A stretch of DNA of 64,000 nt from a virus. The notes beneath the pieces are model-generated. The model ran no database searches, had not been told where the DNA came from, and saw only the letters and a list, made by a program, of their open reading frames with translations. The stretch lies in UHGV virus genome UHGV-0027388. The stretch is one strand, 5' to 3'. Positions 1-64,000 of the stretch are shown here, piece after piece (the first letter of the stretch is position 1; each line of letters opens with the position of its first letter). The translations under genes and the position numbers were made by a program.

Positions 1-581
1 TGCTGTTCTGCGGTCTCCTCGATAAATTTCCGGCCATTGATCCGCTCACAGGTTTCTTTTTCCCGGGCGGCAAGCTCGGCGGCGTGTTCCTCGGCGATCC
101 GCGCAGTTTCGGCGGCGTTGTTCATGGCCTCGACGGCTTCCAGGTCGGAGGCGGTCGGCTGTCCCTTCGGCAGGGTCTCCAGCTCGGCGCGGTATTTCTC
201 CAGATTTTCACGGCGGCGGGCGATCTCCGTTTTATAGCCGTCTGCAAACGGCCCGCGCAAAGTGGCGTATTTTTCTAGCGTGGGAATATACTTTTCAGCG
301 CTGCGGATTGCGCTTTTCAGCGCTGCCGCCCGCACGAATTTATAAAGCGGGTGCGACGGGGTGACGGTTGCGCGGTCGCTGTCGTAATAGTCCGTGTAAA
401 CGTCCGTGTTATTGGACACCGCGAACACGTCACCGGGCAAATTATCATAATCCCGCGCGGAAATGCTAACTTCCTCGCGGCCCTCTGCGTTGTTGTCCAG
501 GCTGTAAAATACCCGGATCAGCTTCTTTTCTCCGTTGACGCGCAGACCGTTGTAATAAAATTTAATGGATGTCGTTTTCAT
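1..581 (-). CDS. hypothetical protein, 5' part only (gene continues beyond the window start); phage/plasmid-like
   Basis: Minus-strand ORF with ATG at 581-579 running off the window start (MKTTSIKFYYNGLRVNGEKK...). It is not in the ORF table because no stop lies inside the window. Weak RBS (GGGGA). Confidence 0.45.
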   Translation of the reverse strand, partial: MKTTSIKFYYNGLRVNGEKKLIRVFYSLDNNAEGREEVSISARDYDNLPGDVFAVSNNTDVYTDYYDSDRATVTPSHPLYKFVRAAALKSAIRSAEKYIPTLEKYATLRGPFADGYKTEIARRRENLEKYRAELETLPKGQPTASDLEAVEAMNNAAETARIAEEHAAELAAREKETCERINGRKFIEETAEQ

Positions 582-667
582 GATGTTTTCCCCTTTCAAT
601 TTTTTGGCCTGCCATCATCAGCGCTGCGCGGCCATTCACAGCGGACGCCCTCGCGGGCGTTTCGGCG

Positions 668-952
668 TTATATCGCTTGCAGGTTGATCCCCTTTTCCCG
701 CATTGCCTCGCGGGTGGATCGTCTGAGGGTGTCGCGCCAATCCTCAGCCCAGCAAATAACGCTGTTTTGCACCCAAAACGGGACGCGGAGCCGGTCGAGC
801 TGAGAAAAAACAAGCTCTAGCGTTTTGCGGACCCGTTCCAGGTTCCCGACGTCCTCCGGTGCCCGTTCTTTTGTCGCGGCCTGTTCTGCGATCCAGTATT
901 TAAGGCCTTCGAGGGCGTTCGTTTGTTCGCGGTTGGCTGTAAATTGCAACAT
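668..952 (-). CDS. hypothetical protein (94 aa)
   Basis: ORF-table entry. RBS AAGGAGAA lies upstream of the ATG on the minus strand. Confidence 0.5.
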   Translation of the reverse strand: MLQFTANREQTNALEGLKYWIAEQAATKERAPEDVGNLERVRKTLELVFSQLDRLRVPFWVQNSVICWAEDWRDTLRRSTREAMREKGINLQAI

Positions 953-1036
953 TTCTTTTATTCTCCTTCATTTTTTGTTTTTTGGGGCGGGGTTGCTTTA
1001 CGGTGCAGCCCCGCGAAAGTGTCCGCCTCGGTCGTT

Positions 1037-1342
1037 TTAGTTTTCCTCCAGGCTTGCCCGGTGTGCGGCATATGCTGCGCGATCTTCCACGGCCTCCGCG
1101 ATCCTGTCGGCGATCTCCTGCGCGGTCATGCTGTCGTAGGCGTCACACACCGCAAAAATAGCGGGGTCGTCAAATGCGACATAATCGCCATCGGTTAGCG
1201 GGCCGGATGCCCAAGCCTCGCCGGTGTCGCTGTCAAAATTGATCTGCATATGCAGATTATAGCGGCGGCTTCTGTTTTCTGTGGCTTTCGCGGCCTTTTC
1301 CAGACTGTTGATGTTCAGCCCGCGCATATTAACTTTTTTCAT
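1037..1342 (-). CDS. hypothetical protein (101 aa)
   Basis: ORF-table entry. RBS AAGGAGGAAAACAAA directly upstream of the ATG. Confidence 0.55.
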   Translation of the reverse strand: MKKVNMRGLNINSLEKAAKATENRSRRYNLHMQINFDSDTGEAWASGPLTDGDYVAFDDPAIFAVCDAYDSMTAQEIADRIAEAVEDRAAYAAHRASLEEN

Positions 1343-1384
1343 TTTGTTTTCCTCCTTGTTTTTGATGCTTGCAGATACTTGGAT

Positions 1385-1555
1385 TTAATACGCGCCGACG
1401 GCGACGGAATAAACGATGATTCCGGCGGCCTCCATTTTTCCGGCTTCGGCGGCTGCAATCCGCTCCGCCTCTTCGCGGCTTTCCGCGGTCCAGTCGGTAA
1501 AGCCCTTTTGGCCTGGCTTCCCGTTGTCGTGCTCGATCACTGCATAATATTTCAT
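1385..1555 (-). CDS. hypothetical small protein (56 aa; internal start of ORF 1385..1639)
   Basis: An internal ATG (MKYYAVIEHDNGKPG...) is preceded by a perfect AAGGAGGAAAACAAAATG RBS. The longer ORF start has no RBS. Confidence 0.45.
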   Translation of the reverse strand: MKYYAVIEHDNGKPGQKGFTDWTAESREEAERIAAAEAGKMEAAGIIVYSVAVGAY

Positions 1556-1595
1556 TTTGTTTTCCTCCTTGACTTTTCCGGTGCCCTGTGATACC

Positions 1596-1799
1596 TTATA
1601 GGGGTACACAACATACGACATCAATATAGATGATTTCATAATTCAGGCCGTTCATGTCGCATCTGGTCAGCTTTTCGCCGATGTAAAACCCGTTTCTAAA
1701 GCATGGCGTTACGTGGTAGCGGTAAAAGCGCCCGACATACTCGCCATTATCAGACTCGCGGACACGCTCCATCATTTCCAGCGCTTTCTTTTTCGTCAT
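1596..1799 (-). CDS. hypothetical small Cys-containing protein (67 aa)
   Basis: ORF-table entry. RBS AAGGAGGTTTTTAA upstream of the ATG. Confidence 0.45.
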   Translation of the reverse strand: MTKKKALEMMERVRESDNGEYVGRFYRYHVTPCFRNGFYIGEKLTRCDMNGLNYEIIYIDVVCCVPL

Positions 1800-2105
1800 T
1801 TTAAAAACCTCCTTGACTTTTTTGATTACAGGAGTTAATATATAAAATGCCCCTGTAAAATTGATTTGGTTGGTTACTAGTTAATTTTTCGGGCTTGCGC
1901 CTCAGATGCTGCTACATCTGGGGCGCTCTTTCTTTTACTTTTTCAGCTTCTCCCAAATCAGCCGGAACAACCAGCGGAAAAGGAAGAACAGAACCAGGAA
2001 AAGAACGATCAAAAACAGATTTTTCATTTTTACCCATTGACAAGGGCGGGAAACTGTTTTATATTCCAGGTGTGGAGGGCTGTAACCTCCACACCCGCCG
2101 GAAGA

Positions 2106-2243
2106 TTATCCGAGTAGTTTAGAAACCGCCCAGACGATCAGCCCGGAAACAACGCCGGAAACGGTGCTAATAATAAGTTCTTTCACCGTTTCGCGCCGCG
2201 CCGCTGGATTTTTCCGGCGGCGTTTCCTTTTGCCCTTCTCCAA
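2106..2243 (-). CDS. candidate small basic/hydrophobic peptide (about 45 aa, TTG start)
   Basis: AGGAGG RBS sits 8 nt before a TTG. The peptide has an Arg/Lys-rich N-terminus followed by a single predicted TM segment (LEKGKRKRRRKNPAARRETVKELIISTVSGVVSGLIVWAVSKLLG). It is below the ORF-table size cutoff. Confidence 0.3.
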   Translation of the reverse strand: MEKGKRKRRRKNPAARRETVKELIISTVSGVVSGLIVWAVSKLLG

Positions 2244-2626
2244 TGGGCTAACCTCCTTTCATGCGGTGGGCTTTTCGCCCTCCTTGATTGTCTATATTTT
2301 ACCATAACAGCGCCGCAAACGATACCGGCAGAATAGCTAATGTATTTAACTGTATTTGTGTAATATTATAATCACTTTCTAAGCACATAAATGGCATTAT
2401 TAAACGCATTTGATCTATTTTAGTAATTATATTTATTAAAATAACTGCGATAAAACGCAGAAAAAATCTTTTTATATTTTCCAGGCGATTACATTTTTGG
2501 CGGCTGATTTCTGCCAGTTCCGGCAGTTCCGGCAATCGCCGAGCAGATCCGCGCCATCTGGGACAGCCACGCAGCCGGAGCCATTGACCACCACCAGCGC
2601 AAGCAGTAGCAAGCCTTTATATATAA

Positions 2627-3062
2627 TAATAAATTCTTACTGACTATATATATTATTATAATATTATAAATTAAATATATAAATATAAGGGCATGGCAGG
2701 AGGCAACGCGCCAGGAACCCGCCCCGACTGCCTGCACCCGCAACCGGGAAGCCAAAGCAAGACACCGCCGCCGCAAACCGCCAGGACAAAGACACCGCAC
2801 CGCCGCCCGGAAGGCCGCGAAGGGCCAGAGATCAGCCCGCACGGCATCAGCTGACACGCCGCAAAGGTCCGCGCATCTTCCAGCACGCCCGCGCCCGTCA
2901 TTTTCTGCGCTGCACCACCGCCAAAGCAAGCCCGCCGCCGCGCCGCGCTTTATTGCCTTACTAGTATATATGATATAATATAATATATATATATATATAA
3001 TAAATAATAATAAAATAAATAGATAAATAATAAATAGATAATAGATAGATAAAAGATAAAAG
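2627..3062. repeat. low-complexity region: two AT-only microsatellite-like islands ((TA)n, (ATAA/ATAG)n at 2627-2690 and 2950-3062) bracketing a 260-bp T-depleted CA-rich segment
   Basis: Direct reading of the sequence. Runs such as tatatatatatata and ataaataataaatagataaataataaatagataatagatagataaaag. The intervening + strand has almost no T. Confidence 0.8.
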
Positions 3063-3425
3063 CGCAAGTAAAAGCCAGCGCAGACCAGGACAGCCCGCAG
3101 CACCTGCACCGGACACCAGCGCAGAGCCGCGACCGGAAGAGCAGCGGAAACAATCACCCGGCCGCCGTTGTTCACGGTTAAAATTTACAATAATATTTTC
3201 TGACCAATCCGACAGCCAAACCAGCCGAAAAAGCCGCAAACCATTGCGCCGCAAGGCGTTTTACAATAATAGTCCATTAGCACAACACGGACACCCCCCC
3301 ACTTTACAGTCAGCGCCGCGCCTCTTGCGGCTACGCCGCATTAGCTGTTCCCCCTCAATCCACGTTCCGTTCCCCCTTCCCACCACGAACAGAAGCCGTT
3401 AAAATTACACTCAGGAGGTGTAAGC

Positions 3426-4571
3426 ATGGTTTACTTTGACAATGCGGCCACTACAAAGCCCACTGTAGCTGTTTTAAATACGATGACGAATATTTACCTT
3501 CATTCGTGGGAAAACCCGTCAGCGCTTTACACAGGCGCTCAGAACGCATATCAGCTTCTAGAGCATTACAGGGGAAGGATAGCGCATATGCTTCATTGCG
3601 AAGATGGGGAAGTTTATTTCACGTCTGGGGGGACGGAATCTGACAACTGGGCGATTAAATCTCTAGCTGCTCTTGGGGAGAAGTCGGGGAAGAAGCACGC
3701 TGTCTCCACTGCGATAGAGCACCACGCGGTTTTAAATGCGCTGTACGCCCTCGAACTATCCGGATGGGAAATTACATACCTCACCCCCTCAAAACTCGGT
3801 GTAGTCGATCCTGTGGCGCTAGGAAAGGCATTACGGCCTGATACTGCATTTGTATCTGTCATGTATGCCAACAATGAGACGGGTGCTGTGCAGCCAATCA
3901 GGGAGATTGGAGTCATATGCCGGGAGCGCAACATTCCGTTCCATGTAGACGCTGTTCAGGCTGTAGGGCACATACCTGTAGACATGGAATCGGACAACAT
4001 AGACCTGCTCAGTCTGTCTGCTCACAAGTTCAAAGGTCCGCTGGGAGTTGGGGCTTTGGCTGTGAAGGACAACATTCAGCTTCCTCCGTTCATTGTTGGA
4101 GGGGCGCAGGAGCGCAATATGCGGGCGGGGACTGAGAACCTTCCGGGGGTAGCCGGGATGGAACGCGCACTCTCTGACTGCCGCTCCAATTTGCAAGAAA
4201 CAATTCACGAAGTTGCAAATCTGCGTCGAGAGCTGATTACGCAGATTGAGAAAAGAATACCTGGTGCGAACTGGGTACAGACTTCTTCCAACTGCCTTCC
4301 TGGAATCGCCAGTTTTGTCATTGAGGGCGTAGAGAGTATGCCGCTCATTCTGAGATTAAGCGGGGAAGGGGTGTGTGCTTCGGCTGGTTCCGCCTGTAAC
4401 TCAGGTTCCCTTGATCCATCCCACGTCCTGCTGGCAATGGGGTATGACCGTGAGTTAGCGCATGGGGCCGTCAGATTCAGCCTGAGCGAAGATAACACTC
4501 TTGACGAAGTTCTATATACCGTTGATAAATTGTCCTCTATCGTCTCTGATTTGCGTGAAATGATGTGTTGA
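3426..4571 (+). CDS. cysteine desulfurase (class V aminotransferase, NifS/IscS type)
   Basis: 381 aa. The PLP-lysine motif SAHKFKGPLGVGAL and the active-site Cys loop GSACNSG are present. RBS AGGAGGTG upstream. Confidence 0.9.
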   Translation: MVYFDNAATTKPTVAVLNTMTNIYLHSWENPSALYTGAQNAYQLLEHYRGRIAHMLHCEDGEVYFTSGGTESDNWAIKSLAALGEKSGKKHAVSTAIEHHAVLNALYALELSGWEITYLTPSKLGVVDPVALGKALRPDTAFVSVMYANNETGAVQPIREIGVICRERNIPFHVDAVQAVGHIPVDMESDNIDLLSLSAHKFKGPLGVGALAVKDNIQLPPFIVGGAQERNMRAGTENLPGVAGMERALSDCRSNLQETIHEVANLRRELITQIEKRIPGANWVQTSSNCLPGIASFVIEGVESMPLILRLSGEGVCASAGSACNSGSLDPSHVLLAMGYDRELAHGAVRFSLSEDNTLDEVLYTVDKLSSIVSDLREMMC

Positions 4572-4596
4572 CAAACTGTTGATATAGCCTTATAAT
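4568..4596 (+). promoter_or_regulatory. consensus sigma-A promoter (TTGACA-N17-TATAAT)
   Basis: Perfect -35 TTGACA at 4568-4573 and -10 TATAAT at 4591-4596 with a 17-nt spacer. No ORF follows. Confidence 0.7.
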
Positions 4597-4602
4597 TTAG
4601 TT

Positions 4603-4797
4603 GCATTACGGAGGATTGCCTATCCTCTCTGATGTTTTGAGCGGTGCATCTGATTCTGCAAATAGATGTTCGATAAACCCTGGGTGGACTCCCCGCCACC
4701 ACGGCCAAACCGCTCTTATCTGAAACCTGCGCTTCTCCCACAAGCCCGGTTTCATGAAGAAGCACCGATGCTGGATCGCACCGGTGCTTCTTTTTTT
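4603..4797 (+). ncRNA. candidate about 190-nt small RNA of unknown class (promoter to intrinsic terminator, no credible ORF)
   Basis: Bounded by the consensus promoter and a strong terminator. Internal hairpins are present (GGTGG-actccccg-CCACC; AAACCG...CGGTTT). The only ORF runs through the terminator. Confidence 0.4.
4759..4797 (+). terminator. rho-independent terminator
   Basis: 9-bp stem GAAGCACCG/CGGTGCTTC with a 13-nt loop, followed by T7. Confidence 0.75.
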
Positions 4798-4903
4798 GTT
4801 TTTCACTTCCGGCAAAAAAAAACTGCAACTCATTTTCTACACGGTTAGGATTTTACCGTTCCGTAAAAAACGAATTGCAGCAGCAGGATAAAATAAAAAA
4901 CTA

Positions 4904-4932
4904 TTGACTTTCTGCTAGGCAGATGTTATATT
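4904..4932 (+). promoter_or_regulatory. promoter TTGACT-N17-TATATT with a CTAGGC/GCCTAG palindrome around -10
   Basis: Direct reading. The inverted repeat ctaggcagatgttatattatgcctag overlaps the -10. Confidence 0.55.
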
Positions 4933-4962
4933 ATGCCTAGGCGAAAAACTGGAGGTGATTCA

Positions 4963-5145
4963 ATGTCGCCTAAAATGGGACGGCCTATCATGGGAGATGA
5001 GCCAAAGAACAAGCAGATTGCAATGCGAGTAGCGCAAAGCACGGCCGATAAGTTTCAAAAATGCTCTGAACTTTCAGGAAAACCAAAGGTCACTCTGTTT
5101 GAAGACATGGTTAACAGCCTATATGAAAAGCTGACGCAAAAATAA
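4963..5145 (+). CDS. ribbon-helix-helix (CopG/Arc-like) DNA-binding protein (60 aa)
   Basis: RBS GGAGGTG upstream. Starts MSPKMGRPIMGDE..., with a beta strand then two helices. It is paralogous to the MSQNMGRP... RHH at 7473-7649 and sits upstream of small acidic family gene A. Confidence 0.6.
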   Translation: MSPKMGRPIMGDEPKNKQIAMRVAQSTADKFQKCSELSGKPKVTLFEDMVNSLYEKLTQK

Positions 5146-5268
5146 AAATCTCTGCGCTGTTACTTCTTGACGGTCGTACAGCACAGAGATTCGCCAAAGA
5201 GGTTACTCATTGGTAAATCTATTATACCATGCGGTTTGGCCTCTTACAAGTAGAAATGAGGTTTTACT

Positions 5269-5544
5269 ATGACTATCCGTAAAAGCATGAAAGAATTCCA
5301 TAATGACCACTGCGACAACATCTACTGGCTGACGTTCTGCGGCGAGAAAATGTCCGAGCTGATGCGGGACAGCAAGTACGGAGACCGGGCGGCAAAGCCG
5401 GATGACATCGACGATACCGAGATCATGGGAGCGTGGTTCAACTGGGCATTCTCATTTATCGGCGATGAGATTATGAAAGTTGAGGAAAACGTTGATTACC
5501 TGCCGGACGTTCAGATTGAGGAATCTAGCGATATTGCGGAGTAA
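5269..5544 (+). CDS. small acidic protein, family copy A (motif WFNWAFSFIGDE)
   Basis: 91 aa with about 22 Asp/Glu. Paralogous to 7071-7349, 30131-30409 and 63815-64000. Function unknown. Confidence 0.7.
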   Translation: MTIRKSMKEFHNDHCDNIYWLTFCGEKMSELMRDSKYGDRAAKPDDIDDTEIMGAWFNWAFSFIGDEIMKVEENVDYLPDVQIEESSDIAE

Positions 5545-5581
5545 AGTAATAACCCCCTCGATTTCGAGGGGGTTATTACTT
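5545..5581. terminator. bidirectional hairpin terminator between gene A and the 3' end of the tRNA operon
   Basis: agtaataaccccctcg-atttc-gagggggttattact: an 11-bp GC-rich stem flanked by T/A runs. Confidence 0.7.
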
Positions 5582-5656
5582 TGGCAGCGATGGCTGGATT
5601 CAAACCAGCGATGGAGGAGTCAAAGTCCCCTGCCTTAATCACTTGGCTACACCGCT
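5582..5656 (-). tRNA. tRNA-Gln (TTG)
   Basis: The reverse complement folds as a cloverleaf. Acceptor stem AGCGGTG pairs with CATCGCT. Anticodon loop CTTTGAC, T-loop TTTGAAT, encoded CCA. Closely resembles the Firmicute tRNA-Gln pattern. Confidence 0.75.
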
Positions 5657-5846
5657 AAATAGTATTAGCCGCCTCCCTGGATTCGCAGAAGCGGCTAATA
5701 CGTCTCACTAGAGCTGGACTTCTGGTGATCCACCCAGAAACGCTAATTATGCGCATGAATCAGCTGTCCAGCAAAGGCGGGTCATGGTCATTGCACCCAT
5801 GCGCAACCCTTGTACTTCGAGCTGCCCACTAACGCCCCGCATATGA

Positions 5847-5923
5847 TGGTGGACCTTGTAGGTCTCGAACCTACGACCGTGCGGTTATGAGCCGCGTGCT
5901 CTAACCAACTGAGCTAAAGGTCC
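5847..5923 (-). tRNA. tRNA with CAT anticodon (Met or lysidine-type Ile2; the GGACCTTTAGCTCAGTTGGTTAGAGC body favours Ile2)
   Basis: GGACCTTTAGCTCAGTTGGTTAGAGCACGCGGCTCATAACCGCACGGTCGTAGGTTCGAGACCTACAAGGTCCACCA. Confidence 0.8.
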
Positions 5924-6020
5924 GCATTAAACCGAGAGGGCGCATCTTGGTTATCTGGTTTTCTCCCAGACCATCTTTCAGGCGTGCGCCGGTGAGCATT
6001 TATTCCGCTCCTCTCCCGGT

Positions 6021-6094
6021 TGGAGCACCAAGCGGGAATCGAACCCGCGCAATCAGCTTGGAAGGCTGATGTTCTGCCATTAAACTACTGGTGC
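6021..6094 (-). tRNA. tRNA-Gly (TCC)
   Basis: GCACCAGTAGTTTAATGGCAGAACATCAGCCTTCCAAGCTGATTGCGCGGGTTCGATTCCCGCTTGGTGCTCCA. Anticodon loop CTTCCAA. Confidence 0.8.
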
Positions 6095-6201
6095 AAAATG
6101 CCGCCCGAATTGCACGGTCGCCGCCGGAGGTATGTTAAGCGGAGCATTCCATCTAGGCCGAATGCTTATATATGAAAGGAGATGGTTATGTACGCCATCC
6201 G

Positions 6202-6285
6202 TGGTGCCGCTAGTGGGAGTCGAACCCACACGCACAAAGCACAGGAACCTAAATCCTGCACGTCTGCCAATTCCGTCACAGCGGC
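6202..6285 (-). tRNA. tRNA-Leu (TAG), type II with a long variable arm
   Basis: Acceptor GCCGCTG pairs with TAGCGGC. 3-bp D stem. Anticodon loop TTTAGGT. T-arm GTGGGTTCGACTCCCAC. CCA encoded. Confidence 0.8.
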
Positions 6286-6303
6286 AAGCCTGAGTTGAGT
6301 GTA

Positions 6304-6393
6304 TGGCGGCGCAGGTGGGATTTGAACCCACGCACGGTTTCTCCGTCTAGCGGGTTTCAAATCCGCCCCCTTAAACCACTTGGGTACTACGCC
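6304..6393 (-). tRNA. tRNA-Ser (TGA), type II (31:39 A-C mismatch in the anticodon stem)
   Basis: Acceptor GGCGTAG pairs with CTGCGCC. Anticodon loop TTTGAAA. Variable-arm hairpin ACGG-agaaa-CCGT. T-loop TTCAAAT. CCA encoded. Confidence 0.7.
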
Positions 6394-6394
6394 G

Positions 6395-6470
6395 TGGTCG
6401 AAGTGGTGAGACTCGAACTCACGACCTCCTGAACCCAAATCAGGAGCGCTACCAACTGCGCTACACCTCG
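6395..6470 (-). tRNA. tRNA-Pro (TGG)
   Basis: CGAGGTGTAGCGCAGTTGGTAGCGCTCCTGATTTGGGTTCAGGAGGTCGTGAGTTCGAGTCTCACCACTTCGACCA. Only 1 nt separates it from tRNA-Ser. Confidence 0.8.
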
Positions 6471-6486
6471 ATCTATTATATTTCTT

Positions 6487-6563
6487 TGGCGCTATCGGCA
6501 AGGACTTGAACCTGCATCCTCCTGAGTACGAATCAGGCGCTCTGCCATTAGAGCTACGACAGC
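6487..6563 (-). tRNA. tRNA-Thr (CGT), with a bulged T in the T-stem
   Basis: Acceptor GCTGTCG pairs with CGATAGC. Anticodon loop TTCGTAC. T-arm GCAGG-TTCAAGT-CCTtGC carries one extra nucleotide. Confidence 0.7.
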
Positions 6564-6701
6564 ATATATAGCGCCGCCGGAATTGCACCGTGGCTTTCAG
6601 CGTTCGCCGGGGAACTTCCCCAACTGGCCGAAAGAGCCTCCCACTTAGGCGATGAAGGCTTATAAATACATGAAAGGAGAAAGGGCTATCGACCTGCCCT
6701 A

Positions 6702-6777
6702 TGGAGCTGGTGGACGGACTTGAACCGCCGACCATCGACTTACAAAGACGCCGCTCTACCAACTGAGCTACACCAGC
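6702..6777 (-). tRNA. tRNA-like gene, probably tRNA-Thr (TGT), with an imperfect anticodon stem (possible pseudo-tRNA)
   Basis: Acceptor, D arm (GCTCAGTTGGTAGAGC) and T arm (GGCGGTTCAAGTCCGTC) are canonical, with CCA encoded. The anticodon loop is TTTGTAA. Only 3 of 5 anticodon-stem pairs can form (GCGTC/GTCGA). Confidence 0.55.
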
Positions 6778-6854
6778 AGATCGACCGCCCCGAACCGAAA
6801 GAAACAGAAAAATTCGGAGCGGTCAAATAGGATATGTCCCCCATCCCTGATAAA

Positions 6855-6883
6855 ATTATAGCAACAGGTTTGCGTGGTAGTAA
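6855..6883 (-). promoter_or_regulatory. promoter of the tRNA operon (minus strand TTACTA-N17-TATAAT)
   Basis: The reverse complement of 6855-6883 reads TTACTAccacgcaaacctgttgcTATAAT, about 75 nt upstream of the first tRNA. Confidence 0.6.
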
Positions 6884-6999
6884 CCCCTAAAAAAATTTTC
6901 TTGAAAAGGGCTTGATAAGAACGCAGAGCCTGTTAAACTATAGTTGCGCTTGGACGATAGTCTCATGTTTGCCTTCCTCGCAAGTCTTTATTTCTAAAG

Positions 7000-7045
7000 A
7001 AGAAGCAGCACCCGGTGAAAATTCGGGTGCTGCTTCTTTATGCTT
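7000..7045. terminator. bidirectional rho-independent terminator (13-bp stem)
   Basis: gaagcagcacccg-gtgaaaatt-cgggtgctgcttc with T-rich tracts on both sides. Terminates minus-strand family gene B. Confidence 0.75.
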
Positions 7046-7070
7046 TCTAACCGCGTCGATTTCGACACAG

Positions 7071-7349
7071 TTACTTTTTGTATCGCTTCTGCATTTCCTC
7101 CACGGTGTCCACTGTCTCTTCCAGCTGGATGTCAGGAAGGTACTCTGTGTTTTCTCCCATTTTCACAACTTCATCCTGGATGAACTCGAACGCCCACGCA
7201 AAGTAAGTTCCCGCCACCAATGGGTCAATTTCTTGATCTTTGGGGGCATCCCGGAACAGCTCCGCCATCTTCTGAGCGGATTCTGCCGTGTGAATGATGT
7301 TCTCAAAGTGTTCGTTCTGATAGTCTCTCATGCTCTTACGGATAGTCAT
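7071..7349 (-). CDS. small acidic protein, family copy B (motif YFAWAFEFIQDE)
   Basis: ORF 7071..7355. The likely start is the ATG of MTIRKSM..., preceded by AGAAAGGA. Paralog of 5269-5544, with the same MTIRKSM N-terminus. Confidence 0.7.
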   Translation of the reverse strand: MTIRKSMRDYQNEHFENIIHTAESAQKMAELFRDAPKDQEIDPLVAGTYFAWAFEFIQDEVVKMGENTEYLPDIQLEETVDTVEEMQKRYKK

Positions 7350-7472
7350 ATTCAAAATCCTTTCTTGCGTCAGGCAAGAACTAGTGATATAATAAATTTA
7401 TCATTAGGCCTTGCCTTTTGGTGTGTATAAGGCTTCGTCCCGTGATTGCTAGTCCAGGGGGCGAAGTCTTAT

Positions 7473-7649
7473 TTACTTTTCGGTGGACTGTTCAACAAGG
7501 TCAATTCCCTTTCTGACAATATCGCTCTTGGAGAGATTCAGCTTTTCAGCGCACCGTTCAAGTTTCTTGCGGTATTCTTCGTCAAGCCGAACTCTGAGCA
7601 TCGTGTCTTTAGGGCTGTCGCTCTTTGGACGTCCCATGTTTTGCGACAT
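7473..7649 (-). CDS. ribbon-helix-helix protein (58 aa, MSQNMGRPKSDSPKDTMLRVRLDEEYRKKLERCAEKLNLSKSDIVRKGIDLVEQSTEK)
   Basis: Below the ORF-table cutoff. Minus-strand promoter TTGACT-N17-TATATT overlaps direct/palindromic repeats TTGTAGCTACAA. RBS AGAGGTGA. The conflicting + ORF 7446..7898 spans these promoters and is rejected. Confidence 0.55.
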   Translation of the reverse strand: MSQNMGRPKSDSPKDTMLRVRLDEEYRKKLERCAEKLNLSKSDIVRKGIDLVEQSTEK

Positions 7650-7832
7650 CTAATCACCTCTTTCTGTCGCTACAACAAATATATCATTGTAGCTACAACA
7701 AGTCAAGAGTTTTTTTATTTTTCCTTGTCTGTGGCGGAACCGCATGGTATAATGGATTTACCAGTTGCACCGCTTCTGGGGGATAACCGTAAGCTGTTGG
7801 TCGTCAGCCTTTACCAGCTTGCGGTTATTTTC

Positions 7833-8006
7833 TTACTTGCTGAGTTCTTCCTCAAGGACACGCCTGAACCACTCTGTGCGCCCCTCTCCACGTTCTGAGA
7901 GTTTTCGGTCGAGAGCGTCAGCCTTGTCCCTGTCTACGAGGAAAACTAATTGCTTCTTAGCTTTCCTCAACTCGCGGAAGTATTCAGCACGGCTTTTTTC
8001 AGCCAC
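7833..8006 (-). CDS. ribbon-helix-helix-like small protein (57 aa, GTG start; ...KQLVFLVDRDKADALDRKLSERGEGRTEWFRRVLEEELSK)
   Basis: RBS AAGGAGGTG 6 nt upstream of the GTG. Its own TTGACT-N17-TATATT promoter carries a repeated TGTTGCTAACAACAA motif. Confidence 0.45.
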   Translation of the reverse strand: MAEKSRAEYFRELRKAKKQLVFLVDRDKADALDRKLSERGEGRTEWFRRVLEEELSK

Positions 8007-8057
8007 CGGCTCACCTCCTTGTTGCTAACAACAATATACTATGTTGCTAACAACAAG

Positions 8058-8120
8058 TCAAGAAGTTTCTTTTCGTCGGCGGTCACAGTGGGGCTGCTTC
8101 ATGCTTTTACGAATAGTCAT
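8058..8120 (-). pseudogene. truncated 5' remnant of an acidic-family gene (MTIRKSMKQPHCD..., 20 codons then stop)
   Basis: DNA atgactattcgtaaaagcatgaa...ccactgtgac matches the start of copy A with an internal deletion. It runs directly into the promoter of the RHH gene at 7833-8006. Confidence 0.45.
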
Positions 8121-8363
8121 ACTTAAAACCTCATTTCTGGTATTTTGGGATTGGACTTCGGAATGAAGCCCCGCTCCCTTGAACTGCCTTTATTATAGTA
8201 CTTACTAAGTACAACCGCAATCGGCAGAATAAACAATGATTAAGTACAAGTATTGTGCATTATTGTACTTGCCAAGTGCTGACATTATGCGCTATAATAA
8301 GGACAATGGAAAAGGTATGCTTATATTAGTTTGCTACTTACAGAAACGAAAGGGCGGGATAGC

Positions 8364-8705
8364 ATGGCTGTAACTGAATCCAGGAAAAAAGCGAACGCTA
8401 AATGGGATGCGGCAAATCTTGATAGGATGTCGCTTGCACTCCACAAAGGAAAGAAAGACGCAATTAAAGCGGCGGCGGCGCTGGCCGGTGAAAGTATGAA
8501 CCAGTATATCGGTAATGCAATTGATATGCGCATGGCTGGGGTGGCAGGGAGTGAAGTTACTGCTTCTATTTTGACACCTGCTGCTCTGTGTGCGGCTCAG
8601 ACGGGCGCAAAGCTGGCAGGGGAGGAAGTACCCGCCTTTGTGGAAAGGGCTGTTAAAAACGAATCTAAGCGGGATGAAATGCAAAGAAAACTGCTTGGTA
8701 AATAA
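8364..8705 (+). CDS. ribbon-helix-helix-like DNA-binding protein (113 aa)
   Basis: Likely internal start of ORF 8331..8705. Paralogous to 30578-30775 (KANAKWDAANLD...GESMNQYIGNAI versus KAVAKYTKANYD...GESVNGFIGRAI). The upstream operator carries inverted AAGTACAA/TTGTACTT repeats. Confidence 0.55.
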   Translation: MAVTESRKKANAKWDAANLDRMSLALHKGKKDAIKAAAALAGESMNQYIGNAIDMRMAGVAGSEVTASILTPAALCAAQTGAKLAGEEVPAFVERAVKNESKRDEMQRKLLGK

Positions 8706-9081
8706 AAGGCCCGGAAAAGTGGTGCAAACATGGCAAAAACCAAAGCCCAGCAAGCTACACAAAAGATGAAAACGAGAGTCAACCTTGACGGGCTGGCTCT
8801 CGTTTCTTATTAAAGGCAAGATTGATTTTCTGTGATTATTTTTCGGAATCCGTCTTTATCTGCTTCATAGCATCCTGCATCTTAATCTTATACCAGTAAA
8901 CAGGAAGATTTGCGCAAATTTACACGGTAAACAGTAAGGGATTTACACGGTAAACAGGAGCAAGGGGTGAGAACAGGTATTTTCCCCTATTCCGCAACAC
9001 ATTTTTGTCAACCTGTCAACAGAACTGTCAACTTTCACCCGACTCTACAACTTTTTATTGTGGACGCGGTTGTAGCTAGAT

Positions 9082-9351
9082 TTATGGAATATATTTACAG
9101 AATTTCATGCGCCACGTTCTGGTTGTTATTTCCTCTCTGTGCTTGCGCTGCCATTCTTCTGAAACCTGCTTGAAAGTTATTATTTTTGGCTGAATTGCCT
9201 TGTTTAACTTCGTGTAAAGGCGTTCGGGATCGCGGTCATAAACATACCTCCGTTGACCGTTTCCGCCCAGATAAGAGCCTTGATAGCGACCGTCTTTTTG
9301 CAGTGTAAACATCGACGCGAAATCCAAAGTTTTCTCTTGTTCTTTGCCCAT
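9082..9351 (-). pseudogene. N-terminal fragment of a second tyrosine integrase (arm-binding domain only)
   Basis: MGKEQEKTLDFASMFTLQKDGRYQGSYLGGNGQRRYVYDRDPERLYTKLNKAIQPKIITFKQVSEEWQRKH... matches the integrase N-terminal DNA-binding domain pattern. GGAGGT RBS. No catalytic domain follows. Confidence 0.5.
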
Positions 9352-9846
9352 GATGTTACCTCCCCGTAACAAGCGTTTCTGTTTCTTACGGCGTCAGTTT
9401 ATCATGCGCAGTTTGAAAGTCAATGAACCATCCTGCCCAACAGGCCAGACTGTAAAACGGCGTAGAATGCGTTCTGAGCGGTTTTTATCTGCCGTTGATT
9501 AGTTTTGCACCTACGCACCTAAAAATCGCTTTACGGTCGTTCTGTGGCTTCTGATGGCATTTTGGAAGTGTTCCCTGTGTGTGCAGGTGCGTATATGCGT
9601 GTGTGAGCGCGTGTGATGCCCGGTGTGCCGTTTTCAGAGCTTCAACGGGAAATTACATTCCGCAAGTTCAAAACGCCTTCTTAGCCGCTCTGTGACTGTT
9701 AGAGGGCAACTGATTGATTTGCGCCGAGATTGTATTTTTTTCTTTCCTGATTTCGCAGAATTCCGTCCCACCCGCCGTGTACGCGCACGCGCATCAAGTC
9801 TCTGCATATCTTATAAATATATATTATATATATACTAGACTTGTAA

Positions 9847-9995
9847 GTCTTATTTTCTATTTAGACTCTCTATATATGCTAGTCTCTACTCCTAATCCTG
9901 TAGGTCTTATCTTCTATTTAAGCTCTCTATATATGCTAGTCTGTACTCCTAATCCTGATAGTCTTATTTTCTAACGTAAATCTGTACTATCTGTA
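9847..9995. repeat. about 58-bp tandem repeat, 2.5 copies (agtcttattttctatttagactctctatatatgctagtctctactcctaatcctgt)
   Basis: Direct reading. Copies at 9847-9902, 9903-9960 and 9961-9995. Degenerate TTCTACCGT-type motifs continue to about 10200. Confidence 0.8.
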
Positions 9996-10414
9996 GGTTT
10001 GTACTTCTACCGTACTAAACCTGGAAGTCTTTACTTCTAACTAAGTACTCAAAAAAATAAAAAACTGCATCAATAAACTTGCAAGTCAGTATTTCTACCG
10101 TTAATACGCTGATAGTTATAGCTTTTACTCTTACCGACTATGCTTATAACTTTCCTAAACTTAGAGTTCAAGCCGCTACACAGTATTGCCATTTACTACC
10201 ATAAATATTCCTTTGATTTTACAATTTTATGCGTCTACGGCAGATTTGTTACGGAGTTGACACTTTTTGTCAAGGTTGACAAATATTTTCCTACTCGGTA
10301 GTTAATTACTATTATTATAAAATCCGACGATTTTCGCCTCTTGGTGCATGATACGCCTTTGCCGTGCACCAAACAACACCGCAAATCAGTTTACCATCAT
10401 AAGGAGGAACGCAA

Positions 10415-10715
10415 ATGAAAGAGAAGCGAAATAAGTTAGGCCTGACACAAGAGCAGGTCGACAGGGTGTGATCGTGTGCTTGATGCAAAAGAGATCAACG
10501 CCGAAATAGCCCGCCTTGAATACGTCGAGAGCAGCTATCCGAATTACGCCAAGCTGGCCGACCTCTATATCATCCGCGATAAGATGGAGTCATGCGCAAG
10601 ATTGAGCAAATATAATGCAAATCCCCCAGCCGAAAAAGCTGGGGGATTTGCCGTAGCAAAAACGTATCAAAAGGCGAAATTCACGGTACTTAATTCAAAC
10701 AGAAACGAGCCTTAA
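10415..10715 (+). pseudogene. disrupted HTH-domain gene (18-codon XRE-like N-terminus MKEKRNKLGLTQEQVDRV, stop, then a C-terminal ORF in the +1 frame)
   Basis: AAGGAGGAAC RBS. The first frame stops at 10469-10471. ORF 10476..10715 continues in another frame. Confidence 0.35.
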
Positions 10716-10890
10716 TCGTCATCAAAACACACAAAAATGCGTTAGCGCACAATGGATTGCGTGTTCTGTCAGTCTATGATACAATAAAATACATATAAAA
10801 TATACGAATATTTATCACTATAAAACGAAGCAAACAAGCAAAAACAATCATAATCTGCAATCATTAAGTGTAAAAAATAAAATGCGAGAT

Positions 10891-11961
10891 TTATGGCGTA
10901 GCAGAATCGTAGCATCTCTCCAAAATGGAGCACAAATCGTCCCGTTTGGCTTTGTAGAGATGGGAGTAAACACGGAGTGTTACAGTCACATTTTCGTGGC
11001 CTAAACGCTCTGCTATGAGCAGTGGCTGCACCCCCTGGTCTATCAGCATCGACGCGTGAGAATGTCGGAGATCATGCACCCTGATGATCGGCACACCTGC
11101 CTTAACGCAGTTGCGCTTGCAGTGGTTGCGGAGCATAGACGCGCTTGTACCCTCGAATAGCCTACCGCCTGACATTGTGGCGATAAGCGGGGCTAATTCC
11201 TCCTGCAAAAAGTGTGGGATTGATACAACTCTGACGGAGCTTGCAGTTTTAGGCACTCCGATAATTTCTTCTCCGTTCAGCTTTATGTAGGTTTTGGTAA
11301 TGGATATTTTACCGTCGCTCACATCCTCTGGTGCAAGCGCCAGCAACTCGCCCTCACGCATACCCGTCCAAAACAATGTGTCGAAAGCAATCTTCATAAG
11401 CTCGTTTTGCTCACAAGAACGGAATTTGGCATACTCCTGCACGGTCAGAAATTTCATTTCTCGCTTTTTTTCATTTCTCTTTTCGGCGACTGCGTTTGTG
11501 CATGGATTTGACGGCAGTCCATATAACCGGACAGCAAAGTTAAAAATGCTCGATAACCTCGATTTCAACATAGCGGTCGTCGTTTGAGATAGTTTCCCTC
11601 CGGTTATGCGCGATTTCCGGTTTTGCAGATCGCTATACCACTTGCGTACAGCCAGTGGCGTGACGTCTTGCACTGCGGTTTTTCCAAACGCTGGGCGCAA
11701 ACTCTTTTCGACCGCGAATTCAATCGACGAGTATGTCGTCGGCTTCACCCTTGTTTTTGCGTCCTCTAGATATAGGTCAAGCAGCGACGACATGGACATA
11801 GATAGACTTCCATTCATCTTTTGCAAAAATTCACGCTCGTACTGCTGGGCTTCTCGTTTTGTTGGAAATCCCTCTTTTTTCTTTTGTTTTCGCGTCCCAT
11901 CAAATGTAGTATATCTACAGGTCACCTTCCAGCGCCCGTCCGGCATTTTCGATACGCTCAT
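10891..11961 (-). CDS. int: tyrosine site-specific integrase (phage integrase family)
   Basis: 356 aa. N-terminal arm-binding motif MPDGRWKV. C-terminal catalytic residues in HDLRHSHASMLIDQG...LGHENVTVTLRVYSHLY. Confidence 0.9.
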   Translation of the reverse strand: MSVSKMPDGRWKVTCRYTTFDGTRKQKKKEGFPTKREAQQYEREFLQKMNGSLSMSMSSLLDLYLEDAKTRVKPTTYSSIEFAVEKSLRPAFGKTAVQDVTPLAVRKWYSDLQNRKSRITGGKLSQTTTAMLKSRLSSIFNFAVRLYGLPSNPCTNAVAEKRNEKKREMKFLTVQEYAKFRSCEQNELMKIAFDTLFWTGMREGELLALAPEDVSDGKISITKTYIKLNGEEIIGVPKTASSVRVVSIPHFLQEELAPLIATMSGGRLFEGTSASMLRNHCKRNCVKAGVPIIRVHDLRHSHASMLIDQGVQPLLIAERLGHENVTVTLRVYSHLYKAKRDDLCSILERCYDSATP

Positions 11962-11971
11962 GTCCTACACC

Positions 11972-12391
11972 TCAAATATAGTCCTCAAAATATTGGAGCG
12001 TGCTATATTCGCAAATCAACTTATTGCGCGGAACATCAATCCGAGACTTTGCCTTTTTGTATGTCCTGATATATTGCTCCATTTTTTGCGCTACGAGATG
12101 TTCTTTCCCTCTCAAAGCGTCAAACTCGTTCTGCCTGATATGTGGCTGCACATCGGAAATATAGGAGTTCTTGCGGAGCAAAACGGCCTTTGTGAAATCA
12201 ACACCACACCCAGAATCTTGATCTGTCCATAACACATATTTGTGCTTGATGTGCGACCTCAAAGGAACAGCAAATAAATTCCCCTTAATTCGCACGCAAA
12301 GCATAATGTATGGTCTATCTGCTTTCTGCTCAATTTCCGGGCAATCAAGGTGATCTCGGAAGAATGTATCGGTAAGAAAGATAAAATGCAA
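11972..12391 (-). CDS. toxN: type III toxin-antitoxin toxin, ToxN/AbiQ-family endoribonuclease
   Basis: 139 aa. RPYIMLCVRIKGNLFAVPLRSH aligns with the RPY..G....G..Y..PLSS core of ToxN/AbiQ. The C-terminal CEYSTLQYFEDY resembles ToxN C.FS.LEE.Y. TTG start directly after an intrinsic terminator. Confidence 0.75.
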   Translation of the reverse strand: MHFIFLTDTFFRDHLDCPEIEQKADRPYIMLCVRIKGNLFAVPLRSHIKHKYVLWTDQDSGCGVDFTKAVLLRKNSYISDVQPHIRQNEFDALRGKEHLVAQKMEQYIRTYKKAKSRIDVPRNKLICEYSTLQYFEDYI

Positions 12392-12394
12392 AAG

Positions 12395-12430
12395 AAATAC
12401 CCCCTCATAAATGAGGGGGCGGTCTTCTGG
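12395..12430 (-). terminator. rho-independent terminator between antitoxin repeats and toxN (type III TA attenuator)
   Basis: Minus-strand CCCCCTCAT-tta-TGAGGGGG hairpin followed by TATTTCTTTT. Confidence 0.7.
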
Positions 12431-12432
12431 TT

Positions 12433-12535
12433 GAGCTTTCTTTATATTTAGTTCGACGCGCTCTACGTCGAAATCAACTCAGTGAGCTTTCTTTTTTCCG
12501 CGACAATCGCGCTCTACGATTGCATCTTCAAGGTT
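12433..12535 (-). ncRNA. toxI: ToxI-like antitoxin RNA: two about 51-nt tandem repeats
   Basis: Both repeats share GAGCTTTCTTT and CGCGCTCTACG. Each has a hairpin with the identical loop CGCTCTA on different, compensatory stems (ttcgacg/cgtcgaa versus caatcg/cgattg). Confidence 0.6.
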
Positions 12536-12550
12536 TCCCTTGCACCCTCA

Positions 12551-12578
12551 ATTATATTCAATTTTTCATCTAAGTCAA
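12551..12578 (-). promoter_or_regulatory. promoter of the toxI-toxN operon (TTGACT-N16-TATAAT on the minus strand)
   Basis: The reverse complement reads TTGACTtagatgaaaaattgaaTATAAT. Confidence 0.6.
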
Positions 12579-12611
12579 CACGCTACAAAAGATTATTTTA
12601 TACAGCGGCGC

Positions 12612-13211
12612 TCATAACTTATGCACCACCGATGTTGTATAACTCGCCTTACCGTCCATGACGGCCGCACGGCCTTTGCGCAGGCCGTCTCGGAAAGTCT
12701 CCACATCTGGCATGATGCGGTCTGTGTTGACCAGTAGGCCGTTCGCGCTGGCTGCCTCGTACAGGGTGTCAATCAGGGATGCGACCGCCAGACGCATTGT
12801 CATGGGGAGGTGATCTAACATCACAAATTCTTCAGACTGAGCGCCGATGTTGGAGCCGTGTTCGCCAAACACTAAAAAATCGAATTTTCGCACGGCGCGG
12901 TCCGATGCGACATTGCCTATATAGTGTAGCGCTGCACGGCGCAGCTCGTCGATGCTGCTATCCCGCGTGAGCGTGTACACATCCGGGTAAAGATACTCCA
13001 GCACGGAGGTCAGGGCGTCAACGCTGAATAGGTCAAACCACGAGATAAACTCATCGACGCGAGGAGCTGTCTGCCCGGACTCGTACTTGTCCCACGTCCT
13101 CAAATCTACACCGATCATCTCGGCCATTTTATACTTCGGCAGGCCGGTTCGCGCTCTCAATTTTTGTAGCACAAGAGCACATCCGCCTCGTAATTCTTCC
13201 CTCGTTCTCAT
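12612..13211 (-). CDS. XRE-family HTH protein with an uncharacterised C-terminal domain (199 aa)
   Basis: N-terminal HTH LQKLRARTGLPKYKMAEMIGVDLRTWDKYESGQ. No peptidase motif seen. Confidence 0.65.
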   Translation of the reverse strand: MRTREELRGGCALVLQKLRARTGLPKYKMAEMIGVDLRTWDKYESGQTAPRVDEFISWFDLFSVDALTSVLEYLYPDVYTLTRDSSIDELRRAALHYIGNVASDRAVRKFDFLVFGEHGSNIGAQSEEFVMLDHLPMTMRLAVASLIDTLYEAASANGLLVNTDRIMPDVETFRDGLRKGRAAVMDGKASYTTSVVHKL

Positions 13212-13743
13212 AACTTCACTCCTTTTCTGTGTAAAAATTGTGGTAAATTTTGCTTATGTTACCTCGTTTTATCCATTAAAAGGATAAACGATTTCCTGTA
13301 CAATAACGCTCAAAGGGGGGATAGGGGATGAATTATCGTATAAAAATAGCCGAGCACCCTGAATACGCAGACGCCCTTGTCGCAATGTTTTGAACGGACG
13401 ACATTGGCCGCATATCTGAGCAGGATGCCCGACTTTTCTGGCACTACGTTGTGCCGCAATTACAAGACGGTCATTTTAGGGGAGCAAAGAGGTCACTTGA
13501 TTTCCCACGAGTTCCCGCACTCTTGGCAGAGACAAATTTTCCGGTTCGTGATCTTTGTCTTTTCGCCTCCTTTGGACTTTTTCCAAACGAGATTGGACAG
13601 ACCAAGTGCGCATATCGAACATATGTACTAGTATTTAACTATCAGATGAAAGACGGAGGGGAAAGACATGAATGAAAACGAGCGAGAAGAGATTTTGACG
13701 ATGCTGGATACAATCTATGCCAACAAAGCGGCGAAGGAAAAAC

Positions 13744-14103
13744 TTATTGCATATCTTTTAGATCAGAGTACATTTCGCGGATCATGCGCTTCACCCGCTC
13801 TTGCTCGGTTGGAGGAAGCGTATCAATAAAAGCAGCAGTTTCTTCCGCCGCCTGACTATGACCGCCGCCCATTTGGGTGGCGGTTTTTTCGTCTCCAACA
13901 ATGGAGTCAATCGACACAGAAAAATACTCCGCAATCTTGTTCAGTGTCTTTGTGCTTAATCCGAACTTTCTTCCGCTTTTTAAATCGCTCATGATACCAC
14001 GGCTTATTCCGATGTCGGTACACATCCGGGAATCGGTGACACCCTTGCGCACACACAATGCGTGGATTGTTTCGTACAAATTGCCCATATGCAGACACCC
14101 CAT
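13744..14103 (-). CDS. CI-like XRE-family repressor (119 aa)
   Basis: HTH IHALCVRKGVTDSRMCTDIGISRGIMSDLKSGRK. Divergent from a Cro-like gene across a repeat-rich operator region. Confidence 0.7.
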   Translation of the reverse strand: MGCLHMGNLYETIHALCVRKGVTDSRMCTDIGISRGIMSDLKSGRKFGLSTKTLNKIAEYFSVSIDSIVGDEKTATQMGGGHSQAAEETAAFIDTLPPTEQERVKRMIREMYSDLKDMQ

Positions 14104-14270
14104 TTTGGCATTTACTCCAAATGTACTTAGTTGAGTAATATGTACTTGACTATGTACTCAAACAAGTATATAATAACCATTGTAATGACGCAAACAAGTA
14201 CAATATTTGTTATAATAATTTTAGTACACAAATGCGTACTTGTCAACGAAAAAAGTCAGGAGGTGATAGG
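14104..14270. promoter_or_regulatory. immunity operator region with multiple TGTAC/GTACT half-site repeats
   Basis: atgtacttag, atgtacttgac, atgtactcaaacaagta, caagtacaat, tagtacac, gcgtacttgtcaac. -10-like TATAAT and TTGTCA elements are present. Confidence 0.55.
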
Positions 14271-14528
14271 TTGGTAGCCCAGACGAAGTTTGGTTATGTG
14301 GTCAAGGCAAAGCTACTGGAAATTGGAAAAACACAACAGTGGCTGTATGCCGAGGTAAAAGCTCGCACTGGATTGTACCTTGATAGCGGGTATCTGCATA
14401 AAATCCTGACAAACCAGCGCGAGGCGGTTAATGTACGCAATGCAATTATCGACATCCTTGACATCAGCGAAGATGAAATCAGGGAAGATGAAATCAGGGA
14501 AGAGGATGAGAAAGCGGAGGTGAAATAA
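14271..14528 (+). CDS. Cro-like small HTH regulator (85 aa, TTG start)
   Basis: AGGAGGTG RBS 5 nt before a TTG. HTH KLLEIGKTQQWLYAEVKARTGL. Acidic C-terminus encoded by a 15-bp tandem duplication (EDEIREDEIRE). Confidence 0.55.
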   Translation: MVAQTKFGYVVKAKLLEIGKTQQWLYAEVKARTGLYLDSGYLHKILTNQREAVNVRNAIIDILDISEDEIREDEIREEDEKAEVK

Positions 14529-14714
14529 ATGACCAGACAGCTCATCAACGCCAAAGAGGCCGCCGCCATTCTCGGCATCGGCGAACAGTCAGCGCGGGAA
14601 GTCCTGCGCAAGATCAACGCCGAGATGAAGAAAGAGGGGCTGTTTACATTGGACAACCCCGTTAAGGTCCCCCGGAGAAGATTGCTACAGCGGTTCGGGC
14701 TGGAAAAGGAGTGA
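14529..14714 (+). CDS. small HTH DNA-binding protein (excisionase/AlpA-like, 61 aa)
   Basis: INAKEAAAILGIGEQSAREVLRK matches the Xis/MerR-type HTH pattern. Confidence 0.55.
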   Translation: MTRQLINAKEAAAILGIGEQSAREVLRKINAEMKKEGLFTLDNPVKVPRRRLLQRFGLEKE

Positions 14715-14983
14715 TGGCATGGACAACCTGATTACCCAGCACGGTCGCTGACGTCGCAAAACTGTACGGCGTAGCAGACACCAGAGCACTCATAAAGCAC
14801 GTTAAGTTTGTCGGGACCAGATGGAGCCGCAGGGTGTCTAAGGCTTCTCTAGCGCGGCAGATGAGTTCCTATTGACCATTCTCACATTAAAACGACAACG
14901 GAGGAAGGGAAAAATGAAAGAACGAGATATTGATACCGAAATCAAGGAAGTCTGGAAGCAGCTAAGCGACGAAAGAAAGAAAA

Positions 14984-15355
14984 TCAGTCTTTTGTATCTT
15001 CGCTCTCTTCTGCAAGAAACTCCTGAGCAAGCTGTCCGCGAAGATACCGCAGAACAAACTTCTTCCGTTCAGGGGACAATCTGAGCAGGATATAGTCAAT
15101 TTCTTCATCAACATTTAAATCTTTAGAGAATCCGTCGTTCTTCGGAGCGATGGATTCTTTTTTTACGTCATTGTCCAGAAAATACTCAACCGGAATATCA
15201 AGAGCATCTGCGATAGCTTTCAGCGTATTTCCGCGAGGCTTTCCTCCGTTTTGCCAGTTGGTAATATTTCCGCTGCTCATTCCTATCTTAGCCAAAAAAG
15301 CTGTGACAGAGATACCCTTGCACGCGCACGCATACTGCAATTTGCTATAAAACAT
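14984..15355 (-). CDS. XRE-family HTH repressor (123 aa)
   Basis: HTH LAKIGMSSGNITNWQNGGKPRGNTLKAIADAL. Confidence 0.7.
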   Translation of the reverse strand: MFYSKLQYACACKGISVTAFLAKIGMSSGNITNWQNGGKPRGNTLKAIADALDIPVEYFLDNDVKKESIAPKNDGFSKDLNVDEEIDYILLRLSPERKKFVLRYLRGQLAQEFLAEESEDTKD

Positions 15356-15550
15356 AATACTGCCTCCTCATTTTTGTGCAATTCGTAGAATTGCGTTAAA
15401 ATGCGTAATTTGCAGTTGCAATGCGCAGTTTTACGCAGTATAATGCAAATGCAAGGACGCAAAAACGCAATCTACTTTGTTTCCGCAAATTCATTGTAGC
15501 ACAAAAGCGCATTTTCGTCAATGCAAAAAATTGCGTGGAGGTGAGTTGTT
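15356..15550. promoter_or_regulatory. divergent promoter/operator region with TTGCGTAA/TTACGCA and GCAATTC-gta-GAATTGC palindromes
   Basis: tgcaattcgtagaattgcgttaaaatgcgtaatttgcagttgcaatgcgcagttttacgcagtataatgcaaatgcaaggacgcaaaaacgcaat. Confidence 0.6.
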
Positions 15551-15778
15551 TTGAGTTTCTGGGAAAACTTCGTTTTGCTGTGCAAAGAGAACGGAGAGAA
15601 GCCCACAGTAGTTGTTAACAAGTTGGGGTTAAGCAGTGGAAACATTGCACGTTGGAAAAACGGCGGATCAATTTCCCTTGAGAACGGGAAGAAAATTGCC
15701 GAACATTTCAATGTGCAGATGGAGCGACTAACGTCAGATGACGCAAAAGCGCCACCCACCACAAGGCACTTGGAATGA
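15551..15778 (+). CDS. XRE-family HTH regulator (75 aa)
   Basis: HTH NKLGLSSGNIARWKNGGSISLENGKKIAEHF. Paralogous to 14984-15355. Confidence 0.65.
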   Translation: MSFWENFVLLCKENGEKPTVVVNKLGLSSGNIARWKNGGSISLENGKKIAEHFNVQMERLTSDDAKAPPTTRHLE

Positions 15779-15825
15779 GCGCGGAAAGGAGGAATAAGAA
15801 ATGACACGAAGAGATACGCAGACCA

Positions 15826-16041
15826 TCAGCGGTTAATCTCTGGGTTGTCTGTGCGTCCGGTGAGATAGTCTAGGGAAACTTCAAAGTAATCCGCTAGAGA
15901 AAGCAATTTTTCGTATGCAGGGAATTTTCCGTACTCATATCTCTGGTACACGATGGGCGAAGCACCGATGGCTGTATAAACATCCCTTTGAGTCAGTCCA
16001 CGGGCGGTGCGAAGCTCGCGCAGACGTTCAGCGAAGGTCAT
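15826..16041 (-). CDS. XRE-family HTH repressor (71 aa)
   Basis: LRTARGLTQRDVYTAIGASPIVYQRYEYGKF. Confidence 0.7.
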   Translation of the reverse strand: MTFAERLRELRTARGLTQRDVYTAIGASPIVYQRYEYGKFPAYEKLLSLADYFEVSLDYLTGRTDNPEINR

Positions 16042-16150
16042 AATGGGACACCTCCAAATATTTTTACAAAAGGGGTTGTAACTACAAATGTGTAGTGCTA
16101 TAATACAGCTACACTACATTTTTGTAGTGAATCCAGAAAGAGAGGAGCAA
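16042..16150. promoter_or_regulatory. divergent operator region with ACTACA-aatg-TGTAGT and CACTACA-ttttt-TGTAGTG palindromes flanking TATAAT
   Basis: Direct reading. Confidence 0.6.
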
Positions 16151-16357
16151 GTGAATGTGGCATTAAGAGCGGCCCGCGAACAGTCCGGCAAGACACAAGC
16201 GCAGGTCGCTAAAGAAGTGGGAATTGCCGAAATTGCGTACCAAAGATACGAATACGGCACGACAGAACCACGAGTGCGGACGGCAATCCGCATCGCAGAC
16301 GCATTGGGAACAACGGTGGAAGCGTTGTTCAGGGAAGATTATACACGCTCAGAATGA
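16151..16357 (+). CDS. XRE-family HTH regulator (68 aa, GTG start)
   Basis: GAGAGGAGCAA RBS then GTG. AREQSGKTQAQVAKEVGIAEIAYQRYEYGTTEP is paralogous to 15826-16041 (shared YQRYEYG). Confidence 0.6.
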   Translation: MNVALRAAREQSGKTQAQVAKEVGIAEIAYQRYEYGTTEPRVRTAIRIADALGTTVEALFREDYTRSE

Positions 16358-16379
16358 GCGTGGCAAGGAGGAATAAGAA

Positions 16380-16739
16380 ATGACACGAAAAGATGCGCAG
16401 AAATCTCAAATTCTCCAACATCTAAAACGGCATGGAACTATCACGAGCATGGAAGCTATTACACTGTTTGGATGCACCCGCTTGAGCGGACGGATATTCG
16501 ACCTCCGACATGAAGGTTATCTTATCCGAAGCGACAAAACAGAGGGCAAAGCCCGTAATGGTAATGCGTGTCAGTTCACTACTTACGTTTACGAAGGGAG
16601 GATGACGGAGAATGGACATTTGGAGCCTGCTACTTGGAACAGTGATCGGCATCTGGTTCTGGGAGTTTGCGAAACAGCTGGCACGGGTGATTGCGTCGAT
16701 GATCGGAACACACCGGACACGAAAGCTGCGAGAGCGTAA
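16380..16739 (+). CDS. winged-helix DNA-binding protein (phage small regulatory protein family)
   Basis: QILQHLKRHGTITSMEAITLFGCTRLSGRIFDLRHEGYLI matches a common phage wHTH pattern. The ORF tail overlaps the next gene and may be shorter. Confidence 0.5.
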   Translation: MTRKDAQKSQILQHLKRHGTITSMEAITLFGCTRLSGRIFDLRHEGYLIRSDKTEGKARNGNACQFTTYVYEGRMTENGHLEPATWNSDRHLVLGVCETAGTGDCVDDRNTPDTKAARA

Positions 16740-16821
16740 GGAAGAAGCCAGAAAGGCTAAATCCGATAAGGTGAGCAGAAGAGAACTGTTTCTTCACAAT
16801 GAACGGGAGATTACCCGCTGA
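16612..16821 (+). CDS. small membrane protein (69 aa)
   Basis: GGGAGG RBS. N-terminal TM segment LLLGTVIGIWFWEF, basic C-terminus. Confidence 0.35.
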   Translation: MDIWSLLLGTVIGIWFWEFAKQLARVIASMIGTHRTRKLRERKEEARKAKSDKVSRRELFLHNEREITR

Positions 16822-16901
16822 TTGAAGAGCAAGGGCATTAGTCACAGGTGGAGGCATGGACGAAAAAATTGCCATGAAAGCGGCGGTAGTGGCCGCCTGG
16901 A

Positions 16902-17315
16902 ATGGCAGAAAGGAAGTTTGAAGGTATGGATCATGAGAAAATGACCACCAGCATTCTGGATATGTGCATGGGAGCCATCAAAGAGCGGGTGGACTACGAC
17001 GCCGCCCGGGTGGTGGAGAACATCCTTGACCCGAATACGGAGCCGAAGGCAAAGCGCAAGATTACGCTGACGATCGAATTTATCCCCAGCAGCGACCGCA
17101 GCCATATCACGGTGCATACGGGCAGTAAGGCAGCTCTGGCACCCACCGCGCCGGTGGAGACCAGCCTGGGCATGATGAGCGATGCCAACGGTGAGATGCA
17201 GTTGGTGGAGCTGCTGCCACAGGTGGCCGGTCAGATGGACTTTGATGGCGAGCAGACGCCAGAGCCGAAGGTTCTGAAACTGGCCGCTCTGGCAGAGCAA
17301 CGGAAAACGATGTGA
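16902..17315 (+). CDS. hypothetical phage protein (137 aa)
   Basis: ORF-table entry within the early gene series. Confidence 0.5.
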   Translation: MAERKFEGMDHEKMTTSILDMCMGAIKERVDYDAARVVENILDPNTEPKAKRKITLTIEFIPSSDRSHITVHTGSKAALAPTAPVETSLGMMSDANGEMQLVELLPQVAGQMDFDGEQTPEPKVLKLAALAEQRKTM

Positions 17316-18055
17316 TGGAGGGAACAATCATGTTGAAGGAAGCAATCGAGAAAATCGTGGAATTGTCTGGTCCTAAGACGATTACAGATCAGTACGGTCA
17401 GGTCTGGTCCGATCGTCCAATGAAGGTCGTGGAGCGCGAAAGACAGCGCCCGGATAAGCTGGCAGTGAGCAGCTTGGATTCCATTGCCCGTCTTGTCCGT
17501 AAAGAGGCGGTCGAGAATTTTGATGAAGGAGTCCCGATTTACGTTCATGTGACCGGTTACAAAACCGTGCGCGTGTTCACCGGTTATCTGGACGACTATT
17601 CCAGAGATGTGCTCTATGAGGCAACTGCCGATGTGCCGGATTTTCGAGGCGGCTATCGTGAGCGCGAGACGGCACTGATTGAGTTGCGTAGCTTGTTCCT
17701 GCCCGGTGACGGCGTTGAATATCTGCTGGATCTACTCAGCCGGATGAGCGATGAGAGCAAGGTTATCAGCGTCGACAACGGTGTGACACAGGGCGTGGAG
17801 GTTGCAAAGGGCATTTCGCTCAAGTCGACGCAGGCTATCCGCCCCAGAGTGGCGTTGCAGCCCTTCCGCACGTTTCTGGAGGTGACTCAACCCGCTAGTG
17901 AATTTCTACTCCGGGTGTCCGAAAATGGGAACATCGGCCTGTTTGAGGCGGACGGAGGTGTCTGGAAGCTGGAGGCCAAAAATAATATCGCGGCCTACCT
18001 CCGCGAGGCGCTGGCTGATGAGATCAAAAGCGAAAAGGTGGTGGTCATGGTATGA
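17312..18055 (+). CDS. hypothetical phage protein (247 aa)
   Basis: ORF-table entry. Its start overlaps the previous stop (ATGA). Confidence 0.55.
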   Translation: MMEGTIMLKEAIEKIVELSGPKTITDQYGQVWSDRPMKVVERERQRPDKLAVSSLDSIARLVRKEAVENFDEGVPIYVHVTGYKTVRVFTGYLDDYSRDVLYEATADVPDFRGGYRERETALIELRSLFLPGDGVEYLLDLLSRMSDESKVISVDNGVTQGVEVAKGISLKSTQAIRPRVALQPFRTFLEVTQPASEFLLRVSENGNIGLFEADGGVWKLEAKNNIAAYLREALADEIKSEKVVVMV

Positions 18056-18117
18056 TCGTCTATCCGGCCGGGCCGATCACCGATGTGGCGGCGCAGAGAT
18101 GAAGGGGGTAAGGTCAA

Positions 18118-18861
18118 GTGGCTGACTGCATTGACGCGATGGAGGCCACAGTAGCCGGACTCCACGCGGTTGAGCGCTTATGCACCGCGAATGCAGTCAG
18201 TAGGCAATATCCGGTCGGCTACAAGACGCGGCGCAAGGTTTTCAAAGACAGGGAAAGCTGGCTGGAAGGCCGTGAGAACGGAATCGGTGCCAGCGAAGCA
18301 AGCGCAATTCTAGGGTTCAGTCCGTGGCTGAGTTCCATCGAACTATGGAAGCGCAAGGCCGGTCTTGTCACTCCGAAAGAGATTGTTGGTAACGCTGCAA
18401 TCGACCGGGGGAAACGCATGGAGGGCGCACTCAGAAACCTGTTTGCCACCCAGCACCCGGAATACCGTGTAGATTACCGTGAGTTCGACATTCTCTATCA
18501 GGCTAACCGCCCGTGGCTGACCGCTACACTGGACGGAGAGTTGCACGACGAAAACGACCGCTTCGGCGTTCTTGAAATCAAGACTGCGCTATGCTCGAAG
18601 CGAACTGACTGGGAAAAATGGAAAGACCAGGTTCCAGACTACTACGCCGTGCAGTGCTTCCATCAGATGTTAGCCACAGGCGCTGAGTTCGTAAAACTCT
18701 ATGCGTGGCTGTGCAACATTGAGGGTGACGCTTCCTTGAGGACGTACACTTTCGAGCGCACAGATCACAAAGAGGATTTGGAATACCTGCTGGAACGCGA
18801 AACAGAGTTCTGGGGATATGTCGAAAAACGCATCATGCCGCCCATGATTATTACGTTCTGA
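18118..18861 (+). CDS. YqaJ-like viral recombinase exonuclease (lambda Exo-like)
   Basis: GIGASEASAILGFSPWLSSIELWKRKAG matches the YqaJ domain signature. Confidence 0.8.
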   Translation: MADCIDAMEATVAGLHAVERLCTANAVSRQYPVGYKTRRKVFKDRESWLEGRENGIGASEASAILGFSPWLSSIELWKRKAGLVTPKEIVGNAAIDRGKRMEGALRNLFATQHPEYRVDYREFDILYQANRPWLTATLDGELHDENDRFGVLEIKTALCSKRTDWEKWKDQVPDYYAVQCFHQMLATGAEFVKLYAWLCNIEGDASLRTYTFERTDHKEDLEYLLERETEFWGYVEKRIMPPMIITF

Positions 18862-18894
18862 ATAAATCGAGACATTATACAGGAAGGAGATAAC

Positions 18895-19770
18895 ATGGCA
18901 AACGAGATTGGGTTTGTCGTCGATCAGACGGCACTCACGAGCGCACAGGCCACTGTCATTCAGGCAAACTTTGACGAGATGAAGAAGTATCTCACAGAGA
19001 TGATGGAGCCTTATAAAACGCTCTCTATCAGCCCAGATGACATTCAGGCCGCAAAGGCCATTCAGGCCAGAATCGGCAAAGTCAAAGACCGTATTGAGGA
19101 ACAGCGCAAGACTGTCAAGAAAATGTGGGGAGTTCCGCTGGCTGAATTTGAGAAGCGCTGCAAGGAACTGACCGCAGAGTGCGATGAAGCTACCAGCAAT
19201 ATCAAAGGACAGCTTGCAGAGTATGAAGAACAGCGCAAGCAGGAAAAGGGGTATGAGCTTTCCAACTTTTTTGATGGATGTGTCGCGGAGTCACCGGAAG
19301 TCGAGGCATATCTCAAGTGGAGTGACATCTTTGATTCCAGATGGCTTAACGTTACCTACTCCATCGGAAAGGCAAAGATGGAAATCTCTAACGCAGTTGG
19401 AAAATGTGCGGAAGAACTGAGACAAATCCGTTCCCTCAAGAGCAGATATGAGACGGCACTCTTGGATGTTTACAAGAGCACACATAACCTGGCACTTGTC
19501 ATGCAAAAGCAGATCGAATATGCCAACCGGGATGCGGAACAGCGGCGCAAAGAGCTTGAAGAACAGGCCGCCGAGAAAGAGAAGGAAGCACACAGGCAGG
19601 AAACGGAAACCGCAGAGCAGGTTCAGGCGCAAGAGACAGCACCTGTCGAGCCAGAAAAACCCGCTGCGAAAATTTACCGCCTTTCTTTCAGAGTCACCGG
19701 AACCAGAGAACAGCTTATGGAACTCAGTTCCTACATGAAAAACGCTGGAATTTCCTACGAAAGAATCTGA
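18895..19770 (+). CDS. coiled-coil phage protein (possibly DUF1351-like, commonly adjacent to RecT)
   Basis: 291 aa with a charged coiled-coil C-terminus. The family name is from memory and is uncertain. Confidence 0.5.
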   Translation: MANEIGFVVDQTALTSAQATVIQANFDEMKKYLTEMMEPYKTLSISPDDIQAAKAIQARIGKVKDRIEEQRKTVKKMWGVPLAEFEKRCKELTAECDEATSNIKGQLAEYEEQRKQEKGYELSNFFDGCVAESPEVEAYLKWSDIFDSRWLNVTYSIGKAKMEISNAVGKCAEELRQIRSLKSRYETALLDVYKSTHNLALVMQKQIEYANRDAEQRRKELEEQAAEKEKEAHRQETETAEQVQAQETAPVEPEKPAAKIYRLSFRVTGTREQLMELSSYMKNAGISYERI

Positions 19771-19779
19771 CACACGCAA

Positions 19780-20630
19780 TGGATATGCGCCGAACGGAAA
19801 AGAAACGCCTAGTAATTGCCAAGCCGTGAGTTGCTCTGCGATGGAATGGCGGCGAAAAGCAAGAAACCGATTTGCTATGTAACTGCTCTGAACAGCACTG
19901 AAAAGCTATGGATGAGCTGAGAAGAGATTAGCGTGGGAGAGGCGAAGCACCGAAAGGCCGTGCATAGTAATGGCATAGAACTGAATAGCGGCGGAACAGA
20001 ACGGAACAGCAAAGCATAGGCAGAGAACAGAGATGTTAAGCAAAGGCAAAGACTTGCAGTGAAGCGCGGCGGCGGAGACAAGCCTCGAGATGCATTGGAA
20101 CGGCACAGTTTCGCAAGGCCTAGGAATGGCACTGATTCCCAACGCAAAGCAAAAAAATGGTGCAGAACGTCAAAGCGGCGCAACGGAAAAGAACTGATGT
20201 GAGTAGCAGCGGAATGGCGCAGTGTGGACACGCAAGGCAATGGTTCCGCCATGCTCTGAATAGCTCTGGCATTGCTGGGACTGGAGACGATGGGATAGGC
20301 ATTGGAATTGCAAAGCAAGGTAAGAGGCGCATTGGAAGAGCACTGAACCGCTAAGGAAAAGCAAGGATTCGACGCGACCGGCAAAGGATTCGCAGAGCAA
20401 GGAGACGTGGTGCAACGGAATTGCAGTGAGTAGCACAGCTGGGGCTTTGCGGTGCTTCGCAAAGCATAGGAATGGCAAAGCATCGAAACACTACGCAATG
20501 GAACTGAGTAGCAACGTAAAGCGCTACAATGGATATGCAATGCGAGGCGGTGCGGCGGACTAGCATAGCACAGCGAAGGAGCTGCACGGCGCGGCCACGA
20601 ATGGAAAACAACATTTTGGAGGTATAGACA
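19780..20630. repeat. 850-bp non-coding, purine-rich (T-poor + strand) degenerate repeat tract with about 30-bp periodicity (motifs NATGG, GCAAAGC, GCAAGG, GAGTAGCA)
   Basis: Read directly. Only low-complexity spurious ORFs overlap it. Recurring words include gcaatggatatgc (x2), gagtagca (x3) and gcaaagcatagg (x2). Confidence 0.7.
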
Positions 20631-21349
20631 TGGATATTTTGAAAGCAATGACGAAGAAGCACATTCGCATGACCTTTACGGAGGAAGTTTTGGGAACCTG
20701 CTCCAACAACCCGGAGTTGCATGATGAGTTTATCGCCAGCAAAGCACCAGACGCTATGACACGCGAACAGGAGGTTGCAGCAATCGGTGTCGGCGATATG
20801 GTCGAGAAGGGAATGACCGTTTTCCCCCGCAACTCCGATGGCGTACCTATCCTCTGGGGATACCAGATCGAGGGGTTTCTCAAAGAGGCCATGAAGAATA
20901 TCAAAAAACATTGGCCTAACAGCGAGTGCGCAAAAGTAAAGGCCAACAAACAGACTATCGACAATGCGATTTTCGTCTATTACGAGGCTATTCCGTACAT
21001 CGAGATTCAGAGCAAGGAGAAAACAGACCGTATCGGCGTTCCGTATCAAAAGGACGGTGTTTTCTACGACACGGCTATTCCGGTCGATATGTACGGAGGT
21101 GTCGTAGGAGACTGCCAGCGTCCTCTGAGAGCAGAAACCGCACAGGGGCCAAGAGTTGCTCTCGCACACTCCGAGAGCTTGCCCGCCGGGAGCCAAATCG
21201 AGTTCTGGGTCAGCATTGCTCCAATTCTCGGTAAAGGCATTGACGCAGAGGAGGTCTTGCACGAAGTGCTTGACTACGCACAGCTCAAGGGTATTGGCCA
21301 GTGGCGCAACTCTGGCAAGGGCCGAGCCGTTTGGGAATATATTGACTAA
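20630..21349 (+). CDS. hypothetical protein (239 aa) with a C-terminal RAMP-like glycine-rich loop GIGQWRNSGKG
   Basis: The loop matches the Cas6/RAMP GhGxxxxxGhG pattern. Size about 240 aa. No other similarity recognised. Confidence 0.55.
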   Translation: MDILKAMTKKHIRMTFTEEVLGTCSNNPELHDEFIASKAPDAMTREQEVAAIGVGDMVEKGMTVFPRNSDGVPILWGYQIEGFLKEAMKNIKKHWPNSECAKVKANKQTIDNAIFVYYEAIPYIEIQSKEKTDRIGVPYQKDGVFYDTAIPVDMYGGVVGDCQRPLRAETAQGPRVALAHSESLPAGSQIEFWVSIAPILGKGIDAEEVLHEVLDYAQLKGIGQWRNSGKGRAVWEYID

Positions 21350-21380
21350 TCCTAAAAATTGATAAGGAGGAAATGCCAAA

Positions 21381-21689
21381 ATGAAGATGATGAAGTGTGG
21401 GCACTCGGCTAACGCAGAGAGAATCAACCCAGATGGAAGCAAATCCCCATACTGCCTGATTTGCGATTGCGGAGAAGTAGCTGATGAGCCAAATTTGTCC
21501 GGGAGAATGGCAAGATGCTCCTGTTACGGTATGATTGTAGATCGGAAGAACGAAACATGGTACCCGCAGATGATGAACGGGAATAGGTGCGGAAGCATCG
21601 TTCCATCCAGTACAGACTTGCCATTCTTTGAGTATAGACCAAATTTCGAGTTCGACAAGTTTTATTGCGGGTGCCAGTCTTGGGACTGA
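21381..21689 (+). CDS. Cys-rich putative zinc-binding protein (102 aa)
   Basis: Multiple CxxC pairs (CLICDCG, CSCYG, CGCQ). Confidence 0.5.
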   Translation: MKMMKCGHSANAERINPDGSKSPYCLICDCGEVADEPNLSGRMARCSCYGMIVDRKNETWYPQMMNGNRCGSIVPSSTDLPFFEYRPNFEFDKFYCGCQSWD

Positions 21690-21722
21690 TTTGCCGCCAA
21701 CTAAAGGAGGAATAAAAACTAA

Positions 21723-22724
21723 ATGAACGTAAAAAATCAGCTAGTCACACGCCAGAAAGAAGAATTCTCTGCCTTCATTGCAAAAGAAGGGACTCAGAAA
21801 ACAATTATGAATGCGCTGAATGATACAGCGTCAGCGCAGAGACTTACATCAACTCTTGTTTCAGCCGTTGCGTCAAACCCGCAGCTGAAACAATGTAAGT
21901 CGGAAACCATCCTTGCAAGTGCTTTGCGCGGTGAAGGAATGGGGCTTATCTACGGGCTGACATATTACCTTGTGCCGTACAATGACATCTGCACCTTCCA
22001 AATGGGCTACAAGGCATACATTCAGCTTGCGATCACAACGGGGCTTTACTCTGACATGGACTGTCTGGAGGTACGGGAGGGTGAGCTTGCTGGGCGCGAC
22101 AAGCGCACAGGAAAGCGCCTAGTTGACTTGTCAGTGTACGAAACCGACGAAGAACGCCTTTCCCACCCAGTTATCGGCTACTACGCCTATTTCATCCTGA
22201 AAGATGGCACTTTCCGATGTGAATACTGGCCTATGGAAAAGATTTTGGAGCACGCAGACCACTATTCAAAAGCATTTGACCTGGAAAAATTCCGAAAGCT
22301 ACAGAACAATGAGCTTTCAGACAGTGAAGCGGCAAGTCTGCTCGGTGGTTCTCCGTGGTACGATGCGGGCGGCGGTCAGATTAAGATGGCAAAAAAGACT
22401 GTCCTGAAATCACTCCTGACTTCCGGCTTTGCTCCGCTGTCCAACGAGGTCAAATATCAGTTCCGCTTTGATTCCTCTGATGAAACCCCGAAGTTTGAGG
22501 GAATGCCGATTTTCAGCACTGACAATACACCCAGGATCGGAAACGAGGCGGCAGAACCAGAGAGTGATGCGCTTCCGGCTGCTGCTAGTGCGGGGCCCGC
22601 TACTCAGAGCGCAGATTCCTTCGATGCGGCCAACGAGCAAACGAAACCGAAGCGCGGTCGGTCAGCTAAGAAAGCGGAAACAGACGATGATGTTTTCAAC
22701 CAGTTTTTCGGAGAGACTGAATAA
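21723..22724 (+). CDS. recT: RecT-family single-strand annealing protein
   Basis: ICTFQMGYKAYIQLAITTG and overall RecT architecture, with an acidic C-terminal tail. Confidence 0.85.
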   Translation: MNVKNQLVTRQKEEFSAFIAKEGTQKTIMNALNDTASAQRLTSTLVSAVASNPQLKQCKSETILASALRGEGMGLIYGLTYYLVPYNDICTFQMGYKAYIQLAITTGLYSDMDCLEVREGELAGRDKRTGKRLVDLSVYETDEERLSHPVIGYYAYFILKDGTFRCEYWPMEKILEHADHYSKAFDLEKFRKLQNNELSDSEAASLLGGSPWYDAGGGQIKMAKKTVLKSLLTSGFAPLSNEVKYQFRFDSSDETPKFEGMPIFSTDNTPRIGNEAAEPESDALPAAASAGPATQSADSFDAANEQTKPKRGRSAKKAETDDDVFNQFFGETE

Positions 22725-23188
22725 TGAAAATTGCACAAGTCGGGAAAGACGGAACAATCTACACTATTGTTACCGGGAAGGTTTCGCGTGATGCAAAATT
22801 AGAATATACGCCAAATAAGCACACTCCAAAGGTGACATTCTCAATGTCATACGGGAAGAAGCAGTATGTAAACTGTTGCGCGCTCGGAGAGAATGACACA
22901 ACGGTTATTGCATCTACGCTTGAAGGTGGAGATGTTATTTGTGCGGCTGGAACTTACTCTGAGCGAAAATATACGTCTAAGAAGGATGGCTCCGAAAAGG
23001 TCTGGGGGGAAATCCTAGTTGACTTTATCTGCCCGCAGTCATCACTTGCATTTGGAAACCAAGACAGCGCGGAAAGCGTTCAGGGCGTTCCAGAAGGCTC
23101 AGATCAGGCAGAAGCGCAACAGCAGAAGAACGACGATGACAGCGGTTTCTCCGAAGTATGTGACGAGGATGAAGAGTTGCCGTTCTGA
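22724..23188 (+). CDS. ssb: single-stranded DNA-binding protein
   Basis: OB-fold-like N-terminus followed by a Gln/acidic linker. Ends with the SSB acidic tip DEDEELPF. Confidence 0.85.
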   Translation: MKIAQVGKDGTIYTIVTGKVSRDAKLEYTPNKHTPKVTFSMSYGKKQYVNCCALGENDTTVIASTLEGGDVICAAGTYSERKYTSKKDGSEKVWGEILVDFICPQSSLAFGNQDSAESVQGVPEGSDQAEAQQQKNDDDSGFSEVCDEDEELPF

Positions 23189-23257
23189 TGTAACAAATAC
23201 GGTTTGGGCGGTGCCGCGTCGTCGCCCAAGCCGAAAAAGAAAGGTACGGGATGAGAA

Positions 23258-24148
23258 TTGGCAGATGCAATTATTGAGCGATCCATAGTAAGGAAAATTA
23301 TAGAGAACGCATCTAGACTTCCTTCCCCCTACACATACATTGGAACCGACGGACTTAAACATTGCTCAAGATGCCACGGCCTGAGAGAGCATACCGTGAA
23401 AGTTGATGGTGTATTCAATGGTGTCAAGGTTCCGTGCATCTGTGCTTGTATGCAAAAACGGTATGATGCATCGCTGGAATCACAAAGGAAGAAGCAGCTT
23501 GAATTAAAAATCATGGAATACCGCAGCTTGGGGTTTGCGGAACGGCGCTACGAGTCCATGACATTTGATGCAGATGCCAATGCGGGAAGCAAGTTGTCTA
23601 ACGCAATGAAGCGTTACTGCGACAACTTCGACAAATTCAAGGAGCGCGGATTAGGGTTGTTGCTATACGGTCCGTGCGGAACCGGAAAAACATTTTATGC
23701 GGCTTGCATCGTGAATCAGCTCATAAACAGCGGCAGACCGGCAATGCTTACGAATTTTTCAAGGCTTGTAAATCTGGCGCAAGCTACAAAGTTTGAGAAT
23801 CGTCAAGACTTCTATGATAACTTAGCGCGGGCTGATTTGATTGCCATTGATGATCTCGGAGTTGAGCGTGGAACAGAGTATATGACCGAACAGATGGAAT
23901 TGATTATAGATCAGCTCTATCGAGCCGGAACTCCGATGATTATTACGAGCAATTACAGTCCAGAATGGATGATGAGAGAACAGGAACTCAGACGCAAGCG
24001 AATGTATGACCGTATATTAGAGCGTTGCCATGCAGTCGAGATTGCCGGAGAGAGTAAAAGAATACAAGCGGGAAGGTCAAATCACTGGCCTGTGCATAAG
24101 GAACTTGGATTGAGCGGTGGAGAAGATGCGTCCGGCACGAGAGCTTGA
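23258..24148 (+). CDS. DnaC/IstB-like AAA+ helicase loader with an N-terminal zinc finger
   Basis: Walker A LYGPCGTGKT and Walker B LIAIDDLG. Confidence 0.85.
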   Translation: MADAIIERSIVRKIIENASRLPSPYTYIGTDGLKHCSRCHGLREHTVKVDGVFNGVKVPCICACMQKRYDASLESQRKKQLELKIMEYRSLGFAERRYESMTFDADANAGSKLSNAMKRYCDNFDKFKERGLGLLLYGPCGTGKTFYAACIVNQLINSGRPAMLTNFSRLVNLAQATKFENRQDFYDNLARADLIAIDDLGVERGTEYMTEQMELIIDQLYRAGTPMIITSNYSPEWMMREQELRRKRMYDRILERCHAVEIAGESKRIQAGRSNHWPVHKELGLSGGEDASGTRA

Positions 24149-24314
24149 GAACTGCCCGTTTTGTGGCTCCGAGGCCAAGCTATTTTCACACGAAATAGAC
24201 ACCGGGAAGTTTATTTGGTGGGTGCAATGCAGAAATACTCACTGCCTTGCCAGACAAACGCCTGTCAACAGTGAGAAAATCGCAGTTGAAAGATGGAATT
24301 ACAGGGAGTGTTAA
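24117..24314 (+). CDS. lar: Lar-family restriction alleviation protein
   Basis: 65 aa. ENCPFCGSEAKLF CPFCG motif near the N-terminus plus a second Cys pair. Confidence 0.65.
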   Translation: MEKMRPARELENCPFCGSEAKLFSHEIDTGKFIWWVQCRNTHCLARQTPVNSEKIAVERWNYREC

Positions 24315-24373
24315 GACGTTGTTTCAACGTGCGTAATATACTTCACACAGTTCTGAAATGAGGACGGTACCAA

Positions 24374-24568
24374 ATGACACGGTTTGAATGGCTACAGGCC
24401 ACATCTAAAGAAGAAGCCGCAGATTGCCTTGCGAACCTTCTGAATTGGACTGTTTCAGAGGCTTGTGCCTACTACAATCAAATGCCGCCTTATTGGGCAT
24501 ACCTGACGAGAGAAGATATTCTTGAAATATTAGATAGACCGATAGAGAAGGACGTGACAGCTGAATGA
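24374..24568 (+). CDS. hypothetical protein (64 aa)
   Basis: ORF-table entry. Confidence 0.4.
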   Translation: MTRFEWLQATSKEEAADCLANLLNWTVSEACAYYNQMPPYWAYLTREDILEILDRPIEKDVTAE

Positions 24569-25035
24569 TCTTTATTGGAATAGACCCAGGAAAGAGCGGC
24601 GCTATGGTCGTTTCATTCCCAGATGGGCATATGGATTGCATTTTCTTTGACGAGAGAGCTTACGCGAAAGAGATCAGAACTGTAGCAGACACAATGCGGC
24701 AGGAGAATGAAAAGGCTGTGTGCTGCTTGGAACGAGTCGGAGCGATGCCAAAACAGGGACTGGCAAGCACCTTCAATTTTGGCATGAATTACGGGATTAT
24801 CCAGGGCGCCTTAATCGCTTGCGGAGTTCCGTTTGAGCTAGTAAGCCCGCAGAAATGGAAGAAGGAGTTTGGGGTAACATCAGACAAGAACACGTCAATT
24901 CAGGTTTGTCAGCACCTTTTCCCAGACCTCAATCTTTACAGGACAGACCGCTGTAGGAAGCCACATGATGGGCTTGCAGAAGCGGCCCTGATGTGCGAAT
25001 ACGCCAGAAGAAAGTGGAGTGATGCGCAACGATGA
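24565..25035 (+). CDS. RuvC-like Holliday junction resolvase (phage type)
   Basis: Starts with the characteristic MIFIGIDPGKSGAMVV catalytic motif. Confidence 0.75.
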   Translation: MIFIGIDPGKSGAMVVSFPDGHMDCIFFDERAYAKEIRTVADTMRQENEKAVCCLERVGAMPKQGLASTFNFGMNYGIIQGALIACGVPFELVSPQKWKKEFGVTSDKNTSIQVCQHLFPDLNLYRTDRCRKPHDGLAEAALMCEYARRKWSDAQR

Positions 25036-25226
25036 AGGAATTTATTAAATGCCCGAACGGGCATATTTTGGGAGAACTCAAGAAGGATGGAACCTTTACA
25101 AGTAAGCACAGGCGCAGAATTGTGACCGTCAGAGCTGACGGAGAAATCACTCTTGAGTGTGGCCAATGCGGGAAAATCGTTCAGATTTCCACCCATTACC
25201 CCGTCGGAAGCGGTGATGGAGAATGA
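25032..25226 (+). CDS. zinc-ribbon small protein (64 aa)
   Basis: CPNGH...ECGQCG. Confidence 0.4.
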   Translation: MKEFIKCPNGHILGELKKDGTFTSKHRRRIVTVRADGEITLECGQCGKIVQISTHYPVGSGDGE

Positions 25227-25429
25227 ATTATAGGGGTCAAAAGCACCTGCACCCTCTCCCACCTTGTCAACATTGCGGGATGGATAGTGGAGTGAGGAAA
25301 CAGACAGAAGAACCAGATCGATACTGCGTGATTTGTGAAAGTTGCGGATGGCATACAGCAATGAGCACAGACAAGGCTAAGGCAACCCGCGATTGGAAGA
25401 ACGGAAAACTCTTTCCGGGACGCAAATAA
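25223..25429 (+). CDS. zinc-finger small protein (68 aa)
   Basis: CQHCG...CVICESCGWH. Confidence 0.4.
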   Translation: MNYRGQKHLHPLPPCQHCGMDSGVRKQTEEPDRYCVICESCGWHTAMSTDKAKATRDWKNGKLFPGRK

Positions 25430-25442
25430 AGGCGGCGATTGA

Positions 25443-26003
25443 ATGACCTACGAAGAATGCAAAAAAAAAGGCGTATGCCCGCAGTGCAGGAAAAGGAAGG
25501 CAATAGAAGGATATTTCTACTGCCAAGAATGTCTGGATTACAAGCGCAAGTCCGCAGAGGAATACAGGAGAAGGAGAGGGGCTATGCCAAGGGCCGGAAT
25601 CGGAGAAAAGTATATAGCGTGTCGTCTAGAAAAATTTTGCCAGTATGGCGGCGGGAATGGGACGTGCGACTATTATCTCGATACAGGAATAAGGCGGGTT
25701 CCAATATGCGGAGTTGATTCAGAATGTACCGTGTTTGATCCGATAAGCGATGTAGCCGAAAAAGAAGCAAACAAAATAATTTCTGGGGCTTATTCCGAGG
25801 CTTGTGCGGGTGAAAAGGCGGGAAGAAAGGGCTGTCCTGCAATAAAGGGACACGAAGAAAAAGCGCTTGAGTTATACAAGAGCGGAATGTACGACACGGA
25901 AATTGGATGTGCGCTTGGACTTAGCACAAGCCAGATTTTTGAATGGAGAAAGTCGCTTAGATTGCCAGCAAACACTAGAAGAAGATCGGGCGAAAGGACG
26001 TGA
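25443..26003 (+). CDS. Cys-rich protein with a C-terminal sigma-70 region-4-like HTH (candidate late-gene regulator); A9 tract near its 5' end
   Basis: C-terminal IGCALGLSTSQIFEWRKSL. Multiple CxxC motifs. The poly-A9 at 25460-25468 lies inside codons 6-9. Confidence 0.45.
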   Translation: MTYEECKKKGVCPQCRKRKAIEGYFYCQECLDYKRKSAEEYRRRRGAMPRAGIGEKYIACRLEKFCQYGGGNGTCDYYLDTGIRRVPICGVDSECTVFDPISDVAEKEANKIISGAYSEACAGEKAGRKGCPAIKGHEEKALELYKSGMYDTEIGCALGLSTSQIFEWRKSLRLPANTRRRSGERT

Positions 26004-26233
26004 ATTTTGTGCCGTATGGGTATGAGAGACGCAGACGGAGAGCTGCAATATGCGAAGATAACTGCATGATGGAGCCGGAAATGCGAAACTGCAAAAGAGA
26101 CTGCGGGTCGTGCGGATGGGACATTGGAGAGCATCGGAGACGGGTTAAGCGGGTAAAAAATCTGGATTTAAAAGTGAATCAAGAAACCGGAAACCATTAT
26201 CTATCAATCAGAAGGAAGAACCCGTTTTTATGA
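26000..26233 (+). CDS. hypothetical small Cys-containing protein
   Basis: ORF-table entry. Confidence 0.35.
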   Translation: MNFVPYGYERRRRRAAICEDNCMMEPEMRNCKRDCGSCGWDIGEHRRRVKRVKNLDLKVNQETGNHYLSIRRKNPFL

Positions 26234-26511
26234 AAACGTGTCAGCACTACAAGAATGAGAGTTCGTGTTTTACTTGTCCATACCCGGATTGCAGATGGCA
26301 AGGGAAAATTGGAGTACGCAGACTGACCATTGATGAAAAAATCCAGAAAGAGGAAGCGTTGACTCTCAAATACGAATTAGAGTATATCGCAAAGAAAGAG
26401 CAGGGGGACCGTACAGGATCAAAGGGGCCATACAGCAAGATGAAATACCATGAAAAACGGCTGAGAGAGCTACGGTCTGAGAAAAAACGGATATATGGAG
26501 AAGCCGAATGA
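26230..26511 (+). CDS. hypothetical protein (93 aa), Cys4 N-terminus, basic C-terminus
   Basis: ORF-table entry. CQHYKNESSCFTCPYPDC. Confidence 0.4.
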   Translation: MKTCQHYKNESSCFTCPYPDCRWQGKIGVRRLTIDEKIQKEEALTLKYELEYIAKKEQGDRTGSKGPYSKMKYHEKRLRELRSEKKRIYGEAE

Positions 26512-26602
26512 GACACTCGGAAACTCCATAGCGCTTCCGCAAAGGAATTGTCGGAGATTATCAGAAATACCTATGAGGTGAAATTTGTTCGGAGATGATT
26601 GA

Positions 26603-27298
26603 TTGAGCGAATATATAAAAAACGGAGTTGCAAGCCGGACGTTCAACGCAGACTGCCTCATAAAAATGAAGGAGTACCCTGATGGTTATTTTGACCTTGC
26701 AGTGGTTGACCCACCATATGGCGGGGGGGGGGGGATTTCACGGCAGGAACGGAACGAGGTTCGGTGGCCGGTTCGAGAAATATACCTCTCAAGAACCGGC
26801 GGCGGATGGGCAGCTAAATTCGGCAAAAAAATTGTGGCTTGGGACAACGCGCCAAGCAAAGAATATTTCGATGAACTGTTTCGCGTTTCTAAGCAACAGG
26901 TCATATGGGGCGGGAATTACTTCAACCTCCCACCGTGCCGATGCTTTATTGCGTGGCATAAAACGAACATCCCGGAAGAATTTACAATGTCGAACGTAGA
27001 GTATGCATGGACTAGCTTCAATGAAAATGCCAAGCTATGGCACGGTTCCAGCGCAAGAAGCAAGAATGAATCCCATTTCCACCCGACGGAAAAGCCACAA
27101 GCTCTCTACGCATGGATTTTCCGGCGATTTTCAAAACCGGGCGATAAAATCCTAGATACACATTTAGGAAGCGGGACAAGCCGAAAGGCCGCATGGGATG
27201 CAGGGCTTGACTTCACTGGATTTGAGATAGATGCGGAGTACTTCCTGAAACAGGAGGAAGCATTTCAGGAATATGCGAATCAAACCACGCTATTTTAG
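26603..27298 (+). CDS. orphan DNA methyltransferase (beta-class N6-adenine/N4-cytosine, PF01555-like) with a coding G12 homopolymer
   Basis: Motif IV DPPY is followed immediately by GGGGG encoded by G12 (26723-26734). Motif I DTHLGSGTS. No partner restriction gene. Confidence 0.85.
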   Translation: MSEYIKNGVASRTFNADCLIKMKEYPDGYFDLAVVDPPYGGGGGISRQERNEVRWPVREIYLSRTGGGWAAKFGKKIVAWDNAPSKEYFDELFRVSKQQVIWGGNYFNLPPCRCFIAWHKTNIPEEFTMSNVEYAWTSFNENAKLWHGSSARSKNESHFHPTEKPQALYAWIFRRFSKPGDKILDTHLGSGTSRKAAWDAGLDFTGFEIDAEYFLKQEEAFQEYANQTTLF

Positions 27299-27348
27299 GT
27301 AGAACGCATATAAATGTACAGTTACAGATTCAACGCAAGGAGGATAAC

Positions 27349-27747
27349 ATGGGTAAAACATACAAGATCATGCTGACTGAGAATCAGCTCAGAGTCATCA
27401 ATGCAGCATTGGAGGAATATTTCCGGGCGGCGCTTGGCCAGTGGGATTTGCTGGCAGAACGTTTAGCTTTCCGTGGTTTCAACGACCACTCCAACAACAA
27501 CATTGAGCTTGTCCGGCGTATGACAAAGAAAGATGCAGCTAGGCGTATGCTTAACGCGGTAGGCGAAATCCTAGTTGATCGCTATGATATTCCCAAGCAG
27601 GAAGAAGATATGATCGCCGTTGATATGTGGCGCATTCTGCGGTGGGAATTGCAACCGGAGTCATTCAAGCGGGAAATTTACAGAGACACATACCACGAGA
27701 GCGATGAACCACCTATCAAGGTGGAGGAGGTATCAGATGACGCTTGA
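27349..27747 (+). CDS. hypothetical protein (132 aa)
   Basis: ORF-table entry. GGAGGA RBS. Confidence 0.5.
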   Translation: MGKTYKIMLTENQLRVINAALEEYFRAALGQWDLLAERLAFRGFNDHSNNNIELVRRMTKKDAARRMLNAVGEILVDRYDIPKQEEDMIAVDMWRILRWELQPESFKREIYRDTYHESDEPPIKVEEVSDDA

Positions 27748-27937
27748 AAACAAAAAGGAGCTTGTACGGCTTTTACATCTGTACATGGCTGATATTATGC
27801 GGCAGGATGCGGTCAAGCGGCGCGAGGATAAGCGCAATATGGGAATGCATATTGGCATTAAAAGCCAGTTCGACCATGCACGCATTATCGCAGACAAACT
27901 AACGAAAGAGATTTCAAACGATCTTTTCAGATTTTGA
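27737..27937 (+). CDS. hypothetical small protein (66 aa, internal start of ORF 27620..27937)
   Basis: GGAGGAGGT RBS before ATG MTLENKK. Confidence 0.4.
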   Translation: MTLENKKELVRLLHLYMADIMRQDAVKRREDKRNMGMHIGIKSQFDHARIIADKLTKEISNDLFRF

Positions 27938-27950
27938 CGGGGGAACAACC

Positions 27951-28154
27951 ATGTATGAACTGAAACCTTGCCCATTTTGCGGCGGGAGCGCGCTTCTGGG
28001 CACCGACCCGGACGGCGTGACCGATACAGAAGGAAGAAAATGGGCGTATATAGTTGTTTGTAGTGAATGTTGCGCAACGACAGGGCTGTGCGACTCTATT
28101 AGAATGGCGGCAAATAGCTGGAACAGGAGGGCCGAAGATGTACCTACTCTTTAA
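27951..28154 (+). CDS. lar: Lar-family restriction alleviation protein (second copy)
   Basis: MYELKPCPFCGGSALLG is the canonical Lar N-terminus. Confidence 0.75.
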   Translation: MYELKPCPFCGGSALLGTDPDGVTDTEGRKWAYIVVCSECCATTGLCDSIRMAANSWNRRAEDVPTL

Positions 28155-28401
28155 CATTATCTCCTTTTGTGCTGGCGCTATCATCGGCGTAGTGCTAACA
28201 GCCTGCATCGTTGCGGCGGATTGGCACGAGAAGCCCCGGCGGCACCGGGGTTGGTGGATTGTAGATGAAGAAGGTCGCGCGCACTGCTCTAGGTGCGGTG
28301 GTGTGATTGGCTTTAATGACCATGAGCCTACGGATTACTGCCCGTTATGCGGTGCAGAAATGAAAGGAGTGAAGATCGATGCAAAGAGAGATCAACAATG
28401 A
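28138..28401 (+). CDS. membrane-anchored zinc-ribbon protein (87 aa)
   Basis: TM segment IISFCAGAIIGVVLTACIV, then CSRCGG...CPLCG. Confidence 0.45.
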   Translation: MYLLFNIISFCAGAIIGVVLTACIVAADWHEKPRRHRGWWIVDEEGRAHCSRCGGVIGFNDHEPTDYCPLCGAEMKGVKIDAKRDQQ

Positions 28402-28729
28402 ACTGTACATCATGACAGAGGAAATCGAAAAGAGAATTGACATCGGCAATCAGCTCACACAAATTGCAGAGGAGGCTACAGAGCTGGCTCAAGCGGCGCT
28501 AAAATACAGGAGGGAGCTCCAAACCGAATATGGAGATAAAGGTATCAGTCCAACGCCCAAAACTGCAAATGAAACATATGTCGATCTCGTGGAAGAGTGT
28601 TCCGATGTTATGCTCTCCCTTATGGTGTTCGGAGAAGGACTTATCTCAGATGGAATTATGCTCAACAAGGCCAGACGCTGGCTAGACCGCTTGAAGCGCT
28701 ATCGGGATGAAGGCGAAGAAAACGACTAA
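28379..28729 (+). CDS. MazG-like nucleotide pyrophosphohydrolase-like protein (116 aa)
   Basis: EEATELAQA...EECSDVMLSL, two EExxE-type acidic helices. Assignment tentative. Confidence 0.45.
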   Translation: MQREINNELYIMTEEIEKRIDIGNQLTQIAEEATELAQAALKYRRELQTEYGDKGISPTPKTANETYVDLVEECSDVMLSLMVFGEGLISDGIMLNKARRWLDRLKRYRDEGEEND

Positions 28730-28758
28730 AAACTACGAAAAAGGAGCGAGGATAAAAG

Positions 28759-29352
28759 ATGAAAAAAGTAATTTCGTGCCATTGTGCAAATAGTTGCTCA
28801 CACTATCTAGTAAAACGTACCGTACCAATCACAATAGGAAAACACAAATTTGAATACAAAAATGTTAGAGCATTCTGTAGTAATTGCGGAGGAGAGGTGT
28901 GGACAGACGAAATTGTTATGCTCGCACACGAGACAGCCTCAGCATTGAGTCGGTTGATTGAGACTGCCCTGTATGAATCGTCTGAAGAAATCGAAAATCG
29001 TACAACGAGGAATGAGAGAAGAATGACCAGAAACGAAATTCTGAAAGCCGCAGAGAAAATCGTGAGCGGCGAACGACAGGAACAGTACGGTTCCCCGGAA
29101 GATAATTTTGCGGTGATTGCCCGCTATTGGGAGTGCTATCTTGATGCACGGGCGAAAAACGGCGGCAGTGATGCAACATTCACGCTTGGCGCAGACGATG
29201 TGGCGGCTATGATGATTCTTTTTAAAGTTGGCCGTCTAAGCACTGGTGCCGGAAGCGCCGATACATGGATTGACATTGCGGGCTATGCGGCTTGCGGCGG
29301 TCAAATTCAGACGGCGAAGAAGAATGACGGAGAATCCCCAAATGAAACGTAA
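28759..29352 (+). CDS. conserved phage protein with an N-terminal Cys4 zinc ribbon (197 aa)
   Basis: CHC...CSNCGG. C-terminal QYGSPEDNFAVIARYW...DTWIDIAGYAACG. Confidence 0.5.
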   Translation: MKKVISCHCANSCSHYLVKRTVPITIGKHKFEYKNVRAFCSNCGGEVWTDEIVMLAHETASALSRLIETALYESSEEIENRTTRNERRMTRNEILKAAEKIVSGERQEQYGSPEDNFAVIARYWECYLDARAKNGGSDATFTLGADDVAAMMILFKVGRLSTGAGSADTWIDIAGYAACGGQIQTAKKNDGESPNET

Positions 29353-29677
29353 TTCATACTTGGATAGGCTCCAACAACAGCGGGAGCTGGAACTCAATAT
29401 TGCGGAGACATGGGCTATTCAGAGTGCTATGGACTGCGCTGGGGATATTATGAACTCCATGTTTGGAATCGGTCGAGACAGGCTGGCGGAGTTCAATGCG
29501 GAATTTCAGAAGAATTACCCGGACTACCGAAGGGCGCTGACAAGAGACCCGGAAGCAGACTATTTCAGAGAAAAGATAGACCAGCGTCAAAAAGAAATTT
29601 ATAAAGAAAAAGCCCTCCCGTGGGAGGACAGATACGATGGATGGAAGGAGTTTTCCAATGCGAGTAAAGTTAGATGA
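29342..29677 (+). CDS. hypothetical protein (111 aa)
   Basis: Internal ATG (MKRNSYLDRL) of ORF 29246..29677. Confidence 0.4.
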   Translation: MKRNSYLDRLQQQRELELNIAETWAIQSAMDCAGDIMNSMFGIGRDRLAEFNAEFQKNYPDYRRALTRDPEADYFREKIDQRQKEIYKEKALPWEDRYDGWKEFSNASKVR

Positions 29678-30068
29678 GGGTGCATTCCCACCAGTCAGAG
29701 AGCATGAAACAGATGCTGGGCTTGACCTTAAAACCCCTATTTCCTTCAAGATTCTTCCGCACGAATCTAAAATCATTGATACCGGAGTCCATATTGAGCT
29801 TCCGCACGGAACAGTCGGAATGCTGAAAAGCAAGTCCGGACTGAACGTCAAGAAGAACATTGTGTCGGAGGGTGTCATTGATGAAGGATATACCGGGAGC
29901 ATTCGCGTAAAGCTCTATAATCATGGGAATTTCTTTGTGCCATTTGAGCGCGGAGACAAAATCAGCCAGCTTGTGATTATGCCTGTTCTCTATGAAGATG
30001 TAAAGATCGTTCATAAGCTGAAACCCTCTGAGCGCGGTGACAACGGATTTGGAAGCACCGGACGATAA
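29658..30068 (+). CDS. dut: dUTP diphosphatase (dUTPase)
   Basis: Motifs AGLDL, GVIDEGYTG and RGDNGFGSTG. AAGGAG RBS. Confidence 0.9.
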   Translation: MRVKLDEGAFPPVREHETDAGLDLKTPISFKILPHESKIIDTGVHIELPHGTVGMLKSKSGLNVKKNIVSEGVIDEGYTGSIRVKLYNHGNFFVPFERGDKISQLVIMPVLYEDVKIVHKLKPSERGDNGFGSTGR

Positions 30069-30130
30069 AGACAACCGAACGATAAAAAATGAGTGGCGCT
30101 CAAAACTGAGCGCCACTCATTATGCTTCTG

Positions 30131-30409
30131 TCACGCATTGCTCTCCGGTTTCTCGACAGATGCCGCGCAAAGTTTGCTCACTGCATCTAACACTTCGTCA
30201 ACGCCCGGCATTTCGGTCAGATCAAGCGTCTCCTCGTACAGATCACGCGCCTCCTTATGGATGAACTCACTCGCCCAGTAGAAGAACTGGCTGTATTCCT
30301 CGGAATCTACCTCAGTTCCGATTTTGAGTTGGAAGTTCATGAAATCTGCGACCTGCTTTGCGCCATAGGCTACCTGACGGATGTTTTCAATCTTGGTATT
30401 CTTGTTCAT
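30131..30409 (-). CDS. small acidic protein, family copy C (motif FFYWASEFIHKE)
   Basis: 92 aa. Shares the family motif. AAGGAGGA RBS. Divergently transcribed from an RHH gene across palindromic operators. Confidence 0.7.
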   Translation of the reverse strand: MNKNTKIENIRQVAYGAKQVADFMNFQLKIGTEVDSEEYSQFFYWASEFIHKEARDLYEETLDLTEMPGVDEVLDAVSKLCAASVEKPESNA

Positions 30410-30500
30410 AGTAAAATCCTCCTTAAAGTATGTGTGGCTTACTGGGATGTCCTTATTCTAATATAATGGGGACAATATATCAATTGCCGACTTACACAAA

Positions 30501-30544
30501 TATTGTACCCAATATATGTGTAAAGTGACTATTGTACCCAATAT
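30501..30544. promoter_or_regulatory. two copies of a 16-bp palindromic operator ATATTGtaccCAATAT (30501-30516, 30529-30544)
   Basis: Direct reading. Lies between divergent genes C and the RHH at 30578, just upstream of the -10-like GATATAAT. Confidence 0.65.
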
Positions 30545-30577
30545 GCGAATGAGATATAATGCAAAAGGGGTGATGCA

Positions 30578-30775
30578 ATGTCAGCAACTAAAGCACAGCA
30601 AAAGGCTGTTGCAAAGTATACTAAAGCAAATTATGACGAAATTAAGATTCGCACAGCAAAAGGCCAGAAAGCAGTAATCAAAGCCCACGCAGAAGCGCAC
30701 GGAGAAAGCGTCAACGGTTTTATAGGCCGCGCAATCAATGAGACGATTGACAGAGACAACGCCGAAAGCAGATAA
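30578..30775 (+). CDS. ribbon-helix-helix-like DNA-binding protein (65 aa)
   Basis: Paralogous to 8364-8705. Immediately downstream of the palindromic operators. Confidence 0.6.
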   Translation: MSATKAQQKAVAKYTKANYDEIKIRTAKGQKAVIKAHAEAHGESVNGFIGRAINETIDRDNAESR

Positions 30776-30917
30776 ACCATTGAATTTTGTGCGTTATAGT
30801 TGACAATGCGTGGTAAATAAAGTATATTTATTTTGATAAACGGCGCACTCCGCGTCACCGACAAGGTGTATGGAGTGCGCCGTTTCTTTATTTACGGAGA
30901 AAGGGGGATGCAATCGG

Positions 30918-32024
30918 ATGAAGTACAGCGAGTTTGACGAGGACGAACTGGACGAACTGGATGAAGAATTCGACGATGATCCGGATGAAACGGAAGATGC
31001 GGAAGAAGCCGTTGGTGAATCCAAGGGCACACGGGATTGGTCTGAGCGCGGGATGGCGGAAAAGGCCGTATTTGACCAGTTCGAGGCGGTCTTTGGAAAG
31101 AATCTTGCTGTGTTTTACTGCTGCGTCCGGTTTGACATTCCCTTTGAGACGAACTGCGTTCCTAAGAAACCAGTAGATAACGCATGGGCGCTCTATAAGC
31201 GCCGTCTGCGCAAGAGAAAAGAATATCTCGGTGAGAATTTTGGTGGAAAAGGCTTTCTTGATGGAATGGCCGACATCACCAAAATTTTTGGTGCAGACCT
31301 TACCCTAAAGGACTTCTCACGGGCAGTTGACGCGGAGGTTGCCGCCCGTGTGCGCCGCAATGGCACTAATAAGCAGAGGGCGGATTGGGGCACAAACGGC
31401 ACCAAGAATCCGTACACGAACTACGACTACCAAGAACTGGACAGAACCTACGCTATTTTCTGCTCCCGTAAAAAGGGCGTTGGTTTGGATGAACAGCAGG
31501 AATATACTCTGCGTGAGTGCGCAAAGATGGACTTGGCAATGCAGAAAGCAATGCAAGCCGGAGACGTTCAGACCGCCGCAAAGTATCACGCTATGATTCA
31601 AAAGAGCCTTGAATCTGAAAGTATGCGCAAGAAGGATGAAAAACCAGTTGATGATTTGAGAATCGACGGCATCACAGATGCGCTTGAAAAGAAGTATGGA
31701 ATTGATCCTAACAAGATGCTCTCTAAAGAAGCGGTTCTGAAAGTGATCTATGAATGGATGCGCAGTAAGAAATATCCCGAAACGCTGGACTGCGCCCATA
31801 AAATCACACTGAGCATTATCAATGCAACGCGAATCAACAACGATGAACCACCGCTGCTTGACCTGCCAGAAGAACTTGAGTTCACCGACGATTACGGAGA
31901 GCTGGCAAAAGAGCCGAATGAAGCGGAACAAGCGGCATATGAGTATCTTGGATTGATCCGAGGGAATGGGAAGGCAAACCCACCCACGGAAGAAAACGAC
32001 AAGGACGAGATAGACGATGGCTAA
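30918..32024 (+). CDS. acidic phage protein, possible terminase small subunit or packaging accessory (368 aa)
   Basis: Sits immediately upstream of, and overlapping, the terminase large subunit. N-terminal poly-acidic tract. Assigned by position only. Confidence 0.35.
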   Translation: MKYSEFDEDELDELDEEFDDDPDETEDAEEAVGESKGTRDWSERGMAEKAVFDQFEAVFGKNLAVFYCCVRFDIPFETNCVPKKPVDNAWALYKRRLRKRKEYLGENFGGKGFLDGMADITKIFGADLTLKDFSRAVDAEVAARVRRNGTNKQRADWGTNGTKNPYTNYDYQELDRTYAIFCSRKKGVGLDEQQEYTLRECAKMDLAMQKAMQAGDVQTAAKYHAMIQKSLESESMRKKDEKPVDDLRIDGITDALEKKYGIDPNKMLSKEAVLKVIYEWMRSKKYPETLDCAHKITLSIINATRINNDEPPLLDLPEELEFTDDYGELAKEPNEAEQAAYEYLGLIRGNGKANPPTEENDKDEIDDG

Positions 32025-33882
32025 GAGAGGCGGCAAAGTCTGGGTGTCCAGCATAGGCTGGGTCACTAAGAAAACCACAGAAGCAATCGACTATGCAGAG
32101 TTCCAAGAGGACGGCTGGGCACTGCTGATTTCATTCATTAGATGGTTTCCAGACTTCCTTCTTGATCTGATGCGTTCAGATGAAGCAGATTACCAGAATG
32201 AGGAACTCATTCAGAGAGTCATGATGCGGGCTATGGCTGAATACCAGTATGTTGATATTACAGGTTGCCGTGGCCTGACAAAGACGAACACAACGTTCAA
32301 AGAAGAGTATGTAGAAGCCCTAGTTTGGCCGGGAACTAAAACTGCTTACTACGGCCCTTCCTATAAACAGCTTGCCAAGATTGGAAGTAAGACCCACCAA
32401 CAGCTTGAACACGACTACCCCGGTATAACCAAACACTTTGTGGTGGAAGCAGAGTCCGTTGATAGATTTGAGCTGTCTACACAGTTCCACTCCACATTTG
32501 CTATTACTGCAATTCGTGGCGATAACATCCACAAGGTCATTGCAGAAGAATATGCACAGGAAGAAAACCCTGCATTCGACTACGAGGAATATAAACGTGT
32601 CGTTCTTCCTGCTGTCCGTCTGCAACATATGGTGAATGGACGACCCGACCCGACATATGTTCGCTTCAAACAGCACAGCATAACGTCAGCTGGACGCAGA
32701 CAGAACCACAGCTACGAAACCAGAAGCAGGCACTACCAGATGATGCAGCGCGGAGAAAGCGCGTTCGTGATGGATGTTCCGTTCGCTGTTCCGCTCCTGT
32801 CTCAAATGCGGCCCATTCAATGGGCACAGAACCTTAAAACGGAGTTGACCCCGGAAGAGTGGGCAAGAGAAATGGACAGCAGATATACAGGCGCAGACGC
32901 AAATCCTATTGTCAGTGACGAGGATTTGCATGAAAGCAGAAGCCTGATGCTGATGGAAGAACACCACTGCTGCAAAGACCAAGGATGTAAGTTAAATCCA
33001 GAGGATGTTATCTATATTGTCTGCTATGACGTTTCATATGAGGACAACAAGCGGAACGCAAAATGCGCCTGTTGCGTCCTGAAACTGACAAAACAGAGCG
33101 ACTTTTTAAAGCGCGACAAATACCTAAAGCAGGTTGTTTGGGTAGACGATTGGCCGCCGCCTCCAACCAGTATGATGCAGGCCAGAAAGCTAAAGCAGAT
33201 TTGGTATAAATACTGCATAGAGGGTGGAAACACAACCTATATTGCAATCGACGGTTGGCAGTACGGTAAATCCGTTGTTGAAAACCTCATGATGGATTTA
33301 GGAGATGGCGTTTCTCCGCTTTGTATTGTTGACCATGCGCAATACACAGAATTGGAGCTTGAGGGTGCGCTTCCCGTTATATACGCCATAAAGGCGGGCG
33401 GTGCTGGCGCGACAGACCCGGATAGTGAAATGGTGCGAAACGCAGAGCTTCAATTCGTCAACCATAATGTCCAACTACTAACATTCAATAGATACGAGGG
33501 TGTGGAAGCCTACAAAAAGGCCCATCGTATTAAAGACGACTATATGGATGCCGTTATAGACACACCATATAAAAAGACAACAGCTCTTGTTGGACAGATT
33601 CAGAACCTAAAAAAGGTTCCAAGTGGTGCTGGATTCAGCGAAAAGCGCATTTCAAAGCACATTCAACGTGATAGTTGGTCTGCGTTGAAATACGGTTTGA
33701 GAATCGCCCAGAGGCTTGAATGGAAGAACCTGATGCGGGCTGAGAAAAAATCAGATTGGGACGAAGAGCTGAATAAATATCGCGGCAAATCGGAACTGAA
33801 AACCAGAAGCGTAGTTGGCACCACGGGCGGAACATTCGGCGGTCGAATGATCGGCACAAGAAGGGGCGGGAGAATTTCGTAA
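32017..33882 (+). CDS. terminase large subunit
   Basis: 621 aa. P-loop-like ITGCRGLTKT near the N-terminus. Followed by the portal gene. Confidence 0.75.
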   Translation: MAKRGGKVWVSSIGWVTKKTTEAIDYAEFQEDGWALLISFIRWFPDFLLDLMRSDEADYQNEELIQRVMMRAMAEYQYVDITGCRGLTKTNTTFKEEYVEALVWPGTKTAYYGPSYKQLAKIGSKTHQQLEHDYPGITKHFVVEAESVDRFELSTQFHSTFAITAIRGDNIHKVIAEEYAQEENPAFDYEEYKRVVLPAVRLQHMVNGRPDPTYVRFKQHSITSAGRRQNHSYETRSRHYQMMQRGESAFVMDVPFAVPLLSQMRPIQWAQNLKTELTPEEWAREMDSRYTGADANPIVSDEDLHESRSLMLMEEHHCCKDQGCKLNPEDVIYIVCYDVSYEDNKRNAKCACCVLKLTKQSDFLKRDKYLKQVVWVDDWPPPPTSMMQARKLKQIWYKYCIEGGNTTYIAIDGWQYGKSVVENLMMDLGDGVSPLCIVDHAQYTELELEGALPVIYAIKAGGAGATDPDSEMVRNAELQFVNHNVQLLTFNRYEGVEAYKKAHRIKDDYMDAVIDTPYKKTTALVGQIQNLKKVPSGAGFSEKRISKHIQRDSWSALKYGLRIAQRLEWKNLMRAEKKSDWDEELNKYRGKSELKTRSVVGTTGGTFGGRMIGTRRGGRIS

Positions 33883-33883
33883 T

Positions 33884-34219
33884 ATGGCAAGAAAAAAGAA
33901 ATATCGCCTGTTCGCACTTCGACCGGATGAGAGCGGCGTAAAGTGTGCGACCGAAAGCGAGTTTAGCCGCATTACTCCCAAATACGTTCTGATCTATAAA
34001 TCTGGCAGAAAGCCAGAGAATAGCGTAGAGATAAAGAGTGCAGACCTGGATCGCCTGACTTTGGCTGATGAACAGTGGCTATTTGAGTCAAATCTTAAAA
34101 TCATTGCAAACGAAGCAAGGAAGAAGCGCCCGGAAACGGAAGCAAAACTGAACGCAATGGTTGAGAGTTTGCAAAAGGCGCTGGAAGAGGAAAGAAAAAA
34201 AGAGGAGGGTGCAATTTGA
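33884..34219 (+). CDS. hypothetical phage protein (111 aa)
   Basis: ORF-table entry between terminase and portal. Confidence 0.5.
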   Translation: MARKKKYRLFALRPDESGVKCATESEFSRITPKYVLIYKSGRKPENSVEIKSADLDRLTLADEQWLFESNLKIIANEARKKRPETEAKLNAMVESLQKALEEERKKEEGAI

Positions 34220-36009
34220 ATCGTTTTGCAGAAATGCGGGAAATGCAGTTCTCCTCTTTTCCTAAGATTTATGAAAAGATGCGCCAGCTTTCAAAGCAGT
34301 ATGGCGATATGTCAACGGGGAGCCTGATTTCCGCTTTTACAAAGGCCACAAGCGGGCAATATTCGCTCGGAAATCCCTACATTCAGAACAGGAGAGTTAA
34401 GGAAATATCCTCACTCCCCAGAGATTACAGCAAAGACCAGGTTGTTGAAATGCTCCGCAACCCAAACGGAAACGAAAAGCCGCTGAGAGAGGTTGCGCAC
34501 ACGTTGGAATATACGGCATACCCGCAGTTCCACCTACGAAAAGTATATCAAGAACTTCTGACGTACCACAACTTTATTTCCCCCGCTTATGCAGATGAGA
34601 CAGATGTTAAGTCTCAGGACTTCTGGCGGGAGTGGAAGTTACTTGAGAAAATCAGAGCTGAACTGAACCCTGCCGATGTGGCACATAAAGCAGCAGGACA
34701 AGCACTCGTTGAAGGGAAGGTATTCTACCACCCCAGAGTGAGCGCAGACAAGGCGCACAATTCCGTCAATCATGCGTTCGTTCAGCAGCTTCCCTCTGAC
34801 TGGACTAAGATTGTGGGATTCAACAACAAGAGCAAATATACCATTGCTTTCAACCTTTTCTATTTTTTGCAACCCGGCGCTGACCCGCTCCAATTCGGAA
34901 AATTGTTCTTGCCGTATCTCGACCAATTCAACGACGTGTTGAACATTGCTCCACCCGCCGGAACCGGAAAGGGAATTGTGTACGCTTCAACTCAGAATGT
35001 GGCCGTTGACATGAACAAATTCAACAAGATGAGTCAGACTCGCCACCTGAACGGAAATCCAGATGTTTACTATCAGGGTGGAAAATGGTTCTACTGGGTC
35101 ACACTTCCTGTTGACAGCGTTTTCACATTTGAAGTCGATGACGCGAATGCAAATGTTGTTTCTCCGTTTACCGGGCTATATATATCAATGCTACAAATTG
35201 CCCAGTACGAGCAAATCCAGCTTGAGCTTGTTCAAAACCCGTTAATTGCCCTCATCACTGGCGAGATACCTTATAGAGATGACAACAAGGCTGATGCAGA
35301 CGATGCATACAAGCTGTCTAATGCAGGGCGGCAGCTATTTGAAGCCCTCTGGTATCAGATGATGAGCGAGAACAATACGAGCGGCATTGGCTTGTACATG
35401 GCTCCGTTGGAGAACATCACGATGCATCAGTTAGCCGAAGCACCGTCCGCGACAGAAATAAGCACCAACGGGTACAGTTACACCATCGATAAAGCCGGTA
35501 TGGCGGGAATTATCCCGACAAGCGGAGATACAAGAGCTGGAACAGCAAATATATCCTACGCGATTGAAAGTAAGTTTGCTCAACCGATATACTCTTGCAT
35601 GGAAAACATGATGTGCCGCATCATAGCTGGACTCCACCTTAAATATGATTGGGAGTTTAAAATGTTCGGCTCCCTTGCGACAGACGAGAAGATGGAGGAG
35701 GCGTCCAGAACAGGCGCTACGCTAGGCATAATGAGTGACCAGCTCACATATCTGGCATTGCACGACCGAAGCCTGTTGAACGATATTTCCATTTCCAGAG
35801 CCATAGATGCAAGCGGAATCATGGAGCTGAGAAAGCCGCTTTCAAGCACTTTTGGCGCAAGCAAGGATTCCAGTTCGTCCAATAGCGGTGAGAAAGAAAA
35901 AGCAGAATCGCCAGAGATTAAGAAATCGCTGAATCCGGGCGGGCGCCCTTCCACAGGAGATGCAGCAACCACGGATGGACAGGAAGGCGATTTGGACAGC
36001 GGGGTGTAA
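34216..36009 (+). CDS. portal protein (putative)
   Basis: 597 aa. Assigned by position after the terminase and by size. Acidic, Gly/Ser-rich C-terminus. Confidence 0.6.
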   Translation: MNRFAEMREMQFSSFPKIYEKMRQLSKQYGDMSTGSLISAFTKATSGQYSLGNPYIQNRRVKEISSLPRDYSKDQVVEMLRNPNGNEKPLREVAHTLEYTAYPQFHLRKVYQELLTYHNFISPAYADETDVKSQDFWREWKLLEKIRAELNPADVAHKAAGQALVEGKVFYHPRVSADKAHNSVNHAFVQQLPSDWTKIVGFNNKSKYTIAFNLFYFLQPGADPLQFGKLFLPYLDQFNDVLNIAPPAGTGKGIVYASTQNVAVDMNKFNKMSQTRHLNGNPDVYYQGGKWFYWVTLPVDSVFTFEVDDANANVVSPFTGLYISMLQIAQYEQIQLELVQNPLIALITGEIPYRDDNKADADDAYKLSNAGRQLFEALWYQMMSENNTSGIGLYMAPLENITMHQLAEAPSATEISTNGYSYTIDKAGMAGIIPTSGDTRAGTANISYAIESKFAQPIYSCMENMMCRIIAGLHLKYDWEFKMFGSLATDEKMEEASRTGATLGIMSDQLTYLALHDRSLLNDISISRAIDASGIMELRKPLSSTFGASKDSSSSNSGEKEKAESPEIKKSLNPGGRPSTGDAATTDGQEGDLDSGV

Positions 36010-36010
36010 T

Positions 36011-36175
36011 ATGGCAATTTACTTGACTGCTGATGACCTGCATTGCATCAACCAAGCCTTGAGCAAGGGTGATGATGTGGAGATACGAAAAACACCGGAT
36101 GGTGTCAAAATCACCGCCAAGTCCGTGAGAACCATAAAGAAGAAGCAGGAGCGAAAACTTCCTAACACAAAATGA
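36011..36175 (+). CDS. hypothetical small protein (54 aa)
   Basis: ATG immediately after the portal stop. Internal start of ORF 35960..36175. Confidence 0.35.
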   Translation: MAIYLTADDLHCINQALSKGDDVEIRKTPDGVKITAKSVRTIKKKQERKLPNTK

Positions 36176-36287
36176 ACACTATTCCACTCCGCAAACGGGC
36201 AGAGTGAAGAGCCAAACGGGGCTGAATTTGTACAATTTTCGTACAGGTTCAGCCCCGTTTTTATATCCCGGAAAAGGAGGTGAAAGC

Positions 36288-36830
36288 ATGGCTAAAGCAT
36301 ATGACATTTTCAATTATGATAGCGCCCTATATGGCGTTATGCGAGACCCGACAAGACGTGCCACTCAGGCTTGCCAGAACGCAAACAGGGCGCTAGATAC
36401 GCTGAAAGAGAGAGTTCTCATCGAGTTTGGACTTCCGAACACATCTGAATACATCCACAATCTCGCCCACTGGTTTCCACCATTCTTTGACAGAATCGGA
36501 GACATACTGCATCAACGGCATCTGACACAGGAGTATCCAGAAACACCGGAATATAAGGAACGGCCAGCAGACTTGGACGGAGTTTTCGGAGAGATTATCC
36601 GACTACTAGACGAAGTTCAAAATGCGCTCCATCAATGCGTAGTGACTGCGGATGATAATAACCTATATCCACTAGGCAGACAGTTTGAGAACCTAGAAGC
36701 AGATAACTCTAAGCTATATGAGCAAATCTTGTACGCATGGAATATGTTTGACGCTTCCGAGGACAGCGCCACCAGCTACGACAACTGGGTTGCCCAGTAT
36801 CTACTTAAAGATTGGACTGATGAGCATTGA
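36288..36830 (+). CDS. hypothetical head-morphogenesis protein (180 aa)
   Basis: GGAAAAGGAGGTG RBS. Internal start of ORF 36204..36830. Confidence 0.5.
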   Translation: MAKAYDIFNYDSALYGVMRDPTRRATQACQNANRALDTLKERVLIEFGLPNTSEYIHNLAHWFPPFFDRIGDILHQRHLTQEYPETPEYKERPADLDGVFGEIIRLLDEVQNALHQCVVTADDNNLYPLGRQFENLEADNSKLYEQILYAWNMFDASEDSATSYDNWVAQYLLKDWTDEH

Positions 36831-38194
36831 GCAGATTTAAGACACCGAACCGCGAATACGGGGCGGGCGAACTGAAAGTGCTACAACGGCTCAATAAATA
36901 CGAATTTGCCGTAGAGCTTTGGGTTATGCGTGAAGGCCCTAATAGAAACAAATGGGACTACCGTAATATAAGGGAACACTATCTCTCATTCCGTGGAGCG
37001 CCTATCCTGTGCGCCTACGTTGGACGAGAAATAGGAGACGGCCACAATATGCGGGAAACCAGAAACCCCAAGACAGGAGAAAGCTACTACACATTCACAG
37101 ACGGAACCGCCGAACGAATTGTAGGAACTATTTCCGACGATGAGAAAGACCTATCTCTCGCTGAGAGGGACGGCCATACATGGATTGTAGCCAAAGGACG
37201 GCTTTGGTCGTTCTACGCCCCGGAACTGGTTGACAAAATCGTGCGTACAGGGCGCATGGAGGTGTCCGCCGAGACTGAGGTTGAGCCAGGGGAGAAAGAC
37301 GAAAAAGGAAATGAAGTCTATACGAACTGGACGGGCGTTGGTGTCACGATCCTCGGCGACAATGTACCACCTGCTATTCCGGGTGCCAGAATTGCCGCAC
37401 TAACCGCAATGCAGAACGAATTTAAGGAAATGAAGCTCCGTGTTGCATCGCTTTCCAGCGAACAAAACAAGCCGAATTCAACCCGAAAAGGAGTGAAACA
37501 AATGAACAACAAGCAGGCAATTTCCCGCCTTGCTTCCAAGTTCGACGGTTATAGAATCGTCGGCCTGTCCGAAGATGGCATGAGAGCCGCACTGGTGGAT
37601 TCCGCCGGTCGTGCTTACAGCTATACCTTTAATCAGGAGGACGGAGAGGAAATTATTCAAGCTCGTATCAAGCCCGCAAACCTGTCTGCTTTCTATCGTT
37701 TCGACGGAGAGGACGCAGATGTTTATGTGGACATTGCAGACATCACAGAGTATGTCGCCGCAAATGCCCGCACAAAGAGCGAGTCAGACGATGCCAAGAT
37801 TGCCGATCTCAGCAAGCAGCTCAGTGACGCTACAGCCGAGCTTGAAACCATGCGCAAGGCAGAACACGCCCGCCGCATCCAGTCCGTGAAAGATATTCTG
37901 AAAGCGACTGTCGCTTCAATTCGTAAAGCCGCCGATGACGAAGATGATGATCCGGCTGATGATGCGGATGAAATTGAGAAGAACGCCGAGGACTACGCTT
38001 GCATGGAAGCTGACGGTAAGTTTGTGGGCGACCAGAAGGCCGCACACGATCTGATGGCGCGTTGCATGGAAAAGAAGCTAAAGAGAGCCAATAACTCCCG
38101 TAAGAAGGCCTACATTTGGGATTCTGACAACGGCGAAGATGGCGGCTCCGACTCCGGCATCGACGAACTGCTGTCCTACTTCGATAACAAGTAA
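36827..38194 (+). CDS. putative scaffold/prohead-maturation protein (455 aa)
   Basis: Assigned by position before the capsid genes. Coiled-coil, acidic C-terminal half. Confidence 0.5.
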   Translation: MSRFKTPNREYGAGELKVLQRLNKYEFAVELWVMREGPNRNKWDYRNIREHYLSFRGAPILCAYVGREIGDGHNMRETRNPKTGESYYTFTDGTAERIVGTISDDEKDLSLAERDGHTWIVAKGRLWSFYAPELVDKIVRTGRMEVSAETEVEPGEKDEKGNEVYTNWTGVGVTILGDNVPPAIPGARIAALTAMQNEFKEMKLRVASLSSEQNKPNSTRKGVKQMNNKQAISRLASKFDGYRIVGLSEDGMRAALVDSAGRAYSYTFNQEDGEEIIQARIKPANLSAFYRFDGEDADVYVDIADITEYVAANARTKSESDDAKIADLSKQLSDATAELETMRKAEHARRIQSVKDILKATVASIRKAADDEDDDPADDADEIEKNAEDYACMEADGKFVGDQKAAHDLMARCMEKKLKRANNSRKKAYIWDSDNGEDGGSDSGIDELLSYFDNK

Positions 38195-38208
38195 AGGAGT
38201 GATATAAA

Positions 38209-38832
38209 ATGGCAACTATCGCTAAGACTGCGTTTGAGGTCAAAATCTCCAACCATGAGTTTGACTCCATCGCTAACATTACGGGCTATTTCCAGACTGA
38301 TGGCGCGGCTGACATTTGCCCTGCCGGTATGCTGTGCATTCGTGACACGCTGACTGACAACGACGGCTATACATCAGTTGGCCCCAGCGATGCGCAGGTC
38401 ACTATCAAGAACATGAACACATGGACAATGAAGGTTGCACCCGCCGCCACCGCCGCTCAGACTGGCATTTATGCTTGCAATCCTTTTGATGTCAACATGA
38501 TTACCGACCCAGTTACTGGTGCCGTTTACAAGGTCGGCTCCAACACGCTAGGCCTTCCCGCTCCTGCCGGATACCCCGTCACATTCACCAAGATTGAGTT
38601 CAACAACAACAATGTGTACCGATTCGGCGTGGGTAATGTCAACGGGACTGTCACAAACCAGACATTCTTCACGATTGCAAACGGCCTGCTCGTTCCCGCT
38701 GCCGCTGCGCCCACTACGGCTGATGCTCCGTACTTCCAGCTTGTCGGAAGCGGCACATTTACCGTTGGAGCCTCTGCTGGATTCGGCTACTATGATCTCC
38801 GCGCCTGCAAGACTGTGGCCGCTGCGGGCTAA
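38209..38832 (+). CDS. head protein (possible decoration or minor capsid, 207 aa)
   Basis: AAGGAG RBS. Gly/Ala/Thr-rich. Confidence 0.5.
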   Translation: MATIAKTAFEVKISNHEFDSIANITGYFQTDGAADICPAGMLCIRDTLTDNDGYTSVGPSDAQVTIKNMNTWTMKVAPAATAAQTGIYACNPFDVNMITDPVTGAVYKVGSNTLGLPAPAGYPVTFTKIEFNNNNVYRFGVGNVNGTVTNQTFFTIANGLLVPAAAAPTTADAPYFQLVGSGTFTVGASAGFGYYDLRACKTVAAAG

Positions 38833-38851
38833 CGGAAAGGAGTGATTTTAA

Positions 38852-40096
38852 ATGGCAATTAACTTTAACAGCATCAATCCTGATGTTTACAACGTAAACT
38901 CCGCTGAGTTTAACGGTGTTGAGCGTGAGCGCGCCAATATCGTTGCTATGGGACGCCTTCTGATGGCCGAGCGAAACGGACGCGACCTCAACAGTCTGCG
39001 CGCACTTGAGAACAAGGCCGCAGAGTACACCCCCCGCCTGTCAGATACTGGCGGAAAGAGCTATGCTGACATGAACCAGAAGATGCAGCGGACTCTGATG
39101 CTCTTCTGCGCTAAGCGTGCTTGCTCAGCTACTGGTGCTGTGGCTCCCGCCACCTATCAGGATTTCCTCAAGGCGCAGCGCCGCTTTATGAGCGACCGTA
39201 CCTTCCTGAACACCCTGCAAGGAATTATCCGCGAGGTAGTTACTCCCATCATCCCAACCACCATGAGCAACGCCGTCTCTTGGTTTGCCGATACCGTTAG
39301 CGTTCCTCTGGGCCAGACCTATGAGTTGGATGTTGCCAGCAACGACTTCTTTGTGTTCGAGGATGATTCCTGGGGCGCTTCCCGTTCCAAGCCCTCTAAC
39401 TACCTCTACAGCCAGCCAATCACCATCAATCCCACTCTGCGCACCGCAAAGTCCACTGTTAAGTGGTATCAGCTGGTCGGAAATAACGCCGATCTGGGCC
39501 ATGTGTTTAATGCTATTGCCGCTGGTATGTACAGCAAGATTGTCGCCCTGTGGAACAAGGCTATGACAAAGGTCGGAGACACCGGCTCCACCTACGTTCC
39601 TTCTGGCCTGCGTTTCACCAACACATCCAAGAACTGGGTTAAGGCCGCCGAACGTGTGAGCATGGTCAACGGAACTCAGTACAGCAATATCGTTGCTATC
39701 GGTATGCCGTCTGCCCTGAGCACAGCTCTTCCTTCCGGCATTGTGAACGGCTCCAGCACGAATCTTGACGCGGCTCTGTCTACCATGCTTGGTCTGGACT
39801 ATACCCGTTACGGATTCATGGGCGAGTACATGGGTGTTCGTCTGCATCCTCTACAGGGCGCTATTGTCCCAGGCACTCAGAACAGCACTGTGACCAACAT
39901 CGTCCCCGACAATAAGATTTGGATGATGGCCACCGCTGGCTACAAGCCCGTTTACATCGGTCTTGAGGAGGGCGGAGACATTACTATCCAGCTCGACCCC
40001 AGCGAGACTGCGGACATGACCATCGACATCATGGTTTCTATGAGCATCGAGGCCGTTCCTGTCTGCGCGTCCAAGATTGCCATTATCACCGTGTGA
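38852..40096 (+). CDS. putative major capsid protein (414 aa)
   Basis: Assigned by position, size and strong RBS. Confidence 0.55.
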   Translation: MAINFNSINPDVYNVNSAEFNGVERERANIVAMGRLLMAERNGRDLNSLRALENKAAEYTPRLSDTGGKSYADMNQKMQRTLMLFCAKRACSATGAVAPATYQDFLKAQRRFMSDRTFLNTLQGIIREVVTPIIPTTMSNAVSWFADTVSVPLGQTYELDVASNDFFVFEDDSWGASRSKPSNYLYSQPITINPTLRTAKSTVKWYQLVGNNADLGHVFNAIAAGMYSKIVALWNKAMTKVGDTGSTYVPSGLRFTNTSKNWVKAAERVSMVNGTQYSNIVAIGMPSALSTALPSGIVNGSSTNLDAALSTMLGLDYTRYGFMGEYMGVRLHPLQGAIVPGTQNSTVTNIVPDNKIWMMATAGYKPVYIGLEEGGDITIQLDPSETADMTIDIMVSMSIEAVPVCASKIAIITV

Positions 40097-40203
40097 TACG
40101 GCACCAGAGGCGGTTATTCCGCCTCTGGATATGCAGATAAGGGTATAGCGCCGGTTCAACTCCGGCAATCTGCCTACAAAGCCGAAAACAAGGAGGAATT
40201 GAT

Positions 40204-41007
40204 ATGGCTAGAGGTGCAAAGACACCAGAAGAGAAGGCAGCTTTCGCTGAAAAGATGAAGGCCGCACGAGCTGAGAAGGCCGCAGAAAAGAAGCTGGCTG
40301 AGAAGGAAGCACAAGAGAAGAAGGCTGATGTGCAGCCGGAGAATACCGCTATCGAAGAAGCAAGCAAGGTAAACGAATCTCAATCTGCCGAGATCGAATT
40401 GCTGAAAAAGCAGGTCGAAAGCCTGATGGCACAGCTTCAAACAAAGCAGACTACGCAGGTTATCAATGTCATGCAAGACACCGAGAAGGTGATTCTGCGC
40501 TGGCAAGCGGAGGTTGCGGACGATAATACCGAAATTTTTGGGCCGAACGGTATGTACGGCCAAGTTACAGGCAAAACGGGAAAGGTAATTGTTCCAAAAT
40601 CTGAGTGGAGCAGATTCTACACTGATTCCGTTCGCTGGAGAATTGATAACCGCTGGCTGATCGTCCTCTCCGGCCTTACCGATGATGAGAGAGAAATTTA
40701 CCGTTGCAACTACAGGGAAGGCGAAGTATTGGATGAACAGGCATTCACCAAGCTGGTTGAAATGCGAGATGGCCTTCTGGATATTTTCTCTGATCTGTGC
40801 ATTCCGAACCAAGAGTTTGTTGCGCAGAGATTCATTCAGGCGTGGTATGACGGCACTATCACAAGCGACGACCGCCAGCTTATCACTAAGCTGAACCAGA
40901 TGAGCAGAGCCGCATACGAAAAGGCTGGAATCCCAGCCTCCGACTATCGCGCAAAAGGAGCGTTTATGCCACTAATTGAGTGGATGAACGCAAAGGAAGT
41001 CCAATAA
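40204..41007 (+). CDS. hypothetical structural protein (267 aa) with an N-terminal coiled coil
   Basis: ORF-table entry. Confidence 0.5.
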   Translation: MARGAKTPEEKAAFAEKMKAARAEKAAEKKLAEKEAQEKKADVQPENTAIEEASKVNESQSAEIELLKKQVESLMAQLQTKQTTQVINVMQDTEKVILRWQAEVADDNTEIFGPNGMYGQVTGKTGKVIVPKSEWSRFYTDSVRWRIDNRWLIVLSGLTDDEREIYRCNYREGEVLDEQAFTKLVEMRDGLLDIFSDLCIPNQEFVAQRFIQAWYDGTITSDDRQLITKLNQMSRAAYEKAGIPASDYRAKGAFMPLIEWMNAKEVQ

Positions 41008-41021
41008 TAGAGGGTGATTGA

Positions 41022-41729
41022 ATGGCAACACAATTTGCAGATGTAATTACCGGGTATGCGCTCCCTGTAATTAATGACGTGCGACTGCAAGAGGAACTCG
41101 CTAAAAATCCAGCAGTTCTGTTCCGCAGAATGTCCATATTTTTGACCGTTGCCATTCCGTCACTTAATTACCCGCCTACTCTTGTCCCGTATCTTTTGGA
41201 TGGCTTAACAGAAGCGCGATATGACGATTACTACTGGGTGGCAGGGGAATCAGAAACGGAAACGGTTATAGAAACCGGTAAAATCGGGTATGAGCTGATG
41301 AGTTGCCAACTCAATAAAGCTGCACAAGACGGAACAATCTACTCCACGCCGTACAAACAGGCAAGCTATGATCCGAAAACAGGGGAAGTTGCTTTTCCGG
41401 CAGGCATAGCCGCTGGAACGGAATTTCAGATAGACTTCTACTCCGATGGCACGTTTGCAAATGACCTCACACCTAGCATAAAGCGCCTGCTCGGCCTTGC
41501 TATCGCTATCGTATGGGATGAGAGATTTACGCGAAACTGGCTGAATATGCAGCAGAAGATACATGACAAGTCCTTTGATACCGTAAACGAGGGTACCTAT
41601 ATGCGCGAGTCCTCTAACAGGCTAGAGAAGAACAGAGCGGAGTTCTTCGCACAACTGCGAAAGTACGAACAGGACTGCGCATACGCTAAGGCCGTGAGCC
41701 GCTCAGGCAAGAGGATGGAGTTCGTTTAA
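41022..41729 (+). CDS. hypothetical structural protein (235 aa)
   Basis: ORF-table entry. Confidence 0.5.
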   Translation: MATQFADVITGYALPVINDVRLQEELAKNPAVLFRRMSIFLTVAIPSLNYPPTLVPYLLDGLTEARYDDYYWVAGESETETVIETGKIGYELMSCQLNKAAQDGTIYSTPYKQASYDPKTGEVAFPAGIAAGTEFQIDFYSDGTFANDLTPSIKRLLGLAIAIVWDERFTRNWLNMQQKIHDKSFDTVNEGTYMRESSNRLEKNRAEFFAQLRKYEQDCAYAKAVSRSGKRMEFV

Positions 41730-41735
41730 AGAGAG

Positions 41736-43148
41736 GTGATACCTATGTCCAAGATAGACAGCTACATTAAAAGCGCCTTAACTCTGGACAGAAGCATTGC
41801 CCGGAACAATAACTCTCCGTCCCAATACTCAGACCAGCTTAACCCGTACCTATATGCAGAGAGCACCGAGTTTGTACACCAGTACGCGAAGTACGCCTCT
41901 GATTTTTTTACCGTGGAATCTCAAGGGCTGAATCCGAATGATTTCTTCGATTGGGTTAGCACAAGGGCGAGAATGTCAGATGCTTCTACGGCGACCGCTG
42001 CTACAACCAAACTGGTAGATGACTTCAAAATGATCTTGTTTGAAAATCCATCTATCCTGTACTTTCCAATCGGCGCAAAGCTGAAAGCAATGGGGTCAGT
42101 GTGGATTTCAGTTAATCCGCAGAATATTTCCGCACCAACCGGATCAGGCCTTGTTCAGCGGTGCAATAGCGTTTGGAACCATCTTGATTTTTACGGGAAC
42201 ATTTTATCTGAGCCGATCTGCCTAATGAAAGCCGCTGAAATGGCAAACGACAACGACGAACAGCGGCTTACGCTCATCACGAAGGGCTATATGGATGTGC
42301 TGTGCCAATACAACAGCGAAACAAAGCAACTAAACCAAAATAGCCGTTTGATTCTAGGTTCAAGTGCTTTTTCAATCACCGGCTATACAGACTATGTTCA
42401 AGAGTTTACAGGCGACTACAACAGTGTGCATATATTGAGATTCACTGTACGGTACATGGAGCCAAATGAGACTGACGATATGGTTAATCATGTGGCGGGG
42501 GGAAAACTGTTCAGCTGGAAAATCTTGATTGATGGCACACCGACAATAGCTACGGGGACAAAGACGATATTTACCGCATCTTCAATAAGACGCGGTGAAT
42601 CAGTCGTAGCTACGTCCGAAAATCCAATCTCATACATATGGGAAAGTTCAGATGAAAGCATAGCCACTGTAGATTCCAACGGAACTGTGACTGCGATTTC
42701 ACCCGGAACCTGCACCATTACCGCCACGCTAGAACAAAATAAAAAAATTTCTTCAAGCGTACTCATATCAACATATATTTCAACGTATCTGCAAGACTCC
42801 GAGGGAGAGTACATTTTGGATAGTTCTGGTGAAAAAATCGAAACCGCGCTTTCCGACCAGCAACCGCCCGCAATATCTGAACTTAAATTTACTACAGAAC
42901 CTCCAACGGCTTTATCCATGTTTGATTCTGCAACATTAAGTGTGGCGCTCTATTCAGATGGTGTTCCGCAGGATGCAGAAATTTCTTGGGACTTATCTGG
43001 GGCGCCGAAAGAATCTTACAAATTCTTAATACAGGACCAAAACAGCATCAAAATAACCTGCTTTAGGGGTTCAGAAACTCAGCTCCAAATCAAAGCGAGC
43101 ACCGGAGAAAAAGCAATAACAACCGCTATTAGACTTATAGGGATGTGA
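41736..43148 (+). CDS. structural protein with C-terminal Ig-like (BIG2-type) domains
   Basis: YIWESSDESIATVDSNGTVTAISPGTCTITAT matches the Ig-like fold signature. Confidence 0.55.
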   Translation: MIPMSKIDSYIKSALTLDRSIARNNNSPSQYSDQLNPYLYAESTEFVHQYAKYASDFFTVESQGLNPNDFFDWVSTRARMSDASTATAATTKLVDDFKMILFENPSILYFPIGAKLKAMGSVWISVNPQNISAPTGSGLVQRCNSVWNHLDFYGNILSEPICLMKAAEMANDNDEQRLTLITKGYMDVLCQYNSETKQLNQNSRLILGSSAFSITGYTDYVQEFTGDYNSVHILRFTVRYMEPNETDDMVNHVAGGKLFSWKILIDGTPTIATGTKTIFTASSIRRGESVVATSENPISYIWESSDESIATVDSNGTVTAISPGTCTITATLEQNKKISSSVLISTYISTYLQDSEGEYILDSSGEKIETALSDQQPPAISELKFTTEPPTALSMFDSATLSVALYSDGVPQDAEISWDLSGAPKESYKFLIQDQNSIKITCFRGSETQLQIKASTGEKAITTAIRLIGM

Positions 43149-43348
43149 TGAAATGGAAAAATGTAAATTTGCGTTCAGAAAACCGGGCGATGCAAGCATT
43201 CACTGCGAGTTGCTTACAAAATACAACGCAAGCCAATGTGCCCACCAGTATTACTGCAAGCGCAGTCGCCGGTGGGAGGCAAGCCCACAGTCAAACACCT
43301 GTCCTATCAGGGTAAGAGAACTCGAAAATTCCACGAAAAAGGAAGGAA

Positions 43349-43945
43349 ATGAAGATGGAATTCGTAAGACTGCAAAAAGAGGACATAAAGTCAGCAGCTG
43401 ACTACCTGCCAATGCTTGAAAAGCGCAAGTTCCTCACACTTGCCGCCGCAAATTGTATTGAACGCATTTCGGTCAGTTTGGAAGAGCCGGATGAGTATAG
43501 TATGCCTATGCCGGACTACTACAAAGAAAATCAGGCCCAAATGCACCGATACCTCATGGGCGCGTTCGTCAAGCTATATCTAAAAAAGGAATTTGAACCA
43601 ATCGCAGGTGATGATTACCTGATGGCGCAGGATGATTTCGACCGCTGGGCGGGCGGTCATGTTTTCAACCAGATTGACCGAGCCAAGAAAGACACTGAAC
43701 TCAAGGACAAGTGCTTTGATATTCTGGAGGACTATAACAATCTGCGCCGGATGTTTTACGCAGAAGTTCACTCCCTCCTAGCCACGATGAACGACCCGTG
43801 CCAGCGCATCATGGCAATGCTTCAAATGCAAGGAACACCCGAAAATGTAAGCAAAAGTATTGAGGAAGTGGAGCGCCTGAAAAAGGAATGGGAAGCAACG
43901 AGAAAGCAAGTTGGTGATTCTTATGCCGCCGCAAGTGCCATTTGA
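43349..43945 (+). CDS. hypothetical head-tail joining protein (198 aa)
   Basis: ORF-table entry. Confidence 0.45.
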   Translation: MKMEFVRLQKEDIKSAADYLPMLEKRKFLTLAAANCIERISVSLEEPDEYSMPMPDYYKENQAQMHRYLMGAFVKLYLKKEFEPIAGDDYLMAQDDFDRWAGGHVFNQIDRAKKDTELKDKCFDILEDYNNLRRMFYAEVHSLLATMNDPCQRIMAMLQMQGTPENVSKSIEEVERLKKEWEATRKQVGDSYAAASAI

Positions 43946-44627
43946 CTCCCCATTTTATCCGTATGAAAAGACCCAAACTGGGTTTTCCGGGTTCAGAGGG
44001 GCGGAACAAATTCCGTATAAAATCATACAGTATCTTCTAGACCTGCCGGACGCAAACGGTTATGAGCCAGCAGACGATAATACGAGACCGAGAGTCCGAC
44101 TGATGAAGTACCTTTGGTACGACGGCGCAAATCCCCTGGAACATCCGCTTCCTACTCCGAAAGAGAAATTGTCTTTGCTTTTTAACGGTGACGAACCGGT
44201 TTTAAACACAGACGAACTCAAAGCGAAGCATCCTAAAGGCTACCGCATATTCCCACAAGTTCTCTGGGGGCAGAGCCAGAAGGACGCACAAAGCACACTG
44301 AAAATCTATATGGACAGGTCTGTTGCTCTCACGGATTTCAAGACAAGTCTGGGGATTACATTTGAAATTATGACAAATGCCCATACAGACGGCAACACAC
44401 GCACAGATGCATATTCACGGACATATGACATGGAACAGTGCCTCCTAGAAGCGCTGCATGGCGTGAATATTGCAGGTGTCGGTGTTCTCGACTTCGCCCG
44501 CAGTTCTCACGGAGATGCAGGAAGTAATGCCATATACGACACATCCGGCACGAATGTTGGGCGAGAGCTACATATGAGTGTCCTATGGATGGACAGCAAC
44601 GCAGAAGCGATAAACGACTATCAGTAA
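43911..44627 (+). CDS. hypothetical structural protein (238 aa)
   Basis: ORF-table entry. Confidence 0.45.
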   Translation: MVILMPPQVPFDSPFYPYEKTQTGFSGFRGAEQIPYKIIQYLLDLPDANGYEPADDNTRPRVRLMKYLWYDGANPLEHPLPTPKEKLSLLFNGDEPVLNTDELKAKHPKGYRIFPQVLWGQSQKDAQSTLKIYMDRSVALTDFKTSLGITFEIMTNAHTDGNTRTDAYSRTYDMEQCLLEALHGVNIAGVGVLDFARSSHGDAGSNAIYDTSGTNVGRELHMSVLWMDSNAEAINDYQ

Positions 44628-44651
44628 TGATCTGGGGAAGGATGAAGGAAG

Positions 44652-45530
44652 TTGAAACTCCCAGCTCAATATATAAAAGCTATCGGTCGCTATGAACCGA
44701 TTAGGTTCGGCGATGTGGTAGCATACCCAATTTTGATGGACGAATACGAAGAATTTTTGTCCGCAAAACCAGCGATTGAAGCAATGCAGCAAACATTTAA
44801 AGTCAGATACGCTGTAAAGCCGCTTCTCTCCGCGCTGTATGCAATGGATATGGATTCGGTCTTGGGTGGAGAGCAGCCACTGGGGTTGTTCAACTGCGCA
44901 CTTGCGTTCTTGGCGCTCTCCTTACGGCTTGGGAGAGGAAAGAGCTTAGAGGAGCGCGTTAGACAATTCCAGCTGATGTACTCCAAAACAGACCCTACCG
45001 ACCTCCAACGCATAGCATATACTCAAACCATCAACGGGAAGGAGCAGGAAATATCTATATCCCCTGTCCTGTTTTCTGAGATGCGCCCTGTACTCGCAGC
45101 TCAGAACGGGATAGAGCTTATAGATGAAGCGGATAACCCGGAACTAATCCAAGCTGAGCGAGACATCGCAGAGCTGAATTGCCCACCAATGAAGCAAGAC
45201 ATCTACGCTGCCATTTCTACGGTCGCAACGTTTTCACACTGTGACGAGTCAGAGATAAATTCATGGCCAATCTTAAAGTTTGATTATAGAAGAAAAGCCA
45301 TTCAGCGTAGTCTCGATTACGTTATATGCTCCATCAACGAGGGAGCAGGGTGCAAGTTCAAGGGCGGCAACCCGTGTCCCAGTCCTTTCTTCGATAAACT
45401 CAAAACGAGCAATAGCGGTCTTATGGCCTTGTCCAGTTTCGCTGGAGGTCAAGGCGAAAAGGCCGTTATGCAACAGATGGCAACCGGTGCTCAAAATGCA
45501 CCACCGCCGGAATTTCAACAGAAGGAGTGA
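44652..45530 (+). CDS. hypothetical structural protein (292 aa)
   Basis: ORF-table entry. Confidence 0.45.
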   Translation: MKLPAQYIKAIGRYEPIRFGDVVAYPILMDEYEEFLSAKPAIEAMQQTFKVRYAVKPLLSALYAMDMDSVLGGEQPLGLFNCALAFLALSLRLGRGKSLEERVRQFQLMYSKTDPTDLQRIAYTQTINGKEQEISISPVLFSEMRPVLAAQNGIELIDEADNPELIQAERDIAELNCPPMKQDIYAAISTVATFSHCDESEINSWPILKFDYRRKAIQRSLDYVICSINEGAGCKFKGGNPCPSPFFDKLKTSNSGLMALSSFAGGQGEKAVMQQMATGAQNAPPPEFQQKE

Positions 45531-45535
45531 AATAA

Positions 45536-46636
45536 ATGATCTCTTTTAGCGACAAGCGCCTCTATGTGAAGGGCACCTGCTCTGCTCTGTGCTCTGATCC
45601 TGTCACAGGCCAAGTGCTGTATTACAGCAACAAGTTCCAGACCGGAAATGTGGAGTCCAGCGTAACTCTGGGCGATATTCACGCCGGACTTGGCAATGCT
45701 ATTGCCGCCATTATCCCATCTGACTCTGCACTGAACGTCAACTTTGTTGCCGCAGACTTCTCTCTGTGGGCAAAGGCGGCTCAGGTTGGTGCCGCACTCA
45801 GCTATAATGCGGTGGTTCCTACCTGCCAAGTCGTTACAGCCAATACTACAAGCCTCAAAATCGACGTTACAGACGGCGCACCTACCGCCCAATACGGCTA
45901 TGGTAACGCCTTCTGCCAAGTGCAGGAGGTCGGAAAGCCCTCTCCTATCGCCACGGGCGGAACGCAGTACAGTATCTCCCCGGATGGAACCGTTGCCGGA
46001 TTCACGGCTACTTCCGGCACGAAGTATAAGGTGTGGTATTTCGTCAACCGCGCTTCCGCGCAGGTTGCGGAACTGTCCACCATGTTTGACCCCCGCGTCG
46101 TTCACTTTACGGCTCAGATTGCCGTTTATGCGAACGATGTCTCCGCTTCCGAGTCTCAGGGAACCCGCGTTGGATGGCTATACGTCATTGTCCCGCGCAT
46201 GAAGATGAACGGAGCTGGAACCATCACTGGCGATCAGAGCAATCCAGACACAACCAGCCTGACCGGTCAAGCCATTGCGTTTGACACCGATACGGTCTCT
46301 GCTGAATGCAGTGATTGCTCTGCCGGAACTCTGGCTTATTACATCTACTGCCCGGATAATGCCACGGAAGAGAACGTGGTCGGTCTAGCCGTCGTGGGCG
46401 GAGTTGTTTCCGTCCCACAATCTACCAGCGCTCAAATTCCCGTTCGCTACGTCATGGCTGACGGCTCTCTGGTGACTCCGGCTTATAGCGCTCTGACCTA
46501 CAAGCTGACTAGCCCTCCTTCTGGAACTAATGTTTCCGACTCAGGAGTGATTACCGCAGGGGCCACTACTGGTACCTGCACTGGAACAGCCACGTTTAAC
46601 TCTATGCAAACGTCCTTTAGCGTATCCGTGGTCTAA
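45536..46636 (+). CDS. putative major tail protein (366 aa)
   Basis: Assigned by position before the tape-measure module. Followed by a strong hairpin. Confidence 0.5.
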   Translation: MISFSDKRLYVKGTCSALCSDPVTGQVLYYSNKFQTGNVESSVTLGDIHAGLGNAIAAIIPSDSALNVNFVAADFSLWAKAAQVGAALSYNAVVPTCQVVTANTTSLKIDVTDGAPTAQYGYGNAFCQVQEVGKPSPIATGGTQYSISPDGTVAGFTATSGTKYKVWYFVNRASAQVAELSTMFDPRVVHFTAQIAVYANDVSASESQGTRVGWLYVIVPRMKMNGAGTITGDQSNPDTTSLTGQAIAFDTDTVSAECSDCSAGTLAYYIYCPDNATEENVVGLAVVGGVVSVPQSTSAQIPVRYVMADGSLVTPAYSALTYKLTSPPSGTNVSDSGVITAGATTGTCTGTATFNSMQTSFSVSVV

Positions 46637-46644
46637 CCTCAAAG

Positions 46645-46668
46645 TCCCCGTCCCTTCGAGGGACGGGG
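46645..46668 (+). terminator. GC-rich hairpin (attenuator or possible terminator) after the major tail gene
   Basis: tccccgtccc-ttcgag-ggacgggga. No T-run follows. Confidence 0.4.
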
Positions 46669-46734
46669 ACAATCACAAGCCCACGAATTTTCACTGACTC
46701 GTTGGTTTGTGATTGATATTGTGGAGGTGTTCGT

Positions 46735-47274
46735 ATGGCAGATAATATGGTTTTCTGCAACGAAACGCTGGAACAGGATATATTGCAGTTCGAGCAGAAG
46801 TGCAAAGACGCATTCTTTCAAGCTATGCCAGCACTCGCACAGGACATTATAGAAGCCCTATCATCCCATATTCAGACGGATGTGTATGATGCCTATACTC
46901 CAAAATCCTACAAGCGCCGCAAGGATAACCCGAATCTCGGAACCTCAATCAGCGACATCAAAGGCTCTGGAATGGGTAGCTATGGGCGCGACAATGTAAC
47001 TATTACTTACATCCCGGACGGCTCACATCCACAATGGGAAAATCCGGCAAGCGGTGACGACTTGATCCGCAGAATCGAAAGCGGAAGCGGCTATGAATGG
47101 CGCAAACATCCCGGCGCAAGGCCATTCTTCAAAAACACGACCGAAGAGCTATTTGACGAAGGGCGCGCAGAGCAATTCTTCATACAAGCCGTCAATGCCG
47201 CAGAACCAAATCTCGGCATTGATTATGGGGACGATTTCGATATTATACGAGACTCAAACGACTGGAATGGTTAA
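46735..47274 (+). CDS. hypothetical tail protein (possible assembly chaperone, 179 aa)
   Basis: Assigned by position immediately upstream of the tape-measure gene. Confidence 0.45.
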   Translation: MADNMVFCNETLEQDILQFEQKCKDAFFQAMPALAQDIIEALSSHIQTDVYDAYTPKSYKRRKDNPNLGTSISDIKGSGMGSYGRDNVTITYIPDGSHPQWENPASGDDLIRRIESGSGYEWRKHPGARPFFKNTTEELFDEGRAEQFFIQAVNAAEPNLGIDYGDDFDIIRDSNDWNG

Positions 47275-47302
47275 AAATCGCGCAGAAGGGCGGTTAGCAT
47301 AA

Positions 47303-50300
47303 ATGGCAAAAATCGTAGTCAAGACTCAACTTGATAACTCAGAGTTTACCAAGCAAGCGCAGCAGTTTCGACAGGAACTTTCAAAGCTAAAATCAACGCC
47401 TGTTAAACTGAGTGTCGATACCGAAGGAATCGACTCAAAGGCCGTTTCTGCTATCGCCCGCCTGACTAGGGCGCAGGCTGAACTTCTTGCGCAGCAGACA
47501 AAAGCTCAACAAGTAAACGCAGCGGCACAGAGAACGGAAACAAGCCTAGCTAAAGCGAAAGAAGCCACTGCACAGGCTACAGAAAGACGGATAGCCGCCG
47601 AAAAGAAGCTGGCTCAGGAACAACAGCGTAGCGCAACACAAGCAGCTATGCAAGCCACAGAGACCCAGAAACAAGCTACTGCGCAAGCCCAACTCGCCCT
47701 CCAGCAGGAAAAGACGTCCACCCAGACTGCGCGACTGGCCACAGAACAGCAAAAAGGCGCTAATATAGCCGCAAAGGCAACTTCTCAGGCTAACGAAATG
47801 ACAAGCGCCAGCGACCGCATGAGCGAGAGTTTGCTTTCGTCAGCTGCTGCTATGGCGAAATGGCAAATTCTAGGTAATATTGTCGGCTCGGCAATTCGCT
47901 CTTTCAAGGATGCCCTCTCCACAATGAAAGAGGTCGATAGCGAATTAACCGTAATCAAGAAGGTTACGGATGCCTCCGAAGATCAGCTTGCCGCAATAGA
48001 GCAGCAAGCGTATAAAACAGCTTCCGCATACGGGGTTGCAGCCGATAGTTACCTATCTTCCGCCGCTGATTTTGCAAGAGCTGGCTACAAAGAACAGTCT
48101 GAATCTCTTGCCGAACTAGCTGTAAAGACACAGCTTGTCGGAGACGTTGACGAAGAAACCGCAAATCAGTTCTTACTTTCTCTTGATGCTGCCTACCAGT
48201 ATAAAGGTTCCATAGAGCAACTGAGCCGCGTCTTGGATGGCGCAAATGAAATTGACAACAACTACGCCACCAGCATTCAGAAAATAGCAGAAGGACTTGG
48301 CAAAATCGCCCCTATCGCTTCTCAGGCTCATGTTGGCGTAGACGAGCTTTCTGCTGCAATCGGCACAATTACCGCCGTAACCCAGAGAAGCGGCACAGAA
48401 GCCGCCACAGCCCTTCGCGCCCTGTTTCTGAACATCATCGGTGACACAAAGACCGAGATTGAAGATGGTGCAACATGGACTGCCGGAGAAATCGCCGGAC
48501 TTCGTGACGTCTTGAAAACCTACGCCCCAGAAGCCGTTAAGGCAGCAGAAGCGACAGGTCAAGTCATTAACCCGATGGAGGCAATTGGCGGACTGGCTCA
48601 ATCCTTTAAGGATGGACTGCTGACCGAGCAGAAGTTGATGGAGATGACTTCTGACATCGGTGGCAAGCTCCGCACGTCCCAGCTCCTGGCCATTGTCGAA
48701 AACTGGGATACCATCTACGAACCAATGCTCCAGTCATTCCAAGACTCCGTTGGAAGCGCCGATAAGGAAGTTGAGAATGCTCTTGGTTCTTGGGATTCAA
48801 AGGTAAATATCCTCAAAAATACATGGACTGAGTTTATACAGCAGACGGTAAACACGGACTGGATTAAGAAGCTGCTGGACGGCCTGACAAATCTCATCAA
48901 ATATACCGGTGATCTCGGAAATGCCCTTATCATTGCGCTTGCCGTATTCACAACTATAAAAGCAAGATCAATCGTCGGTTTTTTTGAAAATCTTGCCGTT
49001 CAATTCTCCCTCCTCAAGATGGAGGCTGCGGATGCCGGCGGCGGAGTGAAGGGATTTTTCTCTGTATTAACATCCGGGGCTGCTGGTGCTCAAATCGCTA
49101 TGGGTGCTCTGACTGCTGTTATTACAGGCGTAATTGTCGCCTATAATGCTTACAAGCAGCACCAAACAGAACTGCGGGAGGAAGCCACAGAAGCGGCAAA
49201 AGCCGCAAATGAGGAAATTTCTTCGCTTGAGGATTTGCGCCAGCAGTATGTTGAAATTATAGACAGCACGGATGACGAAGCCACAAAGAATCAAAAACTG
49301 ACAGAATGGAAAAAGCAGCTTGTCGAGCAATACGGATTTGAAGAGGAAGCCCTCAGAAACGTCAACTCCGAACGGCAAAACACTCTCGACCTGCTTGACT
49401 CTGAAATCGCTAAGAAATCCGCAACATCTTGGGGAGAAATACAAAAAGAGTACGAAAAGGCACAGGGCGCATATCAAAAAGCGGGTCAAAAAGAAACTTC
49501 TCTTGCGGGATTCACCATTTCAGAATCAGACCTACAGCTTCTTGGCAAGTACAAAGACGAGGTAGAAGAGCTTGGTGTTCTTTTCTCGGATGCAGGTGAT
49601 GGAAGCTATTTTATCGGCGTTCAGCAGTTCGATGATGTGCAGAAGGGCTATGATAACATCATGGCCGCACAAGTCAAGCTACGCGAAGCATCGGAGCAGA
49701 CCGGGAAAGGTATATACAATAGTATTGCCGAAGCACTCATTCAGGATGCTGACCGTAAAAAGAAAATCATTGACGAATACGGAGAGATATACGAGGAAGG
49801 AAACAAAATCTTCGCTCAGTATGACCTCACCAACAATCGTGCCAATGATATTCTGACCGTAGACTCTCAAGATAAATATGACGCTCTGACAGAATCAATC
49901 AAGAACAGCGTCACGAACCTTCAAGTTCAAGAGGCGGAGCTAGAACTACTATCTCAGATGTTCCCGCAGTTCAGCGGAGTTGTTGATGACAGCGCAGATG
50001 CCCTGAACAACGATACAGACGCACTCAATGATACTGCGGACGCGATGGACGCGCTCAGCGAGGAGTCTCAGGCACTTGAGAAAAACCTGAAATCCGCCGG
50101 AGATGCGTTCTCTGAGTTCGAGAAAAACGGACAGCTCTCATATTCCACTCTGGCCGACATTCAGAGCGCATTCAGCGATGTTGACGGAATCAACAATTAC
50201 ATAGACGCACTCAGCCAAACTGGAATAACTGCATCAGAAGTACAAAGCATACTAGGCGATCTTGTCACAAAGAAGATTGAAGCCTCCTACACGACGGAGC

Positions 50301-52039
50301 AGCTGGCCAATGCGAATGTAAATCTTGTGGCGGCAATGCTTGATGAAGCGGGGGTGGCGAACTCTCTTGAAGTCGCTACCGATCTAGTGGCGACGGCGCA
50401 GGAGAACCTCGCTCAGAAAACGTATGAAGCGCAGATTGCGTCCTATGATAGCGTCACGGCGGCGGTCGAATATGCAAACTCCCTATATGCAACGGGTCAA
50501 GCATCAGATGACACATACGACTCTCTGATAAACCTTGTTGCAGAACAATCCATATTCAACAATGCCTCTCTTGACGTTTCGCAAAAATGCCAAGCTCTAG
50601 GAGAAATGGCAAATGCCGCTTATGATGCCGCATATGCGCTGGAATACGCAATGCAGTATCAGCTTGTTGCCAGCAGGCTTAACAGTAACCAGTTCATGAC
50701 CGATTCGGAAAAGTCTGCGTCCCTGTCTGGTCTGATGAAATCATGGCAGAAGAAAAACCCAGCGGTATATAAGAATGGTGCAAACTCCGGCGGTGGCAGT
50801 GGTGGCGGAGGTGGAGGAACCTCTAGACGGCCAGTCACATTCAAGTCGAGCGGAGGCTCAGGCGGTGGTTCTAGCGGAAGGTCAAGCGGGGGCGGCGGTA
50901 GCTCAAGCGGCAGTTCTAGTACGCCATCATCCACTTCTGATTCGCAAAAGGAAGCACTAGAAGATAGAATTACGCTCCTTCAAAGTGAGCTGAAATTGCT
51001 TGAGGCGCAGAATGCTCCCGTTTCCCAGACGCTTGCCAAGCGCAGAGAGATTGCAGACGCACTCCAAAATGAAATAGATTATCTTCGCAGTATCGGTGGC
51101 TCACAGACGGAAATCAACAATCTGTGTGTCGAGTGGTATGGTGTCCTTGATGATATTAAGGATATGGAAGATGACCTATGGAGCGAACTGAAAGACAGTA
51201 TTTCAGATGCTATGCAGGCCGCTTCTGATGCAAAAGACGCCGCAATCGAAAAAATAAAACAGGAATACGAAACAGAAAGCGACCTGCTTGAGATTGATGA
51301 AAAGCGCAAGGCCGTTTTGGAAGCACAGAATGACCTTCTTGACGCCCAGAATGAGCGTACAGTCCGCATCTACAACGCCGCAACAGGCCAGTGGGAATGG
51401 GTCGCAGATGCCAGCAAGGTAAAGTCTGCACAAGAGGCGCTATCCGATGCACAAAAAACGCTTTCTGACGCAGAAAAGGATGCGGAAAAGGAATCTAGAA
51501 TCCAGCAAGTTGAAGACGCCTATAATGCCCTCGAAAAGCAATGGAAAGGCCTTCAAAATGCCAGTTTTAATTCCAACAGCACCAGGGATGCGCAAGCAAT
51601 AATCGCTGACATTTTGAACAATTTCGGATCATCGTCCGCTACCAACAAAGTAAATCAGGTCAACGCTCTCCTAAGCGCACTAGGAGCGTTTGAAAGCAAG
51701 ACCTATGATGATGGCGGAATTTTGTACGGAATGGGCGGAATTAAGGCAACTCCGCAAAACGAGGTCGTGCTGAACCCGAATCTTACATCAAAACTACTAT
51801 CACCCGTTGCGGATGACGTTTTCAGAAAGCGGGTTTCGGAGCTTGGCTATCTGTATGGAGCAAGTAACGATATACCGAGAAGTGTCGTGCAAACATCCTC
51901 AAGCCGCATAAGCAACGTAACGAACAATGGCGGCCCATACTATCTAAACGGTATAAAAATTGGAGAAGATGCTGCGCGAGGACTCACGCTGGAACAGCTT
52001 GCAAAGCAAATGCGCACACTATCTCTTTATAACAACTGA
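47303..52039 (+). CDS. tail tape measure protein (TP901-family core)
   Basis: 1578 aa. Coiled-coil N-terminus. TP901-type core (LGKIAPIASQAHVGVDELSAAIGTITAVTQRSGTEAATALRALFLNI). Gly/Ser linker. C-terminal domain. Confidence 0.9.
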   Translation: MAKIVVKTQLDNSEFTKQAQQFRQELSKLKSTPVKLSVDTEGIDSKAVSAIARLTRAQAELLAQQTKAQQVNAAAQRTETSLAKAKEATAQATERRIAAEKKLAQEQQRSATQAAMQATETQKQATAQAQLALQQEKTSTQTARLATEQQKGANIAAKATSQANEMTSASDRMSESLLSSAAAMAKWQILGNIVGSAIRSFKDALSTMKEVDSELTVIKKVTDASEDQLAAIEQQAYKTASAYGVAADSYLSSAADFARAGYKEQSESLAELAVKTQLVGDVDEETANQFLLSLDAAYQYKGSIEQLSRVLDGANEIDNNYATSIQKIAEGLGKIAPIASQAHVGVDELSAAIGTITAVTQRSGTEAATALRALFLNIIGDTKTEIEDGATWTAGEIAGLRDVLKTYAPEAVKAAEATGQVINPMEAIGGLAQSFKDGLLTEQKLMEMTSDIGGKLRTSQLLAIVENWDTIYEPMLQSFQDSVGSADKEVENALGSWDSKVNILKNTWTEFIQQTVNTDWIKKLLDGLTNLIKYTGDLGNALIIALAVFTTIKARSIVGFFENLAVQFSLLKMEAADAGGGVKGFFSVLTSGAAGAQIAMGALTAVITGVIVAYNAYKQHQTELREEATEAAKAANEEISSLEDLRQQYVEIIDSTDDEATKNQKLTEWKKQLVEQYGFEEEALRNVNSERQNTLDLLDSEIAKKSATSWGEIQKEYEKAQGAYQKAGQKETSLAGFTISESDLQLLGKYKDEVEELGVLFSDAGDGSYFIGVQQFDDVQKGYDNIMAAQVKLREASEQTGKGIYNSIAEALIQDADRKKKIIDEYGEIYEEGNKIFAQYDLTNNRANDILTVDSQDKYDALTESIKNSVTNLQVQEAELELLSQMFPQFSGVVDDSADALNNDTDALNDTADAMDALSEESQALEKNLKSAGDAFSEFEKNGQLSYSTLADIQSAFSDVDGINNYIDALSQTGITASEVQSILGDLVTKKIEASYTTEQLANANVNLVAAMLDEAGVANSLEVATDLVATAQENLAQKTYEAQIASYDSVTAAVEYANSLYATGQASDDTYDSLINLVAEQSIFNNASLDVSQKCQALGEMANAAYDAAYALEYAMQYQLVASRLNSNQFMTDSEKSASLSGLMKSWQKKNPAVYKNGANSGGGSGGGGGGTSRRPVTFKSSGGSGGGSSGRSSGGGGSSSGSSSTPSSTSDSQKEALEDRITLLQSELKLLEAQNAPVSQTLAKRREIADALQNEIDYLRSIGGSQTEINNLCVEWYGVLDDIKDMEDDLWSELKDSISDAMQAASDAKDAAIEKIKQEYETESDLLEIDEKRKAVLEAQNDLLDAQNERTVRIYNAATGQWEWVADASKVKSAQEALSDAQKTLSDAEKDAEKESRIQQVEDAYNALEKQWKGLQNASFNSNSTRDAQAIIADILNNFGSSSATNKVNQVNALLSALGAFESKTYDDGGILYGMGGIKATPQNEVVLNPNLTSKLLSPVADDVFRKRVSELGYLYGASNDIPRSVVQTSSSRISNVTNNGGPYYLNGIKIGEDAARGLTLEQLAKQMRTLSLYNN

Positions 52040-52056
52040 GAGGGGGCAAGTGAAGA

Positions 52057-54228
52057 ATGCTTTTTCAGCCCACAAATATATTTCCAAGCTTCACCGGAGG
52101 GCTTGGAAATGGCGTTGCGGATGTCAACTCCGACCTTACTGTTTCATGGCAAGTAAACGGAAACACGCCTATGACATCTTTCCAAATTGTAATTTACAAA
52201 AATGACGCAACCTCCACGAAACTCTACGACACGGGCACCCTTACGGATGGATGCCCATTTCACGGAATCAGCTACACAGGAGAGATTCAATTTTTCAGCT
52301 ATACGATTTCTCACGATGCACTGTATCAGGCCGGAGTACGGAACGGGGGAGAGTATAAGCTCATAATAACGCAATCATGGGATGGCGGTTCGGTTACACA
52401 GAGTTCCGCATCGGCCTTCCACGCAAAGGAAACTCCGGTCATAAAAATTGCAAAGTTTCCGCAACAAATGCCGTTTTCAAAATATACTTTTGAGCTTGAA
52501 TATCCAGATAATTCCGACCCGCTGAACTGGATGCGTTGGAGGGTTGCTACATGGGATAACACCTCAAATGAGCCAAGCGAAATTCTTTACGATACAGGAG
52601 ATATATTTGGAGCTTCCGATCTCAGGTGCTTCTACGACGGTTTTCTTGCTGGAATAACCTATGCAATAGTCTGTGATGTTGAGACTGTCTACGGAGTCCA
52701 GACCACCACGGGATGGAATACGTTTATTGCGTCCTATACTTTGCTAGATTACCCAGGAATTGTTACAGCAAAACGAATTTGCGGGCATACTGGAGTGTTG
52801 CTATCTTGGGATAAGCTGATTTACATTCCCGGCAATATCAGTGGAGACTACATCCTCAAAGACGGAACCCTAGAATTAAGCCACGGCGCAAAAATCTATT
52901 GGGATCACGTCAACGGAAGTCAGATGAGCTTCCCAATACCATGGACATTTTTATTTCGTGGAAAGCTCTCAGAAATTCCTGGTGAAATAAGTCTTACTAC
53001 AAGAAACTGTGACATATCCCTATCGCTCGCAAACGCAGACGGATTTACTTATATTCAAGATTCGTCCGGAAATGATATATTGGATAGCTCTGGAAATAAA
53101 ATTGAAGCTAACGCAGCTGGCTATACTCTCTTTGTGGCAAAAATAAACGGGGAAATCGTTTCATCCACCCCGATTGCTCAGAGTGGTTACGTTGACCAGA
53201 TTGCCGTGACACCAACCAAACTTATCTACACAACAGTAGAATTTTCGGGCGGCCTATTTCCTACCTCCACTCTCTATCCATCGAAGGAGCTATACCCAAA
53301 GCCAACAAGTGAAATAATAACTAGCACCTATACAATAGATTTGTCCTACACGCAGACGGAGTTGACTAAAATTTCTGTCACAGGTCCAGTTCTGTGTGAC
53401 TATCTATGGGTAGTTGGCATAAACGCCGACGGAAGCTACATATCGAATATCTTTTCAAACACTTCTTTTGAACCGTCGTTTGATAATAAAGACACGTTGT
53501 TTGCGGCTAAGTTTGAAAATGAACTCGGAGCCGGAAATGTCCCCGGACTATCTGCTGACTTGACTGGCATTGCGGTTTACCGCAGAACTGGGGCGAGTGG
53601 TACTTTAAAACGAATAGCGGATATGCCACTGTCACAATCCTCTGTTGCTGACTTTTCTGTTTGCTCTCAAATGGATTACACATATTACCTATATCCTTAC
53701 GGCGAAATGCGCATCGAAACCACTCCGCTTACAAGCGAGACGGTCAATATATGCTTCTGGGACTGGGCTATTTTGGAATGCGCGGAGGATAGTTTAGGTG
53801 TATTCCATGTGGTCGGTGAGTATTTGTTCGGCAAAAATCTTTCCAGCGGCTCTATTTCAAACAACAATTCCCCGAACATCCTAGAGAACTTTACGCAATA
53901 TCCGCTAGTGCAGCTCAGAAACGCAAATTACATGAGCGGCACTCTGTCAAGCCTAATCGGAATAATCAGAGATTGCGAGTATAGTGATACGATAGCGCAA
54001 AAGAACGCAGTCTACGCCCTCTCAACCTCTCAAAATGCGCTCTTTTTAAAGTCTAGAAAAGGTGATATTTGGAGAATCAGAATAGCCGGAAATATCCAAA
54101 TGGACACAATGGACGACACGAAACAGCAGGCGCAAACCGCTTCTATTCCGTGGGTTCAGACTGCCTCGGCGGAAAATTCTGCAATAATTTCCACACCAAG
54201 CGAAAACTTCTTTATAAACGCTTTATAA
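52057..54228 (+). CDS. tail component (distal tail/baseplate, 723 aa)
   Basis: Assigned by position after the tape-measure gene. Confidence 0.55.
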   Translation: MLFQPTNIFPSFTGGLGNGVADVNSDLTVSWQVNGNTPMTSFQIVIYKNDATSTKLYDTGTLTDGCPFHGISYTGEIQFFSYTISHDALYQAGVRNGGEYKLIITQSWDGGSVTQSSASAFHAKETPVIKIAKFPQQMPFSKYTFELEYPDNSDPLNWMRWRVATWDNTSNEPSEILYDTGDIFGASDLRCFYDGFLAGITYAIVCDVETVYGVQTTTGWNTFIASYTLLDYPGIVTAKRICGHTGVLLSWDKLIYIPGNISGDYILKDGTLELSHGAKIYWDHVNGSQMSFPIPWTFLFRGKLSEIPGEISLTTRNCDISLSLANADGFTYIQDSSGNDILDSSGNKIEANAAGYTLFVAKINGEIVSSTPIAQSGYVDQIAVTPTKLIYTTVEFSGGLFPTSTLYPSKELYPKPTSEIITSTYTIDLSYTQTELTKISVTGPVLCDYLWVVGINADGSYISNIFSNTSFEPSFDNKDTLFAAKFENELGAGNVPGLSADLTGIAVYRRTGASGTLKRIADMPLSQSSVADFSVCSQMDYTYYLYPYGEMRIETTPLTSETVNICFWDWAILECAEDSLGVFHVVGEYLFGKNLSSGSISNNNSPNILENFTQYPLVQLRNANYMSGTLSSLIGIIRDCEYSDTIAQKNAVYALSTSQNALFLKSRKGDIWRIRIAGNIQMDTMDDTKQQAQTASIPWVQTASAENSAIISTPSENFFINAL

Positions 54229-54254
54229 CCACGAAAAGGCAGGTAAAATAGGGT

Positions 54255-55520
54255 ATGAGAAGCACAAGAACCGAACAGTATATCTCCTATCTTAACGCCC
54301 TAAGACGCCCATTCAAAAAGATGTGCCGACTCAGGTTTTTAAATGCTGATGGGAGTACAGCGTTTTCCATAGACAATAACACACACAACAAAAGAAGTTC
54401 AGCTTTTATCCAGGATGGAACACTAACCGTAAACCTCCAGAACGGGCAGCGCAGGCAAGCCAATGTTACCCTGTCCAATCTGGACGGCGCATACGATTAT
54501 AATATCAATTCTTTATGGTTTGGACAGGAAGTAGCCATAGATGAGGGACTAGTCCTCCCAGATGGTACGGAATATTACATTCCGCAGGGTGTTTTTTTGA
54601 TTGAAACACCGACAGAAAACTACAGTCCGGGAGTCAGAACTGCACAGTTAAGTCTCATAGACAAGTGGGCTAATTTAGACGGAACTCTATTTGGAAATTT
54701 AGAGGGAACCTATCAAGTTCCTGTCGGAACGAATATTTTTTCCGCGATTCAGGGTATTCTAAACCTAGATAGGGGAAATGGAATTGCGCTCGATAGCATA
54801 TCTCCTATATTTACGGAATATTATAACGGTAAAACGCAGTTACTTCCGAACGGTAGAACTGCAAATTTAACCGATACCCCGTACACACTCAAAGTTGACA
54901 GCGACAGCGGAACCTATGCAGATGTTATTCGGGGCCTTTCCGATATGATTAACGCTTGGATAGGATACGATAAAACAGGCGCGTTACGGGTAGACCCGTC
55001 TCAAGATGATATTCTGGACACGGATAAGCCGGTTTTATGGCGCTTTTCTCCGAATGAAGTTGACTTCCTAGGGGCCACTTATACCGTAAAAAACACAGAT
55101 GTATATAACGACGTAATAGTGATCGGGGAGACCCTGAGTGACTATACGCAGGCCGCAGGAAGGGCCACAAACCTAGATCCATCCAGCGACACGAATATCT
55201 ATACCTCCCTCGGAAAACGAACCATACGCCTGAGTTCCAGCGGATATTACACAAAACAGCAATGCGAAGATTTAGCTGTTTGGAAATTGAAGCGCATGAG
55301 CGTACTGCAAAAAAGTGTATCTATATCATGTGGACAACTTTTCCACATAGAGGAAAACAATTTGGTTGAAATCCAGCGCACAGATAGGCCGGGAGCGCCG
55401 GTTGAACGACATCTTGTTATGGGATTCAGTCGCCCACTCAGCCAAACAGGAGCAATGACCATCTCCGCAGTATCTGTCAACGACTTTGCAACAGCGACGG
55501 TCACAAGCTGGCCGCAATAA
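54255..55520 (+). CDS. tail/baseplate protein (421 aa)
   Basis: Assigned by position. Confidence 0.55.
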   Translation: MRSTRTEQYISYLNALRRPFKKMCRLRFLNADGSTAFSIDNNTHNKRSSAFIQDGTLTVNLQNGQRRQANVTLSNLDGAYDYNINSLWFGQEVAIDEGLVLPDGTEYYIPQGVFLIETPTENYSPGVRTAQLSLIDKWANLDGTLFGNLEGTYQVPVGTNIFSAIQGILNLDRGNGIALDSISPIFTEYYNGKTQLLPNGRTANLTDTPYTLKVDSDSGTYADVIRGLSDMINAWIGYDKTGALRVDPSQDDILDTDKPVLWRFSPNEVDFLGATYTVKNTDVYNDVIVIGETLSDYTQAAGRATNLDPSSDTNIYTSLGKRTIRLSSSGYYTKQQCEDLAVWKLKRMSVLQKSVSISCGQLFHIEENNLVEIQRTDRPGAPVERHLVMGFSRPLSQTGAMTISAVSVNDFATATVTSWPQ

Positions 55521-55532
55521 GGAGGACACATA

Positions 55533-57023
55533 ATGCCGACTGTAAACGGAAAGTATACCAATCCCGGATGGGTTAACAACTCCGCCCCGGCATTGGACGC
55601 TGATGAGCTTAACGCGATGTCGAATGCCATTGAACAAAACCAAGAGAAACGTGGAGTGCAAATTGCATCACAAACGGCATCTCAGTATCAGTTTTCATCC
55701 ATAAGATATGCACCAGAAAATCAGACGTACCAAATAAACGCAATCGCCTACGGAGAAAACAAAGGGCTGTGCGCTTGCATCAGTGGTTCCGTTTTGTACT
55801 ACAACATAAACGGTATCGACTGGGTGAAACGTATATTGACCCCAGCGGTAGTGTCTGGAAATATGTACGATATAACGTATGCGAACGGCCTATTCGTGTC
55901 CGTCGGTGACAATATCATGTCCGCCGAAACGCCAGACGGTAAGTGGACTGCGCGTACTAAGCCGACAAATGCGGGGACAATGAGGGCAATCCGCTATATT
56001 TCCGGTTCTTGGGTAGTGGCTGGCGATGGTGGAATCTTTACATCATCTGACTTGAGGACATGGAGCCAGACGAATGCTGAGTCTTGGAAGGACATGGACT
56101 CCGATGGAACCACCCTATATGCGATTAACTCCAGCGGGATCAAGACATCATCCAATGGTAGCGTGTGGTCTAATTTTTCGCCCGCTAGAAGTGGAAGTAA
56201 AATCTCCATTTCGGATGAAGGAGAAATCTTTATCGTGGAAACTCAAGATGAAGATATGAGTACAGCTGCTGTATATTCTCCATCTACTTCCAAGTGGGTA
56301 GACTACTCCATCAGCGGCACCTCCTCATCAATCGTGAATGGAACTGTCCTGAATTCAATTCCGTACTTGGTCGTTGACGTCACCGACCCGGATGACGGTA
56401 CAGTTTCGACCATAATTAAGTACGCCACATCATCAAGCAGCATTCAGACTGCAAAAATTTACGGTTTCGCGCCAACAAAACTGAGCTGCATCTGCACGTT
56501 TAATAACGAGTTGTATCTTGGTGGACCATATGCAAACATCATAACGCAAATCCAAAATGTAACGTTATCCGACCCAAGCGGTCACGGAATCATACCTGCA
56601 TTTTTCGGAGATCAACCGCTTGCCGACTATGTAACGAGCGTAAAGAAGTACGCTGTACAGCAGACCGGAGGCGGCGGAGACGGGCAAAGGTATTGGATTG
56701 TTCGCACATACGCAAGTGGAACCAGAGAGATGTACCTCATTGGCTCTTATAGCGTAACGAGTGGAAGTGCGCAACAACTCAGAATACAAGTTGGTTTCCC
56801 GTCTGAAATTAAAGGAGCTGGCGAGGGTAACACTCTCATATTCGCGTCTATATCTCCATCGACACAAGACATCGGAGTTAAAAACGGAATCAGTTGTTGC
56901 GCAGAATACTATGAGTCATCGCTCGGTATTCCAACTATAACGGTTTACATATCTGTTAGTTCAGGTAGTTTAAACCCGTCTCAGGGTAGGTTCTGTATAC
57001 ATATTATCGGCTCCGAACTTTAA
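55533..57023 (+). CDS. tail/baseplate protein (496 aa)
   Basis: Assigned by position. Confidence 0.5.
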   Translation: MPTVNGKYTNPGWVNNSAPALDADELNAMSNAIEQNQEKRGVQIASQTASQYQFSSIRYAPENQTYQINAIAYGENKGLCACISGSVLYYNINGIDWVKRILTPAVVSGNMYDITYANGLFVSVGDNIMSAETPDGKWTARTKPTNAGTMRAIRYISGSWVVAGDGGIFTSSDLRTWSQTNAESWKDMDSDGTTLYAINSSGIKTSSNGSVWSNFSPARSGSKISISDEGEIFIVETQDEDMSTAAVYSPSTSKWVDYSISGTSSSIVNGTVLNSIPYLVVDVTDPDDGTVSTIIKYATSSSSIQTAKIYGFAPTKLSCICTFNNELYLGGPYANIITQIQNVTLSDPSGHGIIPAFFGDQPLADYVTSVKKYAVQQTGGGGDGQRYWIVRTYASGTREMYLIGSYSVTSGSAQQLRIQVGFPSEIKGAGEGNTLIFASISPSTQDIGVKNGISCCAEYYESSLGIPTITVYISVSSGSLNPSQGRFCIHIIGSEL

Positions 57024-57037
57024 GGGAGGGCTTCCAA

Positions 57038-57346
57038 ATGGATCAACCAATTTCTCGCGCCGAACACGAGGAGTTCAAAAGGCGACTCGAAGAGGAAAAC
57101 AGCCGTCAAGATAAGCGTCTATCCCTCCTTGAAGAAAGCATAAGCCAAGTCACGGGCATTGCCGTCAGCGTTGAGAAGTTAGCGCAAAGCGTTCAGGCAA
57201 TGTGCAAGGAGCAAGAAAAGCAAGGTAAGCGGCTTGAACGCCTAGAAAGTCGTGACGGTGAAATGTGGAGAAAAGTCTTGAGCACCGCCATATCCTGCAT
57301 TGTAGGAGCTGCGGTTGGCTACGCATTATCAAAAATAGGGATTTGA
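57038..57346 (+). CDS. xhlA: XhlA-like protein (coiled coil with C-terminal TM helix)
   Basis: 102 aa. Charged coiled coil followed by VLSTAISCIVGAAVGYALSKIGI. Confidence 0.55.
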   Translation: MDQPISRAEHEEFKRRLEEENSRQDKRLSLLEESISQVTGIAVSVEKLAQSVQAMCKEQEKQGKRLERLESRDGEMWRKVLSTAISCIVGAAVGYALSKIGI

Positions 57347-57359
57347 GAGGTGCTACCAA

Positions 57360-57530
57360 ATGCTCTGCCAAAACGTAGTGAAGAAATACTGGCTTGCCCT
57401 GATTCACCAAGCCGAAACAGAAAGCACAATCAGAATCTACGCAGAAACGGAAGCCGCCGCTAGGCTCATAGCACAAAAATACGGCGATGTTCTTTCACTT
57501 TCTGAAATTGATTGCGAGGATGTGATTTAA
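57360..57530 (+). CDS. hypothetical small protein (56 aa)
   Basis: GAGAGGTG RBS. Below the ORF-table cutoff. Confidence 0.3.
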   Translation: MLCQNVVKKYWLALIHQAETESTIRIYAETEAAARLIAQKYGDVLSLSEIDCEDVI

Positions 57531-57531
57531 T

Positions 57532-58317
57532 GTGGCGACAAAAGACGACCTGACCTCGATTGCAGAGTATGTATGGCGCTACATATCCCCCAAAATAGAG
57601 GAGCGCCTCGCTCATAACGTTCAGTGGTACAGAGCGAAGGTTACTCAGGCCGCGAAAGATGATAGAATATCAATCCAACGGCCATTTGACGAGACGGAGC
57701 AATCCATTCCTTACCTTTCCTCTATGGCGTCCGCGAACGCCGGGGACGAAGTAACGGTGTTCGTATTCGGTGGGACTTCCGGCGGCAATAACAACAACAG
57801 TGTAATTGTCAACAATGGTTCTTTTAACTATTTTGCACAGGATTTTGTGTCAGAATCTGGCACATCTGGAGGATGGGAGTACATTAAGTATGCCTCCGGC
57901 CTTGCTATGATGTGGTGCAACGTGACAGCGGAATATTCCACCGCATCCGTACTGGAAAAGTGGGTGAGTTACCCGTTCACCCTGCAAGCGGGCGTAGCGG
58001 CCTTCGGAACGCTGGAGGGTGTCGGGAGCAATTCCGGTGCGGCGCTTGGATGGAACGTCAAGATTGTCCCGCAGGGCGATAACAAAAATGCCCGCGTCTT
58101 TGTGCATGACCCGTCCGGCAGTTTCGGAGGCGCAGATGCACTTACCGTGTCCGTGCTGGTACTTGGACGATACGAGCAAGCAAATCAAGCACAGGTCGTC
58201 GGAACAGCCACCGTCGGTACCATCATTACGGCAGACCAGTTAAACGAGATTGAGGAAAGCAATTACAGCACAGACAGCAAGATTGCCGCTGTAAAGGAGG
58301 TCATGAGTAAACAGTGA
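57532..58317 (+). CDS. hypothetical tail-associated protein (261 aa, GTG start)
   Basis: ORF-table entry. Confidence 0.5.
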   Translation: MATKDDLTSIAEYVWRYISPKIEERLAHNVQWYRAKVTQAAKDDRISIQRPFDETEQSIPYLSSMASANAGDEVTVFVFGGTSGGNNNNSVIVNNGSFNYFAQDFVSESGTSGGWEYIKYASGLAMMWCNVTAEYSTASVLEKWVSYPFTLQAGVAAFGTLEGVGSNSGAALGWNVKIVPQGDNKNARVFVHDPSGSFGGADALTVSVLVLGRYEQANQAQVVGTATVGTIITADQLNEIEESNYSTDSKIAAVKEVMSKQ

Positions 58318-59765
58318 GTTACACGAAGAAAATATGGAAAACCGGAGACGTGATAACTGCGGAAGCGCTGAATAATCTAGAAGAGGGCGCAAGTGCAAAT
58401 GCCTCCGCCATTGCGGAGATCGAAAAAGAACTACCCTCTTATGTCGGCGCAGATGTACCGCGCAAGGCGGCGGAAACCATCACGCCCGGCACGGAAAATC
58501 AGACGATCGCCGCGAAGCAGTATCTCACTGGCGCTCAGACTATCGAAGGTGACGGAAACTTGAGCGCCGGAAACATCAAGAAGGGTGTGTCCATCTTCGG
58601 GGTATCTGGAACATTGGAAACTGGAAGCGCGGGGACTGACACCAGCGACGCGACAGCCACGGCAGGAGACATTTTGTACGGAGAGACAGCTTACGTCAAG
58701 GGCGAGAAGGTGACGGGTACCATAAAGAGCGTGAGTGCCGCAACAATTACGCCGGGAACCGAAAACCAAACTATCGCGTCCGGGCAATACCTTGCAGGCG
58801 CGCAGACAATTATGGGGGATAGTAGCCTTATCCCAGAGAACATTAAGAAAGGCATATCTATCTTTGGCGTAGGCGGAACCGCAGAAATGGACACCAGTGA
58901 TGCAACAGCAGAAGCGGGTGACATCCTAAGCGGGAAAACAGCCTATATCGCAAGCGGCAAGGTAACGGGAACTCTGAGAACCTCCACTCGTTTGATATAC
59001 GTTAGCGGCAACAGTGGTAGCGGCGATGCCTCGGTATCGGAAACAAGCTACAAGCCGATGGTCGGCAGCTCGTACAAAAAAATCATTGTCAAGGCTCCGT
59101 CCGTAACATCCACCAGCGGTAAAACTGTCGTAGATGCATCAAATGTCGAGATTGAAATAGAGGTTGGCTGCTCCGACTTTGGAAATGCCGTTGCCGCGAA
59201 CGTACTGTCCGGAAAGACATTTACCGCCTCTCCCGGATTGAAGGTTGCGGGGACAATGGCATCTAAGGAAGCTGAAACCATTACTCCCGGAGTAGATGAC
59301 CAGACCATAGCCGCGAACCAGTACCTCGCCGGAGCGCAGACCATCAAGGGCGACAGTAACCTTGTGGCGGCGAATATCAAGTCCGGCGTATCTATTTTTG
59401 GCGTAATTGGAACGTTGGAGGCAGGAAGCACAGGTAAAACTGTAAAAACTGGCAGCTTTACCGGGACTGCATCTGAGGTCGCAATCGAGACAGGCTTATC
59501 AAGTATCTCAGCGTTTATGGTTTACGACACAGCAAACAGGCTACATGCTGCGGGGCTTGTATGTGCATTTGTTGACGTAGCGGGCGGTATAACTGGACGC
59601 GGAATCGGGTGCTCGTCCTACTCATCATACATTCAAAATTTTGATATAAGTGACACGAATGTTTTGAATGTAGCCGGAGGTACTATCACAGTGCTTTCAA
59701 CTTCGACTGCCTATAAGCCGATCTCAAATGCAACCTATAAGTGGCTTGCAGTCGGAGAGGAATGA
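58314..59765 (+). CDS. tail fibre protein with three about 48-aa internal repeats
   Basis: Repeat unit TITPGTENQTIA..QYL.GAQTI.GD.NL...NIKKGVSIFGV.GT occurs three times. Confidence 0.6.
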   Translation: MSYTKKIWKTGDVITAEALNNLEEGASANASAIAEIEKELPSYVGADVPRKAAETITPGTENQTIAAKQYLTGAQTIEGDGNLSAGNIKKGVSIFGVSGTLETGSAGTDTSDATATAGDILYGETAYVKGEKVTGTIKSVSAATITPGTENQTIASGQYLAGAQTIMGDSSLIPENIKKGISIFGVGGTAEMDTSDATAEAGDILSGKTAYIASGKVTGTLRTSTRLIYVSGNSGSGDASVSETSYKPMVGSSYKKIIVKAPSVTSTSGKTVVDASNVEIEIEVGCSDFGNAVAANVLSGKTFTASPGLKVAGTMASKEAETITPGVDDQTIAANQYLAGAQTIKGDSNLVAANIKSGVSIFGVIGTLEAGSTGKTVKTGSFTGTASEVAIETGLSSISAFMVYDTANRLHAAGLVCAFVDVAGGITGRGIGCSSYSSYIQNFDISDTNVLNVAGGTITVLSTSTAYKPISNATYKWLAVGEE

Positions 59766-59825
59766 GCCGCCTAAAACGTTATAAAAGAATCCGTAATAAG
59801 ACAACGATTCAGTCAGGAGGTCAAT

Positions 59826-61745
59826 ATGGCGAAGATAAGCGAATACCCTAAATCGACATCGTTTACAGCTAACGATGTGCTACTCAAAGATGGATCTGGC
59901 GGGACCAGAATTATAACTTGGGAGGATGCAGCGGCACAATTCGGGCGTCAAATCGGTGTGCCAGCTATACAGACCGACATTGCTACGTTAAAAACCGAAG
60001 CCTCTGACACCGCATCAGATGTTGCCGCGCTGGAGGAATCAGTATCAGCGGCGAAAGATGACATTGCCGCCCTGCAATCAACCACGAAAACACAAGGAAC
60101 TCAAATCTCCTCACTTGAAGCTAAAGACTTAGAGCAGGATGAGAAAATCGGAGAAAATGCCGATGGAATCGCACAGGCAGATAAGGAAATCGAAGCCATA
60201 AAGAAATCTGTCTCCGATCTGTCGCAAAAGATAGATGACACGGCCCTTGACGTCCTGTTCCGCTTTCCCCGGACCGGCAAAATCTACACAGTTAAAATCC
60301 CAAAATTCTCCGCCAACCAGACTACGGTCTGCGAAAAGCTGGACGACAACGCCGGTCTGGTCTGTGAACCCTCCACAGACAGCGTAGAGGGACAGGACGA
60401 TTATGCGGACATACCGTTGTTTAGGTGGTATAACTGCAATTATGTTAGAGACCAATACGGCCACGCCGCGCCGACGGCAATTGAGGGACTGAGCGAGGAT
60501 TACGTCACCAGCGGTAATGTGGATGTGGGTGTCATTCAGATGGCCCCGTACATCAAGTGGGACAACAGCAACGAGGCCTACACTATCCTGTCTATCACAG
60601 ACTCCCCAAAGGATGGCTACACGCTCTGGAGCACCGCTCGGAGCAATGGTGTACACTATCCCTATGTGATACATTCCAAATATTTCAGCGGAGGCGCCTC
60701 GGACGGATTGCTGCGCTCCTTGCCCGGCCTAGCCCCGGCGCGGAATCAGTCGCATAACAATATCATTACCAATTATGCAAAAAAGGGAGATGGCTATTTC
60801 GGAGCAGGAGAAGATCGCAACACTTGGCAGATCGTGTTTACGCTCATCAAGTATGCCACAAAATCCAGTCAAGCCAAATTTGCCGGGTGTACTGCATATA
60901 ACTATCAATATCCCGCCAGCATCCAAAGAACCGAAAAGCTGACCTATTTCCCGCTGACCAAAGCGCAAGCTACAAATCTCGTTATTGGTTCCGGCGTGTC
61001 TGTTGGCTACGGAGCTAAATCAAACGATAATACTACGGTAAATACCGATAGAGGAGTATCGACGATGCACGCATACGCGGACAATGCGATAATCCTAAAA
61101 ATTGAGGATTTGGATGAAGAAAACTCGGCAGTCTATTTGGACATTACTGACGGCTTTGATACTATGCCAGTTGCGCTATCTGAAACGCTGAGTGCCCCTA
61201 TCACGTTATCCACGATGTTCTGGTATAGCGGGGCGACCGACGCAGTAAAAGCGCACCATGATGGAAGCCCAGGAAGCAATACTGATAGTAAGCGCCCATA
61301 CCGAGTGCAAGGCGTTGAATATGCCGTCGGCGGGTATTTTGCGGCAGCCAACGTAGAGCTTATGTTTCAGGCTGATGGTTCCAGTAAAAGTGTCCTTGTG
61401 GCACCCGCTGGGCAAAAGAATACAAGCGATGAGGCAGCTATTCGCAGCACGCACACCAATGTAGGCACTATTCCCGGCGGAAATCCACCAACTGGAGACT
61501 TTTGGATTGGAGACATCGATATGGACGTGGAAACCTGTGTAACTTGGGCGTCCGCCGAAGGCTCCGGAAGCAACACCGGCGTAGGAGATAATCTTTACGG
61601 CGGAGGCACAAGTGTTGCGGTCAATACTCTGCGAGAGTATCTGCGATGCGGCTACATCATGGTCAGGTCGAATTCCGGTTCCTCGTGTACGCTTTGCTGG
61701 AACGGGCTTGGGAGCTCGGGCTGGCACTTCCTCACCGCCGATTGA
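59826..61745 (+). CDS. tail fibre/receptor-binding protein with an N-terminal coiled coil (639 aa)
   Basis: Heptad-rich N-terminus. Gly-rich C-terminal domain. Confidence 0.6.
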   Translation: MAKISEYPKSTSFTANDVLLKDGSGGTRIITWEDAAAQFGRQIGVPAIQTDIATLKTEASDTASDVAALEESVSAAKDDIAALQSTTKTQGTQISSLEAKDLEQDEKIGENADGIAQADKEIEAIKKSVSDLSQKIDDTALDVLFRFPRTGKIYTVKIPKFSANQTTVCEKLDDNAGLVCEPSTDSVEGQDDYADIPLFRWYNCNYVRDQYGHAAPTAIEGLSEDYVTSGNVDVGVIQMAPYIKWDNSNEAYTILSITDSPKDGYTLWSTARSNGVHYPYVIHSKYFSGGASDGLLRSLPGLAPARNQSHNNIITNYAKKGDGYFGAGEDRNTWQIVFTLIKYATKSSQAKFAGCTAYNYQYPASIQRTEKLTYFPLTKAQATNLVIGSGVSVGYGAKSNDNTTVNTDRGVSTMHAYADNAIILKIEDLDEENSAVYLDITDGFDTMPVALSETLSAPITLSTMFWYSGATDAVKAHHDGSPGSNTDSKRPYRVQGVEYAVGGYFAAANVELMFQADGSSKSVLVAPAGQKNTSDEAAIRSTHTNVGTIPGGNPPTGDFWIGDIDMDVETCVTWASAEGSGSNTGVGDNLYGGGTSVAVNTLREYLRCGYIMVRSNSGSSCTLCWNGLGSSGWHFLTAD

Positions 61746-61917
61746 CCCTCCCACGGAGTGAATCCCGCGAAGCGGGAGAGGGACTTCCCCCTTGAGGGTC
61801 GGCGGCAGGCGCAGAAATGCGCCAGTTATGCCGGTATAAAAAACACCAGCTCTATCAAGCTGGCAAAGAAATACAAAATATACAGGACAATCAAGTTATC
61901 AAAAGGAGTGATAGCCC

Positions 61918-62220
61918 ATGAAAGCAATCTTCGATACACCGCAGCTCCCTGTCAAGGTAATCGAGGATGGTAACAAGGTATATGCCTTTATCGCCGTCAA
62001 CGGAGAATGGACGGAACATAAGTACAGCGACGAGCAGCCCACGCAGAAGGTGTGGGAGTGCGACTACCGCGAGATCGTGACCACACGCGGCAAAATTGAC
62101 CTAGACGCACTAAAGGCAAGCCCGGAGAACTATTTGGACTGGGTGGAACCAGAGGCGGATGACCCGCTGACCGACATCCAGCTTGCATTGGCAGAGCTGT
62201 ACGAAATGATTGGAGGCTGA
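61918..62220 (+). CDS. XkdW-like phage protein (100 aa)
   Basis: Matches in size and position (before an XkdX-like gene, holin and lysin). Confidence 0.45.
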   Translation: MKAIFDTPQLPVKVIEDGNKVYAFIAVNGEWTEHKYSDEQPTQKVWECDYREIVTTRGKIDLDALKASPENYLDWVEPEADDPLTDIQLALAELYEMIGG

Positions 62221-62224
62221 TGAT

Positions 62225-62335
62225 ATGGCAAAAATCTACGCCGAACTGGTGCGCAAGGGTTTGCGCACGCTGGACTCTGTACCCGCAAAGCTCCGGGCGC
62301 AGGTCGAAAAAATCCTAAAGGAGGAAACCGCATGA
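62225..62335 (+). CDS. XkdX-like small protein (36 aa)
   Basis: MAKIYAELVRKGLRTLDSVPAKLRAQVEKILKEETA. ATGA overlap with the next gene. Below the ORF-table cutoff. Confidence 0.35.
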   Translation: MAKIYAELVRKGLRTLDSVPAKLRAQVEKILKEETA

Positions 62336-62553
62336 AAAAGCTGAAATACCTTATCGCCACCGCCGCCCTTGCGGCCTGTCTGATCGGAAGCGCATCCGCC
62401 GTCACACCGCCATACAAGCCGCCAAAGCTGCCTGATATGTCCGACGTCAAAATTGAGGTCAGCGTCCCCAAGTTGAAGTTTTCTCCCGGCTATTTTGATT
62501 ATCTGTTTAAGAATATCAAAATTCCGGTGGACAAGCTACCCAAAACCAAGTAA
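62332..62553 (+). CDS. secreted protein or lipoprotein (signal peptide, 73 aa)
   Basis: MKKLKYLIATAALAACLIGSASA. Confidence 0.5.
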   Translation: MKKLKYLIATAALAACLIGSASAVTPPYKPPKLPDMSDVKIEVSVPKLKFSPGYFDYLFKNIKIPVDKLPKTK

Positions 62554-62604
62554 ATATGGAAATTTAAGCGAAAAACATTACAAGTAAAGAGGGGAATTTA
62601 GACT

Positions 62605-62868
62605 ATGAATATTAACTGGAAACTAAGATTTCAAAATAAGACTACTCTGACCGCAATCGTTCTGGCCTTTGTGGCGCTGGTGTACCAGGTTCTTTCCCTT
62701 ATCGGCATTGTTCCGCCCGTGAGCGAAAGCCAAATCGTTGAAGTTGTCGGCATGGTCATCAATCTTCTGTGCCTCCTGGGCATAGTGGTTGACCCGACCA
62801 CAAGCGGAATCACAGACAGTCAACAAGCCCTCACTTACGAAAAGCCAAAGGAGGCTGACAATAAATGA
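62605..62868 (+). CDS. holin (SPP1/Bacillus-phage type, two TM segments)
   Basis: MNINWKLRFQNKTTLTAIVLAF... and a second TM segment. Immediately upstream of the endolysin. Confidence 0.75.
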   Translation: MNINWKLRFQNKTTLTAIVLAFVALVYQVLSLIGIVPPVSESQIVEVVGMVINLLCLLGIVVDPTTSGITDSQQALTYEKPKEADNK

Positions 62869-63773
62869 TTGTCAACGTACATGGCGGCCACAACCGCATT
62901 GTCCCCGGTGCGTCCGGGTATCTGGATGAGGTGACCGAGGACAGAGCCGTCACCGCGCAGGTCATCGCCAAGCTCCGGGCGCTGGGGCACACCGTCTTTG
63001 ACTGCACCGACGACTCCGGCCGCACGCAGGGTCAGAACCTGGCCAACATCGTCCACGCATGCAATGCCCATGCGGCTGATCTGGATGTGAGCATCCACCT
63101 GAATTCCGGCGGCGGAACCGGAACCGAGGTTCTGGTGTATTCTGACACCGGCTCTGCGGCGGGCTATGCCGTCAAAATCTGCGCGGCCATCTCCGAGCTT
63201 GGCTATCGCAACCGCGGTGTGAAGGAGCGCAAGAACCTCTATGTGCTCCGCCGCACCACCGCCCCCGCGCTTCTGGTGGAGTGTTGCTTTGTAGATAGCG
63301 CAGAAGATAAGGCGCTGTACGATGCGGACAAGATGGCTTCTGCTATTGTCGCTGGCATTACCGGCCAATCCGCGGCAGATACGGACAATTCCACTGAAAC
63401 TACAACTCAGGCCGCGCCTGTTGAGCCACAGTCAGGCAAACTGACCGTGGATGGAGAGATCGGTGCAGAAACAATTAAGGCATTCCAGCGGCTTTTGGGG
63501 ACTCCTGTTGACGGCTACATTTCCGGCCAGTCCGTTTACCGCAAAAAATATTGGCCCGCGATTTGCGACTCTGCTTGCGGCTGGACTGGTGGCAAGTCTC
63601 AGTTTGTGGCCGCAATGCAATCTGCGGTAGGTGCATCTGTTGACGGTTCGCTGGGAAAAGGCACGGCAAGAACGTTGCAGTCTTTTTTGCGAAGCGAGGG
63701 ATTCTCCTGCTCCGTTGATGGCATATTCGGCACAGAATCCGCAGAGGCGCTCCAACGCTGGCTTAACTCCTAA
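62865..63773 (+). CDS. N-acetylmuramoyl-L-alanine amidase endolysin (Amidase_3) with C-terminal peptidoglycan-binding repeats
   Basis: N-terminal MIVNVHGGHNRIVPGASGY...SIHLNSGGGTGTEVLVY. C-terminal repeated GxxTxxAxQxxLGxxVDGxxG motifs. Confidence 0.85.
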   Translation: MIVNVHGGHNRIVPGASGYLDEVTEDRAVTAQVIAKLRALGHTVFDCTDDSGRTQGQNLANIVHACNAHAADLDVSIHLNSGGGTGTEVLVYSDTGSAAGYAVKICAAISELGYRNRGVKERKNLYVLRRTTAPALLVECCFVDSAEDKALYDADKMASAIVAGITGQSAADTDNSTETTTQAAPVEPQSGKLTVDGEIGAETIKAFQRLLGTPVDGYISGQSVYRKKYWPAICDSACGWTGGKSQFVAAMQSAVGASVDGSLGKGTARTLQSFLRSEGFSCSVDGIFGTESAEALQRWLNS

Positions 63774-63778
63774 TCAAA

Positions 63779-63812
63779 GAGAAAGACCGCCCATCTGGGC
63801 GGTCTTTCTCTC
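63779..63812. terminator. bidirectional hairpin terminator after the endolysin
   Basis: agaaagaccgccca-tctg-ggcggtctttct. Confidence 0.55.
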
Positions 63813-63814
63813 TC

Positions 63815-64000
63815 TCAAGAGTGGGCTTCCGTGGCTTCCTTCATGCTTGCGTCAGATGCACAGTCGTTGTTCTCAGCCAGCTTCGCCGTCTCATCCTGAA
63901 TGAACCCGAATGCCCAGCTGAAATAAGCTCCCATAACGTCCGTGTCACTGGCGAACTCCGAAACTTCCGACTTGTCGCATCTGCTATCGCACATCAGTTC
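63815..64000 (-). CDS. small acidic protein, family copy D (3' part; the gene starts beyond the window end)
   Basis: The reverse-strand translation ends ...DVMGAYFSWAFGFIQDETAKLAENNDCASDASMKEATEAHS*. About 75% DNA identity to copy B across the motif region. Confidence 0.6.
   Translation of the reverse strand, partial: ELMCDSRCDKSEVSEFASDTDVMGAYFSWAFGFIQDETAKLAENNDCASDASMKEATEAHS

Follow-up and report, generated by a model that had tools for sequence, protein, structure and literature searches.

Introduction

Methyltransferases switched by simple sequence repeats are well known from bacteria and include the Type III mod, Type I hsdS/hsdM and Type IIG enzymes, the so-called phasevarions. The methylases of the phasevarions are chromosomal restriction-modification genes of host-adapted pathogens, in which the repeat—usually of 4–5 nt and near the 5' end—lies within the methyltransferase ORF, so that slippage shifts the frame and turns methylation ON or OFF stochastically. 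A change in the polyG tract of the NgoAV hsdS gene leads to a truncated specificity subunit and a changed target. NgoAV itself is presented as a phase-variable Type I methyltransferase with a polyG tract in hsdS (PMC9577141). Concerning phages, hypermutable polyG tracts have been reported for the receptor-binding genes of Campylobacter (Fletchervirus) phages (Sorensen et al. 2021), and contingency loci, with rII among the genes, in T2/T4 (bioRxiv 10.1101/2025.10.21.683753). The same preprint notes in passing a methylase with a polyG tract in the Bordetella phage BPP-1 (Liu et al. 2004), which by its account was not followed up. The Campylobacter CJIE1 prophage, considered as a further precedent, was rejected, its homopolymers being found in host genes and not in a prophage methylase.

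The locus analysed here is a methylase gene with a tract of twelve G (G12) and a tract of seven A (A7), located in the window, i.e. the whole stretch of 64,000 nucleotides of the viral genome UHGV-0027388. As in the phasevarion methylases, a simple sequence repeat is present in the methyltransferase ORF and its slippage would shift the frame between ON and OFF; unlike them, the window gene belongs to a temperate gut phage and encodes a Type-II-like orphan enzyme of the beta class, its tract follows directly after motif IV, and it possesses a second selected tract as well as a loop coded in two frames. The gene is not classed as a phasevarion. With the Fletchervirus and T2/T4 loci it shares phage-borne homopolymers and reversible frameshift variants as a putative bet-hedge, whereas those loci belong to other gene classes and no two-tract dual-frame arrangement is described for them in the accounts cited above. 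The BPP-1 gene resembles it in being a phage DNA methylase with a polyG tract, a likeness that extends as far as the brief description in the citing preprint. As in NgoAV, lengthening or shortening a homopolymer gives a different, potentially functional form of the protein and not OFF alone; in contrast to NgoAV, two tracts would select alternative loops beside the catalytic motif, any effect on specificity being hypothetical.

Judging by its sequence and by that of its relatives, the expression of this orphan phage methylase is likely to be governed by slipped-strand mutation at G12 and A7, i.e. the gene would be a contingency locus. New here are the dual-frame layout with two tracts and the recurrence of repeats in the same loop throughout the family. 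A literature search that covered a long-read survey of gut-phage methylation and a 2026 review, with most subscription journals lying outside it, yielded no account of gut-phage methylases being switched by repeats.

The methylase gene and its genomic neighbourhood

The gene and its functional elements are located as follows:

26603..27298, + strand: orphan beta-class DNA amino-methyltransferase ORF of 231 aa, with a TTG start and a TAG stop
26591..26594, + strand: ribosome-binding site GGAG, 8 nt before the TTG start, as read from the sequence
26708..26719, + strand: catalytic motif IV, DPPY, residues 36–39, invariant in the alignments
27155..27181, + strand: motif I for AdoMet binding, DTHLGSGTS, residues 185–193

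The N-terminus of the homologues, MSEY, is found at the position matching the TTG start. An earlier note on this DNA had read the product as a beta-class methyltransferase with motif I located downstream; this is borne out by DTHLGSGTS, in which D185, H187, G189 and S190 are invariant in the alignment, and by the match to the Pfam family PF01555 (N6_N4_Mtase), covering residues 144–214 with 49.5 bits against a cut-off of 26.7. The assignment to the beta class is based on the position of motif IV (DPPY), which is N-terminal to motif I. The protein also matches phrog_67 (DNA methyltransferase; E = 1e-36) among the PHROGs and MTase_II (E = 1e-34) in PADLOC, while the CcrM-like adenine methylases of NCBIfam match it below the threshold only. 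Its nearest solved relatives are CcrM, M.BceJIV-like, MboIIA and DpnA; these, together with the presence of DPPY as opposed to SPPY/F, indicate that the target base is probably N6-adenine.

The identified genes of the window are those of a temperate siphovirus-type element; in addition to the two listed below, they comprise the repressor-like, RecE/RecT-like, DnaC-like loader, RuvC-like resolvase and MazG-like genes as well as those for dUTPase, portal, tape measure and endolysin.

10891-11961: integrase
27951..28154, + strand: Lar-like restriction-alleviation gene (phrog_599, PF14354), 650 nt downstream of the methylase

The methylase is situated in the early/replication module, its neighbours being the DnaC-like loader, the resolvase, the Lar-like, MazG-like and dUTPase genes and small zinc-ribbon ORFs; several small ORFs with no assigned function are also present there. 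The Lar-like neighbour points to an anti-restriction theme in the module, as a matter of context only. No endonuclease or defence gene was detected near the methylase or among the large ORFs of the window that were scanned, and the methylase is therefore counted as an orphan; the suggestion of the earlier note that no restriction partner is nearby thus holds for the neighbourhood and for all the large ORFs scanned. A BLAST search of the GenBank phage records with the methylase locus returned one distant match of 124 nt and no annotated relative.

Two homopolymer tracts and their predicted products

The tracts and the two further elements that determine the fate of shifted frames are the following:

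26723..26734, + strand: G12 homopolymer, the primary slippage tract, forming four GGG codons for Gly
26825..26831, + strand: A7 homopolymer, the second slippage tract, encoding Lys-Lys-Ile of GKKIVAWD
26682..26999, + strand: +1-frame ORF running through both tracts and carrying RFGGRFEKY; the frame read downstream of G11
26815..26817, + strand: TAA stop of the third frame, at which translation of G13 and G10 ends after about 70 aa

The count of exactly twelve consecutive G, given earlier, is correct, and so is their translation into glycines right after DPPY, where a GGC codon and four GGG codons encode GGGGG. The tract is the sole G-run longer than 6 in the 64 kb, the second-longest one being of 6, and the chance expectation for runs of at least 12 is approximately 0.003. 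Since GGG is the rarest Gly codon in the prophage (11%), four consecutive GGG are not a by-product of coding for glycine (P ~1.6e-4). Concerning the second tract, 65 of 68 non-identical genes have AAA-AAA at this position, whereas only 13 would be expected to (p = 6e-43), AAA accounting for 44% of the Lys codons in those 68 genes; the A tract is thus selected as a homopolymer, AAA-AAA being far above the expectation from Lys codon usage. Near-identical methylase genes are polymorphic for A7/A8. The repeat of the methylase (G12, A7) has the marks by which contingency loci are recognized, as it lies inside an ORF, is long enough for slippage and is unexplained by coding.

The products expected from different tract lengths, obtained by simulation on the window sequence, are as follows:

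G12+A7 (or G9, G15): full-length protein of 231 aa with the RTGG loop
G11+A8: full-length protein of 231 aa with the RFGG loop (simulated)
G11+A7: 131 aa, ending at 26999, OFF
G13 or G10: 70–71 aa, ending at the TAA at 26815-26817, OFF
G12+A8: 90 aa, OFF

The frame of 231 aa is open at the present tract length, the ORF at 26603-27298 being read through, and the window allele (G12+A7) encodes the isoform with the 'RTGG' loop. The earlier expectation that a slip by one nucleotide in either direction would truncate the product agrees with the simulation, G11 giving 131 aa and G13 about 70 aa. The overlapping out-of-frame ORF at 26682..26999 is likewise real, although it does not start inside the tract, as had been assumed; its ATG is located 41 nt upstream of G12 and the ORF runs through it. 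It should be pointed out that the RFGG form (G11+A8) has not been seen for the window phage itself, being found only in a sister lineage of ~73% identity (L247, P0010, P0007).

A loop coded in two frames

The approximately 90 nt between G12 and A7 encode two conserved motifs in different frames:

26757..26783, + strand: RFGGRFEKY motif, in the +1 frame with regard to the ORF, untranslated in the G12+A7 state
26792..26830, + strand: RTGGGWAAKFGKK motif, read in the frame of the ORF and present in the G12+A7 product

Both share the pattern R-x-G-G-x-aromatic-x-x-K-Y. The earlier note had missed the A7 tract as well as the conserved RFGG motif, which the 'open' G12 state leaves out of frame. It is the presence of such a motif together with a second tract that implies a switch with more than two states. 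The frame offset between the motifs is fixed in the window lineage, so that the two are never co-translated there. Among eight members of this lineage, for which the pattern of silent substitutions was computed, the variable codons of the RFGG segment are silent in 5 of 13 cases in its own frame (including a change of CGG to AGA) and in 0 of 10 in the other coding frame; the corresponding values for the RTGG segment are 5/7 in its own frame and 0/7 in the other (+1) frame. Family-wide, each motif has a pN/pS of ~0.3 in the frame that encodes it, against >1 in either of the other frames. The value is equally low in loci where the motif is currently out of frame with DPPY, that of the RFGG motif amounting to 0.28–0.31 whether in frame or not. 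It should be noted that these selection tests concern related sequences and that the pN/pS test, with segments chosen by a motif search, carries a partial ascertainment bias. Positions outside the motif search pattern are likewise conserved. As read from these substitution patterns, purifying selection acts on each of the two motifs in the frame that encodes it.

Both motifs are in a single frame with DPPY and the body in only 5 of ~80 two-motif loci. The best 120 database homologues include 58 with RTGG only, 24 with RFGG only and 29 with both motifs; relatives free of repeats have either a single motif (GGRFKRY or RTGGTWAAKYG) or both of them in tandem and in frame. It should be mentioned in this regard that, with 29 of the 120 homologues reading both motifs, the isoforms with a single motif could be weakened or inactive. 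A second abundant lineage exhibits the mirror arrangement, in which G10+A7 reads RFGG and G9+A8 reads RTGG, its out-of-frame states being G9+A7, G8+A7 and G11+A7. In the AlphaFold2 models of a two-motif homologue and of the window protein, the loop is positioned with low confidence after the strand of DPPY and before the helix that follows, with pLDDT <50 in both; such a loop is compatible with a flexible element that would become ordered on DNA.

Based on these features, we tentatively consider a three-state cassette toggled by the frame, giving either variant A (RFGG.F.KY), variant B (RTGG.W..KYGKK) or no enzyme, in which the variants would differ in activity or target preference and which would recur in the orphan methylases of gut phages from Clostridia and Bacteroidales. 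In some of these, a second G tract, (AG)n, (AC)n or polyC would be part of the layout. That both in-frame isoforms function and that their alternation is deliberate may be supposed with slightly better reason, while still falling short of probable.

A plain two-state ON/OFF switch offers another possible, albeit not a favoured, account. Here only the frame of the body would matter, the loop being a tolerant linker, the dual-frame motifs a residue of compensated frameshifts and the A tract a compensating hotspot arising from the coding of Lys-Lys-Ile. Such a linker would suit the predicted disorder of the loop, its very different lengths and sequences across the family and the coexistence of in-frame variants with GGGG and GGGGG; it fits poorly, however, with motifs that keep their own-frame silent patterns in a lineage where co-translation is impossible, with out-of-frame motifs as conserved as the in-frame ones and with AAA-AAA being ~5 times commoner than codon usage predicts.

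The A tract raises a further alternative. Programmed -1 frameshifting of the dnaX type uses the sequence A_AAA_AAG, and the +1-frame reading of A7 gives, similarly, an A_AAA_AAA heptamer, which in the commonest of the out-of-frame alleles lies in the incoming frame. Ribosomal frameshifting by -1 or transcriptional slippage on this heptamer (or on the G tract) could partly rescue the 'OFF' alleles with the body in the -1 frame, so that expression would have a high, a low and an off state. In such alleles the ribosome arrives in the frame NNA AAA AAA, from which slipping by -1 leads to KKI(V/I)AWD; moreover, the heptamer is almost invariant, the -1 state (17) outnumbers the +1 state (10) next to 20 in-frame cases, and a 6-bp hairpin is found 5 nt downstream of the A tract. 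We nevertheless regard recoding as unlikely. The hairpin, taken as a candidate for a selected frameshift stimulator, had to be rejected: its stability does not exceed that of synonymous-codon controls (mean z = -0.37, window z = -0.03), its register is not conserved and alifold gives no consensus stem; in this respect the window A7 differs from dnaX-type sites, no selected downstream stimulator having been found. The phasing of the heptamer is automatic from the Lys-Lys-Ile coding frame, and the excess of -1 over +1 states was set aside as evidence, since a contraction bias of homopolymers explains it equally well. There is no Rfam match, the scan of 26300-27500 giving only a chance sub-threshold match to a snoRNA. 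A -1 frameshift site was sought also in the spacer between the two motifs, where no slippery heptamer is present; the spacer is not conserved between the sister lineages.

Tract variation in the same phage and its close relatives

The reading preferred here, i.e. slipped-strand mutation at G12 and A7, is addressed by the variation of the tracts, all the lengths given being those of the assembly consensus. DNA 100% identical to the window and with G12+A7 is present at L307, L309 and L310 (coverage 58x and 218x), and the more diverged phage L308 has G12+A7, too. By contrast with the G12 of the window, L313—whose 2.4 kb rightward of the tract are 100% identical to the window—has G11+A7 at a coverage of 6.7x, and its methylase is broken up into two ORFs, one of 131 and one of 103 aa. 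Searching with the +1-frame product yielded truncated proteins that read the +1 frame, one of which (P0145), a natural product, corresponds to the window phage sequence minus one G, with a tail identical to that of ORF 26682..26999.

At the protein level, the cluster formed at 90% identity contains further in-frame variants of 230, 228 and 233 aa, proteins called at 204 aa whose start is the counterpart of the ATG at 26682, and C-terminal fragments of 103 aa from 21 contigs, the N-terminal fragments of 72–131 aa being placed in neighbouring protein clusters. The out-of-frame fragments (204, 103 and 72–131 aa) total dozens of contigs, and one split methylase gene has been deposited as DAM46634.1 and DAM46633.1.

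The comparison of tract lengths across relatives, which the earlier note had proposed, reveals G7–G12 at or near this position with the frame varying. Among the close relatives, GGA-G8-T is in frame, while G7-C and GGA-G7-T are out of frame; in the sister lineage of ~73% identity, G7+A7 and G6+A8 are in frame and G9+A7 is out of frame. The loci L255 and L269 show 0 substitutions over ~1 kb, yet both their G tracts differ by one, and L170 and L184 have gene bodies 100% identical with G7 versus G9. In the 58 pairs whose gene bodies share at least 97% identity, indels occur at the tracts or beyond the gene ends, never in the body. Variants with GGGG and GGGGG, differing in the Gly count while remaining in frame, coexist among the homologues. 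The idea of a slipped-strand phase-variation tract, raised earlier from the single sequence, is thus supported by G12 and G11 in the same phage and by near-identical relatives whose differences are nearly confined to the tracts. IMG/VR, searched with a flank-anchored pattern in which the tract could have any length, returned only two relatives, both already known.

It is very improbable that the length of G12 or its variation represents a sequencing or assembly artefact due to homopolymer errors, a possibility raised by the earlier note against its own reading: homopolymers are error-prone indeed and the G11 contig is of low coverage, but identical G12+A7 recurs in at least four independent assemblies with coverage up to 218x—so that G12 is no assembly accident—the exact 231-aa protein is present on 26 public contigs, particular out-of-frame lengths, too, are shared by many independent assemblies, and the tracts are enriched 50-fold at one gene position, dinucleotide repeats included.

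Repeats across the family and selection on the gene body

The wider comparison was based on 306 related loci from IMG/VR, GTDB genomes and metagenomes, many of them assigned to the gut Oscillospiraceae or other Clostridia and many to the Bacteroidales. In 102 non-identical genes of the subfamily, with the loop taken as the segment from DPPY to WGGNYF, G/C homopolymers of at least 7 occur in the loop at 3.33 per kb compared with 0.067 per kb in 584 kb of the surrounding DNA, which is the 50-fold enrichment mentioned above; the dinucleotide repeats are 18-fold enriched in the same loops. The repeat types that have arisen at this gene position include polyG of 7–12, C12, (AG)5-17 and (AC)8, and some of the family genes contain two G tracts.

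The presence of a G/C or dinucleotide repeat in the loop predicts frame disruption. In the set of 235 non-identical loci, the repeat-bearing loops are out of frame in 39 cases and in frame in 32, whereas the repeat-free ones are out of frame in 4 and in frame in 160 (Fisher p = 1.9e-20).

That a methylase on its way to being lost acquired the tract by mutational accident is an equally remote prospect: although roughly half of the assemblies of the window lineage carry a frameshifted allele, the gene body is otherwise intact in 41/41 non-identical out-of-frame alleles, its dN/dS in the window lineage is 0.06–0.13 with ON-vs-OFF allele comparisons included, and the repeats arose recurrently and are maintained. 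As far as can be read from the sequences, the pattern of tract variation is the signature of a contingency locus and not that of decay or sequencing error.

Proposed mechanism and biological implications

Under the proposed mechanism, slippage during replication at G12 and A7 would render the populations of phage and lysogens mixed, with methylating and non-methylating genomes side by side, the lengths of both tracts setting the reading frame and thereby determining whether the RTGG enzyme, the RFGG enzyme or a truncated product is made. The in-frame alleles would methylate phage and host DNA, probably at N6-adenine. Both full-length isoforms may be active, as each of them keeps one copy of the loop motif and the repeat-free relatives function with one. 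The benefit could be a bet-hedge, in which methylation would protect against classical restriction and be a liability under methyl-dependent restriction, and the adjacent Lar-like gene fits such an anti-restriction theme; alternatively, the benefit could consist in varied methylation of the host during lysogeny.

Gut viromes commonly contain phage methylases, which as a rule are regarded as constitutive devices against restriction. The present results suggest that many gut-phage methylases of this family are built as contingency loci, in which case one phage genotype would yield both methylated and unmethylated progeny and lysogens. This would affect host-range prediction and the methylation-based linking of phages to hosts in metagenomes. 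Gene annotation is affected as well, such methylase genes being often split or mis-called, as exemplified by DAM46633.1 and DAM46634.1. The two-tract dual-frame layout, in which selection maintains each motif in a frame that is read only part of the time, would, in addition, be unusual in that overlapping coding would be used as a switch.

Other potential slippage sites and frame-changing events

The orphan methylase of the window carries its G12 tract just after the DPPY motif, and potential sites of frame change are found elsewhere in the same gene among related phages. In the loci L078 and L171 the conserved IWGGNYF motif, located at the WGGNYF anchor that closes the loop following DPPY, is coded with a run of eight G residues (TGGGGGGGGAA), seen in some relatives, which represents a potential additional slippage site within the methylase gene. 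The allele L244, from the sister lineage that is about 73% identical, exhibits a tandem duplication of 10 nt (CAGATACAAG) in the spacer separating the RFGG and RTGG motifs; in the alignment of close relatives it lies about 40 nt past the contig start and, being a non-homopolymer event, likewise alters the frame relation between the two motifs.

Outside the methylase, a second early gene of the close relatives L161 and L162 contains a G8 tract (CCTACATGGGGGGGGTACCGCG), positioned upstream of the methylase at 1441 and 1642 nt, respectively, before DPPY; no equivalent sequence is present in the window. Further G8–G9 and C8 tracts are dispersed among the related phages. The window itself contains, in the same early module as the methylase, an A9 homopolymer that codes for Lys-Lys-Lys and could be a further site of slippage or recoding:

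25461-25469, A9 homopolymer, 18 nt into ORF 25443-26003
25443-26003, 186-aa Cys-rich protein without a family match
25439-25717, ORF overlapping the preceding one in a different frame

Surroundings of the methylase and remaining features

Concerning the G11 allele of the same phage (L313), its sequence is 100% identical to the window on the right-hand side of the tract, across 2.4 kb, but on the left-hand side the identity is only 96.8% (ungapped, also across 2.4 kb), the drop suggesting an indel or recombination boundary near the methylase.

In public contigs the phage is about 69 kb long. Two features of the window are as follows, the first being probably an IscS/NifS-type gene and the second a cluster, belonging either to the host or to the phage, placed upstream of the integrase:

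3426-4571, + strand, 381-aa ORF with matches to phrog_12787 and, at E about 1e-123, to SspA and DndA, both cysteine-desulfurase models
5582-6777, − strand, eight clustered tRNA genes (Gln, Met, Gly, Leu, Ser, Pro, Thr, Thr)

Closer to the methylase, two small ORFs were compared by eye with the confirmed Lar-like restriction-alleviation ORF (27951-28154), which they resemble:

24117-24314 and 25223-25429, small zinc-ribbon ORFs with CPFCG.. and CxxC motifs

Given this similarity, the methylase may be flanked by several anti-restriction candidates.
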